Virus record (IMG/VR): IMGVR_UViG_3300025849_002481
Span: 1 to 64,000 of that record
DNA length: 64,000 bases
Source of the DNA: a virus
Reading direction: 5' to 3' (one strand)
The notes beneath the pieces are model-generated. The model did not search any database, was not told where the DNA came from, and saw nothing but the letters and a program-made list of their open reading frames with translations. Numbering within the stretch: position 1 is the stretch's first letter; each line of letters starts with the position of its first letter. Made by a program: the position numbers and the translations under genes. Positions 1-64,000 of this stretch are shown here, piece after piece.

Positions 1-1
1 C

Positions 2-2563
2 GGTAGTACATGGACTACTGGTGGTGCAATTGCAAATGCTAACTGGATTGACACAGCATTTGGTGGCGGAACAGGCGCAACAGCTAGAGCAATAGTTGGA
101 GGCCTTGGCGGAACAAAAGGTACACTTACAGCAGAGCTAGGAGAACTAAACAGTATCGGCTTGCCAGGACCAACACAGGTTAATAAAATTAATATTACTA
201 ATGGCGGACAAGGTTATACTTCACCACCAACAATTTCAATTACAGGCGGCGGCGGAAACGGCGCAACAGCAGTATGTACTGTATTAGACGGTGTAATAAC
301 AGAAATTATTGTAACTAGTACCGGAGCAGGTTATACTAGTGCTCCTACTGTTACAGTTGAAACTGATAAAGTAACTCAATTAATTGTTGATTCTTTTGGT
401 TCTGGATATTTAACAACACCAACAGTAACTATAACTGGCGGCGGTGCAAGTACACAAGCATCAGCAATAGCAACTATGAATAATAACGGTGTTGCTTCAT
501 TATCGTTTGCACTAGATGGCGACGATGATCCGATTACTGGCGCTGGTTATACAAGTAATCCAACAGTAACTATTACAGATGCTAATGCTAAACTTGTAGC
601 AATTGCCAACGGATCAACAGACAATGCTACGTTAGCAGCAACAGCGGCAGTAACGGATAATTGGTCTGCAGGTACAGCATTACCAAACAGTAACTTTACA
701 AGCGTAACTTACGGAAACGGTACTTATGTTGCTGTAGGCGGCGCAGGCGGATCAGGAAGTGCTGCAACATCAACAGATGGTGCATCATGGGTATCACGTA
801 CAACTCCAACACTTGGTGCAGGAACACTAACAAGCGTTGCATACGGAGCAGGAGTTTATGTTGCAATTAACGGCGGCGGCAACGAATCAATTACATCAGC
901 CAATGGTATTGTTTGGGCAGCAGGCGGCAACTTGCCAGCAACAACAGTATGGTCAAGTGTAGCTTACGGTAACGGACGTTTTGTTGCAGTAGCTAACGCA
1001 AGTGACGAAGTAGCAATTAGTAACGATAAAGGTGTTACTTGGGTTGCGGCACCAGCTGGATTACCAAGTAGTTCAAATTGGTCAACAGTAAAATACTCAC
1101 AGGGATTATTTGTTGCAGTAGCAGAAGGCGCAAATCATATAGCTATAAGTCAAGACGGATTAACATGGGAAAAACAAACTATTGATAGTCAGCCTTGGCA
1201 TGCAATAGCATTTGCAAGTATTGATAAAACACCAACTTGGATAGCATTAACAGATGATGCTACACCACACAGTGCGTTAATTAATACTGGTGCTAAAACA
1301 ATAGGTAGATTAACTGAAGCAGATGGTGCAATTAATCAAATAAGAATAATTGAACCAGGTTCAAACTATCCAAAAGGTAGTGTAACAAGTACTACAGCAG
1401 ATAATACAATTACAGTTGATTCAACAGTTAATATGATAGTCGGACAACAAATTAAATTTACTGGAGTTAGTACTTCTGGATTAGAAAATAATTCTTTATA
1501 TTACATTAACACAATACCAAATGGTACAACACTAACAGTAAGTTTAATTGCTAATAGTGGAACACCAGTAGTTATTGAAACAGCAACATTTACAGATGCT
1601 ACATTTAAGACAGGACCAATAGTAACAATTACAGATCCTAACTCAACAGTAGATGCACCAGTAGATGCAAGACAAGGCAATGGAGTATTGGCTAACCCAA
1701 GCTTCACTAACAGAGGAAGTGGTTATCAAACAGCTACTACTGAACTTAGTGGTGACGGCGCAGCTGACTTATTCCAAGCAAGTACATTTATTGCTGTTAA
1801 AGGATTGTTTGATTTACCAGAACCAGGATCAAACGTTGAATTTAGTGATCGAATTGGAACATTCTATAAGCTAGTTGCTATTAGTAATGTACTAGGAGAC
1901 AAAGGCGATTACAAAGCAACATTCCAATTAAGTCCTGGATTAACAACATTAGTTGCTCCGTTAGATGGCACAAAAATTACTATTACTAATAAGTATTCAC
2001 AAGTGCGACTAACAGGACACGACTTCTTGTATATTGGTACTGGTAACCAGGCTGATACTAACTATCCATTTGTGGATATTACAACAGCATTACAAGAAAG
2101 ACAACAATTAGCAAGTAACGGCGGTAGAGTGTTCTTTACAAGTACTGACCAAGATGGTAACTTTAACGTTGGCGGATTGTTTGGAGTACAGCAAAGTACT
2201 GGTACAGCGACATTGGATGCTGATGCATTTAACTTAGCTGGACTACAATCATTGCAACTTAACGGTATTGGACTTGGAATTGGTTCAGCTATTATTACAC
2301 AGTTTAGTACAGATCCATTCTTTACAGCTAACAGTGATAGTGTTGTTCCAACACAACGTGCAATTAAGAGTTACATTACAGCACAAATTGGTGGTGGTCA
2401 AAGTAGCTTGAACGTTAACACATTAACAGCTGGTACTGTGTTTATTGCTAATGATGAAATTACAACAACCAGTGGCGGACAGCTAAATATTACAGCAAAG
2501 ATGAACTTTACAGGCGGAATTGATGGTGCACCAGTAGCATTAGGATTCTTCTTAGCAAGATAA
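2..2563 (+). CDS. Large baseplate/tail structural protein, 5'-truncated (the frame is open from the window start)
   Basis: Frame 2 has no stop from nt 2 to 2563. GxGYTSxPTV repeats, propeller-like WxSVAYGNGxFVAV repeats and a C-terminal GGRVFFTSTDQDGNF motif, as seen in T4-like marine phage structural proteins. Confidence 0.75.
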   Translation, partial: GSTWTTGGAIANANWIDTAFGGGTGATARAIVGGLGGTKGTLTAELGELNSIGLPGPTQVNKINITNGGQGYTSPPTISITGGGGNGATAVCTVLDGVITEIIVTSTGAGYTSAPTVTVETDKVTQLIVDSFGSGYLTTPTVTITGGGASTQASAIATMNNNGVASLSFALDGDDDPITGAGYTSNPTVTITDANAKLVAIANGSTDNATLAATAAVTDNWSAGTALPNSNFTSVTYGNGTYVAVGGAGGSGSAATSTDGASWVSRTTPTLGAGTLTSVAYGAGVYVAINGGGNESITSANGIVWAAGGNLPATTVWSSVAYGNGRFVAVANASDEVAISNDKGVTWVAAPAGLPSSSNWSTVKYSQGLFVAVAEGANHIAISQDGLTWEKQTIDSQPWHAIAFASIDKTPTWIALTDDATPHSALINTGAKTIGRLTEADGAINQIRIIEPGSNYPKGSVTSTTADNTITVDSTVNMIVGQQIKFTGVSTSGLENNSLYYINTIPNGTTLTVSLIANSGTPVVIETATFTDATFKTGPIVTITDPNSTVDAPVDARQGNGVLANPSFTNRGSGYQTATTELSGDGAADLFQASTFIAVKGLFDLPEPGSNVEFSDRIGTFYKLVAISNVLGDKGDYKATFQLSPGLTTLVAPLDGTKITITNKYSQVRLTGHDFLYIGTGNQADTNYPFVDITTALQERQQLASNGGRVFFTSTDQDGNFNVGGLFGVQQSTGTATLDADAFNLAGLQSLQLNGIGLGIGSAIITQFSTDPFFTANSDSVVPTQRAIKSYITAQIGGGQSSLNVNTLTAGTVFIANDEITTTSGGQLNITAKMNFTGGIDGAPVALGFFLAR

Positions 2564-2578
2564 CAACGGAGAAAAGAA

Positions 2579-2899
2579 ATGGCAACAGGAAGACTAGGAA
2601 ACGTAGATATTCCAGCAACAACGAATACAACAGCATATACATGTCCGGTAGGATCGTATGCTATTGCAAATATATCACTAACTAACAGGAACCCAACATC
2701 AATTAATTTGCGTGTGGCAATGGCAACAACAGCTACACCAGCAGATTCTGAATGGATCGAGTACGATACAGTGCTTATTCCAAATGGCGTGTTTGAAAGA
2801 ACTGGCTTAGTGTTACAAGGTGGACTAAATATAGTAGTATACACAAACTTAGCAAATGTTGGTTGTACAGTCTACGGTATAGAAACATCGACAACATAA
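2579..2899 (+). CDS. Small virion structural protein
   Basis: SD GGAGA; beta-rich 106 aa lying between tail genes. Confidence 0.55.
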   Translation: MATGRLGNVDIPATTNTTAYTCPVGSYAIANISLTNRNPTSINLRVAMATTATPADSEWIEYDTVLIPNGVFERTGLVLQGGLNIVVYTNLANVGCTVYGIETSTT

Positions 2900-2923
2900 A
2901 GAGATTAAAGGGAAAAATTAGAT

Positions 2924-5131
2924 ATGGCACGTTATAATACAGCACCCCAGACATTAGTCGTTACCGGAGAGCAAACATTTACCTACGCATTTACCGGAGG
3001 CATTATATCCTTAACTGGTACTACAGGGTACACTGTTACAATGGTAAGCCCAGTGTTCTTCCCCGGTAGTAGACAAACTTTTTATAATGCTACTGACGGT
3101 ATGGTTACATTAGCAACAGCAGCAGGACAAATTACTGGTAACGGTGTAACACTTGGAACATCAGTAATGATTCCAACAAACTCAACATACCAATTAACAT
3201 CAGATGGTACAAACTACGTACTAACAAGTGCGTTAGCTGGTACTACAATATTTGAATTACCGTTAACTACAAAAGACGTATTAAATGCAGACGGTAAAGT
3301 AGAACTTAATCCGTTAGACGAAAACGTAGAAATTAGTCCAACTGGTTCAGGACTAGTTATTATGAGTCCTCAAAGTTCAGTAGCAATTCAACCAGGAGCA
3401 ACAGCAACTATTCGACCTACAGGCGACTTAGTATTAGCTTCAGCATCGGGTTCAGTATCATTAGGCGAAGCAGGAAAACCAACAGCATTTCCAGGAAACT
3501 TAGACTTTACAGCAGCTAACCAAACTATTAACATGTCACCAACAGGAGCAGCATCAGCTGTTACTATTGACCCAGGTGGTGATGTTACTATTGGTTCAGG
3601 CGGAACGCTAACTGTTAGTTCTGATGTACTAGGTGGATTAGACAACGTTGCAGTTGGTCTAATAACACCAGCAGCAGGAAGATTTACAGCATTTACTAGT
3701 ACAGGAACAGGTAACTTTACAGCAGGTGGAACATCAACTAGTACTACATCAGGTAGTATTGTTGTAACAGGTGGAGCAGGTATTAGCGGAGCGTTATATG
3801 CAGGGTCACTTGAAGGACCAATAGGTGGTGCGGCACCAGCTGCAAGCGCATTTACTACACTAACAGCAAGCGGTGTTACTACAATTACAAACACTACAGC
3901 AGCAACAAATGTTAATTCAGGAGCGTTACAAGTAGACGGTGGTGTTGGTATTAACGGAGCATTGTTTGCAGGAAGTATACAAAATACAGCAATTGGTACA
4001 TCGACTAGAGCAACAGCGAGCTTTACAACATTAAATGCAAACTCAACAGTTGATATTACAGGAACAACTGAAGCAACTAACGCAACTGGTGATACTGGTA
4101 TTTTAAGAGTAGAAGGCGGCGCAAGTATTGCTAAACGTGTTTACGCTGGAGGAGGCTTTCAAGGAGCAATTGGTAATGTATCAAGAGGCTCAGGACAATT
4201 TACATCACTAGATGCTAACAGTACAGTTACACTTAGCCCAGGTGCAAACGTAACAATTAGTCCAAGCGGATCTGGATCAGTTACAATGTCACCGGCAGGC
4301 GGCGGATCAATTAATAATATGAGTATTGGTGCTACTACAAGAAGTACTGCACAATTTACAACACTAGATGTAAGTAGTAACTTAGATGTTGCACGTTATA
4401 TTAGACACACTGGCGATACAAACACATATATTGATTTTGAAACCGATACGCTTTCGTTCTACACAGGTGGTAGTCGTGAAATGACAATTAACGGCTCAGG
4501 TGTTAGACTTGGTGATACAGGTAACGGATATTTCCGTCCAGTAAGTGGTAACTACGGTTCTATTGAAATTGACGGTGGCGCACATGGTGGCTGGGAAGGT
4601 TACTCAGTTGGCGGACGTTTTGTAATGATGCACGATAATTCAAGTACAATGGGTCTTTACAATGATGTAGATAACCACTGGATTTTAGAACACATTCGTA
4701 ACGGCGAAACAAGACTATATTATGATGCTGGCGAAAAGATGAACACTTTTAGTAGTGGTATAGAAATTAACGGACAAGTAAGAGCTACTAACCAAGTTAT
4801 TGCTTACTACTCAGATGAACGCTTAAAGGACTTTGAAGGTAATATTGAAAGTGCATTAGATAAAGTAATGCAATTAAATGGTTACTACTATACAGGTAAC
4901 GAAAGAGCCAAAGAGCTAGGCTTTGAAGGCGATCATAGACAAGTTGGTGTTAGCGCACAAGAAGTAATGTCAGTTATGCCTGAAGTAGTTCAAGATGCAC
5001 CGATAAATAGTAAGTCAGAAGAAGAAAACTTAGATTATAAAACAGTACAATATGAACGACTTGTTCCTTTACTTATTGAAGCAATCAAAGAGTTGAAACA
5101 AGAAATAAATAGTTTAAAGGGAGATAATTAA
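2924..5131 (+). CDS. Tail fibre with C-terminal intramolecular chaperone (peptidase S74-like)
   Basis: G/T/S-rich repeats (GALxVxGGxGI), YYSDERLK autocleavage motif, terminal LVPLLIEAIKEL coiled coil. Confidence 0.85.
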   Translation: MARYNTAPQTLVVTGEQTFTYAFTGGIISLTGTTGYTVTMVSPVFFPGSRQTFYNATDGMVTLATAAGQITGNGVTLGTSVMIPTNSTYQLTSDGTNYVLTSALAGTTIFELPLTTKDVLNADGKVELNPLDENVEISPTGSGLVIMSPQSSVAIQPGATATIRPTGDLVLASASGSVSLGEAGKPTAFPGNLDFTAANQTINMSPTGAASAVTIDPGGDVTIGSGGTLTVSSDVLGGLDNVAVGLITPAAGRFTAFTSTGTGNFTAGGTSTSTTSGSIVVTGGAGISGALYAGSLEGPIGGAAPAASAFTTLTASGVTTITNTTAATNVNSGALQVDGGVGINGALFAGSIQNTAIGTSTRATASFTTLNANSTVDITGTTEATNATGDTGILRVEGGASIAKRVYAGGGFQGAIGNVSRGSGQFTSLDANSTVTLSPGANVTISPSGSGSVTMSPAGGGSINNMSIGATTRSTAQFTTLDVSSNLDVARYIRHTGDTNTYIDFETDTLSFYTGGSREMTINGSGVRLGDTGNGYFRPVSGNYGSIEIDGGAHGGWEGYSVGGRFVMMHDNSSTMGLYNDVDNHWILEHIRNGETRLYYDAGEKMNTFSSGIEINGQVRATNQVIAYYSDERLKDFEGNIESALDKVMQLNGYYYTGNERAKELGFEGDHRQVGVSAQEVMSVMPEVVQDAPINSKSEEENLDYKTVQYERLVPLLIEAIKELKQEINSLKGDN

Positions 5132-5133
5132 AA

Positions 5134-5964
5134 ATGGCAACCGAAATTAATAACTCAGGAGTCAAATTTCCGAACAACACAACAGCGGAAACACTTCAAC
5201 AGTATAACGAGATTTGGGTATACAGCGGTAGTCACTGGAGTGTAACAAACGGCGGACGTTGTTGCTACTGGACTATCCCAACTTATACTACTTCTGTTAA
5301 ATTTGAAATAGTATCCGGGGGAGGACCAGGCGGTGCTTCAGGCGGAGACTACGATGTTGGTGTAGGCGGCTCAGGCGGAAACTATACATCAAAAGTAATG
5401 AGAAAATCAGCAGGTTGTTTTAACAACGGATGCGGATATAGAATGTGTGCAGCTGGTACATCAAGTTGTAGTTGTTGTTGCAGATGCGGAGTTAACTGTA
5501 GACATGGATGTAAATCATATGTCCAAGGACGAGGATTAAGCAACTTCTGTGCGCAAGGCGGCATGGGCGGATCAACACCATATGATGTTATGAGTGGTTG
5601 TTATAACTGTTTTATCGGTAATACACAATGTAACAAAGGTCAATACAACGCAGGTTGGATGAACTGTTATTGTAACTCAGCTACATTCGGCGGAGATGTT
5701 GAATTTAGAGGCACGTCAGGATCAATGAAGAAAAGTGTTAGCTGTTGTCAACATACATACACTACTCCGGGTGTTCCTACAGGCCCACTTGGCGGCGGCC
5801 ATTATGGCTCAAGTGGTAAAGATCCGTGCGTAGGTAACATGGCATGTTGTAATACACATTCAAATTGGCCAGGCGGCGGCGGACAAGGCCACGTAACAGC
5901 ATCACGTAATGCTTGTTGGGGAAGCTGGGGCGCAGGCGGATTAGTTAAGTTAACATACACCTAA
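5134..5964 (+). CDS. Gly/Cys-rich tail-fibre-associated protein
   Basis: WTIP..V.FEI..GGG.GG...GAGG.V..TY glycine-rich domain; 24 Cys in 276 aa. Confidence 0.6.
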   Translation: MATEINNSGVKFPNNTTAETLQQYNEIWVYSGSHWSVTNGGRCCYWTIPTYTTSVKFEIVSGGGPGGASGGDYDVGVGGSGGNYTSKVMRKSAGCFNNGCGYRMCAAGTSSCSCCCRCGVNCRHGCKSYVQGRGLSNFCAQGGMGGSTPYDVMSGCYNCFIGNTQCNKGQYNAGWMNCYCNSATFGGDVEFRGTSGSMKKSVSCCQHTYTTPGVPTGPLGGGHYGSSGKDPCVGNMACCNTHSNWPGGGGQGHVTASRNACWGSWGAGGLVKLTYT

Positions 5965-5981
5965 GAAAAGAGAGAGATATT

Positions 5982-6698
5982 ATGACAACACCAAGAATAC
6001 TTACATATCCGATACCAGATGAATTATATTCTGCTACTAGGACAATGGGTAAAACAAGTACACAAACTTATATTGGACCTGATAGTTTATTCCTCTATCT
6101 TAATGAAGACGGCAGAATTATAAACTCATTTGCACCAGATGAGTTGCCACCCCCTGAAAGTGTAGCTGTAGACGAAACAGTAGTTGAATTTGTCCCAGAG
6201 ACTGATGAAGATTATATTAAAATTATGATTTTGTATAGTCACTGGTTACCAAAAGAATACGAATGTTCAGTTGGTCCAGATGATGACCCTAATATTGTTG
6301 TTAGTGATCCAACTGATATTATTATGGTTTTTGACGAAGTATCAATTGTAGAGGATTATACTGCACCTCTTGAATTTTTAGTTTATACTAGACATAAAGT
6401 TAGAGACGATGCCTGGCTAAGACGTGTTAGAGATGGCATGCTATTAGAAAGTGACGGTCGTTTATCTTCTGATATGCCAGCTGCATTAAGAACTCAATGG
6501 GAAACATATAGACAAAAACTTCGTGATATTCCAGAAACTTATGCAGACGTACCTAATTGGTTAATTAGATTTCCTTTGTCACCAGATGAGCAAATAGATC
6601 GAGACTTTAACGATGACGATGTAGATATAATAATGATCGCAGATAGAACAGCTGAAGATCAAGCAGCTATTGATCAATTACCAAATGGATTAAGTTAA
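5982..6698 (+). CDS. Tail fibre assembly chaperone-like protein
   Basis: LRRVRDGMLLESD...WETYRQKLRDIP motif; follows fibre genes. Confidence 0.7.
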   Translation: MTTPRILTYPIPDELYSATRTMGKTSTQTYIGPDSLFLYLNEDGRIINSFAPDELPPPESVAVDETVVEFVPETDEDYIKIMILYSHWLPKEYECSVGPDDDPNIVVSDPTDIIMVFDEVSIVEDYTAPLEFLVYTRHKVRDDAWLRRVRDGMLLESDGRLSSDMPAALRTQWETYRQKLRDIPETYADVPNWLIRFPLSPDEQIDRDFNDDDVDIIMIADRTAEDQAAIDQLPNGLS

Positions 6699-6720
6699 CC
6701 AAAAAATTAACAGAAAAATT

Positions 6721-6749
6721 AAAAAGGGCTTGGCAACAAGCCTTTTTTT
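6721..6749 (+). terminator. Rho-independent terminator
   Basis: GGCTTG-GCAA-CAAGCC followed by T7 and preceded by an A-tract. Confidence 0.85.
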
Positions 6750-6794
6750 ACGACTTGATACAAGCCAGTTAATGCCTCATCAAAAAAACTTCAT

Positions 6795-6802
6795 TATAAA
6801 TA
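6795..6802 (+). promoter_or_regulatory. T4-type late promoter
   Basis: TATAAATA upstream of the GT9-carbamoyltransferase-oxygenase operon. Confidence 0.65.
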
Positions 6803-6833
6803 TTATAAATTAGCAAAGAGGATTTATATTTTA

Positions 6834-7754
6834 ATGAAAAAAGCATTTTATATTAATGGCGGCGCCGGCAGGGTATTATGTGCTATCCCTGCATTAGAAC
6901 ATCATATTAAACATATCGATCCAACTGTAATAATTATTGTAGAAGGTTGGCTAGAAATATGTTTATTAAACAAAGCAATAATGCATAATGTATATCCACA
7001 TGATCATCCAGATTTAATAGAAAAATTAAGAGATAGAGAAGTTATTAGCCCTGAACCTTATAGACTAAATGCATACTTTAATCAAAAATGTAACCTTGTT
7101 CAAGCATTTGATATGTTGATTAATTATGATGTTCCACCAACAGATATTCCAGAAGTTAAAGAATATAATATGTTTATTAGTAAGGCTGATGCAATAGTAG
7201 CACAAAATTTAATTAGTGAAGTAAAAGCACATACAAAGAAAGAAAAATTTGTAGTATTCCAACCTTTCGGCTCAACAGCAAAGGCAGAAGGTCAATATAT
7301 AATAGATGAAAGTGGAAGATCATTTGAAACTGAAGATATTTTTCAAATAGTTGAAGAACTAAACAAAGACTATGGTGTTATTATTATGGGAGAAATTAAA
7401 ATTCCTAATTTGCCAAAAGGAGTTATTGTTCCAGAAGAAATATCATTATTACAGTGGACAGCAATTATACATGCATCAGATTATTTTATAGGTTGTGATA
7501 GTGTAGGTCAACATATTGCACACGCACTTGAAAAGCCCGGCACTGTTGTAATTGGTAGCACCTATCCAGAAAATACATCTTACACTAGCAATTCTACAAT
7601 AGAAATTATCGATAATGGCAAAGATAGGAAAATGTATTCTCCGATTCGAATGACATACGATATTAGAATTGAAAAAAATAACGAGTACCTAATGAAACTT
7701 GATGAAAATACCATTAAAGGTATTGTAAAAACTGTTAAGAAAAAATTATCTTAA
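6834..7754 (+). CDS. GT9 (heptosyltransferase)-like glycosyltransferase
   Basis: FQPFGS and FIGCDSVGQHIAHALEKPGTVVIGST match the GT9 C-terminal DSG..H.A.A...P pattern. Confidence 0.65.
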   Translation: MKKAFYINGGAGRVLCAIPALEHHIKHIDPTVIIIVEGWLEICLLNKAIMHNVYPHDHPDLIEKLRDREVISPEPYRLNAYFNQKCNLVQAFDMLINYDVPPTDIPEVKEYNMFISKADAIVAQNLISEVKAHTKKEKFVVFQPFGSTAKAEGQYIIDESGRSFETEDIFQIVEELNKDYGVIIMGEIKIPNLPKGVIVPEEISLLQWTAIIHASDYFIGCDSVGQHIAHALEKPGTVVIGSTYPENTSYTSNSTIEIIDNGKDRKMYSPIRMTYDIRIEKNNEYLMKLDENTIKGIVKTVKKKLS

Positions 7755-7763
7755 GGATTATAT

Positions 7764-9584
7764 ATGTCAAAAAAAACAGGATACATAGCAGGAATTGCAA
7801 GAGGTCATAATGCTGGAGTTTGTCTTCTCAAAGACGGTGAAATTGTTTTTAGTATTGAAGAAGAAAGACTTACTAGAGCAAAGTATGACGGGACACCATT
7901 TGCAAGTATAATTAAAATATTAGACTACACTGATAAAATAGATTATTTGGTTATATCTCATACACATGCAGACGAGAATGTTACAGACTATACAGCAGAA
8001 GATCCTTACACTTCTTTAGCTAGGAAAATAGGATTAATAGAAGGAGGACACCCTTCTAAAAATCATCCACAAGTAGTTGAGTATTGGGAGCAACATCACA
8101 GAAGTCATGCAGCTTGTTCATTTTATAGGAGCGGTTTTGAAACAGCAAATATTATAATTGTTGACGGAGCAGGTACATATGCCACACGGCACGATGGTCA
8201 AACAATGTGGGAAGTTGAAAGCATATATCACGCATCTTATCCAAATAACTTTAACGAAGTATATAAACACTTTGGAGGTAATGGACCTTGGCCAACTGAA
8301 CATTATAACGAAGGCGTCGAAGTTTTAGTTGACGACAAAGCTGGCATAGTTAAAGCATATGAAGCTGTAACGCAATTTTGTGGATGGCATTCAATCGAGG
8401 CTGGCAAAACTATGGGATTATTTCCGTATGGATCTCCTAACCAAGCACCAAAAATATATGACGAAGTTAGTGCAAATAGAAATGTTATAATGCCTACATA
8501 TCCAAATGGAGCAAAAGTTAATGATGCATTATACCCTGAACTACTTGACAGAGTACAAGATCCTAAAGAACTTTGGTCAAATTTAAATGAAGATAGCAGT
8601 GAAGAAGAAATAAACAAAGTTGAACAATTACTTGCATCTGAAGATTTAACGCTATTAAATTCAAGAAGAAATATGGCATACAATGTACAAACAGAATCTC
8701 AACAACTAGTACTTGATTTAATTTTAAAGTCAATTGAAAAGACTGGAAATAAAAACATTGTAGTAAGCGGCGGATATGGATTAAATTGTGTAGCAAACTA
8801 CTTTTACTTAAAGCACTTACCAGCAGATGTTAAATTATATGTTGAACCAATTTCAACTGATGCAGGCACAGCAATAGGATCTGCATTATATCATTATCAT
8901 AAAATTACACAAGATAATAAAGTTAGACCTAAAAATGAAAACCTATATCTTGGACCTATTCAGAACATCACTAAAGATGAAATTATAGAATGTGCAAATA
9001 GATATAATGGTATTGTAGAACATAATGTTGATTATAAGAGTGTTATTAACACTATACGTGAAAAAAATATTGTAGCATTATATCAAGAACGTTGTGAAAA
9101 CGGTCCTAGAGCATTAGGTAATAGAAGTTTAATGTTTGATGCTACTGTACCTGATGGTAAAGACTTTGTTAATTTAATTAAAAAACGAGAATATTTTAGA
9201 CCGTTTGCTGCATCAGTATTACAAGAAGATGTACATGATTGGTTTGATCTAAGAGGTATGGAAGACTCTCCTAGTATGATGTATGCTGTAAACTGTCAAC
9301 CAGGAGTTCAAGAAAAGATACCTGCAGTTATTCATGTTGACGGTACTTGTAGAATACAAACTGTTACTAAAGAACAGAATGAACATTGGTATAATTTAAT
9401 TAACGAATTTAAATCACAAACCGGAGTACCTGCATTATTTAATACCAGTTTTAATTTAGGAGGCGAACCGTTAGTTGAAACTATTGATGATGCAATGCGT
9501 ACACTATACAACTCAGGAATTAATTATATATATTTTCCTACAACACAAACATTAGTAAAGATAGAACATAATGCTAGAGCCTAA
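7764..9584 (+). CDS. Carbamoyltransferase (CmcH/NodU/TobZ family)
   Basis: HHRSHA, DGAG, GKTMGL, SGGYGLNC, GPRALGNRS, RPFA, HVDGTCRIQTV, NTSFN motifs. Confidence 0.92.
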   Translation: MSKKTGYIAGIARGHNAGVCLLKDGEIVFSIEEERLTRAKYDGTPFASIIKILDYTDKIDYLVISHTHADENVTDYTAEDPYTSLARKIGLIEGGHPSKNHPQVVEYWEQHHRSHAACSFYRSGFETANIIIVDGAGTYATRHDGQTMWEVESIYHASYPNNFNEVYKHFGGNGPWPTEHYNEGVEVLVDDKAGIVKAYEAVTQFCGWHSIEAGKTMGLFPYGSPNQAPKIYDEVSANRNVIMPTYPNGAKVNDALYPELLDRVQDPKELWSNLNEDSSEEEINKVEQLLASEDLTLLNSRRNMAYNVQTESQQLVLDLILKSIEKTGNKNIVVSGGYGLNCVANYFYLKHLPADVKLYVEPISTDAGTAIGSALYHYHKITQDNKVRPKNENLYLGPIQNITKDEIIECANRYNGIVEHNVDYKSVINTIREKNIVALYQERCENGPRALGNRSLMFDATVPDGKDFVNLIKKREYFRPFAASVLQEDVHDWFDLRGMEDSPSMMYAVNCQPGVQEKIPAVIHVDGTCRIQTVTKEQNEHWYNLINEFKSQTGVPALFNTSFNLGGEPLVETIDDAMRTLYNSGINYIYFPTTQTLVKIEHNARA

Positions 9585-10203
9585 ATTAGAAGGGCAAATA
9601 TTACCTTTATTTGCTACACCTTTATACACACATAAACTAGAACACACCGAATTAGAACATGCACAATACGATGTTCGAACTGTGGTTAAAAAATTATATG
9701 ACGAAGATAGATGGGGACAGAATCAACGATGGAGTTCAGGAACACATCAATTATCTAATAAAGGAAATTTTGAAGATTGCATAATAACTTCAGAAAAAAT
9801 GTCAAACATCAAACGTTCTATTATGCACCATGCTGGTAATTATATGTCACATATGAATGTTAGACCTGATTATAAAAGTGCAATTTCGTCGTCTTGGTTA
9901 ACATTAACTAATACCGGTCTACATGCACACATACACGATCACGGAACTTCTCATATTAGTGGAGTATATTGGTATAAAACAAACGGAAATGACGGCAATA
10001 TAGTTTTTCGAAATGCGTTAAAAGCATTAAAATGTAATCCAATTGGAGCATCATTTGCACATGAAAATGAATTTGTTCCTGAAGAAGGAAGAATAGTTAT
10101 GTGGCCTAGTTTCTTAGATCATTCTGTTAATGAAAACAAAACTGATAATGACCGTATTAGTTTATCGTTTAATATAATATTAGAAACAGGTATTACTACT
10201 TAG
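9571..10203 (+). CDS. 2OG-Fe(II) oxygenase (TIGR02466-like)
   Basis: HIHDH, ISGVYW, WPSFLDHSV, RISLSFN. Confidence 0.85.
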   Translation: MLEPKLEGQILPLFATPLYTHKLEHTELEHAQYDVRTVVKKLYDEDRWGQNQRWSSGTHQLSNKGNFEDCIITSEKMSNIKRSIMHHAGNYMSHMNVRPDYKSAISSSWLTLTNTGLHAHIHDHGTSHISGVYWYKTNGNDGNIVFRNALKALKCNPIGASFAHENEFVPEEGRIVMWPSFLDHSVNENKTDNDRISLSFNIILETGITT

Positions 10204-10846
10204 ATTCGATCCAATTAGCAAAAGATAAAAGATCATCAAATATAATAGTCTTTTTCTTTATCTTTTGATTAGTAAATTTATTAAGTTCTTTAATAGTTTG
10301 TTCGCCGTAACCTGTGCGCACTAGTACAGGTCTTGCACCCATTTTAAATGCTGCTTTAAGATCAGATATTTTATCACCAACATAATATCCTTGTTTAAAT
10401 TTAATATGCTTAACTTCGTTCTCACATCTTTTAAACATACCAGTATTGGGCTTTGCATACATGTCGCTACGCATACTACTTTCACTATAAAATAATGCAT
10501 CAATACTAGGACATCCTGATTGAGCTAACAAATCAAACATATGGTTGTGTACAGCTTCGACATCTTGTGAAGTATATAAACCTTTTGAAATACCACCTTG
10601 ATTTGTAATTATAACAATCTTATGTCCTAAATAACGGAGTTTTGTAATAGCATGTAGACTACCTTCAATAGGTTCAAAGTCTTGTGGACGGTATGTATAA
10701 GTTCCGCGATCTACATTTATTACTCCGTCCCGATCTAAACCAATAACACATTTTGGTGCAATGTTAACATTGTCATACAACGGAACTGTTTTTGTTTCTT
10801 CTACAGGCTCGTGGCTATCAGTCCATTTAATTTTATAATCACTCAT
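10196..10846 (-). CDS. gmhB: D-glycero-D-manno-heptose-1,7-bisphosphate phosphatase
   Basis: HAD motifs LDRDGVIN, ITNQGGI, KPNTGM, VGDKISD. Start moved to the ATG at 10846, which overlaps the upstream stop. Confidence 0.85.
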   Translation of the reverse strand: MSDYKIKWTDSHEPVEETKTVPLYDNVNIAPKCVIGLDRDGVINVDRGTYTYRPQDFEPIEGSLHAITKLRYLGHKIVIITNQGGISKGLYTSQDVEAVHNHMFDLLAQSGCPSIDALFYSESSMRSDMYAKPNTGMFKRCENEVKHIKFKQGYYVGDKISDLKAAFKMGARPVLVRTGYGEQTIKELNKFTNQKIKKKTIIFDDLLSFANWIESK

Positions 10847-11234
10847 TGGACGGTACTTGACTATCTCCAGGACCAATTCGATAATTGTCTTCAACACTAT
10901 CTGGAGTACTTACTTCAGTAATACTAGATTCATCAGTAGTAGCTACTAATTGATGTGGCATTAATGGAGGGTTGTGCCATACATCGCCTTCTTTAAGTTC
11001 TTTTTCATATAACATTGAGTCCTTAGTATCAATGTATCGAACTTTAAAGGTGCCACTATTGACAAACCATGTTTCGTCTTTTTCTTTGTGGAAGTGCATA
11101 CTTGTTTTATTTCCGGCTTTATTAAAAAACATAATTTTACCACAATAGTCATCTGTTGTGGCCCAAATGAGTTCGTATCCCCATCCTTTTTGTACCGCTC
11201 CACTTAGTCGAGTAGGTGTAGTTTTATCTTCCAT
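10839..11234 (-). CDS. Cupin (sugar-phosphate isomerase-like)
   Basis: KGWGYE, SMHFHKEKDETW, HQL, EVSTP. Confidence 0.75.
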   Translation of the reverse strand: MEDKTTPTRLSGAVQKGWGYELIWATTDDYCGKIMFFNKAGNKTSMHFHKEKDETWFVNSGTFKVRYIDTKDSMLYEKELKEGDVWHNPPLMPHQLVATTDESSITEVSTPDSVEDNYRIGPGDSQVPSNE

Positions 11235-12030
11235 TTATAAATTCCTCCGGGGTTGTAAAGTTAATGTTTAGTACACTACTTAATTTTTTTATGTCTGCAC
11301 AAGTGTATTCTTGATATTGATCTTTAAGTTCTTTAGGCATAGGTATATATTCAATTTTAGCTTTAAATCTTTTAGCTACTAGATCTGCAATAGTTTGAAA
11401 ACTAGTAGCAACACCTGTACCAATGTTAAATATTCCAGACTCTTTTGATGTTAGCATGTACCGATGTATATTACAACAGTCACCTACATATATAAAATCT
11501 CGTTTGTATAGTTCACTATTTTCAAATAACTTAATTGTACCAGACTTTGCTTGCTTAAAAAACTTAGTTATAGGACTTGCTTGGTCACCTTTATGATCTT
11601 CCATAGCGCCATAAACATTAAAGTATCTAAATCCTTGAACAATAATATTTTGTTTTTGTTGCATTACCCAACGATCAAATAAGTACTTACTTGTTGCATA
11701 ATAACTTTGCGGTTGTTTAGGTGCATCTTCATTAAAATCTAAATTGCAACCATACACACTAGCACTACTAGCATACTGTAAATTTACACCATTAGTATTA
11801 CATTGATTAAATAACCATTTTGAAAATTCATAATTTTGTAACATTACTTTATCTACATCACGTTCAGTAGTTGAACTAATTGCACCAAGATGTATTACCC
11901 AGTCGTATCCAGAAACATCTGGTAATGAATTAAGGTTCCATTCGTAACCAAATAACTCGTTGTCTTTGTCAAGAAACGGAGCTAAATTTTTACCAATAAA
12001 TCCTTCATGTCCTGTTATTAATATTTTCAT
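11224..12030 (-). CDS. hldD: ADP-L-glycero-D-manno-heptose 6-epimerase
   Basis: TGHEGFIG, HLGAISSTTE, YASSASVYG, YxxSK, FRYFNVYG..E.HKG.QAS, RDFIYV, YQEYTCAD. Confidence 0.9.
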   Translation of the reverse strand: MKILITGHEGFIGKNLAPFLDKDNELFGYEWNLNSLPDVSGYDWVIHLGAISSTTERDVDKVMLQNYEFSKWLFNQCNTNGVNLQYASSASVYGCNLDFNEDAPKQPQSYYATSKYLFDRWVMQQKQNIIVQGFRYFNVYGAMEDHKGDQASPITKFFKQAKSGTIKLFENSELYKRDFIYVGDCCNIHRYMLTSKESGIFNIGTGVATSFQTIADLVAKRFKAKIEYIPMPKELKDQYQEYTCADIKKLSSVLNINFTTPEEFINGR

Positions 12031-13168
12031 TATTCGCTTCTATAATATCAGTTGTGCTATGACCTTCAACTGTAGGTATAATATGTACTGGTGCTAAGTC
12101 GTGTCCTACAATTTCAGGTACAGTATAATCGCCACCTTTAACAATAAGATCAGGTTTTAATGACTGTATCAATTCATATGGAGTGTCTTCTTCAAAAATA
12201 ATAACTTCGTCAACATATGGTATAAGTTCTAATTGCTCTTGACGCACATTAACATCGTTAATGGGTCTAGTTTTACCTTTTAAGCGTGACACGCTGGCAT
12301 CGCTGTTAAGCCCTACAATAAGTCTATCACCTAGTGTACGGGCTTCTTTAAGCAACGTAAGGTGTCCTTTATGTAGTATATCAAAACATCCGTTAGTAAA
12401 GATTATTTTCTTATTTAGATCTCTTTCTGTAAGTAAGTACGTACCTGAATGCTTAACAGATTCAGTTGATCCTCTAACAGCAATTTCTAGACAACGCTGA
12501 TAATCATATCCTTTAGTAAGTGCATATACAAATCCTGCTATGAAACAATCACCTGCTCCTGTAACATCTGATACTTCTACAGTATCTACAGGAATATTAA
12601 ATTTTTGATTATCTATTACAGCAACTACATCATTGCCAGCATTAGTTGTAATAATATTACCAAGCCATCTATTAAAATTAAATTGACCAAACTCACTATT
12701 ATTAGGTTTTACTAACCACGCACCTTTAAAGTCGTCGGCTTGTCGTTTTGGATCTACTATAATCTTACATTTGGATGTATTGTTAATGTGATCAATTATT
12801 TGATTTGCTACATTCATCATACCTTTATTATAATCACTTAGTATAGCATAATCATACTGAGTGAAGTCGGTATCTTTTATTAAGCCAATTATGTCTTCGC
12901 CTTCTATAAACTTATCATCGTCAACTCTTGTAACATAATGACCGTCACACATAATACGAGTTTTTATACTTTTAGCATGAGGATATTCGAGTAGATCTAC
13001 TTTAACATTTAAATTAGCAAGGTTATTATAAACTAGTCCTGCGCCACCATATGTTTCTACAACGCTTTCTTGATTAACTACAGGCACTGGTGCTTCAGGA
13101 CTTAGTCGAGTTGAAGTCCCATATATGTATTTGTCAATTATTATGTCGCCTATAACTATAATTTTCAT
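12005..13168 (-). CDS. hldE: Bifunctional heptose-7-phosphate kinase / heptose-1-phosphate adenylyltransferase
   Basis: RLSPEAPVPV, LSDYNKG, DVTGAGD kinase domain, then FTNGCFDILHKGH, GLNSDASV, KGGDY. Start at ATG 13168. Confidence 0.92.
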   Translation of the reverse strand: MKIIVIGDIIIDKYIYGTSTRLSPEAPVPVVNQESVVETYGGAGLVYNNLANLNVKVDLLEYPHAKSIKTRIMCDGHYVTRVDDDKFIEGEDIIGLIKDTDFTQYDYAILSDYNKGMMNVANQIIDHINNTSKCKIIVDPKRQADDFKGAWLVKPNNSEFGQFNFNRWLGNIITTNAGNDVVAVIDNQKFNIPVDTVEVSDVTGAGDCFIAGFVYALTKGYDYQRCLEIAVRGSTESVKHSGTYLLTERDLNKKIIFTNGCFDILHKGHLTLLKEARTLGDRLIVGLNSDASVSRLKGKTRPINDVNVRQEQLELIPYVDEVIIFEEDTPYELIQSLKPDLIVKGGDYTVPEIVGHDLAPVHIIPTVEGHSTTDIIEANNENINNRT

Positions 13169-13174
13169 ATTACT

Positions 13175-13203
13175 ATTATACACTAAAACTCTATATTAGT
13201 CAA
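13175..13203 (-). promoter_or_regulatory. Sigma70-type promoter for the hldE-hldD-cupin-gmhB operon
   Basis: TTGACT-17 bp-TATAAT, with the ATG 6 nt downstream. Confidence 0.8.
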
Positions 13204-13630
13204 GCAAATTAATAACTTCAAATACAGTTTCTAGTTTTTTTAAATTAACTTTCTTGTTTAGTGTGTTTTGTAATCCGTAGTGTAAAGGCTTTGGCCATTT
13301 GCTAAAACTACACCATGCATAACCGTCATGTTCTTTGTTTAATTGCGGAAGGAATTCTTTATCTACTAAGCATAGATATGTATGGAATTTAAATTTTGTA
13401 TCATTAGATACAAATGTTTCTAATGGAATAGTTTTCTTTATGTTAACTTCACCAATCTCTTCGGATATTTCTCTACTAAGACCTTCCCAAGGAGTTTCAG
13501 CACCTTCATTTGTGCCACCAACAAGACCCCATACGGCATTACTACGTTTTCCGTTTGATCGATGTAAAAATAAAAATCTTTGGGTACTTAAACTATAGAA
13601 TAACGCACCACTGCACACAATATTGTTCAT
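13196..13630 (-). CDS. Nudix hydrolase
   Basis: WGLVGG..E..ETPWEGLSREISEEIG Nudix box. ATG 13630 lies 5 nt after TAAATA. Confidence 0.85.
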   Translation of the reverse strand: MNNIVCSGALFYSLSTQRFLFLHRSNGKRSNAVWGLVGGTNEGAETPWEGLSREISEEIGEVNIKKTIPLETFVSNDTKFKFHTYLCLVDKEFLPQLNKEHDGYAWCSFSKWPKPLHYGLQNTLNKKVNLKKLETVFEVINLLD

Positions 13631-13643
13631 ACTAATATTTACA

Positions 13644-15278
13644 TTAGTATGCAAGTCTCCAAGTGCCATCTGGATATTCACCTTCAAACGAAAGTATCCA
13701 TTCTGTTCCGGTCCATTTATATTGTTTTCTAGTAGTTAAATTGGTAACAAAAATTTCAGCTTTTTGTTCATTTGCTTTAACTATTCTTGACCAGTTAGAC
13801 CCATCCCATTCAACAATATCATTAATACTAGCAGCAAAGTCTGATCCGTCTGCATTTTTCCAGGCATCAGGACCGTCTTCATCTAAATATAGTTCATATT
13901 CAACTACATCGGTTATATTTAAAAAATCATTAAATCGTATTTGATAAGTATCAGCTGTAGAATCAACAGTAAAGTGTGTAGCATTTACAGATATACCATT
14001 AACAAACACCTTTGCACTTTCTACATCAGCAAAAGAATAGCCAGTATCATATTGTAAAATTTTATTGTCTGTAGTAAATTTACCTCGATGTACATGACCA
14101 ACATTTCCTAGTAATAATATTCTAGGATTTGTATTAGGTAATAATTGAGGATTTCCTTTTACAGGATCTATGATAGCATCAATACCAGTACTACCATTAA
14201 TAACAGTGTCATCAGGTAATGTGTCTGCATCTATATTTACACTTAGTATTGTTTCATCAAGAGGATTAATTGACACTGTACCAACTATTTCATAACCATT
14301 TGATCGTTGTAGTCGTAACTCAGTAATATCAGGTTGGAATAGCTGTGGCATCGATCGTATATAACCAGTCCAGGTTTCGGCACCTGTTTGTCCCATGCCA
14401 AGTAACTGTGCATTGTAACCGCCATTGCCGTCGTTCATAAAAATAAGATCGTAATTATTATGACTAGTAGTAACTAAAGTTGTTTCGCTAGTTAATGCTT
14501 CACGCTTACCTGTAATTTTATTAGGTATAGCATCTTCCTCAGCATTTACTGGCGAATCTTTAACTAAACTTTGAGCATAAGCACTATCATCTATATTAAT
14601 TTCTAATCCAGTATCATTAAATATAGCTGTAATAATATTTTGGATGACTCCTAATTTTTTAACTTTAGCAGGAGGACTAATAAAGATTGGGCTTTTGAAA
14701 GTTAATGATGCAATATCAATTTCACTTTCAACTCCGGATGGTATAGATCTAGAACTCCAAGTTACGTTTTCTAAATTAACTACACTAAGACTAGTCCAGT
14801 CAATATAGTTATCTGTAGTTTGTATTTCTAAACTTGGATTAAACAGCATTAATATTTGTTCCATAATTTGTAATTTTTGATCAGTATTACTTGACCAAAT
14901 ATCTACATTAACAGTAAGATTATATGGAGTAGGCATTAAACGTTCTACAGTATAGTTTTTACCTTCAGTTTTTAAGTATTCAACACCGTCGGCATCTACA
15001 GCACGTTCTCTAATATTTAATTTACTTACATAGCTACTATCACTTAGTCTAGAAGTATCCATTTCTAATCCAGTAACATATACACTCATACGAGGAGCAC
15101 TTGGAAGTTTGTTTTCTGAATTATCACGTATAATATTAGCAACTTGTCTAGTTAAGTCACCGTAACTAATAGGTACCTTACGTAATGTACCAGGTCCATC
15201 GGAATATGTAAACCCACTAAACATGCGAACCATTTGTGTAAGATATCTTCTTATCTGTTTATCATAAAAATGTTGCAT
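13644..15278 (-). CDS. Tail sheath stabiliser / tail completion protein (T4 gp15-like)
   Basis: HFYDKQIRRY, VPISYG, PRMS, PTPYNL, QIMEQIL..FNP. Confidence 0.8.
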   Translation of the reverse strand: MQHFYDKQIRRYLTQMVRMFSGFTYSDGPGTLRKVPISYGDLTRQVANIIRDNSENKLPSAPRMSVYVTGLEMDTSRLSDSSYVSKLNIRERAVDADGVEYLKTEGKNYTVERLMPTPYNLTVNVDIWSSNTDQKLQIMEQILMLFNPSLEIQTTDNYIDWTSLSVVNLENVTWSSRSIPSGVESEIDIASLTFKSPIFISPPAKVKKLGVIQNIITAIFNDTGLEINIDDSAYAQSLVKDSPVNAEEDAIPNKITGKREALTSETTLVTTSHNNYDLIFMNDGNGGYNAQLLGMGQTGAETWTGYIRSMPQLFQPDITELRLQRSNGYEIVGTVSINPLDETILSVNIDADTLPDDTVINGSTGIDAIIDPVKGNPQLLPNTNPRILLLGNVGHVHRGKFTTDNKILQYDTGYSFADVESAKVFVNGISVNATHFTVDSTADTYQIRFNDFLNITDVVEYELYLDEDGPDAWKNADGSDFAASINDIVEWDGSNWSRIVKANEQKAEIFVTNLTTRKQYKWTGTEWILSFEGEYPDGTWRLAY

Positions 15279-16381
15279 TAGTTATCTGCCTTCGGCTTAA
15301 GAGCCTGTGAAAGTCCTTGCTTCTCTTTGAATGTTTCTCCAGCTACAGTAGTAGTTGCATCGTCATTATTAATAAACGAACCTTTCTGGTTATTAGTAGT
15401 ATTACTACCGTATAGGTCTGCACGTTGTACATCTTGTACTTTATTCCAACGGCCGTTTACATATTTAAATAGTCTATTAGGCATAAAATCAGTTCTCAAA
15501 AAATAATCATCATTTTCTGCATTACTTGGAAAACTTATACCATGTCCAAATACTGTTTCACCGTTAGGTGGTAATGCTGTGCCAACTAAGTATCCGTCAT
15601 ATCCAGGACGATCCGGTGGCTTCATCTCACTTAAACCATCGGCATCCTTAGTACTACTTAATTCAGTTTCACCACTTTCACTTGTATTTAAAGTAAAGTA
15701 ACTAGTAGTATCATACCCGCTTTGTTGAACTTCTTCAGTTGCTTCTGCTACAACAGCATTATTAATTTGCATTTCCTTTTCATAGGTTGAAAGTAAATCA
15801 CGTAACGTGTTGTCACTACCTTCCTCTGCAGGAAGATCAAGTATATCTTTGTATTCTTGACCGTCATAAATTTGTTTTAATTTTACACGATATAAATGTG
15901 GATACCAAGTTTGGCTAAATCCTTCTGCTGAACGATTAACATCTTCTACAACATAGTATCTTTTAAGAGCTACATTAAAATCATTTTCAGCATATTCATC
16001 TTTTAAGTGCGGAAATTCAATAACATCGCCACTCATTATTTTTCTACCAAGAGTTTTTACTGAGCTGTTAATATGTATAGATAAAAATATTGTATCGTTA
16101 CTTAAGAACAGACCAAACTGGCTTAGATCAAAATCGATATCTTGTACATTATAGATACCTCTAATAGTATAGATGTCTTCATCATACTTTCTATCTCTGT
16201 TTTCTAAAAACATCATATCTTGTATTTGAGTATGATCTTTTACAGTCTTGCCATCGTCAGTACCTATATACTTGTGTATATGTAAATCGGTACCACCTAT
16301 GGTAAACATCTCAGATATCTGATTATCTAAAAATTTATAATCTTTGCTTTTAGTTGGTTTGTATAAACTTAATCTCGGCAT
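15278..16381 (-). CDS. Neck protein (T4 gp14-like)
   Basis: D..FLENRDRKY, DLSQFGLFL, GDVIEFPHL; sits between gp13-like and gp15-like genes; start MPRLSLY. Confidence 0.65.
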   Translation of the reverse strand: MPRLSLYKPTKSKDYKFLDNQISEMFTIGGTDLHIHKYIGTDDGKTVKDHTQIQDMMFLENRDRKYDEDIYTIRGIYNVQDIDFDLSQFGLFLSNDTIFLSIHINSSVKTLGRKIMSGDVIEFPHLKDEYAENDFNVALKRYYVVEDVNRSAEGFSQTWYPHLYRVKLKQIYDGQEYKDILDLPAEEGSDNTLRDLLSTYEKEMQINNAVVAEATEEVQQSGYDTTSYFTLNTSESGETELSSTKDADGLSEMKPPDRPGYDGYLVGTALPPNGETVFGHGISFPSNAENDDYFLRTDFMPNRLFKYVNGRWNKVQDVQRADLYGSNTTNNQKGSFINNDDATTTVAGETFKEKQGLSQALKPKADN

Positions 16382-16386
16382 AACTA

Positions 16387-16402
16387 TATTTATCGATAAA
16401 TA
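16387..16402. promoter_or_regulatory. Back-to-back divergent late promoters
   Basis: Perfect palindrome TATTTATCGATAAATA puts TAAATA on both strands between the divergent neck genes. Confidence 0.8.
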
Positions 16403-16424
16403 CAAGTACGGAGAATATAACATT

Positions 16425-17183
16425 ATGGCAGACTTAGCAACTAAAAAACAAAGTATTTTTGATTACGTTAGTGCAATGCTTGGCGGAGGTATGATCGATG
16501 TCGAACTTGATCCTATACATTACCAAACAGCATTAAGCAAATCACTATCTAAATTTAGACAACGTAGTGATAACGCTGTTGAAGAGTCATATTTGTTTAT
16601 GCCCACAGTTGAAGATCAAAATACATATACATTGCCAAATGAAGTAATGGAAGTTAGACAAATATTTAGAAGAAGTATTGGTAGTAGGTCTGGCGGTGGC
16701 GATGGTGGAACAAACTTTGAACCGTTTAACTTAGCGTACACTAATACCTATCTATTATCAAGTAGTAATATAGGTGGACTTGCAACGTATGATATGTTCA
16801 GTCAGTATCAAGAACTTGTAGGAAGAATGTTTGGTAGCTTTATTGAATTTAAATGGAATAATACTACAAAACAATTAACACTATTGCAAAGACCTAGAAC
16901 AGAAGAAACATTAATGCTATATGCATACAACTATCGTCCAGATGAAGAATTACTAAGTGATTACTTAGCACAACAATGGATTAAAGATTATACTCTTGCT
17001 ACATGTAAGTATATGCTAGGCGAAGCACGTTCAAAATTTGCTACTATTGCAGGACCACAAGGAGGATCAACTCTTAATGGTGACGCTCTTAAAAATGAAG
17101 CAATGCAGGAAATTGAAAAACTAGAAAATGATGTAGGACTTGCTGTTGCAGGTGGCACTGGCTACGGATTCACAATAGGTTAA
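16425..17183 (+). CDS. Neck protein (T4 gp13-like)
   Basis: LGGGMIDVEL, WIKDYTLA..K..LGEARSKF....GPQGG.TLNG; SD GGAGA; start MADLATK. Confidence 0.8.
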   Translation: MADLATKKQSIFDYVSAMLGGGMIDVELDPIHYQTALSKSLSKFRQRSDNAVEESYLFMPTVEDQNTYTLPNEVMEVRQIFRRSIGSRSGGGDGGTNFEPFNLAYTNTYLLSSSNIGGLATYDMFSQYQELVGRMFGSFIEFKWNNTTKQLTLLQRPRTEETLMLYAYNYRPDEELLSDYLAQQWIKDYTLATCKYMLGEARSKFATIAGPQGGSTLNGDALKNEAMQEIEKLENDVGLAVAGGTGYGFTIG

Positions 17184-17250
17184 AAACATCCTGAGTTAAC
17201 GCTAACGTTTTTGGTTCCTTGTAAATACAAAGTAACAAGGAGGTTCCATA

Positions 17251-17469
17251 ATGTGTAGTCCATTTGTACGTAAAGAAGCTAACCGACTAAACTGGTTGAT
17301 CAAAGGTAAACTAATTGACAGATCCTGGAGTGATGAATCAGTTGAACAAATCTACGACTCATATTTTAAAAGACTTTGGGGTAATAACGAGAGAATGGAA
17401 TACGGCGCCATAGGGTTTGAAGCCGCATACAAAGCTCGTGAAGCTGAAATATTATCTGAAAAAGGTTGA
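17251..17469 (+). CDS. Hypothetical 72-aa protein
   Basis: Strong SD AGGAGG and an upstream TAAATA. Confidence 0.65.
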   Translation: MCSPFVRKEANRLNWLIKGKLIDRSWSDESVEQIYDSYFKRLWGNNERMEYGAIGFEAAYKAREAEILSEKG

Positions 17470-17494
17470 CAACACTTACAAACTAAGCTATAAT
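17466..17494 (+). promoter_or_regulatory. Sigma70-type promoter
   Basis: TTGACA-17 bp-TATAAT. Confidence 0.85.
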
Positions 17495-17520
17495 ACAATT
17501 AAACCTAAGAGGAGTAATGT

Positions 17521-18081
17521 GTGTTACCAAAGCTACTAGTTGTAGGCCACGGCCGTCACGGCAAAGATACTGTTTGTGAAATGCTTGAACGATACGGATA
17601 TACGTTTCAATCAAGTTCTAAATTTTGTTCAAAACTTTTTATCTATAACGATTTAAAAGAACAGTATAGTTATGCTGATGAAGAAGAATGTTATGCTGAT
17701 AGACATAATCATCGAACTGAATGGTATAACATGATACATAATTACTGTAAAGATGACTTAGCAAAATTAGGACGCAACTTATTTTCAGAAAACAATATCT
17801 ATTGTGGATTACGCAATAAACGTGAATTTTTTGCAATGCAAAACGAAGAAATATTTGATTATGCTATTTGGGTAGATCGAACAGATCATTTACCTACAGA
17901 AGATCCTAGTTCGATGAGTATTGAACAATGGATGTGTGATTATACTATTGACAATAATGGTAATCTACAAAGACTAGAAAAGAATGTAGATATTCTTATT
18001 AATACCATATTTAAAAATCAGGGACTAGATCCCCTTGTTTCCACCGCACTCCTTCAACTTGAAGAATCCGTTGACAGTTAG
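17521..18081 (+). CDS. Deoxynucleoside monophosphate kinase-like P-loop protein
   Basis: VVGHGRHGKDT, GLRNKRE, IWVDR, DYTIDNNG; SD GAGGAG. Confidence 0.65.
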   Translation: MLPKLLVVGHGRHGKDTVCEMLERYGYTFQSSSKFCSKLFIYNDLKEQYSYADEEECYADRHNHRTEWYNMIHNYCKDDLAKLGRNLFSENNIYCGLRNKREFFAMQNEEIFDYAIWVDRTDHLPTEDPSSMSIEQWMCDYTIDNNGNLQRLEKNVDILINTIFKNQGLDPLVSTALLQLEESVDS

Positions 18082-18346
18082 CACATATAGTTTTTAGATT
18101 ACTAGGACGGCAGTTTTCCAAATTACCGTCTATATGGAAAACATTAAACTGTTCTGAGTGCTTACTTTTAAATCCACACTTTTCACAATTACGTTTCTTT
18201 TCATAGCCTCGTTGTTTCCACTTAGGTATTCCATTACCTTTACCATTACGCAAACAACTTTCACATAGCTTACGATAATACGTTTTATTACCTTTTTTGT
18301 AATTTATAGCTGCAGGCTTTTGTCCACATGTGCATAATGGTCTCAT
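18011..18346 (-). CDS. Zn-binding HNH-like protein
   Basis: CTCG, CESC, CEKC, HIDGN..N...NL...CANC. Confidence 0.75.
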   Translation of the reverse strand: MRPLCTCGQKPAAINYKKGNKTYYRKLCESCLRNGKGNGIPKWKQRGYEKKRNCEKCGFKSKHSEQFNVFHIDGNLENCRPSNLKTICANCQRILQVEGVRWKQGDLVPDF

Positions 18347-18459
18347 ATTGTATTTAGCTCACCTTTTTGGTCCCTTTTTCTATGGTATAACAGCATCCTT
18401 TTCGTCTACATATGGTAAATACATGTAATAGAATACCCAATCCAGATAGGAGAAACAGA

Positions 18460-21400
18460 ATGGCATTAGTATCACCAGGTGTACAGGTTAGCGTAGTAGA
18501 CGAAAGTTTTTACACACCCGCTGAACCAGGTACAGTACCAGTAATTTTTTGTGCAACGGCACAGGATAAAACAAATGCGTCAGGTTCAGGCACAGCACCA
18601 GGCACACTAGCACAGAGTGCAGGTAAGCCATATTTAATGACTTCGCAACGTGACCTAGCTGAAACATTTGGCGATCCAATTTTTCAAATTGACGCAAACA
18701 ATAACCCAATACATGGCAGTGAACTTAACGAATATGGTTTACAAGCTGCATACTCTTTCTTAGGAGTAAGTAACAGAGCCTGGGTAGTAAGAGCAGACAT
18801 TAATTTAGGTTCATTAGAACCACAAGCTGCAGCACCAACAGCAGATCCAGTAGACGGAACATATTGGTTAGACACATCAAGTTCATTGTTTGGTATTCAA
18901 GAATGGAATAATGCCGCTATAACAATTAACGGTGGTCAAACATTTACTAATAAAATTCCAAGAGTAATTACTAAAACAGCAGAAACAGAAGATGCAACAG
19001 ACGACAATTTTGTTGTAGTTAAGCGTCCTTTATCATCAATTGGCGAAATTGGCGATTATGCAGTAGTTGCTGTTACTACACTTAATACATTTTGGTATAG
19101 AAATACATCAGGAGATTGGGTACAAGTAGGTAGTGATGCTTGGAGAGATTCATGGCCAACAGTACAAGGTACTAAATCAGCAGCACCAGCAGCTGGTACG
19201 TTTTTAATTAACGGTTCTTCAGTTAGTTGGTCAGCAGCTTCAAATATGACTGACGTTGCTACAGGTATTAACAATTCTGTTCCTTTAGGATACAGAGCAG
19301 CCGTAGTTAACGGAAAACTAGCTATCTTTAGTGATGGTACAGTAAGTGGCTCTGACTCATCTTTAGCAGGACCAGTTGTTATCAGTGAACAAGGCGGAAC
19401 TACTACAATTGATGCATTAGGAATTGATGCAGCTACATATTATCCACCAGCACTACAAATTTCTGCGCATACAAGTGTACCAGAATTTAAAGCAACTGAT
19501 ACTTACAACAGACCTACTGGTAGTATTTGGATTAAAACAACTACACCAAATGCAGGCGCACGTTGGAGAGTTAAGCAGTGGAACAATAACACAAGACTAT
19601 GGGCAGATATAGCAACACCAATATATGATACAGCACAAGAAGCACTAGTACAACTTGATAGAACTGGCGGCGGTGAAAACTTATCAATTGGTGATTTATT
19701 TGCTGACAGCAATGTTGCACAAGATGTACAACCATTAGGCACATTTAAAATTATGCGTAGAATGGCAGTTGGTTCAACTAGTATAAGAACTAATGCAACA
19801 GTAGATTCAGATTTTGTAGACCAAGCTGTTCACAACTTCCAAATAGAAGCAACAGCACCGGGTGATGCTGCATTTAGCGCACCAACAACAATAGCGTTTA
19901 CAGCAAATGATACTGGAGCTAAAACAGCAATAGCTATTGCTAGTGCAATTACAAATGCAGGTATTTCATATGTAAGTGCCGAAGTTGATAGCGAAAATAG
20001 AGTAATTATTAAACACGCTAAAGGCGGCGAGATGCGTTTAACAGACGGTCAAGGCGCATTTGCATGTTTTACAGCATTAGGCTTTACAGCATATGTTAGT
20101 ACAGATTCAACTACTACACGTTTCTTAATGGACGAGCCAGGAGTTGATAACTCTTCAGGTACGCTACAATTTAGAGCAAGTAACTGGGTACCACTAACAT
20201 ATACACCAAGTGCAAATGCGGTAACACAAGCATCATTAGATGGAACACTTTGGTACAGTTCAATTGTTGACGAAGTTGATATTATGATTAACAATGGAAC
20301 TAAATGGGTTGGATATCATAACTTTAGTTCAGACTATGCAGACTGTGATCCAAAAGGACCGATTGTAAGTGCTACACAGCCAACTAAACAAAGTGATAGC
20401 GATGAACTAGAAGAAGGCGATCTATGGCTTGACACAAGTGATTTAGAAAACTATCCAGTAATTTATCGTTACAGAAAACTTACTGATAAGTGGGTACTAA
20501 TCGACAACGGAGATCAAACAACTGAAAACGGCATACTATTTGGTGATGCACGTTGGGGAACATCAGGTGCTAATGGTAATACAAAAGCAACAATAGTTGA
20601 TCTACTAACAGCTGACTACGTTGATTTTGATTGTCCAGATCCAGCGTTATATCCAAAAGGAATGATGTTGTTTAACACACGTAGAAGTGGATTCAATGTT
20701 AAGAAATATTACACTGATTATGTAGACAGTGGCGCACAAAATGCTAGAATGAGTAACGAAGAGCAAAGTGCATACGGTTTAGCAGCTAACGGTGTATTCA
20801 ATCGTTGGGTAACTGAATCAGCTAACCAAGTTGATGGTTCAGGTAGCTTTGGACGTAAAGCACAGCGTAAAGTTATTTTACAAGCAATGCAGTCAGTTAT
20901 TAATGACAATGATGAAATTAGAGATGACGAGTCACGTATCTTTAACTTGATTAGTTCACCTGGATATCCTGAACTTATTGGTGAAATGGTTACATTAAAC
21001 TATGATAGAGGATTAACAGGATTTGTAGTTGGGGATAGTCCAGCAAGACTACTACCAAATGCAACATCACTTAACAATTGGGCAACTAACGCTAGACTAG
21101 CTGTTGAAGATAACGACGACGGACTTGTTACACGTGACGAGTACCTAGGACTATTTTATCCATGGGGATTCACAAGTGATAATGTAGGTAATAACGTTGT
21201 TGTTCCACCAAGTCACATGATGCTAAGAACTATTGCACTAAGTGATCAAGTTAGCTATCCATGGTTTGCACCAGCAGGTACAAGACGCGGCGGAGTTACA
21301 AATGCAAGTTCAACAGGTTACATTAGTAGCGAAGGAGAATTTGTAAGTGTAGCACTAAACGAAGGTCAAAGAGATACATTATATGCACAAGGCGTTAATC

Positions 21401-21792
21401 CAATTACGTTTATTACAGGTGCAGGTCTTGTTAACTTTGGACAAAAAACTCGTGCAAGAGGATCAAGTGCATTAGATAGAATTAACGTATCACGCTTGGT
21501 TATCTATTTACGTAGTCAGTTAAATCAACTTGCTAAACCTTACATTTTTGAGCCAAATGATAAAATCACACGTGATGAAATTAAAGGTCAGGTCGAGAGC
21601 TTACTACTAGAACTTGTAGGACAAAGAGCATTATATGACTTCCTAGTTGTATGTGATGAAACAAATAATACTCCAGCAAGAGTTGATAGAAACGAACTAT
21701 ATGTAGATGTTGCTATTGAACCTGTTAAGAGTATTGAGTTTATTTACATTCCGCTACGTTTGAAAAACACTGGCGAGATAGCAGGACTTTAA
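18460..21792 (+). CDS. Tail sheath protein (gp18-like)
   Basis: MALVSPGV.V..VDES, WFAPAG.RRG, LDRINV.RL, FEPND, VVCDETNNTP..VDRNEL; SD AGGAG; TAAATA at 18416. Confidence 0.95.
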   Translation: MALVSPGVQVSVVDESFYTPAEPGTVPVIFCATAQDKTNASGSGTAPGTLAQSAGKPYLMTSQRDLAETFGDPIFQIDANNNPIHGSELNEYGLQAAYSFLGVSNRAWVVRADINLGSLEPQAAAPTADPVDGTYWLDTSSSLFGIQEWNNAAITINGGQTFTNKIPRVITKTAETEDATDDNFVVVKRPLSSIGEIGDYAVVAVTTLNTFWYRNTSGDWVQVGSDAWRDSWPTVQGTKSAAPAAGTFLINGSSVSWSAASNMTDVATGINNSVPLGYRAAVVNGKLAIFSDGTVSGSDSSLAGPVVISEQGGTTTIDALGIDAATYYPPALQISAHTSVPEFKATDTYNRPTGSIWIKTTTPNAGARWRVKQWNNNTRLWADIATPIYDTAQEALVQLDRTGGGENLSIGDLFADSNVAQDVQPLGTFKIMRRMAVGSTSIRTNATVDSDFVDQAVHNFQIEATAPGDAAFSAPTTIAFTANDTGAKTAIAIASAITNAGISYVSAEVDSENRVIIKHAKGGEMRLTDGQGAFACFTALGFTAYVSTDSTTTRFLMDEPGVDNSSGTLQFRASNWVPLTYTPSANAVTQASLDGTLWYSSIVDEVDIMINNGTKWVGYHNFSSDYADCDPKGPIVSATQPTKQSDSDELEEGDLWLDTSDLENYPVIYRYRKLTDKWVLIDNGDQTTENGILFGDARWGTSGANGNTKATIVDLLTADYVDFDCPDPALYPKGMMLFNTRRSGFNVKKYYTDYVDSGAQNARMSNEEQSAYGLAANGVFNRWVTESANQVDGSGSFGRKAQRKVILQAMQSVINDNDEIRDDESRIFNLISSPGYPELIGEMVTLNYDRGLTGFVVGDSPARLLPNATSLNNWATNARLAVEDNDDGLVTRDEYLGLFYPWGFTSDNVGNNVVVPPSHMMLRTIALSDQVSYPWFAPAGTRRGGVTNASSTGYISSEGEFVSVALNEGQRDTLYAQGVNPITFITGAGLVNFGQKTRARGSSALDRINVSRLVIYLRSQLNQLAKPYIFEPNDKITRDEIKGQVESLLLELVGQRALYDFLVVCDETNNTPARVDRNELYVDVAIEPVKSIEFIYIPLRLKNTGEIAGL

Positions 21793-21829
21793 TATGATAA
21801 ATACATATAACAATTTAGGAGCAAAGTAA

Positions 21830-22456
21830 ATGGCAATTTCAACACTATCAAAAATTACAGTACCGTTAGCTAGTGGAGATTCCGCTAGTAACCAGGGCTT
21901 GTTGATGCCAAAGCTACAGTATCGCTTTAGAGTGTCACTGGAAAACTTTGGTGTGTCAACACCGACAACAGAACTTACTAAACAAGTAATAGACATTACT
22001 CGTCCAACGGTTGCTTTTGAACCGATGGAAATACATGCATACAATTCAAAAGCATACTTAGCAGGTAAGCACACATGGTCACCGATAACACTTAACTTAC
22101 GTGAAGACGTAAATAATGCTGTACAAAAGCTAGTAGGCGAACAATTGCAGAAACAATTTGACTTCTACGAGCAATCAAGTGCAGCAAGTGGACAAGATTA
22201 CAAGTTTACAACAAGACTTGAAATCTTAGACGGTGGTAATGGAGTACATACACCAAACGTACTGGAAACATTTGAACTATACGGATGTTTTGTTACTAAC
22301 GCTAACTATAATACATTAGCATATAGTAACAACGAACCAGTAACTGTTACATTAGAGATTCAATACGACAACGCAATCCAAACACCTACAGATACAGGTA
22401 TTGGTACATCAGTTGGACGTACACTAGGATCGCTAATTACAGGCGGCGGCGCTTAA
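21830..22456 (+). CDS. Tail tube protein (gp19-like)
   Basis: PKLQYRFRV, YLAGKHTW, LYGCF, IQYDNA; follows the sheath gene; TAAATA at 21798. Confidence 0.9.
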   Translation: MAISTLSKITVPLASGDSASNQGLLMPKLQYRFRVSLENFGVSTPTTELTKQVIDITRPTVAFEPMEIHAYNSKAYLAGKHTWSPITLNLREDVNNAVQKLVGEQLQKQFDFYEQSSAASGQDYKFTTRLEILDGGNGVHTPNVLETFELYGCFVTNANYNTLAYSNNEPVTVTLEIQYDNAIQTPTDTGIGTSVGRTLGSLITGGGA

Positions 22457-22479
22457 TACAATTTACTATACAATAGTTT

Positions 22480-22507
22480 AAAAAGGGGACTTTATGTTCC
22501 CTTTTTT
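22480..22507 (+). terminator. Rho-independent terminator
   Basis: AAAAAGGGGAC-TTTAT-GTTCCC-T6. Confidence 0.8.
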
Positions 22508-22545
22508 ATTATCTGCGTACATAATCTTTATTGATAAATATTAGT

Positions 22546-23856
22546 ATGGCACTTACTTCGAATGGATTTTTAGATAATTTAGTAAATGGGATATTAGGTC
22601 CCAAAGGCAACATGGCCGACTGGTCACATGCTAGTAGACTTTATGTTGACGGTAATTTAAAACTTGCTCCTAAGAGCAAATTTTTATATCATACATATTT
22701 TCAATTAGACAAAGTTGCAACATCTGTACTTCCTGAATTAGAAAATCATAAATTAGAAATAGGCATGCTCGTTAAAAATGCAGAGTTGCCAAAATATACA
22801 TCTGTTGTTGAAACACGTAACAAATATAACAGAAAGAAAAATGTACAAACAGGAATACAATACGAGCCTATTACAATTACATTCCATGATGATAATTATG
22901 GTGTAACTACAGCATTATTAGAAGCATATTATAGATATTATTTTGCTGACGGCGGTTATGGACGTTTACCTGGAGCTTTTAATAAAGCTGGCACAGGCGA
23001 TAACACATACAAAGGCTCAGGGCGTAACCAATTTAAATATGGTTTAGATAATAATATTACTGTACCGTTTTTTAAAAACATACAAATTAGTCAACTAGCT
23101 AAACGTACATACACTACATATACACTAGTAAATCCTATTATTACAAACTGGCAACACGATCAAGTTGATAATAGTGATGCTTCAACGCCTATGCAAAACA
23201 CAATAACTGTTGCATACGAAGCTGTACATTATTCAAGAGGCCCGAGTGATAATAACAATCCTGATCAACCAGGACCAGTAGGATTTGGATCAACTGAACA
23301 TTATGATAAACAGCCATCACCTATATCTTTATTAGGTGGCGGCACGTTAGGTCTAGACGGAGTATTTGGAGCCGGCACAGACTTATACGATTACATATCT
23401 AAAGGCACAGGATTTAAAAGTCCTTTAGAAGCAGGACTGGCAGCGTTCCAGTTAATAAGAGGACTTGAAAACTTAACATCAGACGGTGTAAGAGAAGAAG
23501 TAAATAATTTGTTAAACGACACATTGGGTGATATAGGAAATGTAAATGTTAGTGGAGTAGCTAACACAGTGATACCTAAGAATAACGGACAAGGTGGAAG
23601 TAATGATACAACACAAGCTTCAAGTATAACTACAATAGGGCCTTCAACAACAGCTAATCCAATTGGCTCAACTACAAAACAATTACTTCAAGATAATCCA
23701 CTTGCACTTGAAGATGCAGCAAAAAGTGTATATAAGAGTGATTACTTAACTTCCGGAGGCACTGGCGGTGTGAACGGAATTAATACATCTTGGGATTCAT
23801 TACCCGAAGGAACTAAAGAACTTTACAGAGAAAAGGCATTAGATATAACATTATGA
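22546..23856 (+). CDS. Tail-tube-like baseplate protein (gp54/gp48-like)
   Basis: ELPKY....NKYNRK, YEPITITFHDD, LVNPIIT, ITVAYEAV tube-fold motifs. ATG 5 nt after TAAATA. Confidence 0.65.
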   Translation: MALTSNGFLDNLVNGILGPKGNMADWSHASRLYVDGNLKLAPKSKFLYHTYFQLDKVATSVLPELENHKLEIGMLVKNAELPKYTSVVETRNKYNRKKNVQTGIQYEPITITFHDDNYGVTTALLEAYYRYYFADGGYGRLPGAFNKAGTGDNTYKGSGRNQFKYGLDNNITVPFFKNIQISQLAKRTYTTYTLVNPIITNWQHDQVDNSDASTPMQNTITVAYEAVHYSRGPSDNNNPDQPGPVGFGSTEHYDKQPSPISLLGGGTLGLDGVFGAGTDLYDYISKGTGFKSPLEAGLAAFQLIRGLENLTSDGVREEVNNLLNDTLGDIGNVNVSGVANTVIPKNNGQGGSNDTTQASSITTIGPSTTANPIGSTTKQLLQDNPLALEDAAKSVYKSDYLTSGGTGGVNGINTSWDSLPEGTKELYREKALDITL

Positions 23857-24323
23857 ATAATGGATTACCAATAAAAAGTGTTTCAAAGAAAAGTGATGAA
23901 GATACACGACTATTTTTTGACAAATATCTTACTAGGACAATAAACTTTAATGATAATGATTTAAATTCAGTAGTTGGGTTTTTTGAGAAAAAAGGATTTG
24001 ATAAAGCTAGTGCAATATCTGTAGGACTTGTATTGTTACAACAAGCTAAATTAGATAATGTAAAAATTTTTAAATTACTTGATACATTATCAGGATATGA
24101 AGAATTGCAACTAAGTGCTATTGTAGCCGAAGTCCTTAACTACAATCGAAAGCGTACTAGTGCTATAGGTTTTAAAAAACAAAACGTAGATAATAGATTA
24201 GAAAAAAGAAATATAATTGAAGGTTCGCCAGCAAATATTATAATAAATAGCGAAGTTGAGAATAACTTTAGTGCAACTGGATTTACATTTGATTCTGAAA
24301 CAAGAACCTGGGATGGAGCATAA
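23853..24323 (+). CDS. Hypothetical protein in the structural operon
   Basis: ATGA-coupled ORF. Confidence 0.55.
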   Translation: MNNGLPIKSVSKKSDEDTRLFFDKYLTRTINFNDNDLNSVVGFFEKKGFDKASAISVGLVLLQQAKLDNVKIFKLLDTLSGYEELQLSAIVAEVLNYNRKRTSAIGFKKQNVDNRLEKRNIIEGSPANIIINSEVENNFSATGFTFDSETRTWDGA

Positions 24324-24326
24324 CAC

Positions 24327-25751
24327 ATGGCAAAACAAATAATTAATAGAGGATCTAATGCAAACGACGGCACCGGCGATAGTTTGCGTGACGGTGCTGA
24401 TAAACTTAACACTAACTTTTCAGAAATTTATAGTGTATTAGGTGACGGCAATAATCTACTTACTACTGATATAGACTTTGGAACTAATAAGCTATTACAT
24501 TCTAATATGGTATCAGGATTAAATGATTTAGTTGGAATTGATCCTACAAGGTATCATGGACTAGTTATGCATGTACATGAAACAGGTGGATTATATTATG
24601 CACATAGTGGAGCATGGAGAAAGCTGTTAACTGATGCTTCTAGTAGTGTAGCTAACTATACTGACTCGTTAGATACTGTTGCTTATTCAGGAAATTATAA
24701 TGATTTAAATAGCCGTCCAACAATACCTAGTGTATTAACAGATGTAGGAATTACAGATGGTAGTGCAGGACAAGTATTAAGTACAGATGGAACTGGAAAT
24801 TTTGTATTTAGAGATGTTGTAGCAACTAGTATTGCATTTTCTAATGTAACTGATAAACCAACAACACTTGCTGGTTACGGAATTACAGATTCCTTTACTG
24901 GGCGTTATCAAGATTTAACAAACTTACCAACATTGTTTGACGGAGTATATAGTAGCTTAACTAGCAGACCAACTATACCAACAGATATAGACGATTTAAC
25001 AGATAATGAAAATGCATTATTTGATGGAGAATATAATAGCTTAAATAATCGACCTATAATACCGGAAGATGTTAGCGATTTAACAGATACTACTAACTTA
25101 CTTTTTAGTAGAAGTTATGCTGACTTAACTAACAAACCTACATCATTTGCATTGCTGTCAACACTACAAATGGCACTTGGTATTGAAGTTGATGAATTTA
25201 GTAATGATTCTGGTTTAACAGATAATAGTGAAACAGCATTAGTTACTGAAAGAGCTGTTAAAACCTATGTTGATACAAATGCACCTAGCACTTTAACAGA
25301 TATAGGGATTACAGACGGTAGTGCAGGACAAGTGTTAACTACAAACGGCGCTGGTGTATTTACATTCCAAGCTGCAGGCGATACTATTGGTAACTTTACA
25401 CTTTCAAATAGTATTATTGATACAGATGATTCTAGTCCAATTAGTATTACTCCGTCAGTGTATGCTAGAAGTGATCTTTTTGTTGAAAACGACTTAGAGG
25501 TGTCAAACAACTTAGTTGTAAACGGAGATATTGTTACTGCATCAGCAGGTACTCCAGAACTAGTTAGCGACTCGAGTATTTCCTTAACTGCAACCGACAG
25601 GGTAGAAATAACACAGAGTCCGTTGAAGATGGCAAGTTTTACAACTACAGAGAGAAACTTGCTTAGTGCAGAAAACGGCGATATAATTTACAATACAACA
25701 GACAATAAATTCCAAGGTTACGAAAACGGTTCTTGGGCAAACTTAATTTAA
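24327..25751 (+). CDS. Baseplate wedge / short fibre protein (gp9/gp10-like N-terminus)
   Basis: MAKQIIN.G..ANDGTGDSLR....K.N.NF.EIY N-terminus; repeated YxDLxxxP; duplicated GSAGQVL.T.G.G.F.F. Confidence 0.75.
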   Translation: MAKQIINRGSNANDGTGDSLRDGADKLNTNFSEIYSVLGDGNNLLTTDIDFGTNKLLHSNMVSGLNDLVGIDPTRYHGLVMHVHETGGLYYAHSGAWRKLLTDASSSVANYTDSLDTVAYSGNYNDLNSRPTIPSVLTDVGITDGSAGQVLSTDGTGNFVFRDVVATSIAFSNVTDKPTTLAGYGITDSFTGRYQDLTNLPTLFDGVYSSLTSRPTIPTDIDDLTDNENALFDGEYNSLNNRPIIPEDVSDLTDTTNLLFSRSYADLTNKPTSFALLSTLQMALGIEVDEFSNDSGLTDNSETALVTERAVKTYVDTNAPSTLTDIGITDGSAGQVLTTNGAGVFTFQAAGDTIGNFTLSNSIIDTDDSSPISITPSVYARSDLFVENDLEVSNNLVVNGDIVTASAGTPELVSDSSISLTATDRVEITQSPLKMASFTTTERNLLSAENGDIIYNTTDNKFQGYENGSWANLI

Positions 25752-25760
25752 GGATAGATT

Positions 25761-27797
25761 ATGGCTGAAAAGTATTATCAACTAGGTACACATACTGCAG
25801 AACAATGGCACGAAGTACACAACGAACTAGCAGTAGAAACAAGCGGATTATCAACAGTACCTGACAGATGTGTGCAATGCCATGACGAAAAACTACACAG
25901 TCCTACACGCGGCACTTTTTTACTTACAGATGAAGAGGCAGACACTCTTCGCGCAGATCCAAGAATAAAATTCCTCAATATTGATTATATGAGCTATCCT
26001 GAAACATATAAGGCTCCGCCAGATGAAATTCAAGCAACTCCAGCAAAGTTGTTTAATCGATGGAATGATACTGTAAAAGTCTATAGGGAATTTGAAGTAA
26101 GCAATACCCTACCGGGTGTGCCAGGTGCAACAGACATTAATCGTACTGGGTATCAATTGTTACGCCCTATGCAAAAATTAGATCCTTGGGTAGACAACGG
26201 TTATACAGATAATTTTGTAGTAGAAAACGATATACAACAGTACGGTAACGGTAAGGATGTTGACGTAATTGTAGCAGACGACGGCGCTGGCTGGATAGGT
26301 CATCCTGAATTTCAAAACAACTGTTCAGGTGCTAAACCTACTGGATACACAGGCGGCAACAAACTGCCAGGCAACGGCACATGCGATGTGTTAGACCTTG
26401 TGTTAGATGCACCTTATTATCTAGATCCAGAATATTTTGATGCTGATGCAGCAAACAGACTCACAACAAGATGGGACGGTACAACGGTACCAGTCGAAAG
26501 TTTCGCAAGAGGTTGGTGGACAAGCACTAGCAACAGAAGTAGTACTTTTAATGTTGCAAATCCTAGTGCTGGTGCTGTATCGTCTATTACAAGCTCTTAC
26601 ACGCGAGCTAACTGTAACGGCAGTAACACAGCACAAAGTGCTGTAGGACAGCACTGTACGCCCTGTATGGCGCTTACATACGGTAGAACACAGGGCTGGG
26701 CATACAACGCTAACAAATGGGCACTTAACTTATATGGCACATACGGCAGTGATATTGAAAGAGGCTTTGATATACAAAAGATTTTCCATCAAACCAAACC
26801 TGTTAATATTACATACGGCACACAGGATCCTACAGTAAGTTCAAACAGTTGGGGCTATCGTGCAAGTAAAGGTGCTTTTAACGATTACTATCATTTCCGT
26901 GAAGATGCTGCTGTTCAATATAGCGGCACTGGTTCAGAACCTGAATTTATTCGTCATATGGGCCTCACAGGCGATGCTGGCCGTTGGAAAAGCGAAATGA
27001 AAACCAACTCACTTACTACAGCACTTGACGAACTTATTGATAGTGGCGTTATATTTGTATGCGCTGCTGGCAACAGTAATCAAAAACAAGTAAATTGGGG
27101 ACATCAAGACTTTGACAATTATATTAGTAATGGTGAAGCTACTACTTTAGAAAATAGTAATTATTTTGAATTTGGTGTTGCAACTACAGGTACAACAAAT
27201 AGACGTGGATTTCCACAACAAGGTGGCAAAACTGTAGACGGCATTACAGGCGAAGTTACATATAAAACTATAAACATCGGTGCATTAGACGACGACTATG
27301 CAGTTGGAAACTTGGAAAGAAAAGTAACCTACAGCGACAGAGGAGAAGGTATAGATTTTTATATGCCTGCAGACGGCACACTAGCAGCAAATAGAAGTTA
27401 TGCTTCAGAAGGTAGATATCCTGATACATATCCAGGATTTACTGCTAATAGCGGCAGTGGTGCAGGTGTTCCAGAAGATTGTGCGTTTGGAGGTACAAGT
27501 GCAGCGTGTCCTGTTGCTGCTGGTTTTATTTCTACCTTGATAGGATTAAATCGAAACTGGACCTACCAAAATGTATATGAATATCTTAATACATTAGATG
27601 TACAAGATCAATCAAACTTTTATTACGGAACTGAATCAGTAAGTGCTACTGATACTAACTGGTTTGATTATAATAGCCTAGAAGGCGGAGCAGCAAGAGT
27701 AGGCTATCAGTTTATTAGTCCTGTGGTTCTTAGAGCTAGAGTAAAAGGTAACTTTGTGTTTAAAAACGGGTTGAAATTACGATTTAAGAGCGAATAA
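25761..27797 (+). CDS. Subtilisin-like serine protease (S8)
   Basis: DVIVADDG (Asp), GQHCTPC (His), VCAAGN, FGGTSAACP (Ser). Confidence 0.8.
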   Translation: MAEKYYQLGTHTAEQWHEVHNELAVETSGLSTVPDRCVQCHDEKLHSPTRGTFLLTDEEADTLRADPRIKFLNIDYMSYPETYKAPPDEIQATPAKLFNRWNDTVKVYREFEVSNTLPGVPGATDINRTGYQLLRPMQKLDPWVDNGYTDNFVVENDIQQYGNGKDVDVIVADDGAGWIGHPEFQNNCSGAKPTGYTGGNKLPGNGTCDVLDLVLDAPYYLDPEYFDADAANRLTTRWDGTTVPVESFARGWWTSTSNRSSTFNVANPSAGAVSSITSSYTRANCNGSNTAQSAVGQHCTPCMALTYGRTQGWAYNANKWALNLYGTYGSDIERGFDIQKIFHQTKPVNITYGTQDPTVSSNSWGYRASKGAFNDYYHFREDAAVQYSGTGSEPEFIRHMGLTGDAGRWKSEMKTNSLTTALDELIDSGVIFVCAAGNSNQKQVNWGHQDFDNYISNGEATTLENSNYFEFGVATTGTTNRRGFPQQGGKTVDGITGEVTYKTINIGALDDDYAVGNLERKVTYSDRGEGIDFYMPADGTLAANRSYASEGRYPDTYPGFTANSGSGAGVPEDCAFGGTSAACPVAAGFISTLIGLNRNWTYQNVYEYLNTLDVQDQSNFYYGTESVSATDTNWFDYNSLEGGAARVGYQFISPVVLRARVKGNFVFKNGLKLRFKSE

Positions 27798-27805
27798 GAA
27801 ATAAC

Positions 27806-28243
27806 ATGGCTAGATTTGCACAAGGAAAGTTTGCAGTCAAAAACGCAGAAAAGTTTGTAGGCAATAAAACTCCTACCTATCGTAGTAGTTGGGAATTTGC
27901 ATTTATGAAATTCTGTGATGAAAATCCTAATGTAACGCAATGGGCCAGCGAAGCAATACGCATACCTTATCGAAATCCGCTAAGTGGAAAATATACAATA
28001 TATGTTCCTGATTTTTTTATTGCATATGCTGACAATTCAGGAAAACAAAAAGTTGAATTAATTGAAGTTAAACCAGCTAATCAAACAATTAAAGAAAAAT
28101 TAGGAAAAAGCAAAGCAAATCAATTACACTTTGTAGTTAATCAAGCTAAATGGCAAGCAGCTAGGGCATGGTGTAAACAAAAGGGCATTACGTTTAGAAT
28201 TATAAATGAGGGAGATATATTTCATCAAGGCCGCCGAAAATGA
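27806..28243 (+). CDS. Head completion protein (T4 gp4-like, TnsA-type nuclease fold)
   Basis: YRSSWE..FM.FCD, WASE..RIPY, YVPDF, IEVKP, NQAKW.AA. Confidence 0.88.
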   Translation: MARFAQGKFAVKNAEKFVGNKTPTYRSSWEFAFMKFCDENPNVTQWASEAIRIPYRNPLSGKYTIYVPDFFIAYADNSGKQKVELIEVKPANQTIKEKLGKSKANQLHFVVNQAKWQAARAWCKQKGITFRIINEGDIFHQGRRK

Positions 28244-28869
28244 ATATAACATTTTACGACAAAGATAATAATCCCTGGACATTTTTACATGTTCCTAAAA
28301 CCGCAGGCAAAAGTATTAGTGCTTATATCATGCGCAATGATAATAGTAAGACATTACACCCGTCTAGCCATGCAACTGTAAAAGAAATGCAATCTTTAAA
28401 TGTTAATTTAGGTACAACTTTTGCAGTATTTAGAAACCCTTATGCTAGAGCTGTAAGTTTATACAAATATTTGTATGAAGACGATATAAAAAAAGTATTA
28501 GAATCATCAATACCTTACTTCCATCAAATACCAAATACTGACTGGCACAATACTGTTATGAAAGAGCATGGAAATAATTTAAGTTTTCTATCGTTTTGTA
28601 AAAAATTACCTTGGCTTCCATTAGGTATAGAACAGCATCATTATCTACCTGTAGACAAAAGACTAAAAATGGAAACATTAGACAAGGACTTTAAGTTTAT
28701 ACAAGATTTATTAGGCACTAAAGAGCCATTGTATAAATTTAATTGTACTAACAATAAGCCTTGGAGAAGTTATTACACATCTGCTTCAAAAAAAATTATA
28801 TATCAAACATATAAAAAAGACTTTAAATTATTAGGTTATTCAAAAGATATAAATAATAGTAGCATATAA
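28240..28869 (+). CDS. Sulfotransferase family 2-like protein
   Basis: FLHVPKTAGKS (5'-PSB), RNPYARAVSLY (3'-PB), METLDKDF, Y..DF..LGY. Confidence 0.8.
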   Translation: MNITFYDKDNNPWTFLHVPKTAGKSISAYIMRNDNSKTLHPSSHATVKEMQSLNVNLGTTFAVFRNPYARAVSLYKYLYEDDIKKVLESSIPYFHQIPNTDWHNTVMKEHGNNLSFLSFCKKLPWLPLGIEQHHYLPVDKRLKMETLDKDFKFIQDLLGTKEPLYKFNCTNNKPWRSYYTSASKKIIYQTYKKDFKLLGYSKDINNSSI

Positions 28870-28881
28870 TGGATCTAACTT

Positions 28882-29385
28882 ATGACTAAAAAACTTGAAG
28901 AATTACTGAATTTGCCTGACTCTAAAGAAATTTTGGATCAAGCAAAGGAAGAAGAAAAAAAGAAGAAAAAAGAATCGGCTGTTATTGAGCAAGAAGAAAG
29001 TTTGCGAGATATAGCAGAGTTTGATAAAATAGCTAGTGCATTGCCAGCTGTAAAAGGTTTAGGCGAAATGGCCGATAAAGAATTAAACGAAGTTGCTGAA
29101 AAAGCAATGTCAGCATATGAGGATTTAATGGATCTTGGTATGAATGTTGAAAGTCGTTATAGTGGGCGTGTATTTGAAGTTGCCGGCGGCATGCTTAAAA
29201 CTAGCCTAGATGCTAAAGTTGCTAAGTTAGATAAAAAGCTAAAAATGATTGATTTACAACTTAAAAAAGAAAAACAAGATAAAGATGGCGGCGGAGAGAC
29301 TGGAATGATTGAAGGACAGGGCTATGTTGTTACTGACCGCAATAGTCTACTAGAGAAGCTCAAAGGGTTAGATAAAGATAAATAA
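28882..29385 (+). CDS. Terminase small subunit (gp16-like)
   Basis: Helical; GRVFEVAGGMLKT resembles the gp16 R.(F/Y)EV motif; lies upstream of TerL. Confidence 0.6.
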   Translation: MTKKLEELLNLPDSKEILDQAKEEEKKKKKESAVIEQEESLRDIAEFDKIASALPAVKGLGEMADKELNEVAEKAMSAYEDLMDLGMNVESRYSGRVFEVAGGMLKTSLDAKVAKLDKKLKMIDLQLKKEKQDKDGGGETGMIEGQGYVVTDRNSLLEKLKGLDKDK

Positions 29386-29406
29386 CATATAAGTAGGACA
29401 GTTAAT

Positions 29407-29904
29407 ATGAAAAAATTTAAAGACATTTTAGTAGAATCTAAAAAAACATACAAGTTCATTGTGCGCATTGCTGATGAGTTGCCTGAAGATTGTATGGAGC
29501 AAATGAAACAAGCACTTGGTAAATTTGATCTTGTAAGTTTAAGTAATGCAAAACGAACACCAATACAAGAACGTCCTTTAGATTTTCCAGAACTTCAAAA
29601 TATGCAAATACATACATTTGAAGCAGAAGTAAACTATCCAACTACTACACAAGTATTACATAATTACCTAGTAAATACTTGCAACGTTCCAGCAGGACAT
29701 ATGATTGTTAGAGCTGAAGGCGAACCATTAGAACTAACACAAGCACCAGTTAAAGAAGAGCCATACGAAGCAATACTTAACACTGAAGATATGGGCGGCG
29801 AAAGCGGCCAAGATAGCGTTGGTGAAAACAGGGTAATGGATCTACTTAAAGAACTAGAAACAGCTCGCAAAGAACGCGACTTTGCTGCAACGGAGACAAA
29901 ATAA
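29407..29904 (+). CDS. Hypothetical head-associated protein
   Basis: MKKFKDILVES N-terminus; TAAATA at 29379. Confidence 0.5.
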   Translation: MKKFKDILVESKKTYKFIVRIADELPEDCMEQMKQALGKFDLVSLSNAKRTPIQERPLDFPELQNMQIHTFEAEVNYPTTTQVLHNYLVNTCNVPAGHMIVRAEGEPLELTQAPVKEEPYEAILNTEDMGGESGQDSVGENRVMDLLKELETARKERDFAATETK

Positions 29905-30638
29905 TGGATATGAAAAAAATATTAGAAAATATGGATGCAGCAGCAGCAGGCAAAAAACCAGCAGGCGCAGCTGATGCAGGAAGTATGAAATCAATTTTAG
30001 AATCATTAAATAAAGTTACACAAGCACCAATTGAAGAATGCGGCGATAATATGATGGCATCACAAGAAATGCCAATGTCGTCAGAAGGTGGACACCCAGT
30101 AACAATAAGTGTTACAGCGTCAGGTAAAGAAAACGTAAATGATTTAATGGACTTAATTAAATTAGCAGGCGGCAATGCTGAACAGCATGTAGATATGCCA
30201 ATGGCACATGATGCGCATATTGATACTGATTCACATAATGTATCAGGACAAGAAATGGATATGGCAACTATGCGTTCTATTATGTCAGCTGGCGACGACC
30301 GTGAAGAAGCAGAAGCGGATGCTGAAGAAGAAGTTGAAGAATGGTCAAACTCTCCACTAGATTCAGAAGGTGAAGAAGAGTATAGAGATCACGAGTATAT
30401 GACAAGAGATCTAAGCGGCGGCATTAATAGAGAAAAACCAAAAGGTTCAGAGCGTGTCAAAGATCCAGCTACAGAATCGATTAAAGAAAAACTTTGGGCT
30501 GCACTAAGCGAAAAGAAAACTGTCGAGGGCAGAGGACGTGGTAAAAAGAAATTAAAAGCATCACGTGGCAATGAAGATATTAAGACAACTGAGGGCTCTA
30601 GAGGTAAAAAGAGTCGTGGCAAGAAGTCAAGAGGTTAA
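29904..30638 (+). CDS. Acidic protein with a basic RG/K C-terminal tail (putative internal head protein)
   Basis: E/D/M-rich body ending GRGRGKKK...SRGKKSRGKKSRG. Confidence 0.55.
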   Translation: MDMKKILENMDAAAAGKKPAGAADAGSMKSILESLNKVTQAPIEECGDNMMASQEMPMSSEGGHPVTISVTASGKENVNDLMDLIKLAGGNAEQHVDMPMAHDAHIDTDSHNVSGQEMDMATMRSIMSAGDDREEAEADAEEEVEEWSNSPLDSEGEEEYRDHEYMTRDLSGGINREKPKGSERVKDPATESIKEKLWAALSEKKTVEGRGRGKKKLKASRGNEDIKTTEGSRGKKSRGKKSRG

Positions 30639-30966
30639 TTGGGAAGAATATTTCCAACATATTAAACCTGTATGTCCATGGAGCGGCGCAGCTCTTAAAA
30701 AAGGCGAATTAAAAATTACACAATGGTCTGGAGAAATTGAGCCACTAGGCAACAACCAGGCCATTGTTTATATCTGTCCAAACTACAATCGTAGAAGACT
30801 AAAAAAATTACATAAAAAAATTGACAATGGTGAATACGAATGGCTATGGAGTGAACCAACTAATGGCCCTAATGCATCACCTGTACCTGTACTAATACAA
30901 CAAGATAAACGTAAGCTGTTTGATTTAAGATTCGATACAGGCTACTATGACGATATTATAGGTTAA
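30616..30966 (+). CDS. Hypothetical protein with a CPWS motif
   Basis: The ORF overlaps the upstream gene. The GTG at 30616, after GAGG, is the likeliest start, but the start is uncertain. Confidence 0.5.
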   Translation: MARSQEVNWEEYFQHIKPVCPWSGAALKKGELKITQWSGEIEPLGNNQAIVYICPNYNRRRLKKLHKKIDNGEYEWLWSEPTNGPNASPVPVLIQQDKRKLFDLRFDTGYYDDIIG

Positions 30967-30973
30967 ATACAGT

Positions 30974-32554
30974 ATGGCAGCATCATTAGACGGCGTCTTA
31001 ATTAAGAAGGCAAATAAACAAGAAACATTTACTGAAGAACAGATGCAAGATCTTATGTCTTGTATGGATCCTGACGAAGGGTACTTACACTTTGCACGAC
31101 ATTTTGCTTTCATTCAACATCCTGTACAAGGTAAACTTATGTTTGATCCTTATGAGTATCAACTACGTTTAATGCACAGTTATCACAACTATCGCTTTAA
31201 TATTAACATGATGCCTAGACAAACAGGCAAAACTACGTGTGCTAGTATCTATCTAGCATGGTATGCAATGTTTAATCCAGATCAAACTATCCTAGTAGCG
31301 GCGCACAAGTATACAGGCGCACAAGAAATTATGTCACGTATACGTTATGTATATGAAACTTGTCCTGATCATATTAGAGCAGGTGTTACATCATACAACA
31401 AACAATCAATTGAATTCGAAAATGGATCACGTATTGTTGCACAGACAACAACAGGCAATACAGGACGTGGTATGTCAATCTCGCTACTATACTGTGACGA
31501 GTTTGCATTTGTGCAACCTAACATCGCGGAAGAGTTTTGGACATCAATATCACCTACACTAGCAACTGGTGGTCGTGCTATTATTACAAGTACGCCAAAC
31601 AGTGATGAAGATACATTTGCTACTATTTGGAAACAAGCTGAAGAAAAGTTTGATGCGCATGGCAACGAACAAGAACTAGGTATAAACGGCTTCCATAGTT
31701 TTGTTGCACAATGGGACGAACATCCAGACAGAGATGAAGAATGGAAGACAGAAGAAATCGGACGCATCGGAGAAGAAAAGTTTAGACGTGAATATGGTTG
31801 TGAATTCTTAGTATTTGATGAAACATTAATTAATTCAATTAAACTTGCTGTTATGGAGGGCGGAAAACCTGCTCTTAATATGGGACAAACACGCTGGTAT
31901 AAAAAACCAACTAATCAATACACATATTGTGTAGCACTTGATCCTAGTATGGGTACAGGTGGAGATAATGCTGCTATACAAGTATTTGAATTACCTAGTT
32001 ACGAACAAGTAGCTGAATGGCAACACAACCAAACAGCAATACCTGGACAGGTAAGAGTACTTGCAGATATATGTAAATATCTTGAACAAGAAACTAAGAA
32101 CACAAACGGAATATATTGGAGTGTCGAAAACAACGGCATTGGCGAAGCAGCTTTGCTTGTTATTAATGACTTTGGTGAAGAAAATATACCCGGACTGTTT
32201 GTAAGTGAACCAATGCGTAAAGGACATGTTAGAAAATTCCGTAAAGGATTTAATACTACACACAGTACTAAAATTACAGCATGTAGTCGATTAAAAACTA
32301 TGATCGAAAATGATAAAATGGTAATACATAGCAAACCTTTAATATCAGAACTTAAAGGATTTGTTGCAACAGGATCAAGCTATCAAGCAAAAAGTGGTAT
32401 GGGTGACGACTTAGTAAGCGCAACATTACTTGCTATTAGAATGATGAGTGTTCTTAAAGATTGGGATCCTAGAGTTTATAGTACGTTTAATCAAGCAGAA
32501 GATTTAGAAGATTACGAGCCGCCCATGCCTATCTTTATTAGTAGTAACTATTGA
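30974..32554 (+). CDS. Terminase large subunit (gp17-like)
   Basis: PRQTGKT Walker A, LYCDEFAF Walker B, ITSTPN, ALDPS.G.G.D, ENN, DDLV. Confidence 0.97.
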   Translation: MAASLDGVLIKKANKQETFTEEQMQDLMSCMDPDEGYLHFARHFAFIQHPVQGKLMFDPYEYQLRLMHSYHNYRFNINMMPRQTGKTTCASIYLAWYAMFNPDQTILVAAHKYTGAQEIMSRIRYVYETCPDHIRAGVTSYNKQSIEFENGSRIVAQTTTGNTGRGMSISLLYCDEFAFVQPNIAEEFWTSISPTLATGGRAIITSTPNSDEDTFATIWKQAEEKFDAHGNEQELGINGFHSFVAQWDEHPDRDEEWKTEEIGRIGEEKFRREYGCEFLVFDETLINSIKLAVMEGGKPALNMGQTRWYKKPTNQYTYCVALDPSMGTGGDNAAIQVFELPSYEQVAEWQHNQTAIPGQVRVLADICKYLEQETKNTNGIYWSVENNGIGEAALLVINDFGEENIPGLFVSEPMRKGHVRKFRKGFNTTHSTKITACSRLKTMIENDKMVIHSKPLISELKGFVATGSSYQAKSGMGDDLVSATLLAIRMMSVLKDWDPRVYSTFNQAEDLEDYEPPMPIFISSNY

Positions 32555-32565
32555 TAAATACTAGC

Positions 32566-34743
32566 ATGAAGAACTTAGAGAATATAGCAGAAGATCTATT
32601 CAATAAAATACGTGGACGTTTTCCTAGTGTTACTATTGGTAGTGACGAAGGAAAAGTTACTAATATACCTACTGAAGCACGGTATTATGATTTTGAATAT
32701 AAAGAAGGCGGACGCTCATTAGGTAAAGTAAGTGTTAGCCTAGATGAAAAGAGTATATCTGTTATGTATAGCAACGACTTTGTTGCAAACGAAGATCAAA
32801 TGACACAGGATAACTGGTACAATTTTTTAAAAGAACTAAGACAGTTTAGCAAAAAAAGATTGTTAAATTTTGATACAAGAAACATTACTAAGTCTAATTT
32901 AGATCGAAGAGATTACAAATTTTTAGCATTAACTCGTACCGGGGAAGATCAGATGACAGAATCAACAATGTATGGAACTAGCAGATCTAGTTTCCAAAAT
33001 ATAGGAAGTGCAAGAGTAAGCATTAAGCACAATGCTCCTGTAAATCAAGAAAATGCCGTAGATAGAACTAGACACATCAGTGCAATATATGTAGAAAATA
33101 ATGACGGTGAAAAATTTAAGTATCCATATAAACATCTAACTGGAGCAAGAGCAATGGCAAGACACGTTGCTGAAGGCGGAGCACCGTATGATGACTTTGG
33201 AACACACATTGTTAGTATGTCAGAAGAATTAAGTAAGTTACGTAAATTTAAAACTTACATGGGTCGTTCAAGTGTAATGGCCGAAGGATTAGATGGATAT
33301 GTTGAAGCTGTTTCAGAAAGAATGGCAACAATACGTAAATCATTAAAAAGTCTTCAACGTGAAAATTATTACAAAGAAACATTTGAAGCATTTGAAAAAC
33401 CAATGATGGAAGAAGTTCCTACTGACGTTGCTGAAAATTGGATTGATCAACTTACTATTCGTCAGTTTAACGAAGAACTAGCAGATGTATTTCCGTACAT
33501 ATACAAACTAGTAAGTGAAGTAAACAAAGCAAAAGAATTAGGACCAGAAGATTTATTAGGTGAAGACGAACAAGCAATGCCTGATCCATCTGATGATGAT
33601 ATGGATATTCGTCATAAAGGAAATATGGATAACGTTCGAGGTCCTGCAGGAACAGTTAAAATACGTGCAGGTATGACAATATTTGGTATTGCAAAAGCAT
33701 TGAATCATCAAAATAACATGGGCGGAGATGTACAAGCGTTTGTAAAAGATATCTTAGATTATAATAAAATAACAGATCCAACAGCAATACAAGTAGGTCA
33801 AGTTATAAAGATTCCATATTCAATGGGTACAGGACCAAGTGGTGCAAGCAGAGGAATGCCGCCAATGGGGTTCACAGCATATGAAGATGAAATTGAATCA
33901 GCATTTGAAGAACTGATGGGTCAATTCTCAGAAACTACATGTGAAGACTGTGGCAACCAAAGCTGGACTACACTAGGTATGACTGAAGAAGAAATTGAAG
34001 AAGGCGAACAACACGGTAACAGTAAAATTTACGACAAGTGTTGGAAAGGCTATTCAAGAGTTCCAGGCACAACAGCAGGTGAACCAGGTAGTTGTAAAAA
34101 GAACGAAGGCGATGAGATTAACAGACCAGACGGCGAAAAGATTAAATTAGAAAAAGATGAACAAAAGACTCCATTAGGAGAGTTTATTCTTAGTTACTTT
34201 GATTACACAACAGGACAGTTTCCAAAAGGTGAAACAGCAATCCTTACTATGGTAGAAAAGGATTATGGTGAACACTTTATTGAACCTGCAAAGCAATTCC
34301 TAGAAAAGATTAACAATCGTGTATCAGAAGTAATGGGTTACAGAGAAGAAGAAATGGAATCTACAGAAGCACCAGTTGAAGAAAGTTTAGATGATGAGTT
34401 TGCACCAGAAAGAGTAAAAGCATCAACAATACAAACTTTGGTTAAAATTAATGATCGTATGAAAGGTAATACAAAAAAAGGTTCACCTGATTATGAAAAA
34501 TTAACTTTTGATTTAGGGCAAAAAATTCATGATTTAGATATGGCAGGATATAGTTATGAAATAGAGCCTATCGAACAATTATTTAATGCAATGGATAATG
34601 GTGAAGATACAGTTACTATGGATATGTTAAAGAAAGCCTATAATACTGTAATAAATTTACCAGAAAAAACAAATGCTGAAGAAGAAGTAGACAATACACT
34701 TGACGTTAGCCAAACAGATTTATACAGATTAGCAGGGCTATAA
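32566..34743 (+). CDS. Glu-rich virion/prohead-core-like protein with an internal LysM-like domain
   Basis: VKIRAGMTIFGIAK...ILDYNKITDPTAIQVGQVIKIP; CWKGY motif; C-terminal LYRLAGL. Confidence 0.6.
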   Translation: MKNLENIAEDLFNKIRGRFPSVTIGSDEGKVTNIPTEARYYDFEYKEGGRSLGKVSVSLDEKSISVMYSNDFVANEDQMTQDNWYNFLKELRQFSKKRLLNFDTRNITKSNLDRRDYKFLALTRTGEDQMTESTMYGTSRSSFQNIGSARVSIKHNAPVNQENAVDRTRHISAIYVENNDGEKFKYPYKHLTGARAMARHVAEGGAPYDDFGTHIVSMSEELSKLRKFKTYMGRSSVMAEGLDGYVEAVSERMATIRKSLKSLQRENYYKETFEAFEKPMMEEVPTDVAENWIDQLTIRQFNEELADVFPYIYKLVSEVNKAKELGPEDLLGEDEQAMPDPSDDDMDIRHKGNMDNVRGPAGTVKIRAGMTIFGIAKALNHQNNMGGDVQAFVKDILDYNKITDPTAIQVGQVIKIPYSMGTGPSGASRGMPPMGFTAYEDEIESAFEELMGQFSETTCEDCGNQSWTTLGMTEEEIEEGEQHGNSKIYDKCWKGYSRVPGTTAGEPGSCKKNEGDEINRPDGEKIKLEKDEQKTPLGEFILSYFDYTTGQFPKGETAILTMVEKDYGEHFIEPAKQFLEKINNRVSEVMGYREEEMESTEAPVEESLDDEFAPERVKASTIQTLVKINDRMKGNTKKGSPDYEKLTFDLGQKIHDLDMAGYSYEIEPIEQLFNAMDNGEDTVTMDMLKKAYNTVINLPEKTNAEEEVDNTLDVSQTDLYRLAGL

Positions 34744-34785
34744 TAGTCCTACTATAAGTTTTTTAAGTTTTTCTTCCAAAAAGAC

Positions 34786-34814
34786 TTGACAAAGTTTGTA
34801 GAATAGCATATAAT
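34786..34814 (+). promoter_or_regulatory. Sigma70-type promoter for the SSB gene
   Basis: TTGACA-17 bp-TATAAT. Confidence 0.85.
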
Positions 34815-34894
34815 AAAAACTGTGCTACAAACAAAAAGGCACTGTAGCAATGTAGCTACAAAACAGACATAGGCATTTATAGGAGGCACAAACT

Positions 34895-35887
34895 ATGGCA
34901 TCATTAGCAGAAATCCGAGCGAAGCTCAAAGAGCAAGAAGCGAACAGCGGAGGTGGAAACCGCGGACCACAAGGTCCAAACCCAATTTACCCATTTTGGA
35001 ATATCAAGGAAGGCGAGTCGGCAACGATGCGTTTCTTACCTGATGGCGATCAAGACAGCACTTTCTTTTGGAAAGAACGTTTGATGATCAAACTTCCATT
35101 TGCAGGTATTAAGGGTCAAACTGACTCACGTCCAACACAAGTACAAATTCCATGTATGGAAATGTATGGTGAAACATGTAATATTCTTAACGAAGTACGT
35201 GGTTGGTTTAAAGATCCAAGTCTAGAAGACATGGGTCGTAAGTATTGGAAGAAGCGTTCATACATCTTCCAAGGATTTGTTACAGATAATCCATTAGCTG
35301 ATGATCAAGCACCTGAGAATCCAATTAGACGTTTTATTATTGGTCCACAGATTTTCCAAATTATTAAAGCGGCTCTTATGGATCCTGACATGGAAGAATT
35401 GCCAACTGATTATACAGCTGGTGTTGACTTCCGTCTTAACAAAACATCAAAAGGTGGTTATGCAGACTATGGCACAAGTAATTGGGCACGTAGAGAGCGT
35501 CCATTAAGTGATACTGAGATGCAAGCTGTTAATACACATGGCTTGTTTAATCTAAGTGACTTTTTACCTAAGAAGCCAGGCGAAGTTGAAATCAAAGTAA
35601 TGCAAGAAATGTTTGAGGCGTCAGTAGACGGTGAAGCATTTGATGCAGATCGTTGGGGTAGTTACTTCCGTCCTGCAGGTATGCAAGCACGTACAGGTGA
35701 TCCGACTAAAGCTGCAAGCCCACAAGCAACAGCAACTAGTCAAAGCGCACCGGTTACACAGCCAGAAGCAACTCCGGCTCCAGTAGCAGAAACAGCACCA
35801 GCACCGGCACCAGAAGCGGCACCAGCGGCTTCGAATGAAGGCAATGCAAGTGACATTCTAGCAATGATTAGAGCACGTCAAAGTTAA
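34895..35887 (+). CDS. Single-stranded DNA-binding protein (T4 gp32-like)
   Basis: MRFLPD, YWKKRSY, GPQIF, DY..G.DF.L.K...GGYADY..S; SD AGGAGG. Confidence 0.9.
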   Translation: MASLAEIRAKLKEQEANSGGGNRGPQGPNPIYPFWNIKEGESATMRFLPDGDQDSTFFWKERLMIKLPFAGIKGQTDSRPTQVQIPCMEMYGETCNILNEVRGWFKDPSLEDMGRKYWKKRSYIFQGFVTDNPLADDQAPENPIRRFIIGPQIFQIIKAALMDPDMEELPTDYTAGVDFRLNKTSKGGYADYGTSNWARRERPLSDTEMQAVNTHGLFNLSDFLPKKPGEVEIKVMQEMFEASVDGEAFDADRWGSYFRPAGMQARTGDPTKAASPQATATSQSAPVTQPEATPAPVAETAPAPAPEAAPAASNEGNASDILAMIRARQS

Positions 35888-35899
35888 TAAAAGCATACT

Positions 35900-35934
35900 A
35901 AAAGGGTTGCTTTTACAAGATTGCAACCCTTTTT
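35900..35934 (+). terminator. Rho-independent terminator/attenuator between the SSB gene and uvsX
   Basis: AAAAGGGTTGC-12 nt-GCAACCCTTTTT. Confidence 0.75.
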
Positions 35935-35965
35935 AGTTGCCCAACTTTTAAAACAGGAGAAAAAT

Positions 35966-37060
35966 ATGGCTAAATCGTTTGATGTTAGTAAGTTCCGTAA
36001 GGACTTGACTAAAAGTATCTCAGGCATGAGTAGTGGCTTTAACGATCCTACAGATTGGATCTCAACAGGCTCATATGCACTAAACTATCTTATTAGTGGT
36101 GACTTCCACAGAGGTGTTCCGCTAGGCAAAGTAACAGTGTTTGCAGGAGAATCTGGCGCAGGTAAAAGTTATTTCTGTGCAGGTAACATTGTAAAACACG
36201 CACAAGATCAAGGTATCTTTGTAGTATTAATTGACTCAGAGAATGCACTTGACGAGAGCTGGCTACAAGCTCTTGATGTTGACACAGGAGAAGACAAACT
36301 TCTCAAACTTAATATGTCAATGATCGATGATGTAGCAAAAACTATTAGTACATTTATGGCAGACTACAAAGCAATGGATGAAGAAGATCGTCCTAAAGTA
36401 TTGTTTGTAGTTGACAGTTTAGGTATGCTACTAACACCAACAGATGTTGATCAGTTTAACAAGGGTGATATGAAAGGTGACATGGGTCGTAAGCCTAAAG
36501 CACTAACTTCACTTGTACGTAATACTGTTAACATGATTGGTAGTTACAACGTAGGCTTAGTATGTACTAACCACACATATGCATCACAAGATATGTTTGA
36601 CCCAGATGACAAGATCAGTGGCGGACAAGGCTTTATCTATGCATCGAGTATTGTTGTTGCAATGAAAAAGATGAAACTAAAAGAAGATGAAGCTGGTAAT
36701 AAGATCAGCGAAGTACGTGGTATTAGAGCAGGTTGTAAAGTAATGAAAACTCGTTATGCAAAACCGTTCGAAGGCGTACAAGTAAAGATTCCATACGAAA
36801 CAGGTATGAATCCTTACAGCGGTCTTATTGAATTATTCGAGAAGAAAGACTTGTTGGTAAAACAAGGTAACAGACTCAAGTATATTGATCTAGCTGGTGA
36901 AGAACATCTCGATTATCGTAAGGCATGGATGGAACCGTCTAAGATGAATATGATTATGTCGGAATACAATGAGAAATTGGCACCTGTGGTAAATACCTCT
37001 GATGACGTTGTAGAGGATGACGTCGAACTTATAGATGAAAACTTAATAACAGAGGAATAG
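35966..37060 (+). CDS. uvsX: RecA-like recombinase
   Basis: AGESGAGKS, DSENA, VVDSLG, NHTY, SGGQG..YASS, KTRY; SD AGGAG; start MAKSFD. Confidence 0.93.
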   Translation: MAKSFDVSKFRKDLTKSISGMSSGFNDPTDWISTGSYALNYLISGDFHRGVPLGKVTVFAGESGAGKSYFCAGNIVKHAQDQGIFVVLIDSENALDESWLQALDVDTGEDKLLKLNMSMIDDVAKTISTFMADYKAMDEEDRPKVLFVVDSLGMLLTPTDVDQFNKGDMKGDMGRKPKALTSLVRNTVNMIGSYNVGLVCTNHTYASQDMFDPDDKISGGQGFIYASSIVVAMKKMKLKEDEAGNKISEVRGIRAGCKVMKTRYAKPFEGVQVKIPYETGMNPYSGLIELFEKKDLLVKQGNRLKYIDLAGEEHLDYRKAWMEPSKMNMIMSEYNEKLAPVVNTSDDVVEDDVELIDENLITEE

Positions 37061-37065
37061 ATAGT

Positions 37066-37299
37066 ATGGATGACGAGCAAATTGTTGATATTTGGACATC
37101 TTTGAAAGAGTACTTAGATAAAAAACATGTTGAAATGGCTGCAGAAAAGTATGTCGACTTAATGGCAGACTATGGCGTTAATGACGAAACTTTTCAACAA
37201 TGCTTTGGGCATTGTTATACCTTAGATAATGCTATTAAATATTATTTAGATTTAGATAATGAAGATGATCTCGACGAAGAATCTGAATGGGATGAATAA
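37066..37299 (+). CDS. Small acidic hypothetical protein
   Basis: SD GAGGA; TAATG-coupled to uvsY. Confidence 0.6.
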   Translation: MDDEQIVDIWTSLKEYLDKKHVEMAAEKYVDLMADYGVNDETFQQCFGHCYTLDNAIKYYLDLDNEDDLDEESEWDE

Positions 37300-37754
37300 T
37301 GGGTTGGTATAGCGAAGTATCTAGAGACGTTTCTAAAATACCTAGTGCTGTAGCTTTCTTTGAAAACGAGTTACTTGATGCTCGTCAAGAAGTAAAACTT
37401 AAAGGTAATGTTGAACGTGCCGCGGCAGAAATGCCCGGTATCGTTGAGCATCGTTTCAATCAGCTTCAAGAAATTGAAGCTATACTAAACTATCTAAATA
37501 TTGAGCTACGCAGATTGCGTAGTTCATACTTTAAGAAATATCTTGAAAATTATCAACGAGCTCTGTCAAGCCGTGACGTTGAAAAATACGTTGACGGTGA
37601 GGCAGACGTTGTTGACTATGAAAAGATTATCAACGAGTTTGCACTAATGCGTAACAAGTGGTTAGGCTTACTAAAAGGGCTTGACCAGAAGCAATGGCAA
37701 ATTACTAATGTTGTAAAACTTAGAGTAGCTGGTATGGAGGACGCAAGTCTTTGA
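37299..37754 (+). CDS. uvsY: Recombination mediator
   Basis: Helical; YL.NY.RALSSRDVEKYVDGE, K.LDQKQWQI.N..KLR.AG; follows uvsX. Confidence 0.8.
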   Translation: MGWYSEVSRDVSKIPSAVAFFENELLDARQEVKLKGNVERAAAEMPGIVEHRFNQLQEIEAILNYLNIELRRLRSSYFKKYLENYQRALSSRDVEKYVDGEADVVDYEKIINEFALMRNKWLGLLKGLDQKQWQITNVVKLRVAGMEDASL

Positions 37755-38428
37755 TAAAAAGTTTTATCATACGACTAGAAGAAAATGAACATTCAAGTCA
37801 AATGGCAGAAGAGTGTTTATTACAGGCTGTTAAACACGGCCTTCGTCCATCATATTACAAAGCAATAAACGGCAACGACTTCCAACATCACTATAATACA
37901 ACAAAGATAAAAAAACAAGGAAAATTTAAAAAAGGTCGACTAGGTGTCATTGGTTGTTTCTTTAGTCATTATTATCTATGGCAGACTTGTGTACAATTAA
38001 ATGAACCTATTATTATTTTAGAACATGACGGCTATTTAATTAGACCAATCGACGATACAATATTAAATCAATTTGATGATGTATTAAAACTAGATAGACT
38101 AGATCCATATAGTAAAAATTACGAATTTGACTTAGAAGACGAAAAACATTTAGATATTACAGTCGAACCGTATACTAATGATCCTACAAAGGTATTAAAG
38201 CAAGGACTTAAAGATTATTTTAAAGGCGCATATTCTTATATAATAAAACCACATGCCGCTATAAAACTTATACGATATATTCAGGTTAATGGTCACAGAC
38301 CAGCTGATCAACAAATTAATGCAACTATAGTTAAACTTCAAACAACAGTGCCTACAGTTGCTAGATTGCATCCTTATTATGCCATCGGTAATAATATAGA
38401 TACAGCGAGCCTCACGAGAAACTTATGA
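37751..38428 (+). CDS. Glycosyltransferase family 25
   Basis: IGCFFSHYYLW, IILEHD, GAYSYII.P.AA.KL, PAD. Confidence 0.85.
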   Translation: MIKSFIIRLEENEHSSQMAEECLLQAVKHGLRPSYYKAINGNDFQHHYNTTKIKKQGKFKKGRLGVIGCFFSHYYLWQTCVQLNEPIIILEHDGYLIRPIDDTILNQFDDVLKLDRLDPYSKNYEFDLEDEKHLDITVEPYTNDPTKVLKQGLKDYFKGAYSYIIKPHAAIKLIRYIQVNGHRPADQQINATIVKLQTTVPTVARLHPYYAIGNNIDTASLTRNL

Positions 38429-39351
38429 TAATAACCGGGTTTAAACAAATTGTAAAAAATAAAATAGAACAATTTGAATCCGGAGTTAGACGACATCGTG
38501 ATAGTTATTTCTCTACAAAATATAATCTAAATAAAAATTATAATACAGATTGTTTTGTACAGTTTAATATTTACAATCCTTATCTTACTTACAATAGACA
38601 AGATAAAGTTGATGCTTACAAATATGTATTAAGTACCAATCTTCCGTTTCTTGTATGCGAAGAAGGTGCTATGCGACAGCTACCAACTTATAAAAGATGG
38701 GGCTGGACTAGTTATAAAAATGGTATTGGTAAATTTAATAATACTAATGTAGACGATAGTCGTTGGTTAAAAATACAAAAAGAAAATAATCTTAACTTTA
38801 TTGATTGGCACAGTCCTGGTGATAACATTTTAATAATGGGACAATTAGAAGGCGATAGTGCATTAATAGAAATGTATGATGCTGGTTATAAATCTTTTGA
38901 CGATTATATTATAGAACAAATAAAACAAATACGCAAACATACTGAACGTCCTATAGTTGTTCGACTACATCCTCTTGGTAGTAAAGCATTATACGAAAAA
39001 GAAGAATATTTAAATAGTACATATAAAAATGTTAGTATGAGTAAAAATTATAATTCTACAACAACACTTAATGGCGGCCTAGGATTAAAAGAAGATTTTG
39101 ATAACGCATATTGCGTAGTCACATATAGTAGTAACAGTTGTGTAGAAGCCATTGAACAAGGTATACCTGTGTTTACATTAAGTAGCACTTCTTCAGCATA
39201 TGACATTGGTCATAAATGTTTTTCACAGATTGAAAATCTTGATTATAATATACAAATAAATACTTGGTGCAATAAGATTGCGTATACTATATGGAATAAT
39301 GAAGAAATCGCTAACGGCGACATGTGGGAACATTTAAGGATAACAAAATGA
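38425..39351 (+). CDS. KpsS/GT107-like (beta-Kdo-transferase-like) glycosyltransferase
   Basis: GQLEGD (QxxxD), VVRLHP, VTYSSNSCVEAIEQGIPVF. Confidence 0.65.
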   Translation: MIITGFKQIVKNKIEQFESGVRRHRDSYFSTKYNLNKNYNTDCFVQFNIYNPYLTYNRQDKVDAYKYVLSTNLPFLVCEEGAMRQLPTYKRWGWTSYKNGIGKFNNTNVDDSRWLKIQKENNLNFIDWHSPGDNILIMGQLEGDSALIEMYDAGYKSFDDYIIEQIKQIRKHTERPIVVRLHPLGSKALYEKEEYLNSTYKNVSMSKNYNSTTTLNGGLGLKEDFDNAYCVVTYSSNSCVEAIEQGIPVFTLSSTSSAYDIGHKCFSQIENLDYNIQINTWCNKIAYTIWNNEEIANGDMWEHLRITK

Positions 39352-39890
39352 CATTACCAAATCACCTAGGCGGGCATATGGGCATCACACATGTTGATCG
39401 TGGCATATTACAATACTTCAAATCTAAAGGATGTCAAACTTATCTAGACATTGGATGCGGCCCAGGAGGTATGCTTGATGAAGCATATAATCTTGGTTAT
39501 TATATTCAAGGTATTGACGGCGACAACACTATTAAAAGAAATTTACCAAACAATGTTGTTATACATGACTTCACTACTGGTCCATACGAATTTCCTTTAA
39601 CATATGACTTAGTTTGGAGTTGCGAGTTTGTTGAACATGTAGAAGAAAAGTTTTTGGATAACTTTATGCGAGTATTCCAAAAAGGCAAAACAGTATGTAT
39701 GACATATGCTCCAGTAGGAAAAAAAGGACATCATCATGTTAATTGTAATACTAAAGAATATTGGATTGATACATTTACACAATATGGATTTGTTTTTAAT
39801 GAAAAACTTACACAGGAAGTAAAACGTCATAGTTCAATGGAGCGTGAGTTTTTTAGAGAATATGGATTAGTGTTTGAATGCGAGCGTTAA
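39348..39890 (+). CDS. Class I SAM methyltransferase
   Basis: LDIGCGPG, GIDGD, YDLVWSCEFVEH, GHHHVNC....YW. Confidence 0.85.
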   Translation: MTLPNHLGGHMGITHVDRGILQYFKSKGCQTYLDIGCGPGGMLDEAYNLGYYIQGIDGDNTIKRNLPNNVVIHDFTTGPYEFPLTYDLVWSCEFVEHVEEKFLDNFMRVFQKGKTVCMTYAPVGKKGHHHVNCNTKEYWIDTFTQYGFVFNEKLTQEVKRHSSMEREFFREYGLVFECER

Positions 39891-40438
39891 TAATTAGTCA
39901 ACCAAAAGCTGGTACATATTTGTGTGCTAATTTGTTACAAGAATTTGGACTTAAATTTAAAGGTATTCATTTAAGTGAATATCAACAGCAACAATACGAT
40001 TTAAGTAACATATATAATTCGTTAATTAATAAAGATGAATACACCGCTACAGAGCATATTTCTACGACTGTTCGACGTATTAGTGATAATCATTTTGCTG
40101 TTACACATCTAAATTATACAGACGAATTTCATTCCTTATTTTTACCATTTAAAAAAATTATTATAACTAGATCAAAAGATGAAATATTACAATCATGGGA
40201 ACGTTTTAGATCAGTACGTAATGGTAAGGGAGAGATTGATATAACTTCTCTTAATCAATATCATTGGCTTGATTATCCTAATACATTTCATTTAACTTTT
40301 AATAATATGATTAATAAAGAGATACCAATTATAGATAACTTACAACAGTTCTTATTTGGTAATATACTACATAATTCTCGTACTTGCATACGTACAGCAT
40401 TAAGTACAAGTTCACTCACAAAGAGTAATATACGTTAA
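39878..40438 (+). CDS. Sulfotransferase-like P-loop protein
   Basis: IISQPKAGTYL resembles the PSB loop; downstream ..H(L), IIITR...E...S, F.LTFNNM. Confidence 0.5.
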   Translation: MRALIISQPKAGTYLCANLLQEFGLKFKGIHLSEYQQQQYDLSNIYNSLINKDEYTATEHISTTVRRISDNHFAVTHLNYTDEFHSLFLPFKKIIITRSKDEILQSWERFRSVRNGKGEIDITSLNQYHWLDYPNTFHLTFNNMINKEIPIIDNLQQFLFGNILHNSRTCIRTALSTSSLTKSNIR

Positions 40439-40458
40439 TTTCCAATATAAATATCTAC

Positions 40459-41235
40459 ATGAAAGTCGTACTAGTAACTGGCGGATTTGATCCACTTCAC
40501 TCAGGTCACATTGAATATTTTAAAGAAGCAAAGAAGCTCGGCGACAAACTTATTGTTGCTGTAAACAGTGATGCTTGGCTAACACGCAAGAAAGGCAGAC
40601 CCTTTATGCCTTTCAAAGAGCGTATTAAAATTATTGAAGCACTTGATATTGTAGACCAAACAACTTATGTTATGAACGATGACAAGCACGATGACGCAGG
40701 CGGAGCAATCTTCCATACATTTGCAACAAACGGCAACATAGAAATTATTTTTGCTAACGGCGGCGACCGTACAAAAGGCCAAGTACCAGAAGAAGAACAA
40801 TGGGGCAAAGATCCTCGTGTAACTTTTGTATACGGAGTTGGCGGAACCAACAAGATGAATTCAAGTAGCTGGATACTAAACGAGTGGAAGGCACCAAAGA
40901 CTGAGCGTACATGGGGGTACTACAGAGTGTTACACGAATACGACAAACATACTAAAGTAAAAGAATTAGCTGTGCCGCCAGGCGGCAAACTATCGATGCA
41001 ACGGCACAAAGAACGTAGTGAGCATTGGTTTGTTGCAGAAGGTACAGCAACAGTATATACATTAGACAGCAGTACAGATGCTGAATTACACGGAGTGTTT
41101 GAACAACATAGAAGTTTACATATACCTGTAGGTATGTGGCATCAACTTACTAACGAACATGATGTTGACTTAAAATTAGTAGAAATACAATACGGAACAA
41201 ATTGCGTGGAGGAAGATATTGAGCGAACCCCTTAA
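40459..41235 (+). CDS. Cytidylyltransferase-like domain fused to a mannose-6-phosphate-isomerase-type cupin
   Basis: TGGFDPLHSGH, VNSD.WL.RKKG, ANGGDR; then RTWGYY, LSMQRH..RSEHW, EIQYG...EEDIER. Confidence 0.85.
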   Translation: MKVVLVTGGFDPLHSGHIEYFKEAKKLGDKLIVAVNSDAWLTRKKGRPFMPFKERIKIIEALDIVDQTTYVMNDDKHDDAGGAIFHTFATNGNIEIIFANGGDRTKGQVPEEEQWGKDPRVTFVYGVGGTNKMNSSSWILNEWKAPKTERTWGYYRVLHEYDKHTKVKELAVPPGGKLSMQRHKERSEHWFVAEGTATVYTLDSSTDAELHGVFEQHRSLHIPVGMWHQLTNEHDVDLKLVEIQYGTNCVEEDIERTP

Positions 41236-42913
41236 AATATTTGTAGGTTGGGATAGTCGAGAAGATATTGCATTCCAAGCATGTAAACAAAGTATAATAG
41301 ACACAGCAAGTGTTGATGTAGAAATTATACCTTTAAAACAACGACTACTAAAACGAGAAGGATTATATTGGCGCAAGTCAGATAAATTAGCAAGTACAGA
41401 ATTTACATTTACTCGTTTCTTGCTTCCTGAACTTACAGAATTTACTGGATGGGCATTGTTTATCGACTGTGACTTTATTGCATTAGACGATGTTAAGAAG
41501 TTGTTTGATCAAGCAGACGACAACTATGCATTAATGTGCGCCCAGCACGATTATACTCCTAAAGAAGGTTTTAAAATGGACGGCCAAGCACAGCTTAACT
41601 ATCCACGTAAAAATTGGAGTAGTATGATGTTAGTTAATTGCGGACATTCTAGCAATGCAAAACTAACAAAAGATCTAGTTAATGACCCTGACATTGATGG
41701 TAAGTACCTGCATAGATTTAGTTGGCTAGATGACAGTGAAGTAGGTAAAATCAGTCACGAATGGAACTGGTTAGTTGGATGGTACAATGAACCAGAAGAT
41801 GGTGCACCTAAATTCCTTCACTACACAGAAGGTGGTCCTTGGTTTGAACAATACAAAGATTGCGAATATAATCTAGAATATTATAGAGCCGAGCGCAAGT
41901 ATTACGAAACAGCTATCAAAGGTGCAGAACAAAAAGTTCTAGCAACAAAACATAAAGGATCTAACTATAATGCTTTATCAATACCATCGGATATTAAAGA
42001 AGCAGTGCAAGCTATAATAAACGGACCTATTGATCCTACAGGAAAATATTATGGCAACACACAGGAGGAAGCAATGAAGATTATACAAAACAAATTTATG
42101 AAGGGTACTGTTCATAAAAATGCAGCTATTGAACCCGAAGAGGGAATTAGCAAATATAAAAATGATTTTCAATATGACGAATATTTACAATCTTTTGTTA
42201 TAGGTAGCAGAGGAAGACTTAGTGATTGGAAGACTGAAGCAACTACTACTACGCCATTGATCATTAGAGGTCTTGGAGGAGGTAGTCGTAAGGCTATTAA
42301 ACATTGTTGGGAAAACGGAAGAGAATTTTACGCTATTGATACTGGCTACTTTGGAAATGAAGGTAGCAAAGCAAAGATATGGCATCGTGTTACTAAAAAC
42401 GAATTACAAAATACACAGCCAATTATATCACGTCCTGATGACAGACTTTTAAATTGGAAATATAAAAAGTTTAGTCCAGGAAGAAAAATATTACTAGTGC
42501 CGCCAAGTGAAAAGGTAATGTTTCTTTGGAATCAACCTACTCCGGAAGAATGGGTACAACAAGTCAAGGAAGAACTTAAACAGTATACTGATAGGCCGGT
42601 TGAAATTAGATTAAAACCTGATCGTAGACATAGAATTACTAATCAGTCTTTAGAAGCAGCAATGGATCGTGATGTACATTGTATTATAACATATAACAGT
42701 ATTGCAGCATTAGAAGCCTTAAACTTTGGTAAACCTGCTATTGCACTAGGTCCTAATTGTGCTACAGCAGTGTGTAATACAAACTTATCAGACATTGAAA
42801 ATTTAAATAAACCTAGTGAAGATAAGATGTACGCTTTGATGTGTCACCTAAGTTATTGTCAGTTTAATCGAGAAGAGATGATGAACGGCTATGCTTGGGA
42901 CATAGTCAAATGA
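41219..42913 (+). CDS. Fusion of a GT8-like GT-A domain and a KpsS-like GT-B domain
   Basis: IFVGWDSRE, STEFTFTRF, FIDCD, YPRKNWSS, HYTEGGPW; C-half DTGYF, IRLKP, ITYNSIAALEALNFGKP. Confidence 0.8.
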   Translation: MSEPLKIFVGWDSREDIAFQACKQSIIDTASVDVEIIPLKQRLLKREGLYWRKSDKLASTEFTFTRFLLPELTEFTGWALFIDCDFIALDDVKKLFDQADDNYALMCAQHDYTPKEGFKMDGQAQLNYPRKNWSSMMLVNCGHSSNAKLTKDLVNDPDIDGKYLHRFSWLDDSEVGKISHEWNWLVGWYNEPEDGAPKFLHYTEGGPWFEQYKDCEYNLEYYRAERKYYETAIKGAEQKVLATKHKGSNYNALSIPSDIKEAVQAIINGPIDPTGKYYGNTQEEAMKIIQNKFMKGTVHKNAAIEPEEGISKYKNDFQYDEYLQSFVIGSRGRLSDWKTEATTTTPLIIRGLGGGSRKAIKHCWENGREFYAIDTGYFGNEGSKAKIWHRVTKNELQNTQPIISRPDDRLLNWKYKKFSPGRKILLVPPSEKVMFLWNQPTPEEWVQQVKEELKQYTDRPVEIRLKPDRRHRITNQSLEAAMDRDVHCIITYNSIAALEALNFGKPAIALGPNCATAVCNTNLSDIENLNKPSEDKMYALMCHLSYCQFNREEMMNGYAWDIVK

Positions 42914-43839
42914 AAGTAGTTAGTTACTATAACGTAGTTCCGGATAAAAATAAAAGTCAAGAAAAATTTGATATATTAACTAAATTTATTAAAGGAGTTA
43001 ATGCTGTTGGCGATCAAGGAATATTACATAGAGGCTACGATCTTGTTGATGCAGATGTTGGGATAATTCAAGGTTGGCAACACGAGGTAGGTAAAAATGC
43101 ACCGCATCTTAGACTACGAAAAGCAGTTATGGATTGTACAAAAAATAAACATGTATGCGCCGCTGATGCAAACTTATTTCTATATGCTAACAAAACAAAT
43201 GAACCTCATCACTATTTAAGATATAGTTTTGATGGTGTATTTCCTAATACTGGAAAATATTTTGATAACAATCCTGATCCTAAAAGATGGCAACAGATAT
43301 CTAAAGATACTGGCATACAATTAGAGTCAATGAAAAGAACTGGAAAGAATATTCTTATATGTGCCCAGCGAAATCAAGGTTGGAGTATGGGAAGTCTTAA
43401 TCTACAAAAATGGATACTTAAGACATGCGGTCTTATAAGAAAATATAGTGACCGTCCTATTGTAATAAGATTACATCCAAAAGATAATGCATCAAATAGA
43501 AAAGCACCAGAATTACAGCAGGCATTGTTTATGGTTCCAAATAGTTCATTAAGCCGCACTAACACTTTAGAACAAGATTTAAATGACTGTTGGGCTGTGG
43601 TAAATCATAATAGTAGTAGTGTAGTTGGTCCAATAATAAAAGGGTATTCTTCATTTATTACAGACCCTGCAACTAGTCAATGTGCCGAAGTATCTCACCA
43701 AGGATTTGCTGATATTGAATCTCCTAAAGAGTTTGATAGACAAAAATGGTTAGAACGTATTAGTATGTTTCATTGGAAGTTTACAGAGTTAGAAGACGGT
43801 ACAGCTTGGAGACATATGCGGCAATATGTTAATTCCTAA
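42910..43839 (+). CDS. KpsS/GT107-like glycosyltransferase
   Basis: RPIVIRLHP, VVNHNSS..V..II.G, R..WL......W...E...G. Confidence 0.6.
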   Translation: MKVVSYYNVVPDKNKSQEKFDILTKFIKGVNAVGDQGILHRGYDLVDADVGIIQGWQHEVGKNAPHLRLRKAVMDCTKNKHVCAADANLFLYANKTNEPHHYLRYSFDGVFPNTGKYFDNNPDPKRWQQISKDTGIQLESMKRTGKNILICAQRNQGWSMGSLNLQKWILKTCGLIRKYSDRPIVIRLHPKDNASNRKAPELQQALFMVPNSSLSRTNTLEQDLNDCWAVVNHNSSSVVGPIIKGYSSFITDPATSQCAEVSHQGFADIESPKEFDRQKWLERISMFHWKFTELEDGTAWRHMRQYVNS

Positions 43840-44365
43840 TTACACCCCATATATGTTTAGAGTCGGTTGTAACAATTTCAACGTCAATATTATCTGCAAT
43901 TAGTTCTTTAACAAATTTGTTAACGCCTGTAATTTTTACATCATCAAATACAATAAGTTTACTATCTTTAACTTGTTCGTAATCGTGTTTTACAGTTTCG
44001 TAACTGTGCCCACCGTCGATATAAACAAAATCAAATACTGTAGACTTTAGTGTATCAGTAGTAAATCCCTTCATTAATTTATATTCTAAATTAGTATGCT
44101 TACGTTTCATTTTTCTAAAGTTTTGTTCTGCTACTGATATTAATGCAGGTGCTTTTCCGTTACGTTCTCTTTTATGAAAGGCTAAATCTGGAACATTGCC
44201 GTCAAATATATCGTAACCGTGATAGGTTAATTTTGGTACTCTTGGTGCAAATAAGTCAATAAACTGGTTTGCTGTTCCGCCTTTGTGTGTGCCAATTTCT
44301 CCGATAAATGAACACTTAGCATCACCAATAATATTTTCCATCGTTGTAAATAAAAATGGTTTCAT
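43829..44365 (-). CDS. SAM methyltransferase (Methyltransf_24-like)
   Basis: EIGTHKG, GYDIF, DFVYIDGGHSYETV..D, VFDD; TAATG-coupled start. Confidence 0.8.
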   Translation of the reverse strand: MKPFLFTTMENIIGDAKCSFIGEIGTHKGGTANQFIDLFAPRVPKLTYHGYDIFDGNVPDLAFHKRERNGKAPALISVAEQNFRKMKRKHTNLEYKLMKGFTTDTLKSTVFDFVYIDGGHSYETVKHDYEQVKDSKLIVFDDVKITGVNKFVKELIADNIDVEIVTTDSKHIWGVIRN

Positions 44366-45207
44366 TAACTTTTCCAATAACTTTCTGTACGATTAACCAT
44401 AATATCTTTAGCGTCAGACTTGCCTTTATCCTTACGGCCGCCTTTCATATGATCAATCCATGCACCTAGCTTAGTGTTAATTAGAGGATGTCCTCCTCCA
44501 CCTGTCTTAGCTTCTTTTAAATACATTTCTGCTGAGTAATCAAGCACATTAGGTGCAGTCTGTTTCATATTGTTAAGTATGTGTCCAAACACAAAACTAT
44601 CGTGCCATTCTTCTAATTTAAATATACCATTGTCAGCATCTTCATACATACGTTCAAACTCTGCTAAAAAGTCTTGACACCACGGGTCTTTTAGATTTAA
44701 TCCGTAGAAGCCACACTCAGGCCACGTCTGTGATCCTTTACCTCTACCTACATATGTGATCCAACTAGTGTTAGGCAATAGCTCTGCAAAGTCTTCATAT
44801 GCCCAATCACTATGTACAAATGTATCTGCATCCATCCACACACACCAGTCCTTAGAACGTGTACAAGCGTCATACACAGCATATGTCTTGTTAGCAAAGC
44901 GTACAGCGTCCCATTTAAACGCTTTATCCCAATCTTTACGTCTACGCTTAATGTCATCTGGCGGAATGCCGTTTGCTTTAGGGTCGTCTTTCCAGCGTTC
45001 TTTAAATGCATTTAATTTTGGTAACACTTGCTTTGCATCTAATATTTCTATTCTTGTAGGATCTGGATTAATAGGTTTACAATCTTCAGCGTATACTAAA
45101 AGTTTGATGCGTTTGTCTACCCTAGTAGAAAAGCTATCTAAAAATCGTTGTCCGTATTTTACCAATCCTGCTGGATGAAATGTTGTAACCACTGTTATTG
45201 CCGGCAT
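44365..45207 (-). CDS. GT-A fold glycosyltransferase
   Basis: VVTTF, AVRFANK, WMDAD, ECGF, WHDSFVF, DHMKG; SD GGAGA; TAAATA at 45244-45239. Confidence 0.7.
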   Translation of the reverse strand: MPAITVVTTFHPAGLVKYGQRFLDSFSTRVDKRIKLLVYAEDCKPINPDPTRIEILDAKQVLPKLNAFKERWKDDPKANGIPPDDIKRRRKDWDKAFKWDAVRFANKTYAVYDACTRSKDWCVWMDADTFVHSDWAYEDFAELLPNTSWITYVGRGKGSQTWPECGFYGLNLKDPWCQDFLAEFERMYEDADNGIFKLEEWHDSFVFGHILNNMKQTAPNVLDYSAEMYLKEAKTGGGGHPLINTKLGAWIDHMKGGRKDKGKSDAKDIMVNRTESYWKS

Positions 45208-45248
45208 TGTCTCTCCTTGGCTATATACTGTATGAAAGTATTTAACTT

Positions 45249-46082
45249 ATGAAGTTTAGTTTATGGACAGATTATGGCGCACTTAATAGTAGAGAAGTTT
45301 TTGATGCCTTTGCTAACAGCCTTGTGGTGGCTGGGCATACTGTTGTTTACAACGATCCTGTTTGTGATGTTGATGTTATTTGGAGCGTTCTTTGGAATGG
45401 TAGAATGGCTAGAAACGAAAGTATCTGGAATAACGATAGACCGACAATAGTATTAGAAGTAGGCGGGATCAAACGTGGAACAACATGGAAGGTAGGATTA
45501 AATGGAATTAACAGAGACGGTAATTTTGGCCGTACTAATAATAGCGATAGCCGTGTCCGTCTATTGGGACTCAAAGTAAAGCCTTGGCGTTATGACGGAG
45601 AATATATTCTTATCGCAGGACAACACGATAAAAGTTTACAATGGCAAGATATGCCATCAATGTCAAATTGGGTAAACAATACTATAACATTCATAAGAGC
45701 GCAAACAGAACGTCCTATCATATTTAGACCACATCCTAGGTGTCCGTTGCCTGCCATAGAACATGAATTTAAGAATGTTTATAGACAAACTCCAACACAC
45801 ATTAAAGGATCATATGATGACTTTGATATGAAGTTTGATAACATATGGGCAACTGTATGCTGGTCAAGTAACCCAGCAATACACAGTATAATAGAGGGTG
45901 TACCTGCATTCACTGGACCAAGTAGTTTAGCATTTGATGTAGCAGATCAAAACTTACGTAATATTGAGAATCCTCTATACTGTGACAGAACACAATGGCT
46001 AAATGACTATGCATACACTGAATGGACTGTAGAAGAAATTTCTCAAGGATTGCCACTTAAACGCTTGACATCGTTTATATAG
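45249..46082 (+). CDS. KpsS/GT107-like glycosyltransferase
   Basis: LEVG, LIAGQH, IIFRPHP, SSNPAIHSIIEGVP, RTQWL...AY.EW..EEI..G. Confidence 0.62.
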   Translation: MKFSLWTDYGALNSREVFDAFANSLVVAGHTVVYNDPVCDVDVIWSVLWNGRMARNESIWNNDRPTIVLEVGGIKRGTTWKVGLNGINRDGNFGRTNNSDSRVRLLGLKVKPWRYDGEYILIAGQHDKSLQWQDMPSMSNWVNNTITFIRAQTERPIIFRPHPRCPLPAIEHEFKNVYRQTPTHIKGSYDDFDMKFDNIWATVCWSSNPAIHSIIEGVPAFTGPSSLAFDVADQNLRNIENPLYCDRTQWLNDYAYTEWTVEEISQGLPLKRLTSFI

Positions 46083-46093
46083 TATAGTATACT
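46065..46093 (+). promoter_or_regulatory. Sigma70-type promoter
   Basis: TTGACA-17 bp-TATACT, with the ATG 6 nt downstream. Confidence 0.75.
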
Positions 46094-46099
46094 GTAAAC

Positions 46100-47329
46100 A
46101 TGGACAATATAAATTACACCATTGAAGATAGCCTTGAATATCTAGTCGGACTACGAAAAAATGTTTCGTTCCAACTTGACTCATCTGATGTGTCTTTTTT
46201 ACAGAGTATTGCTAGACAAACTTTTAAAGGAACTGCACTTACAGATAGACAATGCAATGTTGTTAAAGAAAAACTATTAAAATACAAAGATCAATTTCTT
46301 AAAGAAGATTATAATATCGATTATGCTTTAGATTATTTAAGAATGCCTCTTAGAGAAATTGATAGAAGTAAGTATGTTACAATTGCATATTATGCAGATG
46401 TACTGTGTATCAAAATTAGGTTTCCTTTTAGTAAAAATTTAATCTCCAAATTAGAATCAGTTACTAGACTAGTAAATCGAAATGATTACTTTCATGAAAA
46501 AGGAAGTCATGAACATTATTTTAGATTTAATGAAAGATCAATATTTGAAATAGTTTCTAAATTTCAATCTAATCAATTTGTTATTGATCAAGATATTATT
46601 GACATTTATGAAAAATTAGTAACAATGAATAATAATAAAAACGAGTATATACCAGGAGTTTACAATTTGAAATTAAAAAATTTAAGCGATATAGCAAAAA
46701 AATATATTTTTAGTAGTATCGGAGAACCTACTATTGAGAATCTAGCATTATACAAAGACAGACAACAACTATTTGGTCTACATCATTTTGATGAGAATGA
46801 TCTTAATGCTAGTCTAGACAATTTTACAACACTTTCTACAAATATTGTAAATCGTACTTCCTGTAATGTTTTTGTAAACAATACAAAATATACATTACAA
46901 AGTGTAGCAGAGTCGTTACTAGAATTAAATAGGTTTCCATTATTAGTTGTATTATCAGAAGATTCTTCACCACTTGACCAACTATACAGCGTATATCATT
47001 GTCTAAACGGATTTATTGAAAAAGGTGATTCAACAGTGCTGTTTAGACTCGACAATGATAAGAATTTTGAATTTAATAACTTTATTAAAAAATATAATTT
47101 AAATTCTCCACTTGACAAAAATACAAAAGTAGTGTATATTAGTATTAATAACATAACAAAACCATTGCTAAAATCAGAATGGAAGGCTAGTGCAACTTTA
47201 TTGATGTCTAGTCATAAGTTGATTTCAAAGGTTAAAACTTATGTTGATGAAAGTGATTTAATAATTCATTATGACGAGAACGTAAGTCAATATGCAAGAT
47301 TTAACGAGGATGGAATACAAGAAGTTTAA
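46100..47329 (+). CDS. Hypothetical protein coupled to uvsW (possible HARP-like segment)
   Basis: TAATG coupling; IKIRFPFSKNLI segment. Confidence 0.5.
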   Translation: MDNINYTIEDSLEYLVGLRKNVSFQLDSSDVSFLQSIARQTFKGTALTDRQCNVVKEKLLKYKDQFLKEDYNIDYALDYLRMPLREIDRSKYVTIAYYADVLCIKIRFPFSKNLISKLESVTRLVNRNDYFHEKGSHEHYFRFNERSIFEIVSKFQSNQFVIDQDIIDIYEKLVTMNNNKNEYIPGVYNLKLKNLSDIAKKYIFSSIGEPTIENLALYKDRQQLFGLHHFDENDLNASLDNFTTLSTNIVNRTSCNVFVNNTKYTLQSVAESLLELNRFPLLVVLSEDSSPLDQLYSVYHCLNGFIEKGDSTVLFRLDNDKNFEFNNFIKKYNLNSPLDKNTKVVYISINNITKPLLKSEWKASATLLMSSHKLISKVKTYVDESDLIIHYDENVSQYARFNEDGIQEV

Positions 47330-48792
47330 TGGCAAGTTGTAAACTAATAATTGAAGATGAAGTAAATATTAAGATCGAAGGTCTTGAAGTAGACGTACGA
47401 AGAAAACTTGCAAATGCTCTTAAGTTTGAAGTTCCGTATGCTCGTTACATGCCACAGTATAAACTAGGTCGCTGGGATGGCAAGGTTGCTTTCTTTGGCA
47501 TAGGCGGCACTGGTTATGTTAATCACTTAGACACTGTACAACAAGTTCTTGCTAAAAATAATGTACAGATTATAGACATTGACGATAGACGTCATCCAAT
47601 TAAATTAGAATTTACACCAGTAACAGAAACATATTGGAAAGACCAAGGCGTAGTATGGCCAGAAGGTCATCCAGCAGAAGGCGAAGATATTATTCTACGT
47701 GACTATCAAGTAGAAGCAATTAATAACTTTTTAAACAATCCACAGAGCTTGCAACAAATTGCTACTGGTGCCGGTAAAACAATTACAACAGCAACGTTGT
47801 CACACCTAAGCGAGCCGTATGGTAGGTCTCTAGTAATTGTTCCTAACAAGTCGTTAGTAGAACAAACTGAAGAGGACTATATTAACTGCGGGCTCGACGT
47901 AGGGGTATACTTTGGAGACAGAAAACAACTAGGTAAGACTCACACTATATGCACTTGGCAATCCTTAAATATTTTGGACAAGAAGCACAAGGACGGCTCG
48001 GCAGTATTAAGCCTTGCAGAATTCCTTGAAGATGTGAGCACTATTATTGTCGATGAGGTACACCAAGCCAAAGCAGAAGTTCTTAAGAACTTGCTTACAC
48101 GCAACCTACGTAATGCTCCTATCCGTTGGGGACTAACTGGTACAGTGCCTAAAGAGAAGTTTGAGTTTGAAAGTATTCATGCATCACTAGGTCCTGTTAT
48201 TGGTCAGATCAGCGCAAAAGAATTACAAGACAAAGGTGTGTTAGCAAACTGTCATGTTAATATATGTCAACTAATTGACACAGTAGCACACAGTGGTTAT
48301 CAAGAAGAATTAAAATATCTTGTCAATAATAAAGATAGGGTAGAATATATAGGCAAATTATTAAACACAGTAAGTCAAGAAGGCAATACATTAATACTCG
48401 TAGATAGAATTAGTGCAGGCGAGATGTTAGCAGAGCTAATACCTAACAGTACATTTGTTAGTGGTTCAGTTAAAGTAAAAGATAGGAAAGAAACATATGA
48501 TACGATTCGTGAAGGAACTAACGAGGTTATTATCGCAACCTATGGAGTTGCTGCTGTGGGTCTTAACATTCCTCGTATCTTTAACTTGGTTCTACTCGAG
48601 CCTGGAAAAAGTTTTGTAAGAGTAATCCAATCTATCGGTAGAGGCGTAAGAAAGGCAAAGGACAAAGACTTTGTGCAAATTTGGGATATCACATCAACGT
48701 GCAAATTTGCTAAACGACATTTAACACAACGTAAAAAATTCTATAAAGAAGCACAGTATCCGTTTACTATAGAAAAAATAGATTGGAACTAA
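47329..48792 (+). CDS. uvsW: SF2 DNA helicase
   Basis: WDG, LRDYQ, ATGAGKT, DEVH, GLTGT, QSIGRGVR. Confidence 0.93.
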   Translation: MASCKLIIEDEVNIKIEGLEVDVRRKLANALKFEVPYARYMPQYKLGRWDGKVAFFGIGGTGYVNHLDTVQQVLAKNNVQIIDIDDRRHPIKLEFTPVTETYWKDQGVVWPEGHPAEGEDIILRDYQVEAINNFLNNPQSLQQIATGAGKTITTATLSHLSEPYGRSLVIVPNKSLVEQTEEDYINCGLDVGVYFGDRKQLGKTHTICTWQSLNILDKKHKDGSAVLSLAEFLEDVSTIIVDEVHQAKAEVLKNLLTRNLRNAPIRWGLTGTVPKEKFEFESIHASLGPVIGQISAKELQDKGVLANCHVNICQLIDTVAHSGYQEELKYLVNNKDRVEYIGKLLNTVSQEGNTLILVDRISAGEMLAELIPNSTFVSGSVKVKDRKETYDTIREGTNEVIIATYGVAAVGLNIPRIFNLVLLEPGKSFVRVIQSIGRGVRKAKDKDFVQIWDITSTCKFAKRHLTQRKKFYKEAQYPFTIEKIDWN

Positions 48793-48796
48793 CTAT

Positions 48797-49303
48797 ATGC
48801 AAATACTAACATTAGATAACGTTTGTTATAAATTATCAAACTTACCAGACCAAATTGACGACGAAATACATTTCAGTGTATTAGATAATAGCGATGCTAA
48901 AAATCCTGATTTCTTTTTTATACCTTTAATCTTTATTGAATCATTTAATAGCCCGGCTATTGTAATGCAAATTAACGGCAAAGAAATAATGATGCCAGTA
49001 GATTGGTGCATGGCTGTGGGAGATAGTACTAGTGGAAATGATTTAGAAATACTTCCATTAACATCAATTAACGATAGAGGGTTTGAGGCATTTCTCTTTA
49101 ATCCGTTATCAAGTTATAAATTTGATTTTGGCGATATACAAATTACAAATTTTTACAATGACGTAAAATGGTATTTCCCTAAAATGAAAAACGGACAATT
49201 ATTAAGTGTACCAATAGAGGACGGACCTAAACCTCTATGTGCATACTTTGTTAAAGATATTAGTAGACAGAGTGAAGTAATAGATTATACTAATTTGCTG
49301 TAA
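48797..49303 (+). CDS. Hypothetical protein, possible degenerate Hint fold
   Basis: Hydrophobic pattern resembles intein blocks; no catalytic Cys1, His or Asn. Confidence 0.5.
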   Translation: MQILTLDNVCYKLSNLPDQIDDEIHFSVLDNSDAKNPDFFFIPLIFIESFNSPAIVMQINGKEIMMPVDWCMAVGDSTSGNDLEILPLTSINDRGFEAFLFNPLSSYKFDFGDIQITNFYNDVKWYFPKMKNGQLLSVPIEDGPKPLCAYFVKDISRQSEVIDYTNLL

Positions 49304-49314
49304 AGGAGAACAAC

Positions 49315-49674
49315 ATGGGAATTAAAGCAGGTAAAATTTGGGGGGCCACAGAGCTTATCCATGCGAACGGTGTATTAGAATTTCATCGTATCGAATATAA
49401 AGCAGGATACAAATGCTCAGAGCATGAGCATCAATTTAAATGGAACGGATTCTTTGTTGAATCAGGCAAGATGCTTGTCCGTGTTTGGCAAGATGATCAA
49501 GGATTAGTTGATGAAACTATCCTTGAAGCAGGGGACTTTACACAGGTAAAACCCGGAAAAATTCACCAGTTCGAAGGTTTAGAAGACGGTGTCGCTTTTG
49601 AATTATACTGGGCCGAATTTAATCATGACGACATTGTTCGTCGAACATCAGGCACCGCAACAGGAAAGAAGTAA
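49315..49674 (+). CDS. Cupin protein
   Basis: KIWG, CSEHEH..KWNGF.VESG, HQF, ELYW; SD AGGAG. Confidence 0.75.
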   Translation: MGIKAGKIWGATELIHANGVLEFHRIEYKAGYKCSEHEHQFKWNGFFVESGKMLVRVWQDDQGLVDETILEAGDFTQVKPGKIHQFEGLEDGVAFELYWAEFNHDDIVRRTSGTATGKK

Positions 49675-49677
49675 GAA

Positions 49678-50286
49678 ATGTTTAAAAACATCGATAAAAA
49701 GATGATGCTAAAACTTGCACTATTGCACGTTGTAGTAATCACAATCAGTAACGCACTAGTTGCGATTCCAGTAGAAATTGCTGGGTATAAGTTGACCTGG
49801 GCAGCGTTTACGTTCCCATTGGTTATTCTAGCAACTGACTTAACAGTTAGAATGTTAGGTAAGAATATTGCTCGAGCAACCATTGCCGCAGCATATCCAA
49901 TTGCAATTATTACAAGTATTGCAGTAGTACTAGCAGAAGGTGCACCAGAGAGTGTAGCAATGCGTATTGGATTTGCAAGTGCAACAGCATATGCTGTGGG
50001 TACGTTTATTGACGTATATGTGTTCCAAGCAATTAGAGAGCGTATGAATGTATGGTGGTTAGCACCTGCATTGTCAACAATCGTTGCAAACGTAATTGAC
50101 AGTTACACGTTCTTTGCAGTTGCATTCAACAACAGCGCCGATGAGTATATGGCCGCTAACTGGGTTGAAATTGCAGGTTCACAAGCCGTACTAAAAATTG
50201 TAGTAGGATTAATTATCTTCCTACCAGCATACGGGTTATTACTACGTTACATCAAAGGACGTACAAATGACACAGAAACGGGGTAA
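49678..50286 (+). CDS. yhhQ: Queuosine precursor (preQ0/preQ1) transporter
   Basis: Multi-TM; SN.LV, TWAAFTFP...LATDLTVR..G...AR, RI..AS..AY..G...DV.VF, WW.AP..S, DEYMAANW.EIA. Confidence 0.88.
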   Translation: MFKNIDKKMMLKLALLHVVVITISNALVAIPVEIAGYKLTWAAFTFPLVILATDLTVRMLGKNIARATIAAAYPIAIITSIAVVLAEGAPESVAMRIGFASATAYAVGTFIDVYVFQAIRERMNVWWLAPALSTIVANVIDSYTFFAVAFNNSADEYMAANWVEIAGSQAVLKIVVGLIIFLPAYGLLLRYIKGRTNDTETG

Positions 50287-50551
50287 ATTACTACCCGGAG
50301 AAGCAATGATATATGAGCGTAGCGATGGAGTCGTCTACGCTCATTATCGAGACAAGCCTGAGATCGAACGCTGGATTGTAGGCGGCGACCCAGGAGGAGT
50401 AGCAAGAGCTAACGGAGACTTAATAAGCTATAGTGAATGGCGAGAGTTATGTGAGTTAAGTGAAAAGTATCCAACACTAAAAAAATTATTGGATACATTA
50501 GTAACAACTTATTATACAATCAAGGAGCATAAAAATGATAAGACAAATTGA
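50267..50551 (+). CDS. Hypothetical protein
   Basis: Coupled ORF; PGEAMIYER..GV.YA. Confidence 0.55.
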   Translation: MTQKRGKLLPGEAMIYERSDGVVYAHYRDKPEIERWIVGGDPGGVARANGDLISYSEWRELCELSEKYPTLKKLLDTLVTTYYTIKEHKNDKTN

Positions 50552-51152
50552 AGGCTATCCTGTAAGCATTAATAAATTACAAGAAGACGATTTAAAAAAA
50601 TTACAAGATCATTATTTGCCTTTGATATTAAACAATGAAGACGATAGCTGTGAAGGATCATCGTCTAGTATTTCTAAGAATGCATCACAAAGATGGGGAG
50701 ACGCAGAGTTTTTTAACTTGTTAAATGAAACTATTTTACCAGGACCTTATATACAATCTTACTTAGATGCTTACATGTTTAGCTTTCCATATGAAGTTTT
50801 TATAGACTCTTGGTACAATGTTCATTATAAACACGATCATCAGCAATTGCATAATCATATAACAACAAATGTTCCTGCTTTTTCATGTGTAGTTGTTTTA
50901 AAACAACCAAATCCTGATGCAGGGCAATTTGTATTTAGGACACCAAACTTATCAAATCATTTAAAATACCTAGAATTAGATCCAGTAGATCAATATCCAA
51001 ATGTATATAAACCTCATATGGAAGATGGTTTAATAATTATATTTCCTTCTTGTCTAGAACATTATGTATATTATAATAGGACCGATGAAGCAAGAGTTGT
51101 ATTTGCTTCAAACATTAGATTAGAAAGAGAGAGATCAAAATGCGAATTATAG
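50535..51152 (+). CDS. 2OG-Fe(II) oxygenase (TIGR02466-like)
   Basis: WYNV, QQLHNH, FSCV, IIFPS.LEHYV, RVVFASN. Confidence 0.8.
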   Translation: MIRQIEGYPVSINKLQEDDLKKLQDHYLPLILNNEDDSCEGSSSSISKNASQRWGDAEFFNLLNETILPGPYIQSYLDAYMFSFPYEVFIDSWYNVHYKHDHQQLHNHITTNVPAFSCVVVLKQPNPDAGQFVFRTPNLSNHLKYLELDPVDQYPNVYKPHMEDGLIIIFPSCLEHYVYYNRTDEARVVFASNIRLERERSKCEL

Positions 51153-51913
51153 CAGGACCATGTCAACACGAGTCATACAGCCAAAGTTTAGAAATTGCTA
51201 AAGAGTGCAAACGTGTATGTGACAAGTATGATATTGAATACGTATTTAAAGCAAGTTACGATAAAGCCAACCGTTCAAGTATGCAAGGCAAACGTGGCCT
51301 GGGCATGGAAGCTACACTCACAGACTTTTTAGCATTAAAAGTAGAACTAGGCGTAAAGACACTAACTGATGTACACGACTATGTACAGATTGCACGTATC
51401 GAAAGAGAGTTTAAGGATGCAGTTGACGTCTATCAGATTCCTGCATTTTTATGTAGACAGACTGACTTGATCCAAGCAGCTTGTGCTACAGACAAAATAG
51501 TAAATATAAAGAAGGGACAGTTTATGGCACCTTGGGATATGAAAGGTGTGCTAAGTAAATGTGAAGGCGCTAAAGACGTCTGGATAACTGAAAGGGGAAC
51601 AAGTTTTGGCTACAACACTCTTGTCGTTGACTATACTGGTCTTATGTATATGCTCGACAATTATGAACATGATATTGTTTTTGATTGTACACACTCTGCC
51701 CAAAAACCCGGCGGACAAGGTACTAGTTCAGGTGGTAATAGGGATTACGTGCCTGGGTTGGCTCGTAGTGGGTCTGCTCTTGGGATCCGGAACTTTTTCT
51801 TGGAAGTCCATCCTGACCCTGATGTAGCACCAAGTGATGGTCCTAACATGCTTAAACTAGAAGACTTTGAAAGGACTGTAGATGACATCCACCGCTATTC
51901 TTATACCAGCTAG
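51140..51913 (+). CDS. kdsA: Kdo-8-phosphate synthase
   Basis: IAGPC, KASYDKANRSS, QIPAFLCRQTDL, NIKKGQF, ERG.SFGY, D.THS.Q.PG, EVHP.P..A.SDG. Confidence 0.95.
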   Translation: MRIIAGPCQHESYSQSLEIAKECKRVCDKYDIEYVFKASYDKANRSSMQGKRGLGMEATLTDFLALKVELGVKTLTDVHDYVQIARIEREFKDAVDVYQIPAFLCRQTDLIQAACATDKIVNIKKGQFMAPWDMKGVLSKCEGAKDVWITERGTSFGYNTLVVDYTGLMYMLDNYEHDIVFDCTHSAQKPGGQGTSSGGNRDYVPGLARSGSALGIRNFFLEVHPDPDVAPSDGPNMLKLEDFERTVDDIHRYSYTS

Positions 51914-52586
51914 ATATAACAGCACACGCTTCCCTGGAAAGCCGTTGGCTATGTTGGACAACGTTCCTATGATAAAACGTGTGTATGACGCTTGTATTGC
52001 GTTTAAACTACCAACATACGTGCTTACTGATGACATGCGTATCTTTAATTTGTTTGGTCCTAGAGCATGTTGGATTGATCAAGAGCAAGAATACAACAAC
52101 GGTACAGAACGATGTGCAGGCGCTGTTGCTAATGATATGTTTACAAAGTATTGCGGCCATTATGATCAGTTCATTAATGTACAAGGTGATATGCCCGATG
52201 TAACAATGGAGATGATCGAGAAATGTATTGAACAGTTATCATACAATTCATCAGTAAGTACAGTATACACAGATATGCCCAAAGAGATGCAAGACGATCC
52301 AAACTCTGTTAAAATGATAAGTGCATACCCAAGTAAAGCATTATGGTTTGGCAGAGGACTTACTGGCTATGGTGAATGGCACTTAGGTGTGTATGGATAC
52401 AAGCGTCACGCACTATTAGCCTACCCTAGTTTAAAAGTTACCCAAGAAGAAACTATTGAGCAACTCGAACAACTACGCTGGTTAAAAAGTGGTTGGCAAA
52501 TAGGATGTAGTAGTGTATACTATAATGGAGTAGAGATAAATTCACCCGAGGACGTAGATACATGGCACAACAAAAACTTCCAATAA
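51882..52586 (+). CDS. kdsB: CMP-Kdo synthetase
   Basis: IPARY.STRFPGKPL, GTERC, INVQGD.P, DPNSVK, HLGVYGY, EQLEQLRWL. Confidence 0.92.
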   Translation: MTSTAILIPARYNSTRFPGKPLAMLDNVPMIKRVYDACIAFKLPTYVLTDDMRIFNLFGPRACWIDQEQEYNNGTERCAGAVANDMFTKYCGHYDQFINVQGDMPDVTMEMIEKCIEQLSYNSSVSTVYTDMPKEMQDDPNSVKMISAYPSKALWFGRGLTGYGEWHLGVYGYKRHALLAYPSLKVTQEETIEQLEQLRWLKSGWQIGCSSVYYNGVEINSPEDVDTWHNKNFQ

Positions 52587-53014
52587 AAGACATACTTGCG
52601 GCTATTGATATGGGAGCAAGTAATGTATGGGACGAACTTAGTGACGAAGAACGTAAACAAGTTAGCTTTTGGTTACTTAATAGATATATCTCTAGTGTTA
52701 AAGGCAGTCGCGATAAACAAGAGCTTGCTATTTTTAAAACAAACGAATACTATAATAAAAACTGGAATGTATTAGCAACAAGACACCCTAAGCTACAATG
52801 GCAATTATTGTGCCAAGCAGGTAATACAGGAAAGATTGAATATCATCAATGGATTGGTTTAAAAAAGAAAACAGGTAACACTAAAGTATTATCCTTACTT
52901 GAAAAAATATATCCTAACATGAAACAAGATGAGGTTGAATTACTTGCTGAACTATCTACAAAAAAAGAACTCAAACAATTGGCTGAGGAACATAACATTG
53001 AAGTCAAGCTCTGA
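52562..53014 (+). CDS. Clamp loader small subunit (gp62-like)
   Basis: FWLLNRYISS, NEYYN, HPKLQW.LL, HQWI. Confidence 0.6.
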   Translation: MAQQKLPIKDILAAIDMGASNVWDELSDEERKQVSFWLLNRYISSVKGSRDKQELAIFKTNEYYNKNWNVLATRHPKLQWQLLCQAGNTGKIEYHQWIGLKKKTGNTKVLSLLEKIYPNMKQDEVELLAELSTKKELKQLAEEHNIEVKL

Positions 53015-53693
53015 TAAACCATATAAGTGTGAATACTGTGGAAGCGGTTATGTAAGAGAGAAAACTCTCTTTGCTCACATGTGTGAAAAGAAACGTAGAG
53101 CGTTACAAAAAGACGAGAAGCGTGTACGCTATGGGTTTTATGCATTTGGTCGTTTTTATAAATTAAGTGCAGGCAATAAGAAAGAGAAAACGTATGAGGA
53201 TTTTTGTTCTAGTCCCTATTATAATGCTTTTGTTAAGTTTGGGAGTTTTGTTAATAACGTCCAACCTTTATATCCTGAACGATATATTGATTACGTTGTT
53301 ACAAGTGGTGTCAAACTAGATCACTGGGCACGAGATGAAATGTATGAAAAATATGTGCTACAATTTATATTAAAAGAAGATGTAACAACAGCATTAGAAC
53401 GTAGTGTAAAAACTATGTTAGACTGGGCAAGTGAAAATGAGCCAGCACCGTGGAATCATTACTTTGACCATATTAGTTTAAACAGAGCTGTATGGAATAT
53501 TAAAGACGGTAAAATATCACCTTGGCTCTTATTAAACTGTACCAGTGGCAAAACTATGCTAAGTAAGTTTAATGATGAACAACTTGAAATGGTGTATCAT
53601 GTAATCAATCCACAACATTGGGCAATGAGATTTAAAAGGTTACCTAATGATGTACAACTTGTAAAAGATGTTGCGAGAGAAAGTAATTTATGA
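52998..53693 (+). CDS. Hypothetical protein with an N-terminal C2HC zinc finger
   Basis: KPYKCEYCG..Y.....L..HMC; TTG start after SD GAGGA. Confidence 0.6.
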   Translation: MKSSSDKPYKCEYCGSGYVREKTLFAHMCEKKRRALQKDEKRVRYGFYAFGRFYKLSAGNKKEKTYEDFCSSPYYNAFVKFGSFVNNVQPLYPERYIDYVVTSGVKLDHWARDEMYEKYVLQFILKEDVTTALERSVKTMLDWASENEPAPWNHYFDHISLNRAVWNIKDGKISPWLLLNCTSGKTMLSKFNDEQLEMVYHVINPQHWAMRFKRLPNDVQLVKDVARESNL

Positions 53694-54115
53694 AAATATT
53701 AATATTTGGTTTACCAGGTAGTGGTAAGAGTACATTAGCAGAACCATTTGCTAAATTAATTGATGGCATATGGATTAACGCAGATGCAGTGCGTAAAAAA
53801 TATGATGATTGGGACTTTACTCCTGAAGGTCGTATGCGACAAGCCAATAGAATGAAACACCTAAGTGATGGTGTAGTTATGGCTGGCAAACATGCTGTTG
53901 CTGACTTTGTGTGCCCCACCGAAGAAGCACGTAAAGCATTTAATCCAGACTTTACTGTGTGGATGGATACTATTTCTCGAGGTCGCTTTGAAGATACAAA
54001 TGATATGTTTGAAACACCTCCTAAGTGTGACTATCATGTAGCGACATGGTTTGACGATACTCATGCGCAGTTGTTACAAGTGGTACAACGCTGGATGGAA
54101 CGAAATGGTAACTAA
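53690..54115 (+). CDS. cysC: Adenylylsulfate (APS) kinase-like protein
   Basis: GLPGSGKSTLA, NADAVR, DFTPEGR..Q..R, ADFVCP...R, FE.P. Confidence 0.7.
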   Translation: MKILIFGLPGSGKSTLAEPFAKLIDGIWINADAVRKKYDDWDFTPEGRMRQANRMKHLSDGVVMAGKHAVADFVCPTEEARKAFNPDFTVWMDTISRGRFEDTNDMFETPPKCDYHVATWFDDTHAQLLQVVQRWMERNGN

Positions 54116-54314
54116 GGCTAGACACTTAGCTAAAGCAGTTACATGGCGTGTTATAGCAAGTATTATCACTGCACTTATTGCATGGTATTTTGGATTACCT
54201 CCGAAAGCAGTCGGGGCTGTTTTCGTGGCTGATCTAATTATTAAGTTCGTTTTATACTACGGACACGAAAGAATATGGTACAAGTATATTAAGTTTGGAG
54301 TTAAAGATGTTTGA
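54105..54314 (+). CDS. DUF2061-like small membrane protein
   Basis: RHLAKAVTWR, K..LYY.HERIW....FG. Confidence 0.8.
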   Translation: MVTKARHLAKAVTWRVIASIITALIAWYFGLPPKAVGAVFVADLIIKFVLYYGHERIWYKYIKFGVKDV

Positions 54315-54711
54315 TCAATTTAAGCCTACAACACAGATGCTAGGTAGATGGCAACCATGGCATCCTGGGCATACAGAATTGTTTAAACGTGCCCTTGCAG
54401 AAACAGGACAAGTTTGTATTCAAATTAGAACTGTACCGCAAGACACAGATGCATCAGGCGGACGCACTATGATACAAGATGATAATCCTTTTGTGGTCAC
54501 AGACGTGCAAGAGAATATTAAAAAAGAACTTGCAAAAGAAGGCTATACATACAACGAAGAATATATTATAATGGTTGTTCCAAATATTGTAGATATTAGT
54601 TATGGTAGGGGTGTAGGATATACATTGACAGAACACGATTTAGGTGCTACAATACATAACATAAGTGCAACAAAAATTAGAAAACAAATGAGAGACGAAG
54701 GAAAACTATAG
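54307..54711 (+). CDS. HxGH nucleotidyltransferase (cytidylyltransferase-like)
   Basis: GRWQPWHPGH, DNPF, ISATKIR; SD GGAG. Confidence 0.75.
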   Translation: MFDQFKPTTQMLGRWQPWHPGHTELFKRALAETGQVCIQIRTVPQDTDASGGRTMIQDDNPFVVTDVQENIKKELAKEGYTYNEEYIIMVVPNIVDISYGRGVGYTLTEHDLGATIHNISATKIRKQMRDEGKL

Positions 54712-55214
54712 TGGAAGTAATACAAAACTTTTTATCTAAAGAAGCACATGACAAGATTAAAACTGTTATGTGCAATTATGATAAATTTGATCATGTAGAA
54801 TTTCCTTGGTACCTATCTCGAAATGTTGCTAGTACTGAGTCAAATAATGATAAAGAATTTTACATGTATCATCCGTTCTATTGGGATCATGCTCCAGCAA
54901 GTCAATGGTTTAACGAATTACTACTTCCGCTAATGCAAGAATTACAACCAAGAAGTTTGATGAGAGTTAAAGGAAACTTATATCCTGGAACAGAAACTAT
55001 ACTAGAACACGAACCCCATGTAGATGATACGTTTAGTCACAGAGGTGCTTTGTATTTTGTAAATACTAATGATGGTTATACAACACTTAATGATGGAACA
55101 AAAGTAAACTCAGTTGAGAATAGTGTATTACTATTTGATCCTAGTGAACCTCATTTTAGTTCAACGTGTACTAATGATAAGTTTCGTATAACAATTAATA
55201 TAAATTATTTTTAA
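54711..55214 (+). CDS. 2OG-Fe(II) oxygenase-like protein
   Basis: FPW, RVKGNL, PHVD, YFVNTNDG.T, H....C....RITININY. Confidence 0.75.
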   Translation: MEVIQNFLSKEAHDKIKTVMCNYDKFDHVEFPWYLSRNVASTESNNDKEFYMYHPFYWDHAPASQWFNELLLPLMQELQPRSLMRVKGNLYPGTETILEHEPHVDDTFSHRGALYFVNTNDGYTTLNDGTKVNSVENSVLLFDPSEPHFSSTCTNDKFRITININYF

Positions 55215-55300
55215 TGATAGTTGCATTTTTATTTTTATGTGTATGTTATGCACTACCATTATTAATGTTATATATGATGAATAACGAAGAGCCAAAATAA
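55214..55300 (+). CDS. 28-aa single-TM peptide (not in ORF track)
   Basis: MIVAFLFLCVCYALPLLMLYMMNNEEPK; TAATG overlaps at both ends. Confidence 0.55.
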   Translation: MIVAFLFLCVCYALPLLMLYMMNNEEPK

Positions 55301-55869
55301 TGCCAGATATTGATATAGATTTTGCAGATAGAGATGTGATATTATCACAACTAAAACATCGTGTGGCAAAACTAAATACAGGAAAGAAACACAATACTGG
55401 TGTGTATACTACAGAAATACCACACAACCCAGTAGATAACTTATCTACAATCGAACACAAGACAGCAGAAGAACGCGGTTACTTTAAACTAGATTTTTTA
55501 AATGTGTCTATATACAAAGATGTAAGAGACGAGGCACATTTACAAGAACTTATGGAAAGGGAACCACTATGGGAACTACTGGAACACGAAGACTTCAGCG
55601 AAAAAGTCTTTCATCTAAACGGGCACAACGATCTATTGAAACGATTGAAGCCCACATCGGTCAAACAATTAGCAGCAACACTAGCAATTATACGGCCAGC
55701 GAAACGACATCTAGCGAACGAGAGTTGGGAAACAATACACAAACAAGTATGGACAAAGCCAACAGACGGAACATACTATTTTAAAAAAGCACATGCGTTT
55801 GCATATGCTTTATCGGTAGTAGTACATATAAATTTATTATGTGAAGAACTTAATTCTTTGGACGCTTAA
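55300..55869 (+). CDS. Miniature DnaE (Pol III alpha)-like palm/fingers protein
   Basis: PDIDIDF, KHNTGV, GYFKLDFL, VFHL, LKP....LA..LAIIRP, FKKAHA.AYA, all in DnaE order within 189 aa. Confidence 0.85.
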   Translation: MPDIDIDFADRDVILSQLKHRVAKLNTGKKHNTGVYTTEIPHNPVDNLSTIEHKTAEERGYFKLDFLNVSIYKDVRDEAHLQELMEREPLWELLEHEDFSEKVFHLNGHNDLLKRLKPTSVKQLAATLAIIRPAKRHLANESWETIHKQVWTKPTDGTYYFKKAHAFAYALSVVVHINLLCEELNSLDA

Positions 55870-56221
55870 CTAACTGTACGTTTTTACGCTTTACTCTTTT
55901 AATTGTTAAATTATTTAAATTAACGCACGGTCCCATTGTAATTTTTACATCTTTGCTATTCATAGTTGTAATACAGTATTGAAAATGTAACATCTCTTTG
56001 CGCATAAAGATATTAATTGGAATCATTCTATTTGACTCCCACCACCATACTTCACCTAAGGATAAAAACGCTTTCTTTTCGTCAATAGTCTTTAAGTCGG
56101 TATAAACATACATTGATGTTATATACTGATCTTGATTTGCAATAATACCAACGTATTCATTACCGCCGTAAGTAACAACACTAATGAATGGGTAATTTTC
56201 TTGAATATCTTTAGTTAACAT
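55850..56221 (-). CDS. Hypothetical protein
   Basis: SD GAGGA; YPF......Y...EYVGII.N, WWWESNR.IPINIF. Confidence 0.65.
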   Translation of the reverse strand: MLTKDIQENYPFISVVTYGGNEYVGIIANQDQYITSMYVYTDLKTIDEKKAFLSLGEVWWWESNRMIPINIFMRKEMLHFQYCITTMNSKDVKITMGPCVNLNNLTIKRVKRKNVQLVKRPKN

Positions 56222-56245
56222 AGTCCTCGCAACGATAAATATAAT

Positions 56246-57034
56246 ATGCAGTTAATACCTAGATATTTAGTCGATAACAGAACAACCCTTATTAGTAATG
56301 AGGCAGGATTTATAACGGAGTATAGAAAAGTGTACACAAGACAACTACAAGTATATAAAGGCATTGATAATGTCTTACAATTTAAACTTTTAAATGCAGA
56401 TCAAAAACCAGTTGATCTTGCAAACTATACTCCCAAGTTTCAAGCATTTGACGAAGCAAAACAAATGATAGTACAGCACGATGGTGTACAAGTTACTAGC
56501 GATGGCTCAACACCAATTAAAGGATTGTTTAAAGTTACAGTTACTTCAAATGATCTATTAAATGTAAAAGAGCAATTTTTAAGTTATAGTATACATTTAA
56601 TTGATGCTAATCAAGAAGCTGTAATTACATATGTAGATCCACACTTTGAAAACAACGGATCTATTAAAGTAAGTGCTGAAGCATTTCCTGGACCAACAGA
56701 TAGTTATAGTGTTTCTACATTTACAATGGTTACTGAAGATACACCGTATTGGATATCAGAAACTGTTACAGCACAACCTGGGATTAATGGCAACGAAGCA
56801 CTACATACAGCTTCAGTCTATACTGATAGCTATGTTGGCAATGTAGTAGTCCAAGCAACATTAGACAATCAAATTATGGGTGACACTATCTGGGCAGATA
56901 TTGATACACTAACATTAACAGGCAACGAAACAGAACCTAGTCCAATTAATTTTAATGGTGTGTTTAGTCACTTACGGTTTAAAGCAACAGCAGATCCTGC
57001 AAATAAAATATCCAAAGTACTAGTAAGAAACTGA
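56246..57034 (+). CDS. Putative virion structural protein
   Basis: VYKGIDN.LQF...N.DQKPVDL, beta-rich; ATG 4 nt after TAAATA. Confidence 0.55.
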   Translation: MQLIPRYLVDNRTTLISNEAGFITEYRKVYTRQLQVYKGIDNVLQFKLLNADQKPVDLANYTPKFQAFDEAKQMIVQHDGVQVTSDGSTPIKGLFKVTVTSNDLLNVKEQFLSYSIHLIDANQEAVITYVDPHFENNGSIKVSAEAFPGPTDSYSVSTFTMVTEDTPYWISETVTAQPGINGNEALHTASVYTDSYVGNVVVQATLDNQIMGDTIWADIDTLTLTGNETEPSPINFNGVFSHLRFKATADPANKISKVLVRN

Positions 57035-57063
57035 TTGACTTTACTTAAAACCTCTGCTATAAT
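57035..57063 (+). promoter_or_regulatory. Sigma70-type promoter for the primase gene
   Basis: TTGACT-17 bp-TATAAT, with the ATG 6 nt downstream. Confidence 0.85.
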
Positions 57064-57069
57064 AATAGT

Positions 57070-58053
57070 ATGAGTGTAGTAAACGATATAGTTCTGACAT
57101 ACTTGCCTTCTAAAAGGAAAATGACTCCTAGCGGTTGGCTTAGTTTCAATGCTCCTTGTTGTCATCATAACGGCACAGGAGCAGACACTCGCGGTAGAGG
57201 AGGCTTAATAAGCAACTCTGATGGAGGCGTAAGTTATCATTGTTTTAATTGCGGCTTCAAAGCAAGCTGGCAACCGGGCAGGAACTTTAGTCACAAGTTA
57301 CGTAAACTTCTCCAATGGATGGGAGCACCTGACGATATAATCAACAAGGTGGCACTTGAGGTTATGAGAGAGAATGAAGGCGTCGAAGCTAAGACACTAA
57401 TAGCACAGTTGCCTACATTTAATACTGTCCCGTTGCCAGACGATGCTATTAAAATAACAGACATAACAGACTTTAACAAATATAGTATGGCTGTACTAGA
57501 ATATATGGCCAATCGTAATTTAAATACAGATGATACAAACTATTATTGGTCACCTAGTTTAGGTTACCGTGATAGATTGATTATACCGTTTTACTATGAA
57601 GGCCGAGTTGTAGGTTGGACCGGGCGTAGTGTACAAGCAGATAAGAAACCTAAGTATCTAACAGAAGTGCAACCTGGATTTGTATATGGATTAGATGAAC
57701 AAAGTTACAACAAGGCATTTGCTATAGTATGTGAAGGTCAGCTAGATGCTATTCACATAGAAGGATGCGCATTGGGCGGATCAGAAATAAACGAACAACA
57801 AGCAATGCTGTTAAATAAGTTACAGAAGCAAATTATTGTTGTTCCTGATAGAGATAGTGCAGGCAAGAAACTTGTTGAACAATCTATTGAATTAGGATTT
57901 AGTGTTAGTATGCCAGACTGGAGTACTGACGTTAATGACATTGGCGATGCTGTACAAAAATATGGAAGACTATATACACTACATAACATTTCAATTTGTG
58001 CAGAAGAATCACCGTTAAAAATTAGACTGAGAGCAAAAAAATGGTTTACATAA
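57070..58053 (+). CDS. DNA primase (gp61-like)
   Basis: APCC / YHCFNCG zinc site, RLIIPF, GR, KPKY, CEGQLDA, VPDRD.AG, ND..D TOPRIM. Confidence 0.9.
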   Translation: MSVVNDIVLTYLPSKRKMTPSGWLSFNAPCCHHNGTGADTRGRGGLISNSDGGVSYHCFNCGFKASWQPGRNFSHKLRKLLQWMGAPDDIINKVALEVMRENEGVEAKTLIAQLPTFNTVPLPDDAIKITDITDFNKYSMAVLEYMANRNLNTDDTNYYWSPSLGYRDRLIIPFYYEGRVVGWTGRSVQADKKPKYLTEVQPGFVYGLDEQSYNKAFAIVCEGQLDAIHIEGCALGGSEINEQQAMLLNKLQKQIIVVPDRDSAGKKLVEQSIELGFSVSMPDWSTDVNDIGDAVQKYGRLYTLHNISICAEESPLKIRLRAKKWFT

Positions 58054-58151
58054 AAAGATTTTGGGAATGGTTAAAAACTCCATACTACAAATACAAACAA
58101 AAGAAACGTTTAGAAGAGTTACGAAAACGAGATCCGTTTATATATAAATGA
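58041..58151 (+). CDS. 36-aa basic peptide ending DPFIYK (not in ORF track)
   Basis: MVYIKRFWEWLKTPYYKYKQKKRLEELRKRDPFIYK; fills the gap between primase and the SGNH gene. Confidence 0.6.
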   Translation: MVYIKRFWEWLKTPYYKYKQKKRLEELRKRDPFIYK

Positions 58152-58158
58152 GGTTAGC

Positions 58159-59010
58159 ATGACAACATTACATACGTTCGGTTGTAGTATTACACAAGGA
58201 CATGCACTTCCAGATGTAGTTAAACCTCCACTCACAGCAGAAGAAGAAGTTGCATTAGGTAGAGAGTCACATTGGGCAGATGAACATATACTTAAACCCA
58301 GTAACTATGCTTGGCCTAAATTACTAGGCGATAAACTTAATTTGCCTGTACAAAATTATGCAAAACGTGGAGCTTGCTTTCAACAAATTGCTCGACAATG
58401 TGCTGTGTCAGCTCAAAACATTAAACCTGATGACATTGTAATAGTAATGTGGACATACTTTAGTAGGCTTACTTTACAGTGGCCAGCTAGAACAGCCGTT
58501 CCGCTTACACATATACCAGCACCAGAAAACAATTTCCTAACACGTATATTGCCAGGCTTTAATAAATTCTTTGGTCTTAGTCAACTAAAAGAACCTGATC
58601 CTTTTGACGAAACTGAAGGGAAGATTTATAACTACATACAGTCGTCTATAAATTATACATTTGATCCGTTGGTTATGTATGATCGATTCCATAACAATTT
58701 AGTTTTACAAACAATGACAGACGGTCACCTTAGATCTACTGGTGCAAAGATTATACATTTAAGTGTAGAATATCAACCATATATAGATCAACTTGAAGGT
58801 GCAAGACAAGCTCTTGATACATCATTACAGTCACCATATGAAATACCAGATCCAAATGATTGGTATTCTTTATCAGTAGATCATGATAGCTGTCGAATAA
58901 TTCATGATCCTAGTATACCGTTAACAGGTGAAAACGGACATCCTAATGTTCAACATCATATTAACTATGCTAACCATATCTATGAAAAACATTTTGGAGG
59001 AGGAGTATGA
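58159..59010 (+). CDS. SGNH/GDSL hydrolase-like protein
   Basis: FGCSITQG, WP..L...L, NYA.RG, VMWT...R, GHPN...H. Confidence 0.7.
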   Translation: MTTLHTFGCSITQGHALPDVVKPPLTAEEEVALGRESHWADEHILKPSNYAWPKLLGDKLNLPVQNYAKRGACFQQIARQCAVSAQNIKPDDIVIVMWTYFSRLTLQWPARTAVPLTHIPAPENNFLTRILPGFNKFFGLSQLKEPDPFDETEGKIYNYIQSSINYTFDPLVMYDRFHNNLVLQTMTDGHLRSTGAKIIHLSVEYQPYIDQLEGARQALDTSLQSPYEIPDPNDWYSLSVDHDSCRIIHDPSIPLTGENGHPNVQHHINYANHIYEKHFGGGV

Positions 59011-60479
59011 TCACCTGGGGGATTTCAGCTAACAGTCACGATGCTGCACTAGCAGTGTTTACAGACAACGGACTAGAGTTTGCTAGTCACGCTGAACGTT
59101 TTAGCGGAGTTAAGAATGACCCACATCTCAATAAAGAGATAATTAACTATGCACGTAAATGGGGAGAGCCAGATGAAGTTGTTTGGTACGAAAAGCCTTT
59201 TAGAAAAACTCTTAGACAGCTTCGAGCAGGACAAGGATTCAACTTTAGGGAAAACAATATTAATCGTTATCTTCGACAGTATGGGATATCTGCTCCTATT
59301 CGTACTGTTTCTCATCATCATTCCCATGCTGCTGCCGGTTATTATACTTCCCCTTTTACAGAAGCCACTGTTGTTTGTATTGACAGTATTGGAGAATTTG
59401 AAACTCTTACCATATGGGAAGGAGAAGGAACTAGACTTAAAAAAGTCTATTCACAAGGATACCCCAACTCTATCGGACTTTGGTATTCGGCTCTCACACA
59501 AAGAGTAGGACTAAAACCTAACGAAGATGAATATATACTAATGGGTATGGCCGCTTATGGAGACCCTCAACGTTTATGGAACGACATGTATGAAATGTTT
59601 GATTACATTGACGGACCTGACATTAGATTTAAAGAGAACTTACACCGAGGGTGCAAGCAATGGAAGCCAGAGCTTACTACAGAACAAGATATGTTTGACA
59701 TTGCAGCTGTAACCCAAAAGACATATGAGTTTACCCTAGAGCAAATATTGGCATGGGCCAAGAAGAACACAAAGAGCAATAACCTAGTTCTTATGGGAGG
59801 GTGTGCATTAAACTGTAGTGCTAACCATTTAGCCTATAAGTATTTTGATGACGTATGGATTATGCCAAACCCGGGCGATGCAGGATCAGCAATAGGGTCA
59901 GTATTAGCTCATAAGAAAGAACACATGCCCATGGATCATGCATACCTGGGTTACAACATTGAAGGAGACTACCCAGTTGAAGAAGCAATCAGCGAACTTA
60001 AGAAAACGGGAATCGTGGGCGTTGCGAATGGTCGGGCGGAGTTTGGCCCTAGGGCTTTTGGCAATCGTAGCCTACTTGCTGATCCCAGGGGAAGGGATAT
60101 CAAAAGCAAAGTCAATGACATTAAGAAAAGACAACAGTTCAGACCCTTTGCTCCCGTGGTGCTCGCAGAACACGCAAGCAAAAACTTCAAAGGACACTAT
60201 AATAACTATATGCAGTTTACCTCCAAGTGCAAACATCCATTCCTGTATCCTGCCATCACCCACGTGGACGGCACAAGTAGAGTACAAACTGTTGAAGCAG
60301 ATGGAAGCGGGATTAGAAGATTGTTAGAAGCATGGTATGAGGAAACAGGCTGTCCAATGTTGTTGAACACTTCGCTCAATATCAAGGGCAAGCCCATGGT
60401 AAATAACTTGACAGATGCACAAGAGTTTGCTATAATGTATAATGTAAAAGTATGTACAAAGGCTACAGATGACAACTAG
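59007..60479 (+). CDS. Second carbamoyltransferase (CmcH/NodU family)
   Basis: HDAA, HHHSHAA, DSIGE, EYILMG.A.YG, GGCALNC, GDAG, EFGPRAFGNRS, RPFAP, HVDGTSRVQT, NTSLN. Confidence 0.92.
   Translation: MITWGISANSHDAALAVFTDNGLEFASHAERFSGVKNDPHLNKEIINYARKWGEPDEVVWYEKPFRKTLRQLRAGQGFNFRENNINRYLRQYGISAPIRTVSHHHSHAAAGYYTSPFTEATVVCIDSIGEFETLTIWEGEGTRLKKVYSQGYPNSIGLWYSALTQRVGLKPNEDEYILMGMAAYGDPQRLWNDMYEMFDYIDGPDIRFKENLHRGCKQWKPELTTEQDMFDIAAVTQKTYEFTLEQILAWAKKNTKSNNLVLMGGCALNCSANHLAYKYFDDVWIMPNPGDAGSAIGSVLAHKKEHMPMDHAYLGYNIEGDYPVEEAISELKKTGIVGVANGRAEFGPRAFGNRSLLADPRGRDIKSKVNDIKKRQQFRPFAPVVLAEHASKNFKGHYNNYMQFTSKCKHPFLYPAITHVDGTSRVQTVEADGSGIRRLLEAWYEETGCPMLLNTSLNIKGKPMVNNLTDAQEFAIMYNVKVCTKATDDN
60408..60436 (+). 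promoter_or_regulatory. Sigma70-type promoter for the helicase gene, embedded in the upstream CDS
   Basis: TTGACA-17 bp-TATAAT. Confidence 0.75.
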
Positions 60480-61887
60480 ACAAAATACAGATTATGGTTA
60501 TGATATACAGAAAGTATATCTAGAAATGTTTATGACAGATGCTGAAAGTTTTATACGCTGTCAAGGTGTATTTGATCCAAAGACATTTGATAGACGACTA
60601 CAGTTGCCAGCTGAATTTATTAAAACATATGTAGAAGAACATAATGCGTTACCTACATTTGATATAGTAAATGCAGCCGCAGATGTTAATTTAAAACACC
60701 CAGGTGATTTAGCAGAGAATCACTATGATTGGTTGTTACAAGACTTTGAAACATTCAGTAAACACAAAGCACTAGAGGCTGCTATTCTTAAGAGTGCAGA
60801 CTTACTTGAATCAGGTGAGTATGGTGCGTGTGAAGATTTAGTTAAACAGGCTGTGCAGATTGGATTGCAAAAAGACTTAGGCACAGACTATTGGGCTGAC
60901 CCTAGAGCAAGGTTGATGGCTATCAAAGATAAGAACGGACAGATATCTACAGGCTGGCCTACACTAGATAAGAAACTGTTTGGCGGATTCAACAGAGGCG
61001 AACTGAATATCTTTGCAGGAGGTTCAGGCTCTGGTAAGAGTTTGTTTATGGCAAACTTAGGTGTGAACTGGTGTATGCAAGGATTAAACGTAATGTACTT
61101 AACGTTTGAACTTTCAGAGAACTTAGTTAGTATGCGTCTTGATAGTATGACAACAGATATTCCAAGTAGAGATATTTTTAAAAGTATCGATGATGTTGAA
61201 ATGAAAGTCAAGATGATTGGTAAGAAGAATGGTGCATTCCAAGTTAAGTACATGCCTACAGGTAAAACAGCAAATGATGTACGTGCATACTTAAAAGAAT
61301 ATGAAATTAAAACAGGCAAGAAAGTAGATGTACTATTGATTGACTACTTAGATCTTATGCATCCAATTGGTCAAAAGATTAGTGCAGAGAACTTGTTTGT
61401 AAAAGACAAGTATGTATCAGAAGAACTACGTAACTTGGCAATGGAATTAAACACAATCTTTGTTACAGCATCACAGCTGAATAGAAGTAGTGTAGAAGAG
61501 ATTGAGTTTGATCATTCGCATATTAGTGGTGGTATATCTAAGATCAATACAGCAGATAATTTGATTGGTATCTTTACAAGTCGTGCTATGCGTGAGCGCG
61601 GACGCTATCAAATACAGTTAATGAAAACTAGAAGTAGTAGTGGCGTGGGTATGAAAGTTGATCTAGGGTTTGATGTAGATACATTGCGTATTGTAGACCT
61701 TGGCGAAGATGAACAAGATGGCGGCTCAGCTACACAGGGTAACGGAGCAAGCTCAATTGTTAATGCGTTAAAGCGTACTAACACTCCAAGTGAATCACCA
61801 GAAGAAGGTGTTCCGGCAGGTAAGATACGTGCTGAAACTGATAGCACAAAGCTAAGAGCGTTTCTTAATAATCTTGACGGCGAGTAG
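60469..61887 (+). CDS. Replicative DnaB-like helicase (gp41-like)
   Basis: GGSGSGKS, FELSE, IDYLDLM, SEELR.LA.E, TASQLNR, MKTR. Confidence 0.93.
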   Translation: MTTRQNTDYGYDIQKVYLEMFMTDAESFIRCQGVFDPKTFDRRLQLPAEFIKTYVEEHNALPTFDIVNAAADVNLKHPGDLAENHYDWLLQDFETFSKHKALEAAILKSADLLESGEYGACEDLVKQAVQIGLQKDLGTDYWADPRARLMAIKDKNGQISTGWPTLDKKLFGGFNRGELNIFAGGSGSGKSLFMANLGVNWCMQGLNVMYLTFELSENLVSMRLDSMTTDIPSRDIFKSIDDVEMKVKMIGKKNGAFQVKYMPTGKTANDVRAYLKEYEIKTGKKVDVLLIDYLDLMHPIGQKISAENLFVKDKYVSEELRNLAMELNTIFVTASQLNRSSVEEIEFDHSHISGGISKINTADNLIGIFTSRAMRERGRYQIQLMKTRSSSGVGMKVDLGFDVDTLRIVDLGEDEQDGGSATQGNGASSIVNALKRTNTPSESPEEGVPAGKIRAETDSTKLRAFLNNLDGE

Positions 61888-62140
61888 AAGCTAATATTAT
61901 TTCAGGATCTAATAAATAATTTCCTGAATCGTTAACTAGACGAACACGGAATTCCCAATCTGAAGCACCGCCTAACTTAGATTCATTTAGGCTAGCAGCA
62001 AATTGCAAACTCCTTTGATAAGCATCTTTTAGATTACGACAGCGATCTGCTTCGGACATTTCAGTTTGTACATACTGTGTTTGCAATTTATTAGCTTTAT
62101 TGCTCCACGCTTGTATTAAATAGTAAGGTTTGATTTGCAT
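61865..62140 (-). CDS. Hypothetical protein
   Basis: ORF with FAASLN....GGA.DW; ATG 5 nt after a TAAGTA variant box. Confidence 0.5.
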   Translation of the reverse strand: MQIKPYYLIQAWSNKANKLQTQYVQTEMSEADRCRNLKDAYQRSLQFAASLNESKLGGASDWEFRVRLVNDSGNYLLDPEIILASTRRQDY

Positions 62141-62179
62141 ACTATTACTTATATACATAAATACTAAAAAGGATTAAGT

Positions 62180-64000
62180 ATGAGACCACAACGTTCGTTA
62201 AGACTTGAAAAAAGATCTGCAAGAAGTTTAGATACACTATCTGGCGCTAGTGGTGAAATTTTCTATGATGTCGCTAATGGTACACTAAGACTGTACACAG
62301 ACAATGCAGGTTCCGAAGTTAAAATGGCAACGCAACCTTGGGTAAGTTCTCAACTAGGCGTACAAGGTACCAGCATACAATATTCAAATCTAATAGGAGC
62401 TCCAACATCATTAAGTGCATTTACAAACGATGTTGGTTTTATTATAGGCGGCGACGAGGGCGAAGATGGAATTACTTCTGCTAATATAACTTGGGTAGTT
62501 TACGAACAACTAGCTGACTTACCTCCAGCTGCAGATAATCACGGTATGTTTGCACATGTACACGGTACAGGGAGAGCATACTATGCCCATGCAGGTCTTT
62601 GGGTACAACTTGCTAATCAAACAGATATAGATGACATTGACCTCACTGGACTAGGTATTACGTATACACTTACTGAACTTAATGGTCTAGTTACATTAAC
62701 TTCTTCAGAAGGTGATACAACATCAGTAAGCGTTCTTACAGCAAGTGGAGCCACACTTACAGGCAACCTAGCGTTCAACGACGATGTTGCAGCAACATTT
62801 GGTAGTGCAGGAGATTTATCTATTAGAAACGTTGGGGGCCAATTCGGAACAGGTCCAACTATTTCTAGTAGTAGTACACTTACTGTATCTCCAACTACTA
62901 GTTTATTATTATCATCAGCTGATGTTGCTCTAAGTGCAACTGGTGCTTTACTTTTAAATAGCCAACAATGGCCAAGTACTGGAGGAGGCAATGCTGGATA
63001 TGTATTAGCAACTAATGGTTCAAATACAACAACATGGACTAACCCAGCAAGCGCATTTAGTGTTACTACAGCAGCGGCTGGAACACAAAGTTTAACGTAT
63101 GATAATACAACAGGAATATTTACATTTACTCCTGAGGATCTATCATCGTTAGGATTTAGTGCAGGTGTTACAATTAATGAATTCTCTAGTGATAGTACAC
63201 TAGGCGGTGGCGGAGCAGCCAATAATAAAGTATCAACACAATTAGCTGTTAAGTCATATGTTGACACAGCCGTTACTAACGGTGCTGGTGCACAAGACGT
63301 TTACAAGAACGTAGTTAGCGATGATGGCACGGCTGTTGCTACAGGGTTAACTGATTCGTTAACTATACAAGGTGGAACAAACATAGCCACAGCTATACCT
63401 AGTAACAGTGACACAGTACAAATTAATATGTCAGCATTTAGTATTAACTTCTTAAGCGATGTGGATACAACTAGTAACACTCCATCTACAGGCGAAGTAC
63501 TAAAATGGGATGGAACAAAATGGGCACCTGGCACAGATGCAACAACAGGTGGTGCAGGCACAGACGCTGACACACTAGATGGCTTTGACGGCTCGTATTA
63601 TTTAAACTACAATAACTTTTCAAACACACCAACTGTACTTACACTAGCCAGCATAAGCGTAGGTAACGAACTTACAGCTTCAGGCGATGGTGCTATCAGC
63701 TATGATAACAGCACAGGTGTGTTCCGTTATACTCCGCCAGACCTAAGTAGTTACTTGACTACTTACACAGAATCAAATGATTTAACATCTGCAGTAACAT
63801 GGGCTAATGTTCCAGATGCAAATATTACACAAGGCAGTGTTACACAGCACCAAGCTTCATTAAGTATAACAGAATCGCAAATAAGTGATCTACAAACTTA
63901 TCTAACAAGCTACACTGTGCAAGCAAGTGACCTTAATACTATTAGCGTAGGCGCACTTAGTGATGTTGACATAGGAACTCCTCAAAATGGTCAAGTACTA
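62180..64000 (+). CDS. Tail fibre/structural protein, 3'-truncated (not in ORF track)
   Basis: TAAATA at 62158, SD AAGGA, frame open to the window end. MRPQRSLRLEK..., GEIFYD, HVHG..AYYAH, LSDVD, GEVLKWDG.KW.PG, YDNSTGVF.YTP. Confidence 0.8.
   Translation, partial: MRPQRSLRLEKRSARSLDTLSGASGEIFYDVANGTLRLYTDNAGSEVKMATQPWVSSQLGVQGTSIQYSNLIGAPTSLSAFTNDVGFIIGGDEGEDGITSANITWVVYEQLADLPPAADNHGMFAHVHGTGRAYYAHAGLWVQLANQTDIDDIDLTGLGITYTLTELNGLVTLTSSEGDTTSVSVLTASGATLTGNLAFNDDVAATFGSAGDLSIRNVGGQFGTGPTISSSSTLTVSPTTSLLLSSADVALSATGALLLNSQQWPSTGGGNAGYVLATNGSNTTTWTNPASAFSVTTAAAGTQSLTYDNTTGIFTFTPEDLSSLGFSAGVTINEFSSDSTLGGGGAANNKVSTQLAVKSYVDTAVTNGAGAQDVYKNVVSDDGTAVATGLTDSLTIQGGTNIATAIPSNSDTVQINMSAFSINFLSDVDTTSNTPSTGEVLKWDGTKWAPGTDATTGGAGTDADTLDGFDGSYYLNYNNFSNTPTVLTLASISVGNELTASGDGAISYDNSTGVFRYTPPDLSSYLTTYTESNDLTSAVTWANVPDANITQGSVTQHQASLSITESQISDLQTYLTSYTVQASDLNTISVGALSDVDIGTPQNGQVL

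Follow-up and report, generated by a model that had tools for sequence, protein, structure and literature searches.

A marine jumbo phage gene for the probable C-terminal unit of a split minimal DNA polymerase III alpha

A 189-aa gene of an uncultured marine phage probably specifies one subunit, the C-terminal one, of the split minimal DNA polymerase III (Pol III) alpha that group 2.2 (RaK2/PA5oct/Atu_ph07-like) jumbo phages encode in two genes, with the pair of gene products forming an active short-range polymerase. The components of this reading were not equally secure. The identity of the gene and the two-subunit architecture, taken jointly, were considered very likely, while sequence features inclined us only slightly towards templated DNA synthesis by the pair. 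The gene is located in a stretch of 64,000 nucleotides (positions 1 to 64,000 of IMG/VR record IMGVR_UViG_3300025849_002481), referred to here as the window; its product is termed the C-half and the partner protein the N-half. This split enzyme has been described before, from the sequences of group 2.2 jumbo phages (Iyer, Anantharaman, Krishnan, Burroughs, Aravind 2021, Viruses 13:63; PMC7824862). As the split arrangement is already published, the window gene is a new marine case and not a new kind of gene.

The gene and the motifs of its product were located at the following positions, with residue numbers referring to the C-half.

55300..55869, plus strand: C-half gene of a split minimal Pol III alpha-like enzyme, the putative Mg2+-, dNTP- and template-binding unit; 189 aa, ATG start, TAA stop
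55306..55320, plus strand: D3-I-D5-I-D7, the DxD metal-binding strand (E. coli D401/D403 region), assigned by alignment to E. coli 398-419 and by conservation
55390..55401, plus strand: H31-N-T-G34, re-entry of the chain into the palm where the DnaE thumb is missing; H31 and G34 96% conserved
55486..55494, plus strand: K63-L-D65, the third catalytic Asp and the Lys before it (E. coli K553/D555 region), aligned to VKFDFLG; 100% conserved
55693..55704, plus strand: R132-P133-A-K135, fingers motif (E. coli ALFRPG), aligned to 2hnh 636-641
55783..55794, plus strand: K162-K-A-H165, fingers motif (E. coli N757-K758-S759-H760), aligned to 2hnh 740-769

An earlier, sequence-only reading of this DNA had listed six DnaE motifs in colinear order, and all six were present in the translation in that order: PDIDIDF (residues 2-8), KHNTGV (30-35), GYFKLDFL (60-67), VFHL (103-106), LAIIRP (128-133) and FKKAHAFAYA (161-170). 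The E. coli counterparts proposed in that reading were checked against PDB sequences using a family profile built from alignment A2, and they were recovered by alignment of the profile to E. coli alpha (2hnh) in three blocks, namely, 398-419 (PDFDVDF), 539-641 (VKFDFLG, VFQLES and ALFRPG) and 740-769 (GYGFNKSHSAAYAL). The profile alignment placed H165 of the C-half at the position of E. coli H760, the proposed steric-gate His, which has been modelled as a steric gate against rNTPs in E. coli alpha (PMC8485763). A search of PHROGs with the C-half matched phrog_11778, annotated 'DNA polymerase', over residues 3-184 (E 1.4e-61). The sole Pfam match of the 189-aa protein was to PF17657 (fingers), at 16.3 bits and hence under the 22-bit cut-off. 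The GRGS/ERFLN segment, which had been reported as absent from the ORF, was found neither there nor anywhere in the whole 75,720-base record, and a Pfam profile search of the same record gave no match to PF07733. Small shares of the stretch were present in six metatranscriptome runs, but within the C-half gene these amounted only to contig pieces of ∼40 to 110 bases with 90 to 99% likeness; as libraries of this type can carry DNA, the pieces do not establish transcription.

An AlphaFold2 model of the C-half, generated from alignment A2, had a pLDDT of 96.2 and a pTM of 0.88. When this model was compared with the PDB by Foldseek, the top 14 matches were all family C polymerases. The comparison with the DnaE palm that the sequence-only reading had proposed was performed with VIA-align, and Z scores of 9.7 for Mycobacterium tuberculosis DnaE1 (5lew; 187 residues aligned, rmsd 3.8), 9.7 and 9.5 for Thermus aquaticus (3e0d and 2hpi, respectively), 9.0 for E. 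coli (2hnh) and 7.3 for PolC (9qrn) were obtained, compared with 3.2 or less for the best unrelated fold. In the DnaE matches, 181 to 187 of the 189 residues were aligned with an rmsd of 3.6 to 4.0, indicating that the predicted fold is a DnaE palm plus fingers. Residues 1-187 of the model corresponded to residues 400-784 of E. coli alpha; thus, through internal deletions, 189 residues of the C-half span what requires 385 in the E. coli protein. The thumb stretch between the DxD and third-Asp strands was reduced from ∼120 residues in E. coli to ∼33, and the stretch between the RPG and KSH finger motifs was reduced from ∼100 residues to ∼12. This mapping agreed with the earlier statement that the PHP, thumb, much of the fingers, clamp-binding and OB regions are absent. 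When the domain limits reported by Lamers et al. in 2006 are applied, the C-half lacks the PHP domain and what remains of the fingers, along with the OB and clamp-binding regions. Overall, the motif set, the family match and the DnaE structure match far exceed chance.

Relatives of the C-half were widespread. A tblastn search detected it in 94 phage records, all of jumbo phages, with identities of 54% for PA5oct-like phages, 52% for Phosso, 49% for Atu_ph07 and 38% for RaK2/K64-1/121Q-like phages. At least 548 C-half loci were present in IMG/VR, and at least 8,000 metagenome relatives of similar length, many of them marine, were found in a large protein collection; among marine giant phages the family is very abundant. 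Across 1.84 billion cluster representatives, a complete HMMER pass yielded 426 matches, nearly all of ∼190 aa. Conservation was assessed on 84 representatives clustered at 50% identity. In this sample K63, D65, R132 and P133 were 100% conserved, D3, D5 and D7 were 98% conserved (and invariant in alignment A2), and conservation of H31 and G34 (96%), H165 (95%), K135 (92%) and K162 (90%) was also high. Variable loss of the aspartates, which would have counted against a functional polymerase core, was thus not seen at positions conserved in 98 to 100% of representatives. In comparisons of the C-half with 67 marine relatives, in which synonymous sites were close to saturated, dN/dS had a median of 0.114 and did not exceed 0.213. 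A median of ∼0.11 does not indicate the neutral evolution that had been raised as the alternative. The start of the protein was constant, with 65 of 75 sequences beginning MPDIDIDFA, as was the length of the gene. These results indicated that the C-half gene is real and strongly conserved.

One of the two possibilities offered in the sequence-only reading was a minimal C-family polymerase split naturally into two genes, of which this is one, with the GRGS half lying elsewhere in the genome. The results support this possibility. A short ORF of the expected type was found in relatives, and the PF07733 spans of the two proteins were complementary. The N-half was a separate ORF of 169 to 185 aa, ending ...GVGRGSS...EFL[RN], which matched positions 20-95 of PF07733 above the cut-off. 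In the marine relative G002 (236,751 bases), the C-half of which is 75% identical to that of the window, a 185-aa N-half ending ...GVGRGSS...REFLR matched PF07733 positions 20-94 and was encoded 122 kb from the C-half; the C-half of the same record covered positions 96-196, placing the break point at 95/96. A PF07733 search of the complete genome of Phosso identified a 177-aa N-half (end ...GVGRGSS...DEFLN; model positions 21-95, 46 bits) at a distance of 224 kb from the C-half, and both Phosso halves are annotated 'DnaE-like DNA polymerase III alpha'. Both halves were also present in the marine relative G006 (275,366 bases), ∼120 kb apart, and in PA5oct, as EST35_0220 and EST35_0288. Hence, every sufficiently long or complete relative that was checked (G002, G006, Phosso and PA5oct) carried both halves. 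With 494 loci in IMG/VR, the N-half occurred there at a frequency similar to that of the C-half, and the host-genus tallies of the phage records were nearly equal for the two.

The N-half profile aligned to residues 271-392 of E. coli alpha, from the first residue of the palm through ERFL. N-halves end with EFLR(D) and C-halves begin with MPDIDIDF. The residue aligned to R390 of the E. coli ERFLN motif was Glu in the mini family, so that the triphosphate pocket is not a simple copy of that of E. coli. The record containing the window comprises 75,720 bases and is 21% complete according to CheckV, and the absence of an N-half from a fragment of this size is expected given the ∼120-kb spacing seen in relatives. 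As the record is 21% complete, the N-half of the window's own phage is inferred from relatives that are 75 to 78% identical. The surroundings of the N-half were themselves conserved: in G002, Phosso and PA5oct, the next genes after it encode a small conserved protein and, beyond that, a GroES-like co-chaperonin (loci L084 1759-2553, L003 5777-6592 and L176 1539-2208). The GroES-like gene of G002 was followed by a 119-aa ORF that, by eye, may be MazG-like.

Co-folding of the two halves, another comparison proposed in the sequence-only reading, paired the window's C-half (alignment A2) with an N-half of marine origin (alignment A3). An ipSAE of 0.92 was obtained in three of three runs, compared with 0.01 for the best of three controls; the mark applied to such co-folds is attained by 2 of 110 mismatched pairs, compared with 58 of 80 solved complexes. 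The runs shared at least 97% of contacts, and the pLDDT of the partner was 92. The contacts with the least predicted error placed W150-G151 in the GRGS strand of the N-half on residues 6-8 in the DxD strand of the C-half, a placement resembling that in a Pol-beta-type palm. The co-fold supports binding of the halves without demonstrating it, and the pass may reflect recall of, or likeness to, solved single-chain DnaE structures. When folded alone, the N-half had a pLDDT of 58.5, with values below 50 in the GRGS region, from a shallow alignment (70 to 87% identity); due to this shallowness, the solo model is uninformative with respect to folding upon binding.

Natural single-chain forms of the two halves were detected among metagenome proteins. 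One of these, P0208 (375 aa), was found in the HMMER pass and two others, P0272 and P0273 (both 376 aa), in a further search; the latter were 78 to 81% identical to P0208 and came from separate contigs and separate sources. Residues 15-180 of P0208 corresponded to the whole N-half (31% identity, E 9e-23) and residues 189-370 to the C-half of the window (37% identity, E 1e-37), with a linker of 8 residues between the two parts of the fused forms. In a FastTree phylogeny of C-halves, rooted on the blocks of one bacterial DnaE, the fused clade (support of 0.998) was sister to four split C-halves (0.977) deep within the split forms. The single-chain forms consequently look to have been derived from split forms by secondary fusion, as judged from this nesting in a tree whose backbone support is weak. 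No IMG/VR locus was found for the fused form, and a metagenome scan for it returned just one C-half locus and two ordinary 1160-aa bacterial dnaE genes (L173 and L174). Single-chain forms are not mentioned in the available part of Iyer et al. 2021 (PMC7824862).

Two odd hybrids were also encountered. The only longer match, P0121 (425 aa), combined a reverse-transcriptase-like N terminus with a C-half fragment devoid of the DxD strand on a 1405-base contig and was rejected as a chimera. In P0236 (233 aa), from a short contig, the first 105 residues of the C-half were joined to a tail that by eye was pseudouridine-synthase-like. Both proteins are probably assembly chimeras or frameshifts.

The window carried genes typical of a T4-related giant myovirus, encoding a sheath, a gp15-like protein, a T4-type terminase, a DnaG-type primase and a DnaB-type helicase. 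The following features were located around the C-half gene.

53690-55214, plus strand: block of small genes separating the C-half from a 254-aa zinc-finger-like gene; it comprises one P-loop kinase-like gene (AAA_33/APS_kinase), one gene of 87 aa, one with weak likeness to a cytidylyltransferase and one of 167 aa without a family
55850..56221, minus strand: 123-aa ORF that shares 20 bases with the 3' end of the C-half gene; Phosso, Paride and RaK2 have homologues with matching position and orientation
56246..57034, plus strand: 262-aa protein with homologues annotated as virion structural; weak BppU_N match; same position in Phosso, Paride and RaK2
57070..58053, plus strand: DnaG/gp61-type primase; Toprim_2 E 2e-6, DNAG_N E 3e-5
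60469..61887, plus strand: DnaB/gp41-type replicative helicase; DnaB_C E 8.2e-21; located after the primase in relatives

The T4-type primase and helicase noted in the sequence-only reading as lying nearby were thus both identified downstream of the C-half gene (57070-58053 and 60469-61887). The order of C-half (plus strand), reverse ORF of 120 to 130 aa, virion protein of 240 to 325 aa, primase and DnaB/gp41 helicase was common to the window, Phosso, Paride (PA5oct-like) and RaK2, and was hence retained down to a C-half identity of 38%. Homologues of the 123-aa reverse ORF in Phosso, Paride and RaK2 exhibited 37 to 50% identity (E 1e-25 to 1e-43), and this ORF had no Pfam match. The primase was also 1 to 3 kb downstream of the C-half in these three phages. 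This synteny with primase and helicase may represent an inherited T4-like order instead of a functional link. A full family B polymerase was present elsewhere in the genome in the relatives G002 and Phosso, and none was detected within the window's fragment.

Between the primase and the helicase of the window were a 283-aa gene and a carbamoyltransferase gene. The latter (59007-60479, plus strand) was the second of two NodU/CmcH-type carbamoyltransferase genes with strong Carbam_trans_N/Carbam_trans_C matches, the other being at 7764-9584 (plus strand), and it separates a primase and a helicase that are adjacent in relatives. Upstream of the C-half, the sequence was variable even among close relatives, and no conserved promoter was found across the close relatives compared. 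Among close relatives, the 254-aa gene directly adjoined the C-half in L004, L007, L016, L023 and L042, and a peptide-deformylase-like gene did so in others; from these comparisons, the upstream site looks like an accessory-gene hot spot. In RaK2, ORF117 (L171 721-1542), annotated 'DNA polymerase exonuclease subunit', was ∼4.4 kb upstream of the C-half, and an epsilon-like subunit is mentioned in the Atu_ph07 paper. Either protein could be a proofreader for the mini polymerase or could belong with another enzyme.

A working scheme for the enzyme can be proposed. The C-half would contribute the DxD strand and the third Asp of a Pol-beta-type palm, together with two finger motifs, which in DnaE are directed towards the template and the incoming dNTP. 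The C-half would pair non-covalently, with no intein involved, with a protein of ∼185 residues encoded ∼120 kb away, and this N-half would add the first palm strand and the helix with the GVGRGSS triphosphate-binding motif. Together, the chains would constitute an enzyme of ∼370 residues with a complete two-metal active site, predicted to act as a dNTP-selective, template-directed but poorly processive DNA polymerase. Templated addition of dNTPs is favoured by the retention of the finger motifs and of a His at the position of E. coli H760, and synthesis is expected to be short-range because thumb and clamp-binding region are missing. It is uncertain whether templated synthesis could reach a useful length, since the pair would operate without the thumb and all of the clamp- and DNA-binding accessory domains of DnaE. 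A reasonable guess is that the pair works beside the B-family replicase, whether at the fork, in primer extension or hand-off, or in repair and the filling of gaps. A bolder proposal, made by analogy with DnaE beside PolC in Bacillus or Pol alpha in eukaryotes, is that the ∼370-residue pair or the 375-aa single chain suffices on its own as a DNA polymerase, the smallest in the C family, which extends the RNA primers of the primase before handing over to the B-family replicase. We regard this proposal as tentative and on the whole unlikely; if it is true, such phages would have two polymerases at one fork, an enzyme of bacterial type and another of archaeo-eukaryotic type.

The absence of the thumb and of every accessory DNA- and clamp-binding domain of DnaE would also fit a two-subunit enzyme that has been repurposed as a Pol-beta-fold nucleotidyltransferase, catalysing untemplated 3' tailing, addition of nucleotides to a primer or protein, or synthesis of a nucleotide signal. 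The difference at the position aligned to R390 points in the same direction, as does the complete B-family replicase of the relatives, given which a second replicase is not obviously needed. Such a change of function leaves unexplained the 90 to 100% conservation of the template- and dNTP-facing finger motifs RP.K and KK[SA]H, including the steric-gate His, and the conserved neighbours were a primase and a helicase, with no signalling or defence context seen. A nucleotidyltransferase was judged to be unlikely, and a split minimal polymerase is the preferred reading.

This preference extends to the question of whether the ORF has a partner at all. If the ORF were what is left of a full-length dnaE in decay, or encoded a protein that functions by itself without an N-half, this would account for the lack of an N-half on the window's own record and for a Pfam score below the cut-off for the C-half alone. 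However, the record is just 21% complete, G002, G006, Phosso and PA5oct all have both halves, and the dN/dS of ∼0.11, the near invariance of catalytic residues at 50%-identity clustering and the constancy of gene length and of the MPDIDIDF start are contrary to decay, making either version very unlikely. The manner in which the halves combine can be considered in the same way. Natural split inteins are classically associated with DnaE, and the halves might accordingly be joined post-translationally by a split intein as in cyanobacterial DnaE. The N-half alignment stops at E. coli residue 392, whereas the C-half starts at 398 from its second residue, so that ∼6 DnaE residues are unaccounted for at the break and there is no room for intein halves; moreover, the C-half starts MPD, a context that offers no nucleophilic Cys, Ser or Thr. 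Joining by an intein is contradicted by these alignments and has a negligible probability.

With bacterial DnaE (2hnh, 2hpi/3e0d and 5lew) and PolC, the C-half shares a Pol-beta-type palm, the three Asp residues, the Lys before the third Asp and the RPG and KSH finger motifs in colinear order. Unlike bacterial DnaE, it has no thumb, PHP, clamp-binding, OB or tau-binding region, it comprises 189 aa as opposed to >1000, the first palm segment is on another polypeptide, and the full PF07733 + PF17657 + PF02811 architecture is not present in the C-half. The family would thus illustrate the extent to which a C-family polymerase can be reduced in its catalytic core, leaving a palm and two finger motifs on two chains. 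It also differs from the usual Pol-beta-fold nucleotidyltransferases, in that the G[GS] strand-helix is not in the same chain as the DxD strand but, in relatives, is supplied in trans by the N-half. The encoding of DnaE by two distant genes is shared with the split DnaE of cyanobacteria, from which the phage pair appears to differ in having another break point, no intein halves and halves that remain separate chains. Distant homology to full-length phage DnaE was detected (phrog_405, E 1e-5) along with weak tblastn matches of the N-half. Full-length phage DnaE proteins (phrog_405; group 3.2 jumbo, Bacillus and Gordonia phages) are, in the account of Iyer et al., single chains of ∼1100 to 1200 residues with a PHP domain that act as the main replicase (PMC7824862), whereas the enzyme of the window would be accessory, split and minimal.

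The closest known systems are those of group 2.2. The Atu_ph07 paper had earlier drawn attention to a gene for a 'DNA polymerase III alpha subunit' that RaK2-like phages have in common, and Iyer et al. 2021 put the split minimal enzyme forward as a model for the ancestral module of Pol III (PMC7824862). Literature searches returned no enzymatic, genetic or structural experiment on any member of the split mini-Pol III alpha family, and no description of it later than that of 2021. The present analysis extends that account (PMC7824862) with the exact break point, with the 375-aa forms in which both halves are naturally fused, and with models of the fold and of the co-fold. The window copy differs from those of the group 2.2 phages described there in coming from an uncultured marine lineage, one of great abundance in metagenomes, and in having its N-half beyond the fragment. 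In all other respects compared it resembles them: the C-half belongs to the same family, being 38 to 54% identical to the copies of RaK2, Atu_ph07, Phosso and PA5oct; it has the same start at the DxD strand, the same length and, in relatives, the same distant N-terminal partner; and it is found in the same company, with a T4-type primase and helicase and, in relatives, a B-family polymerase.
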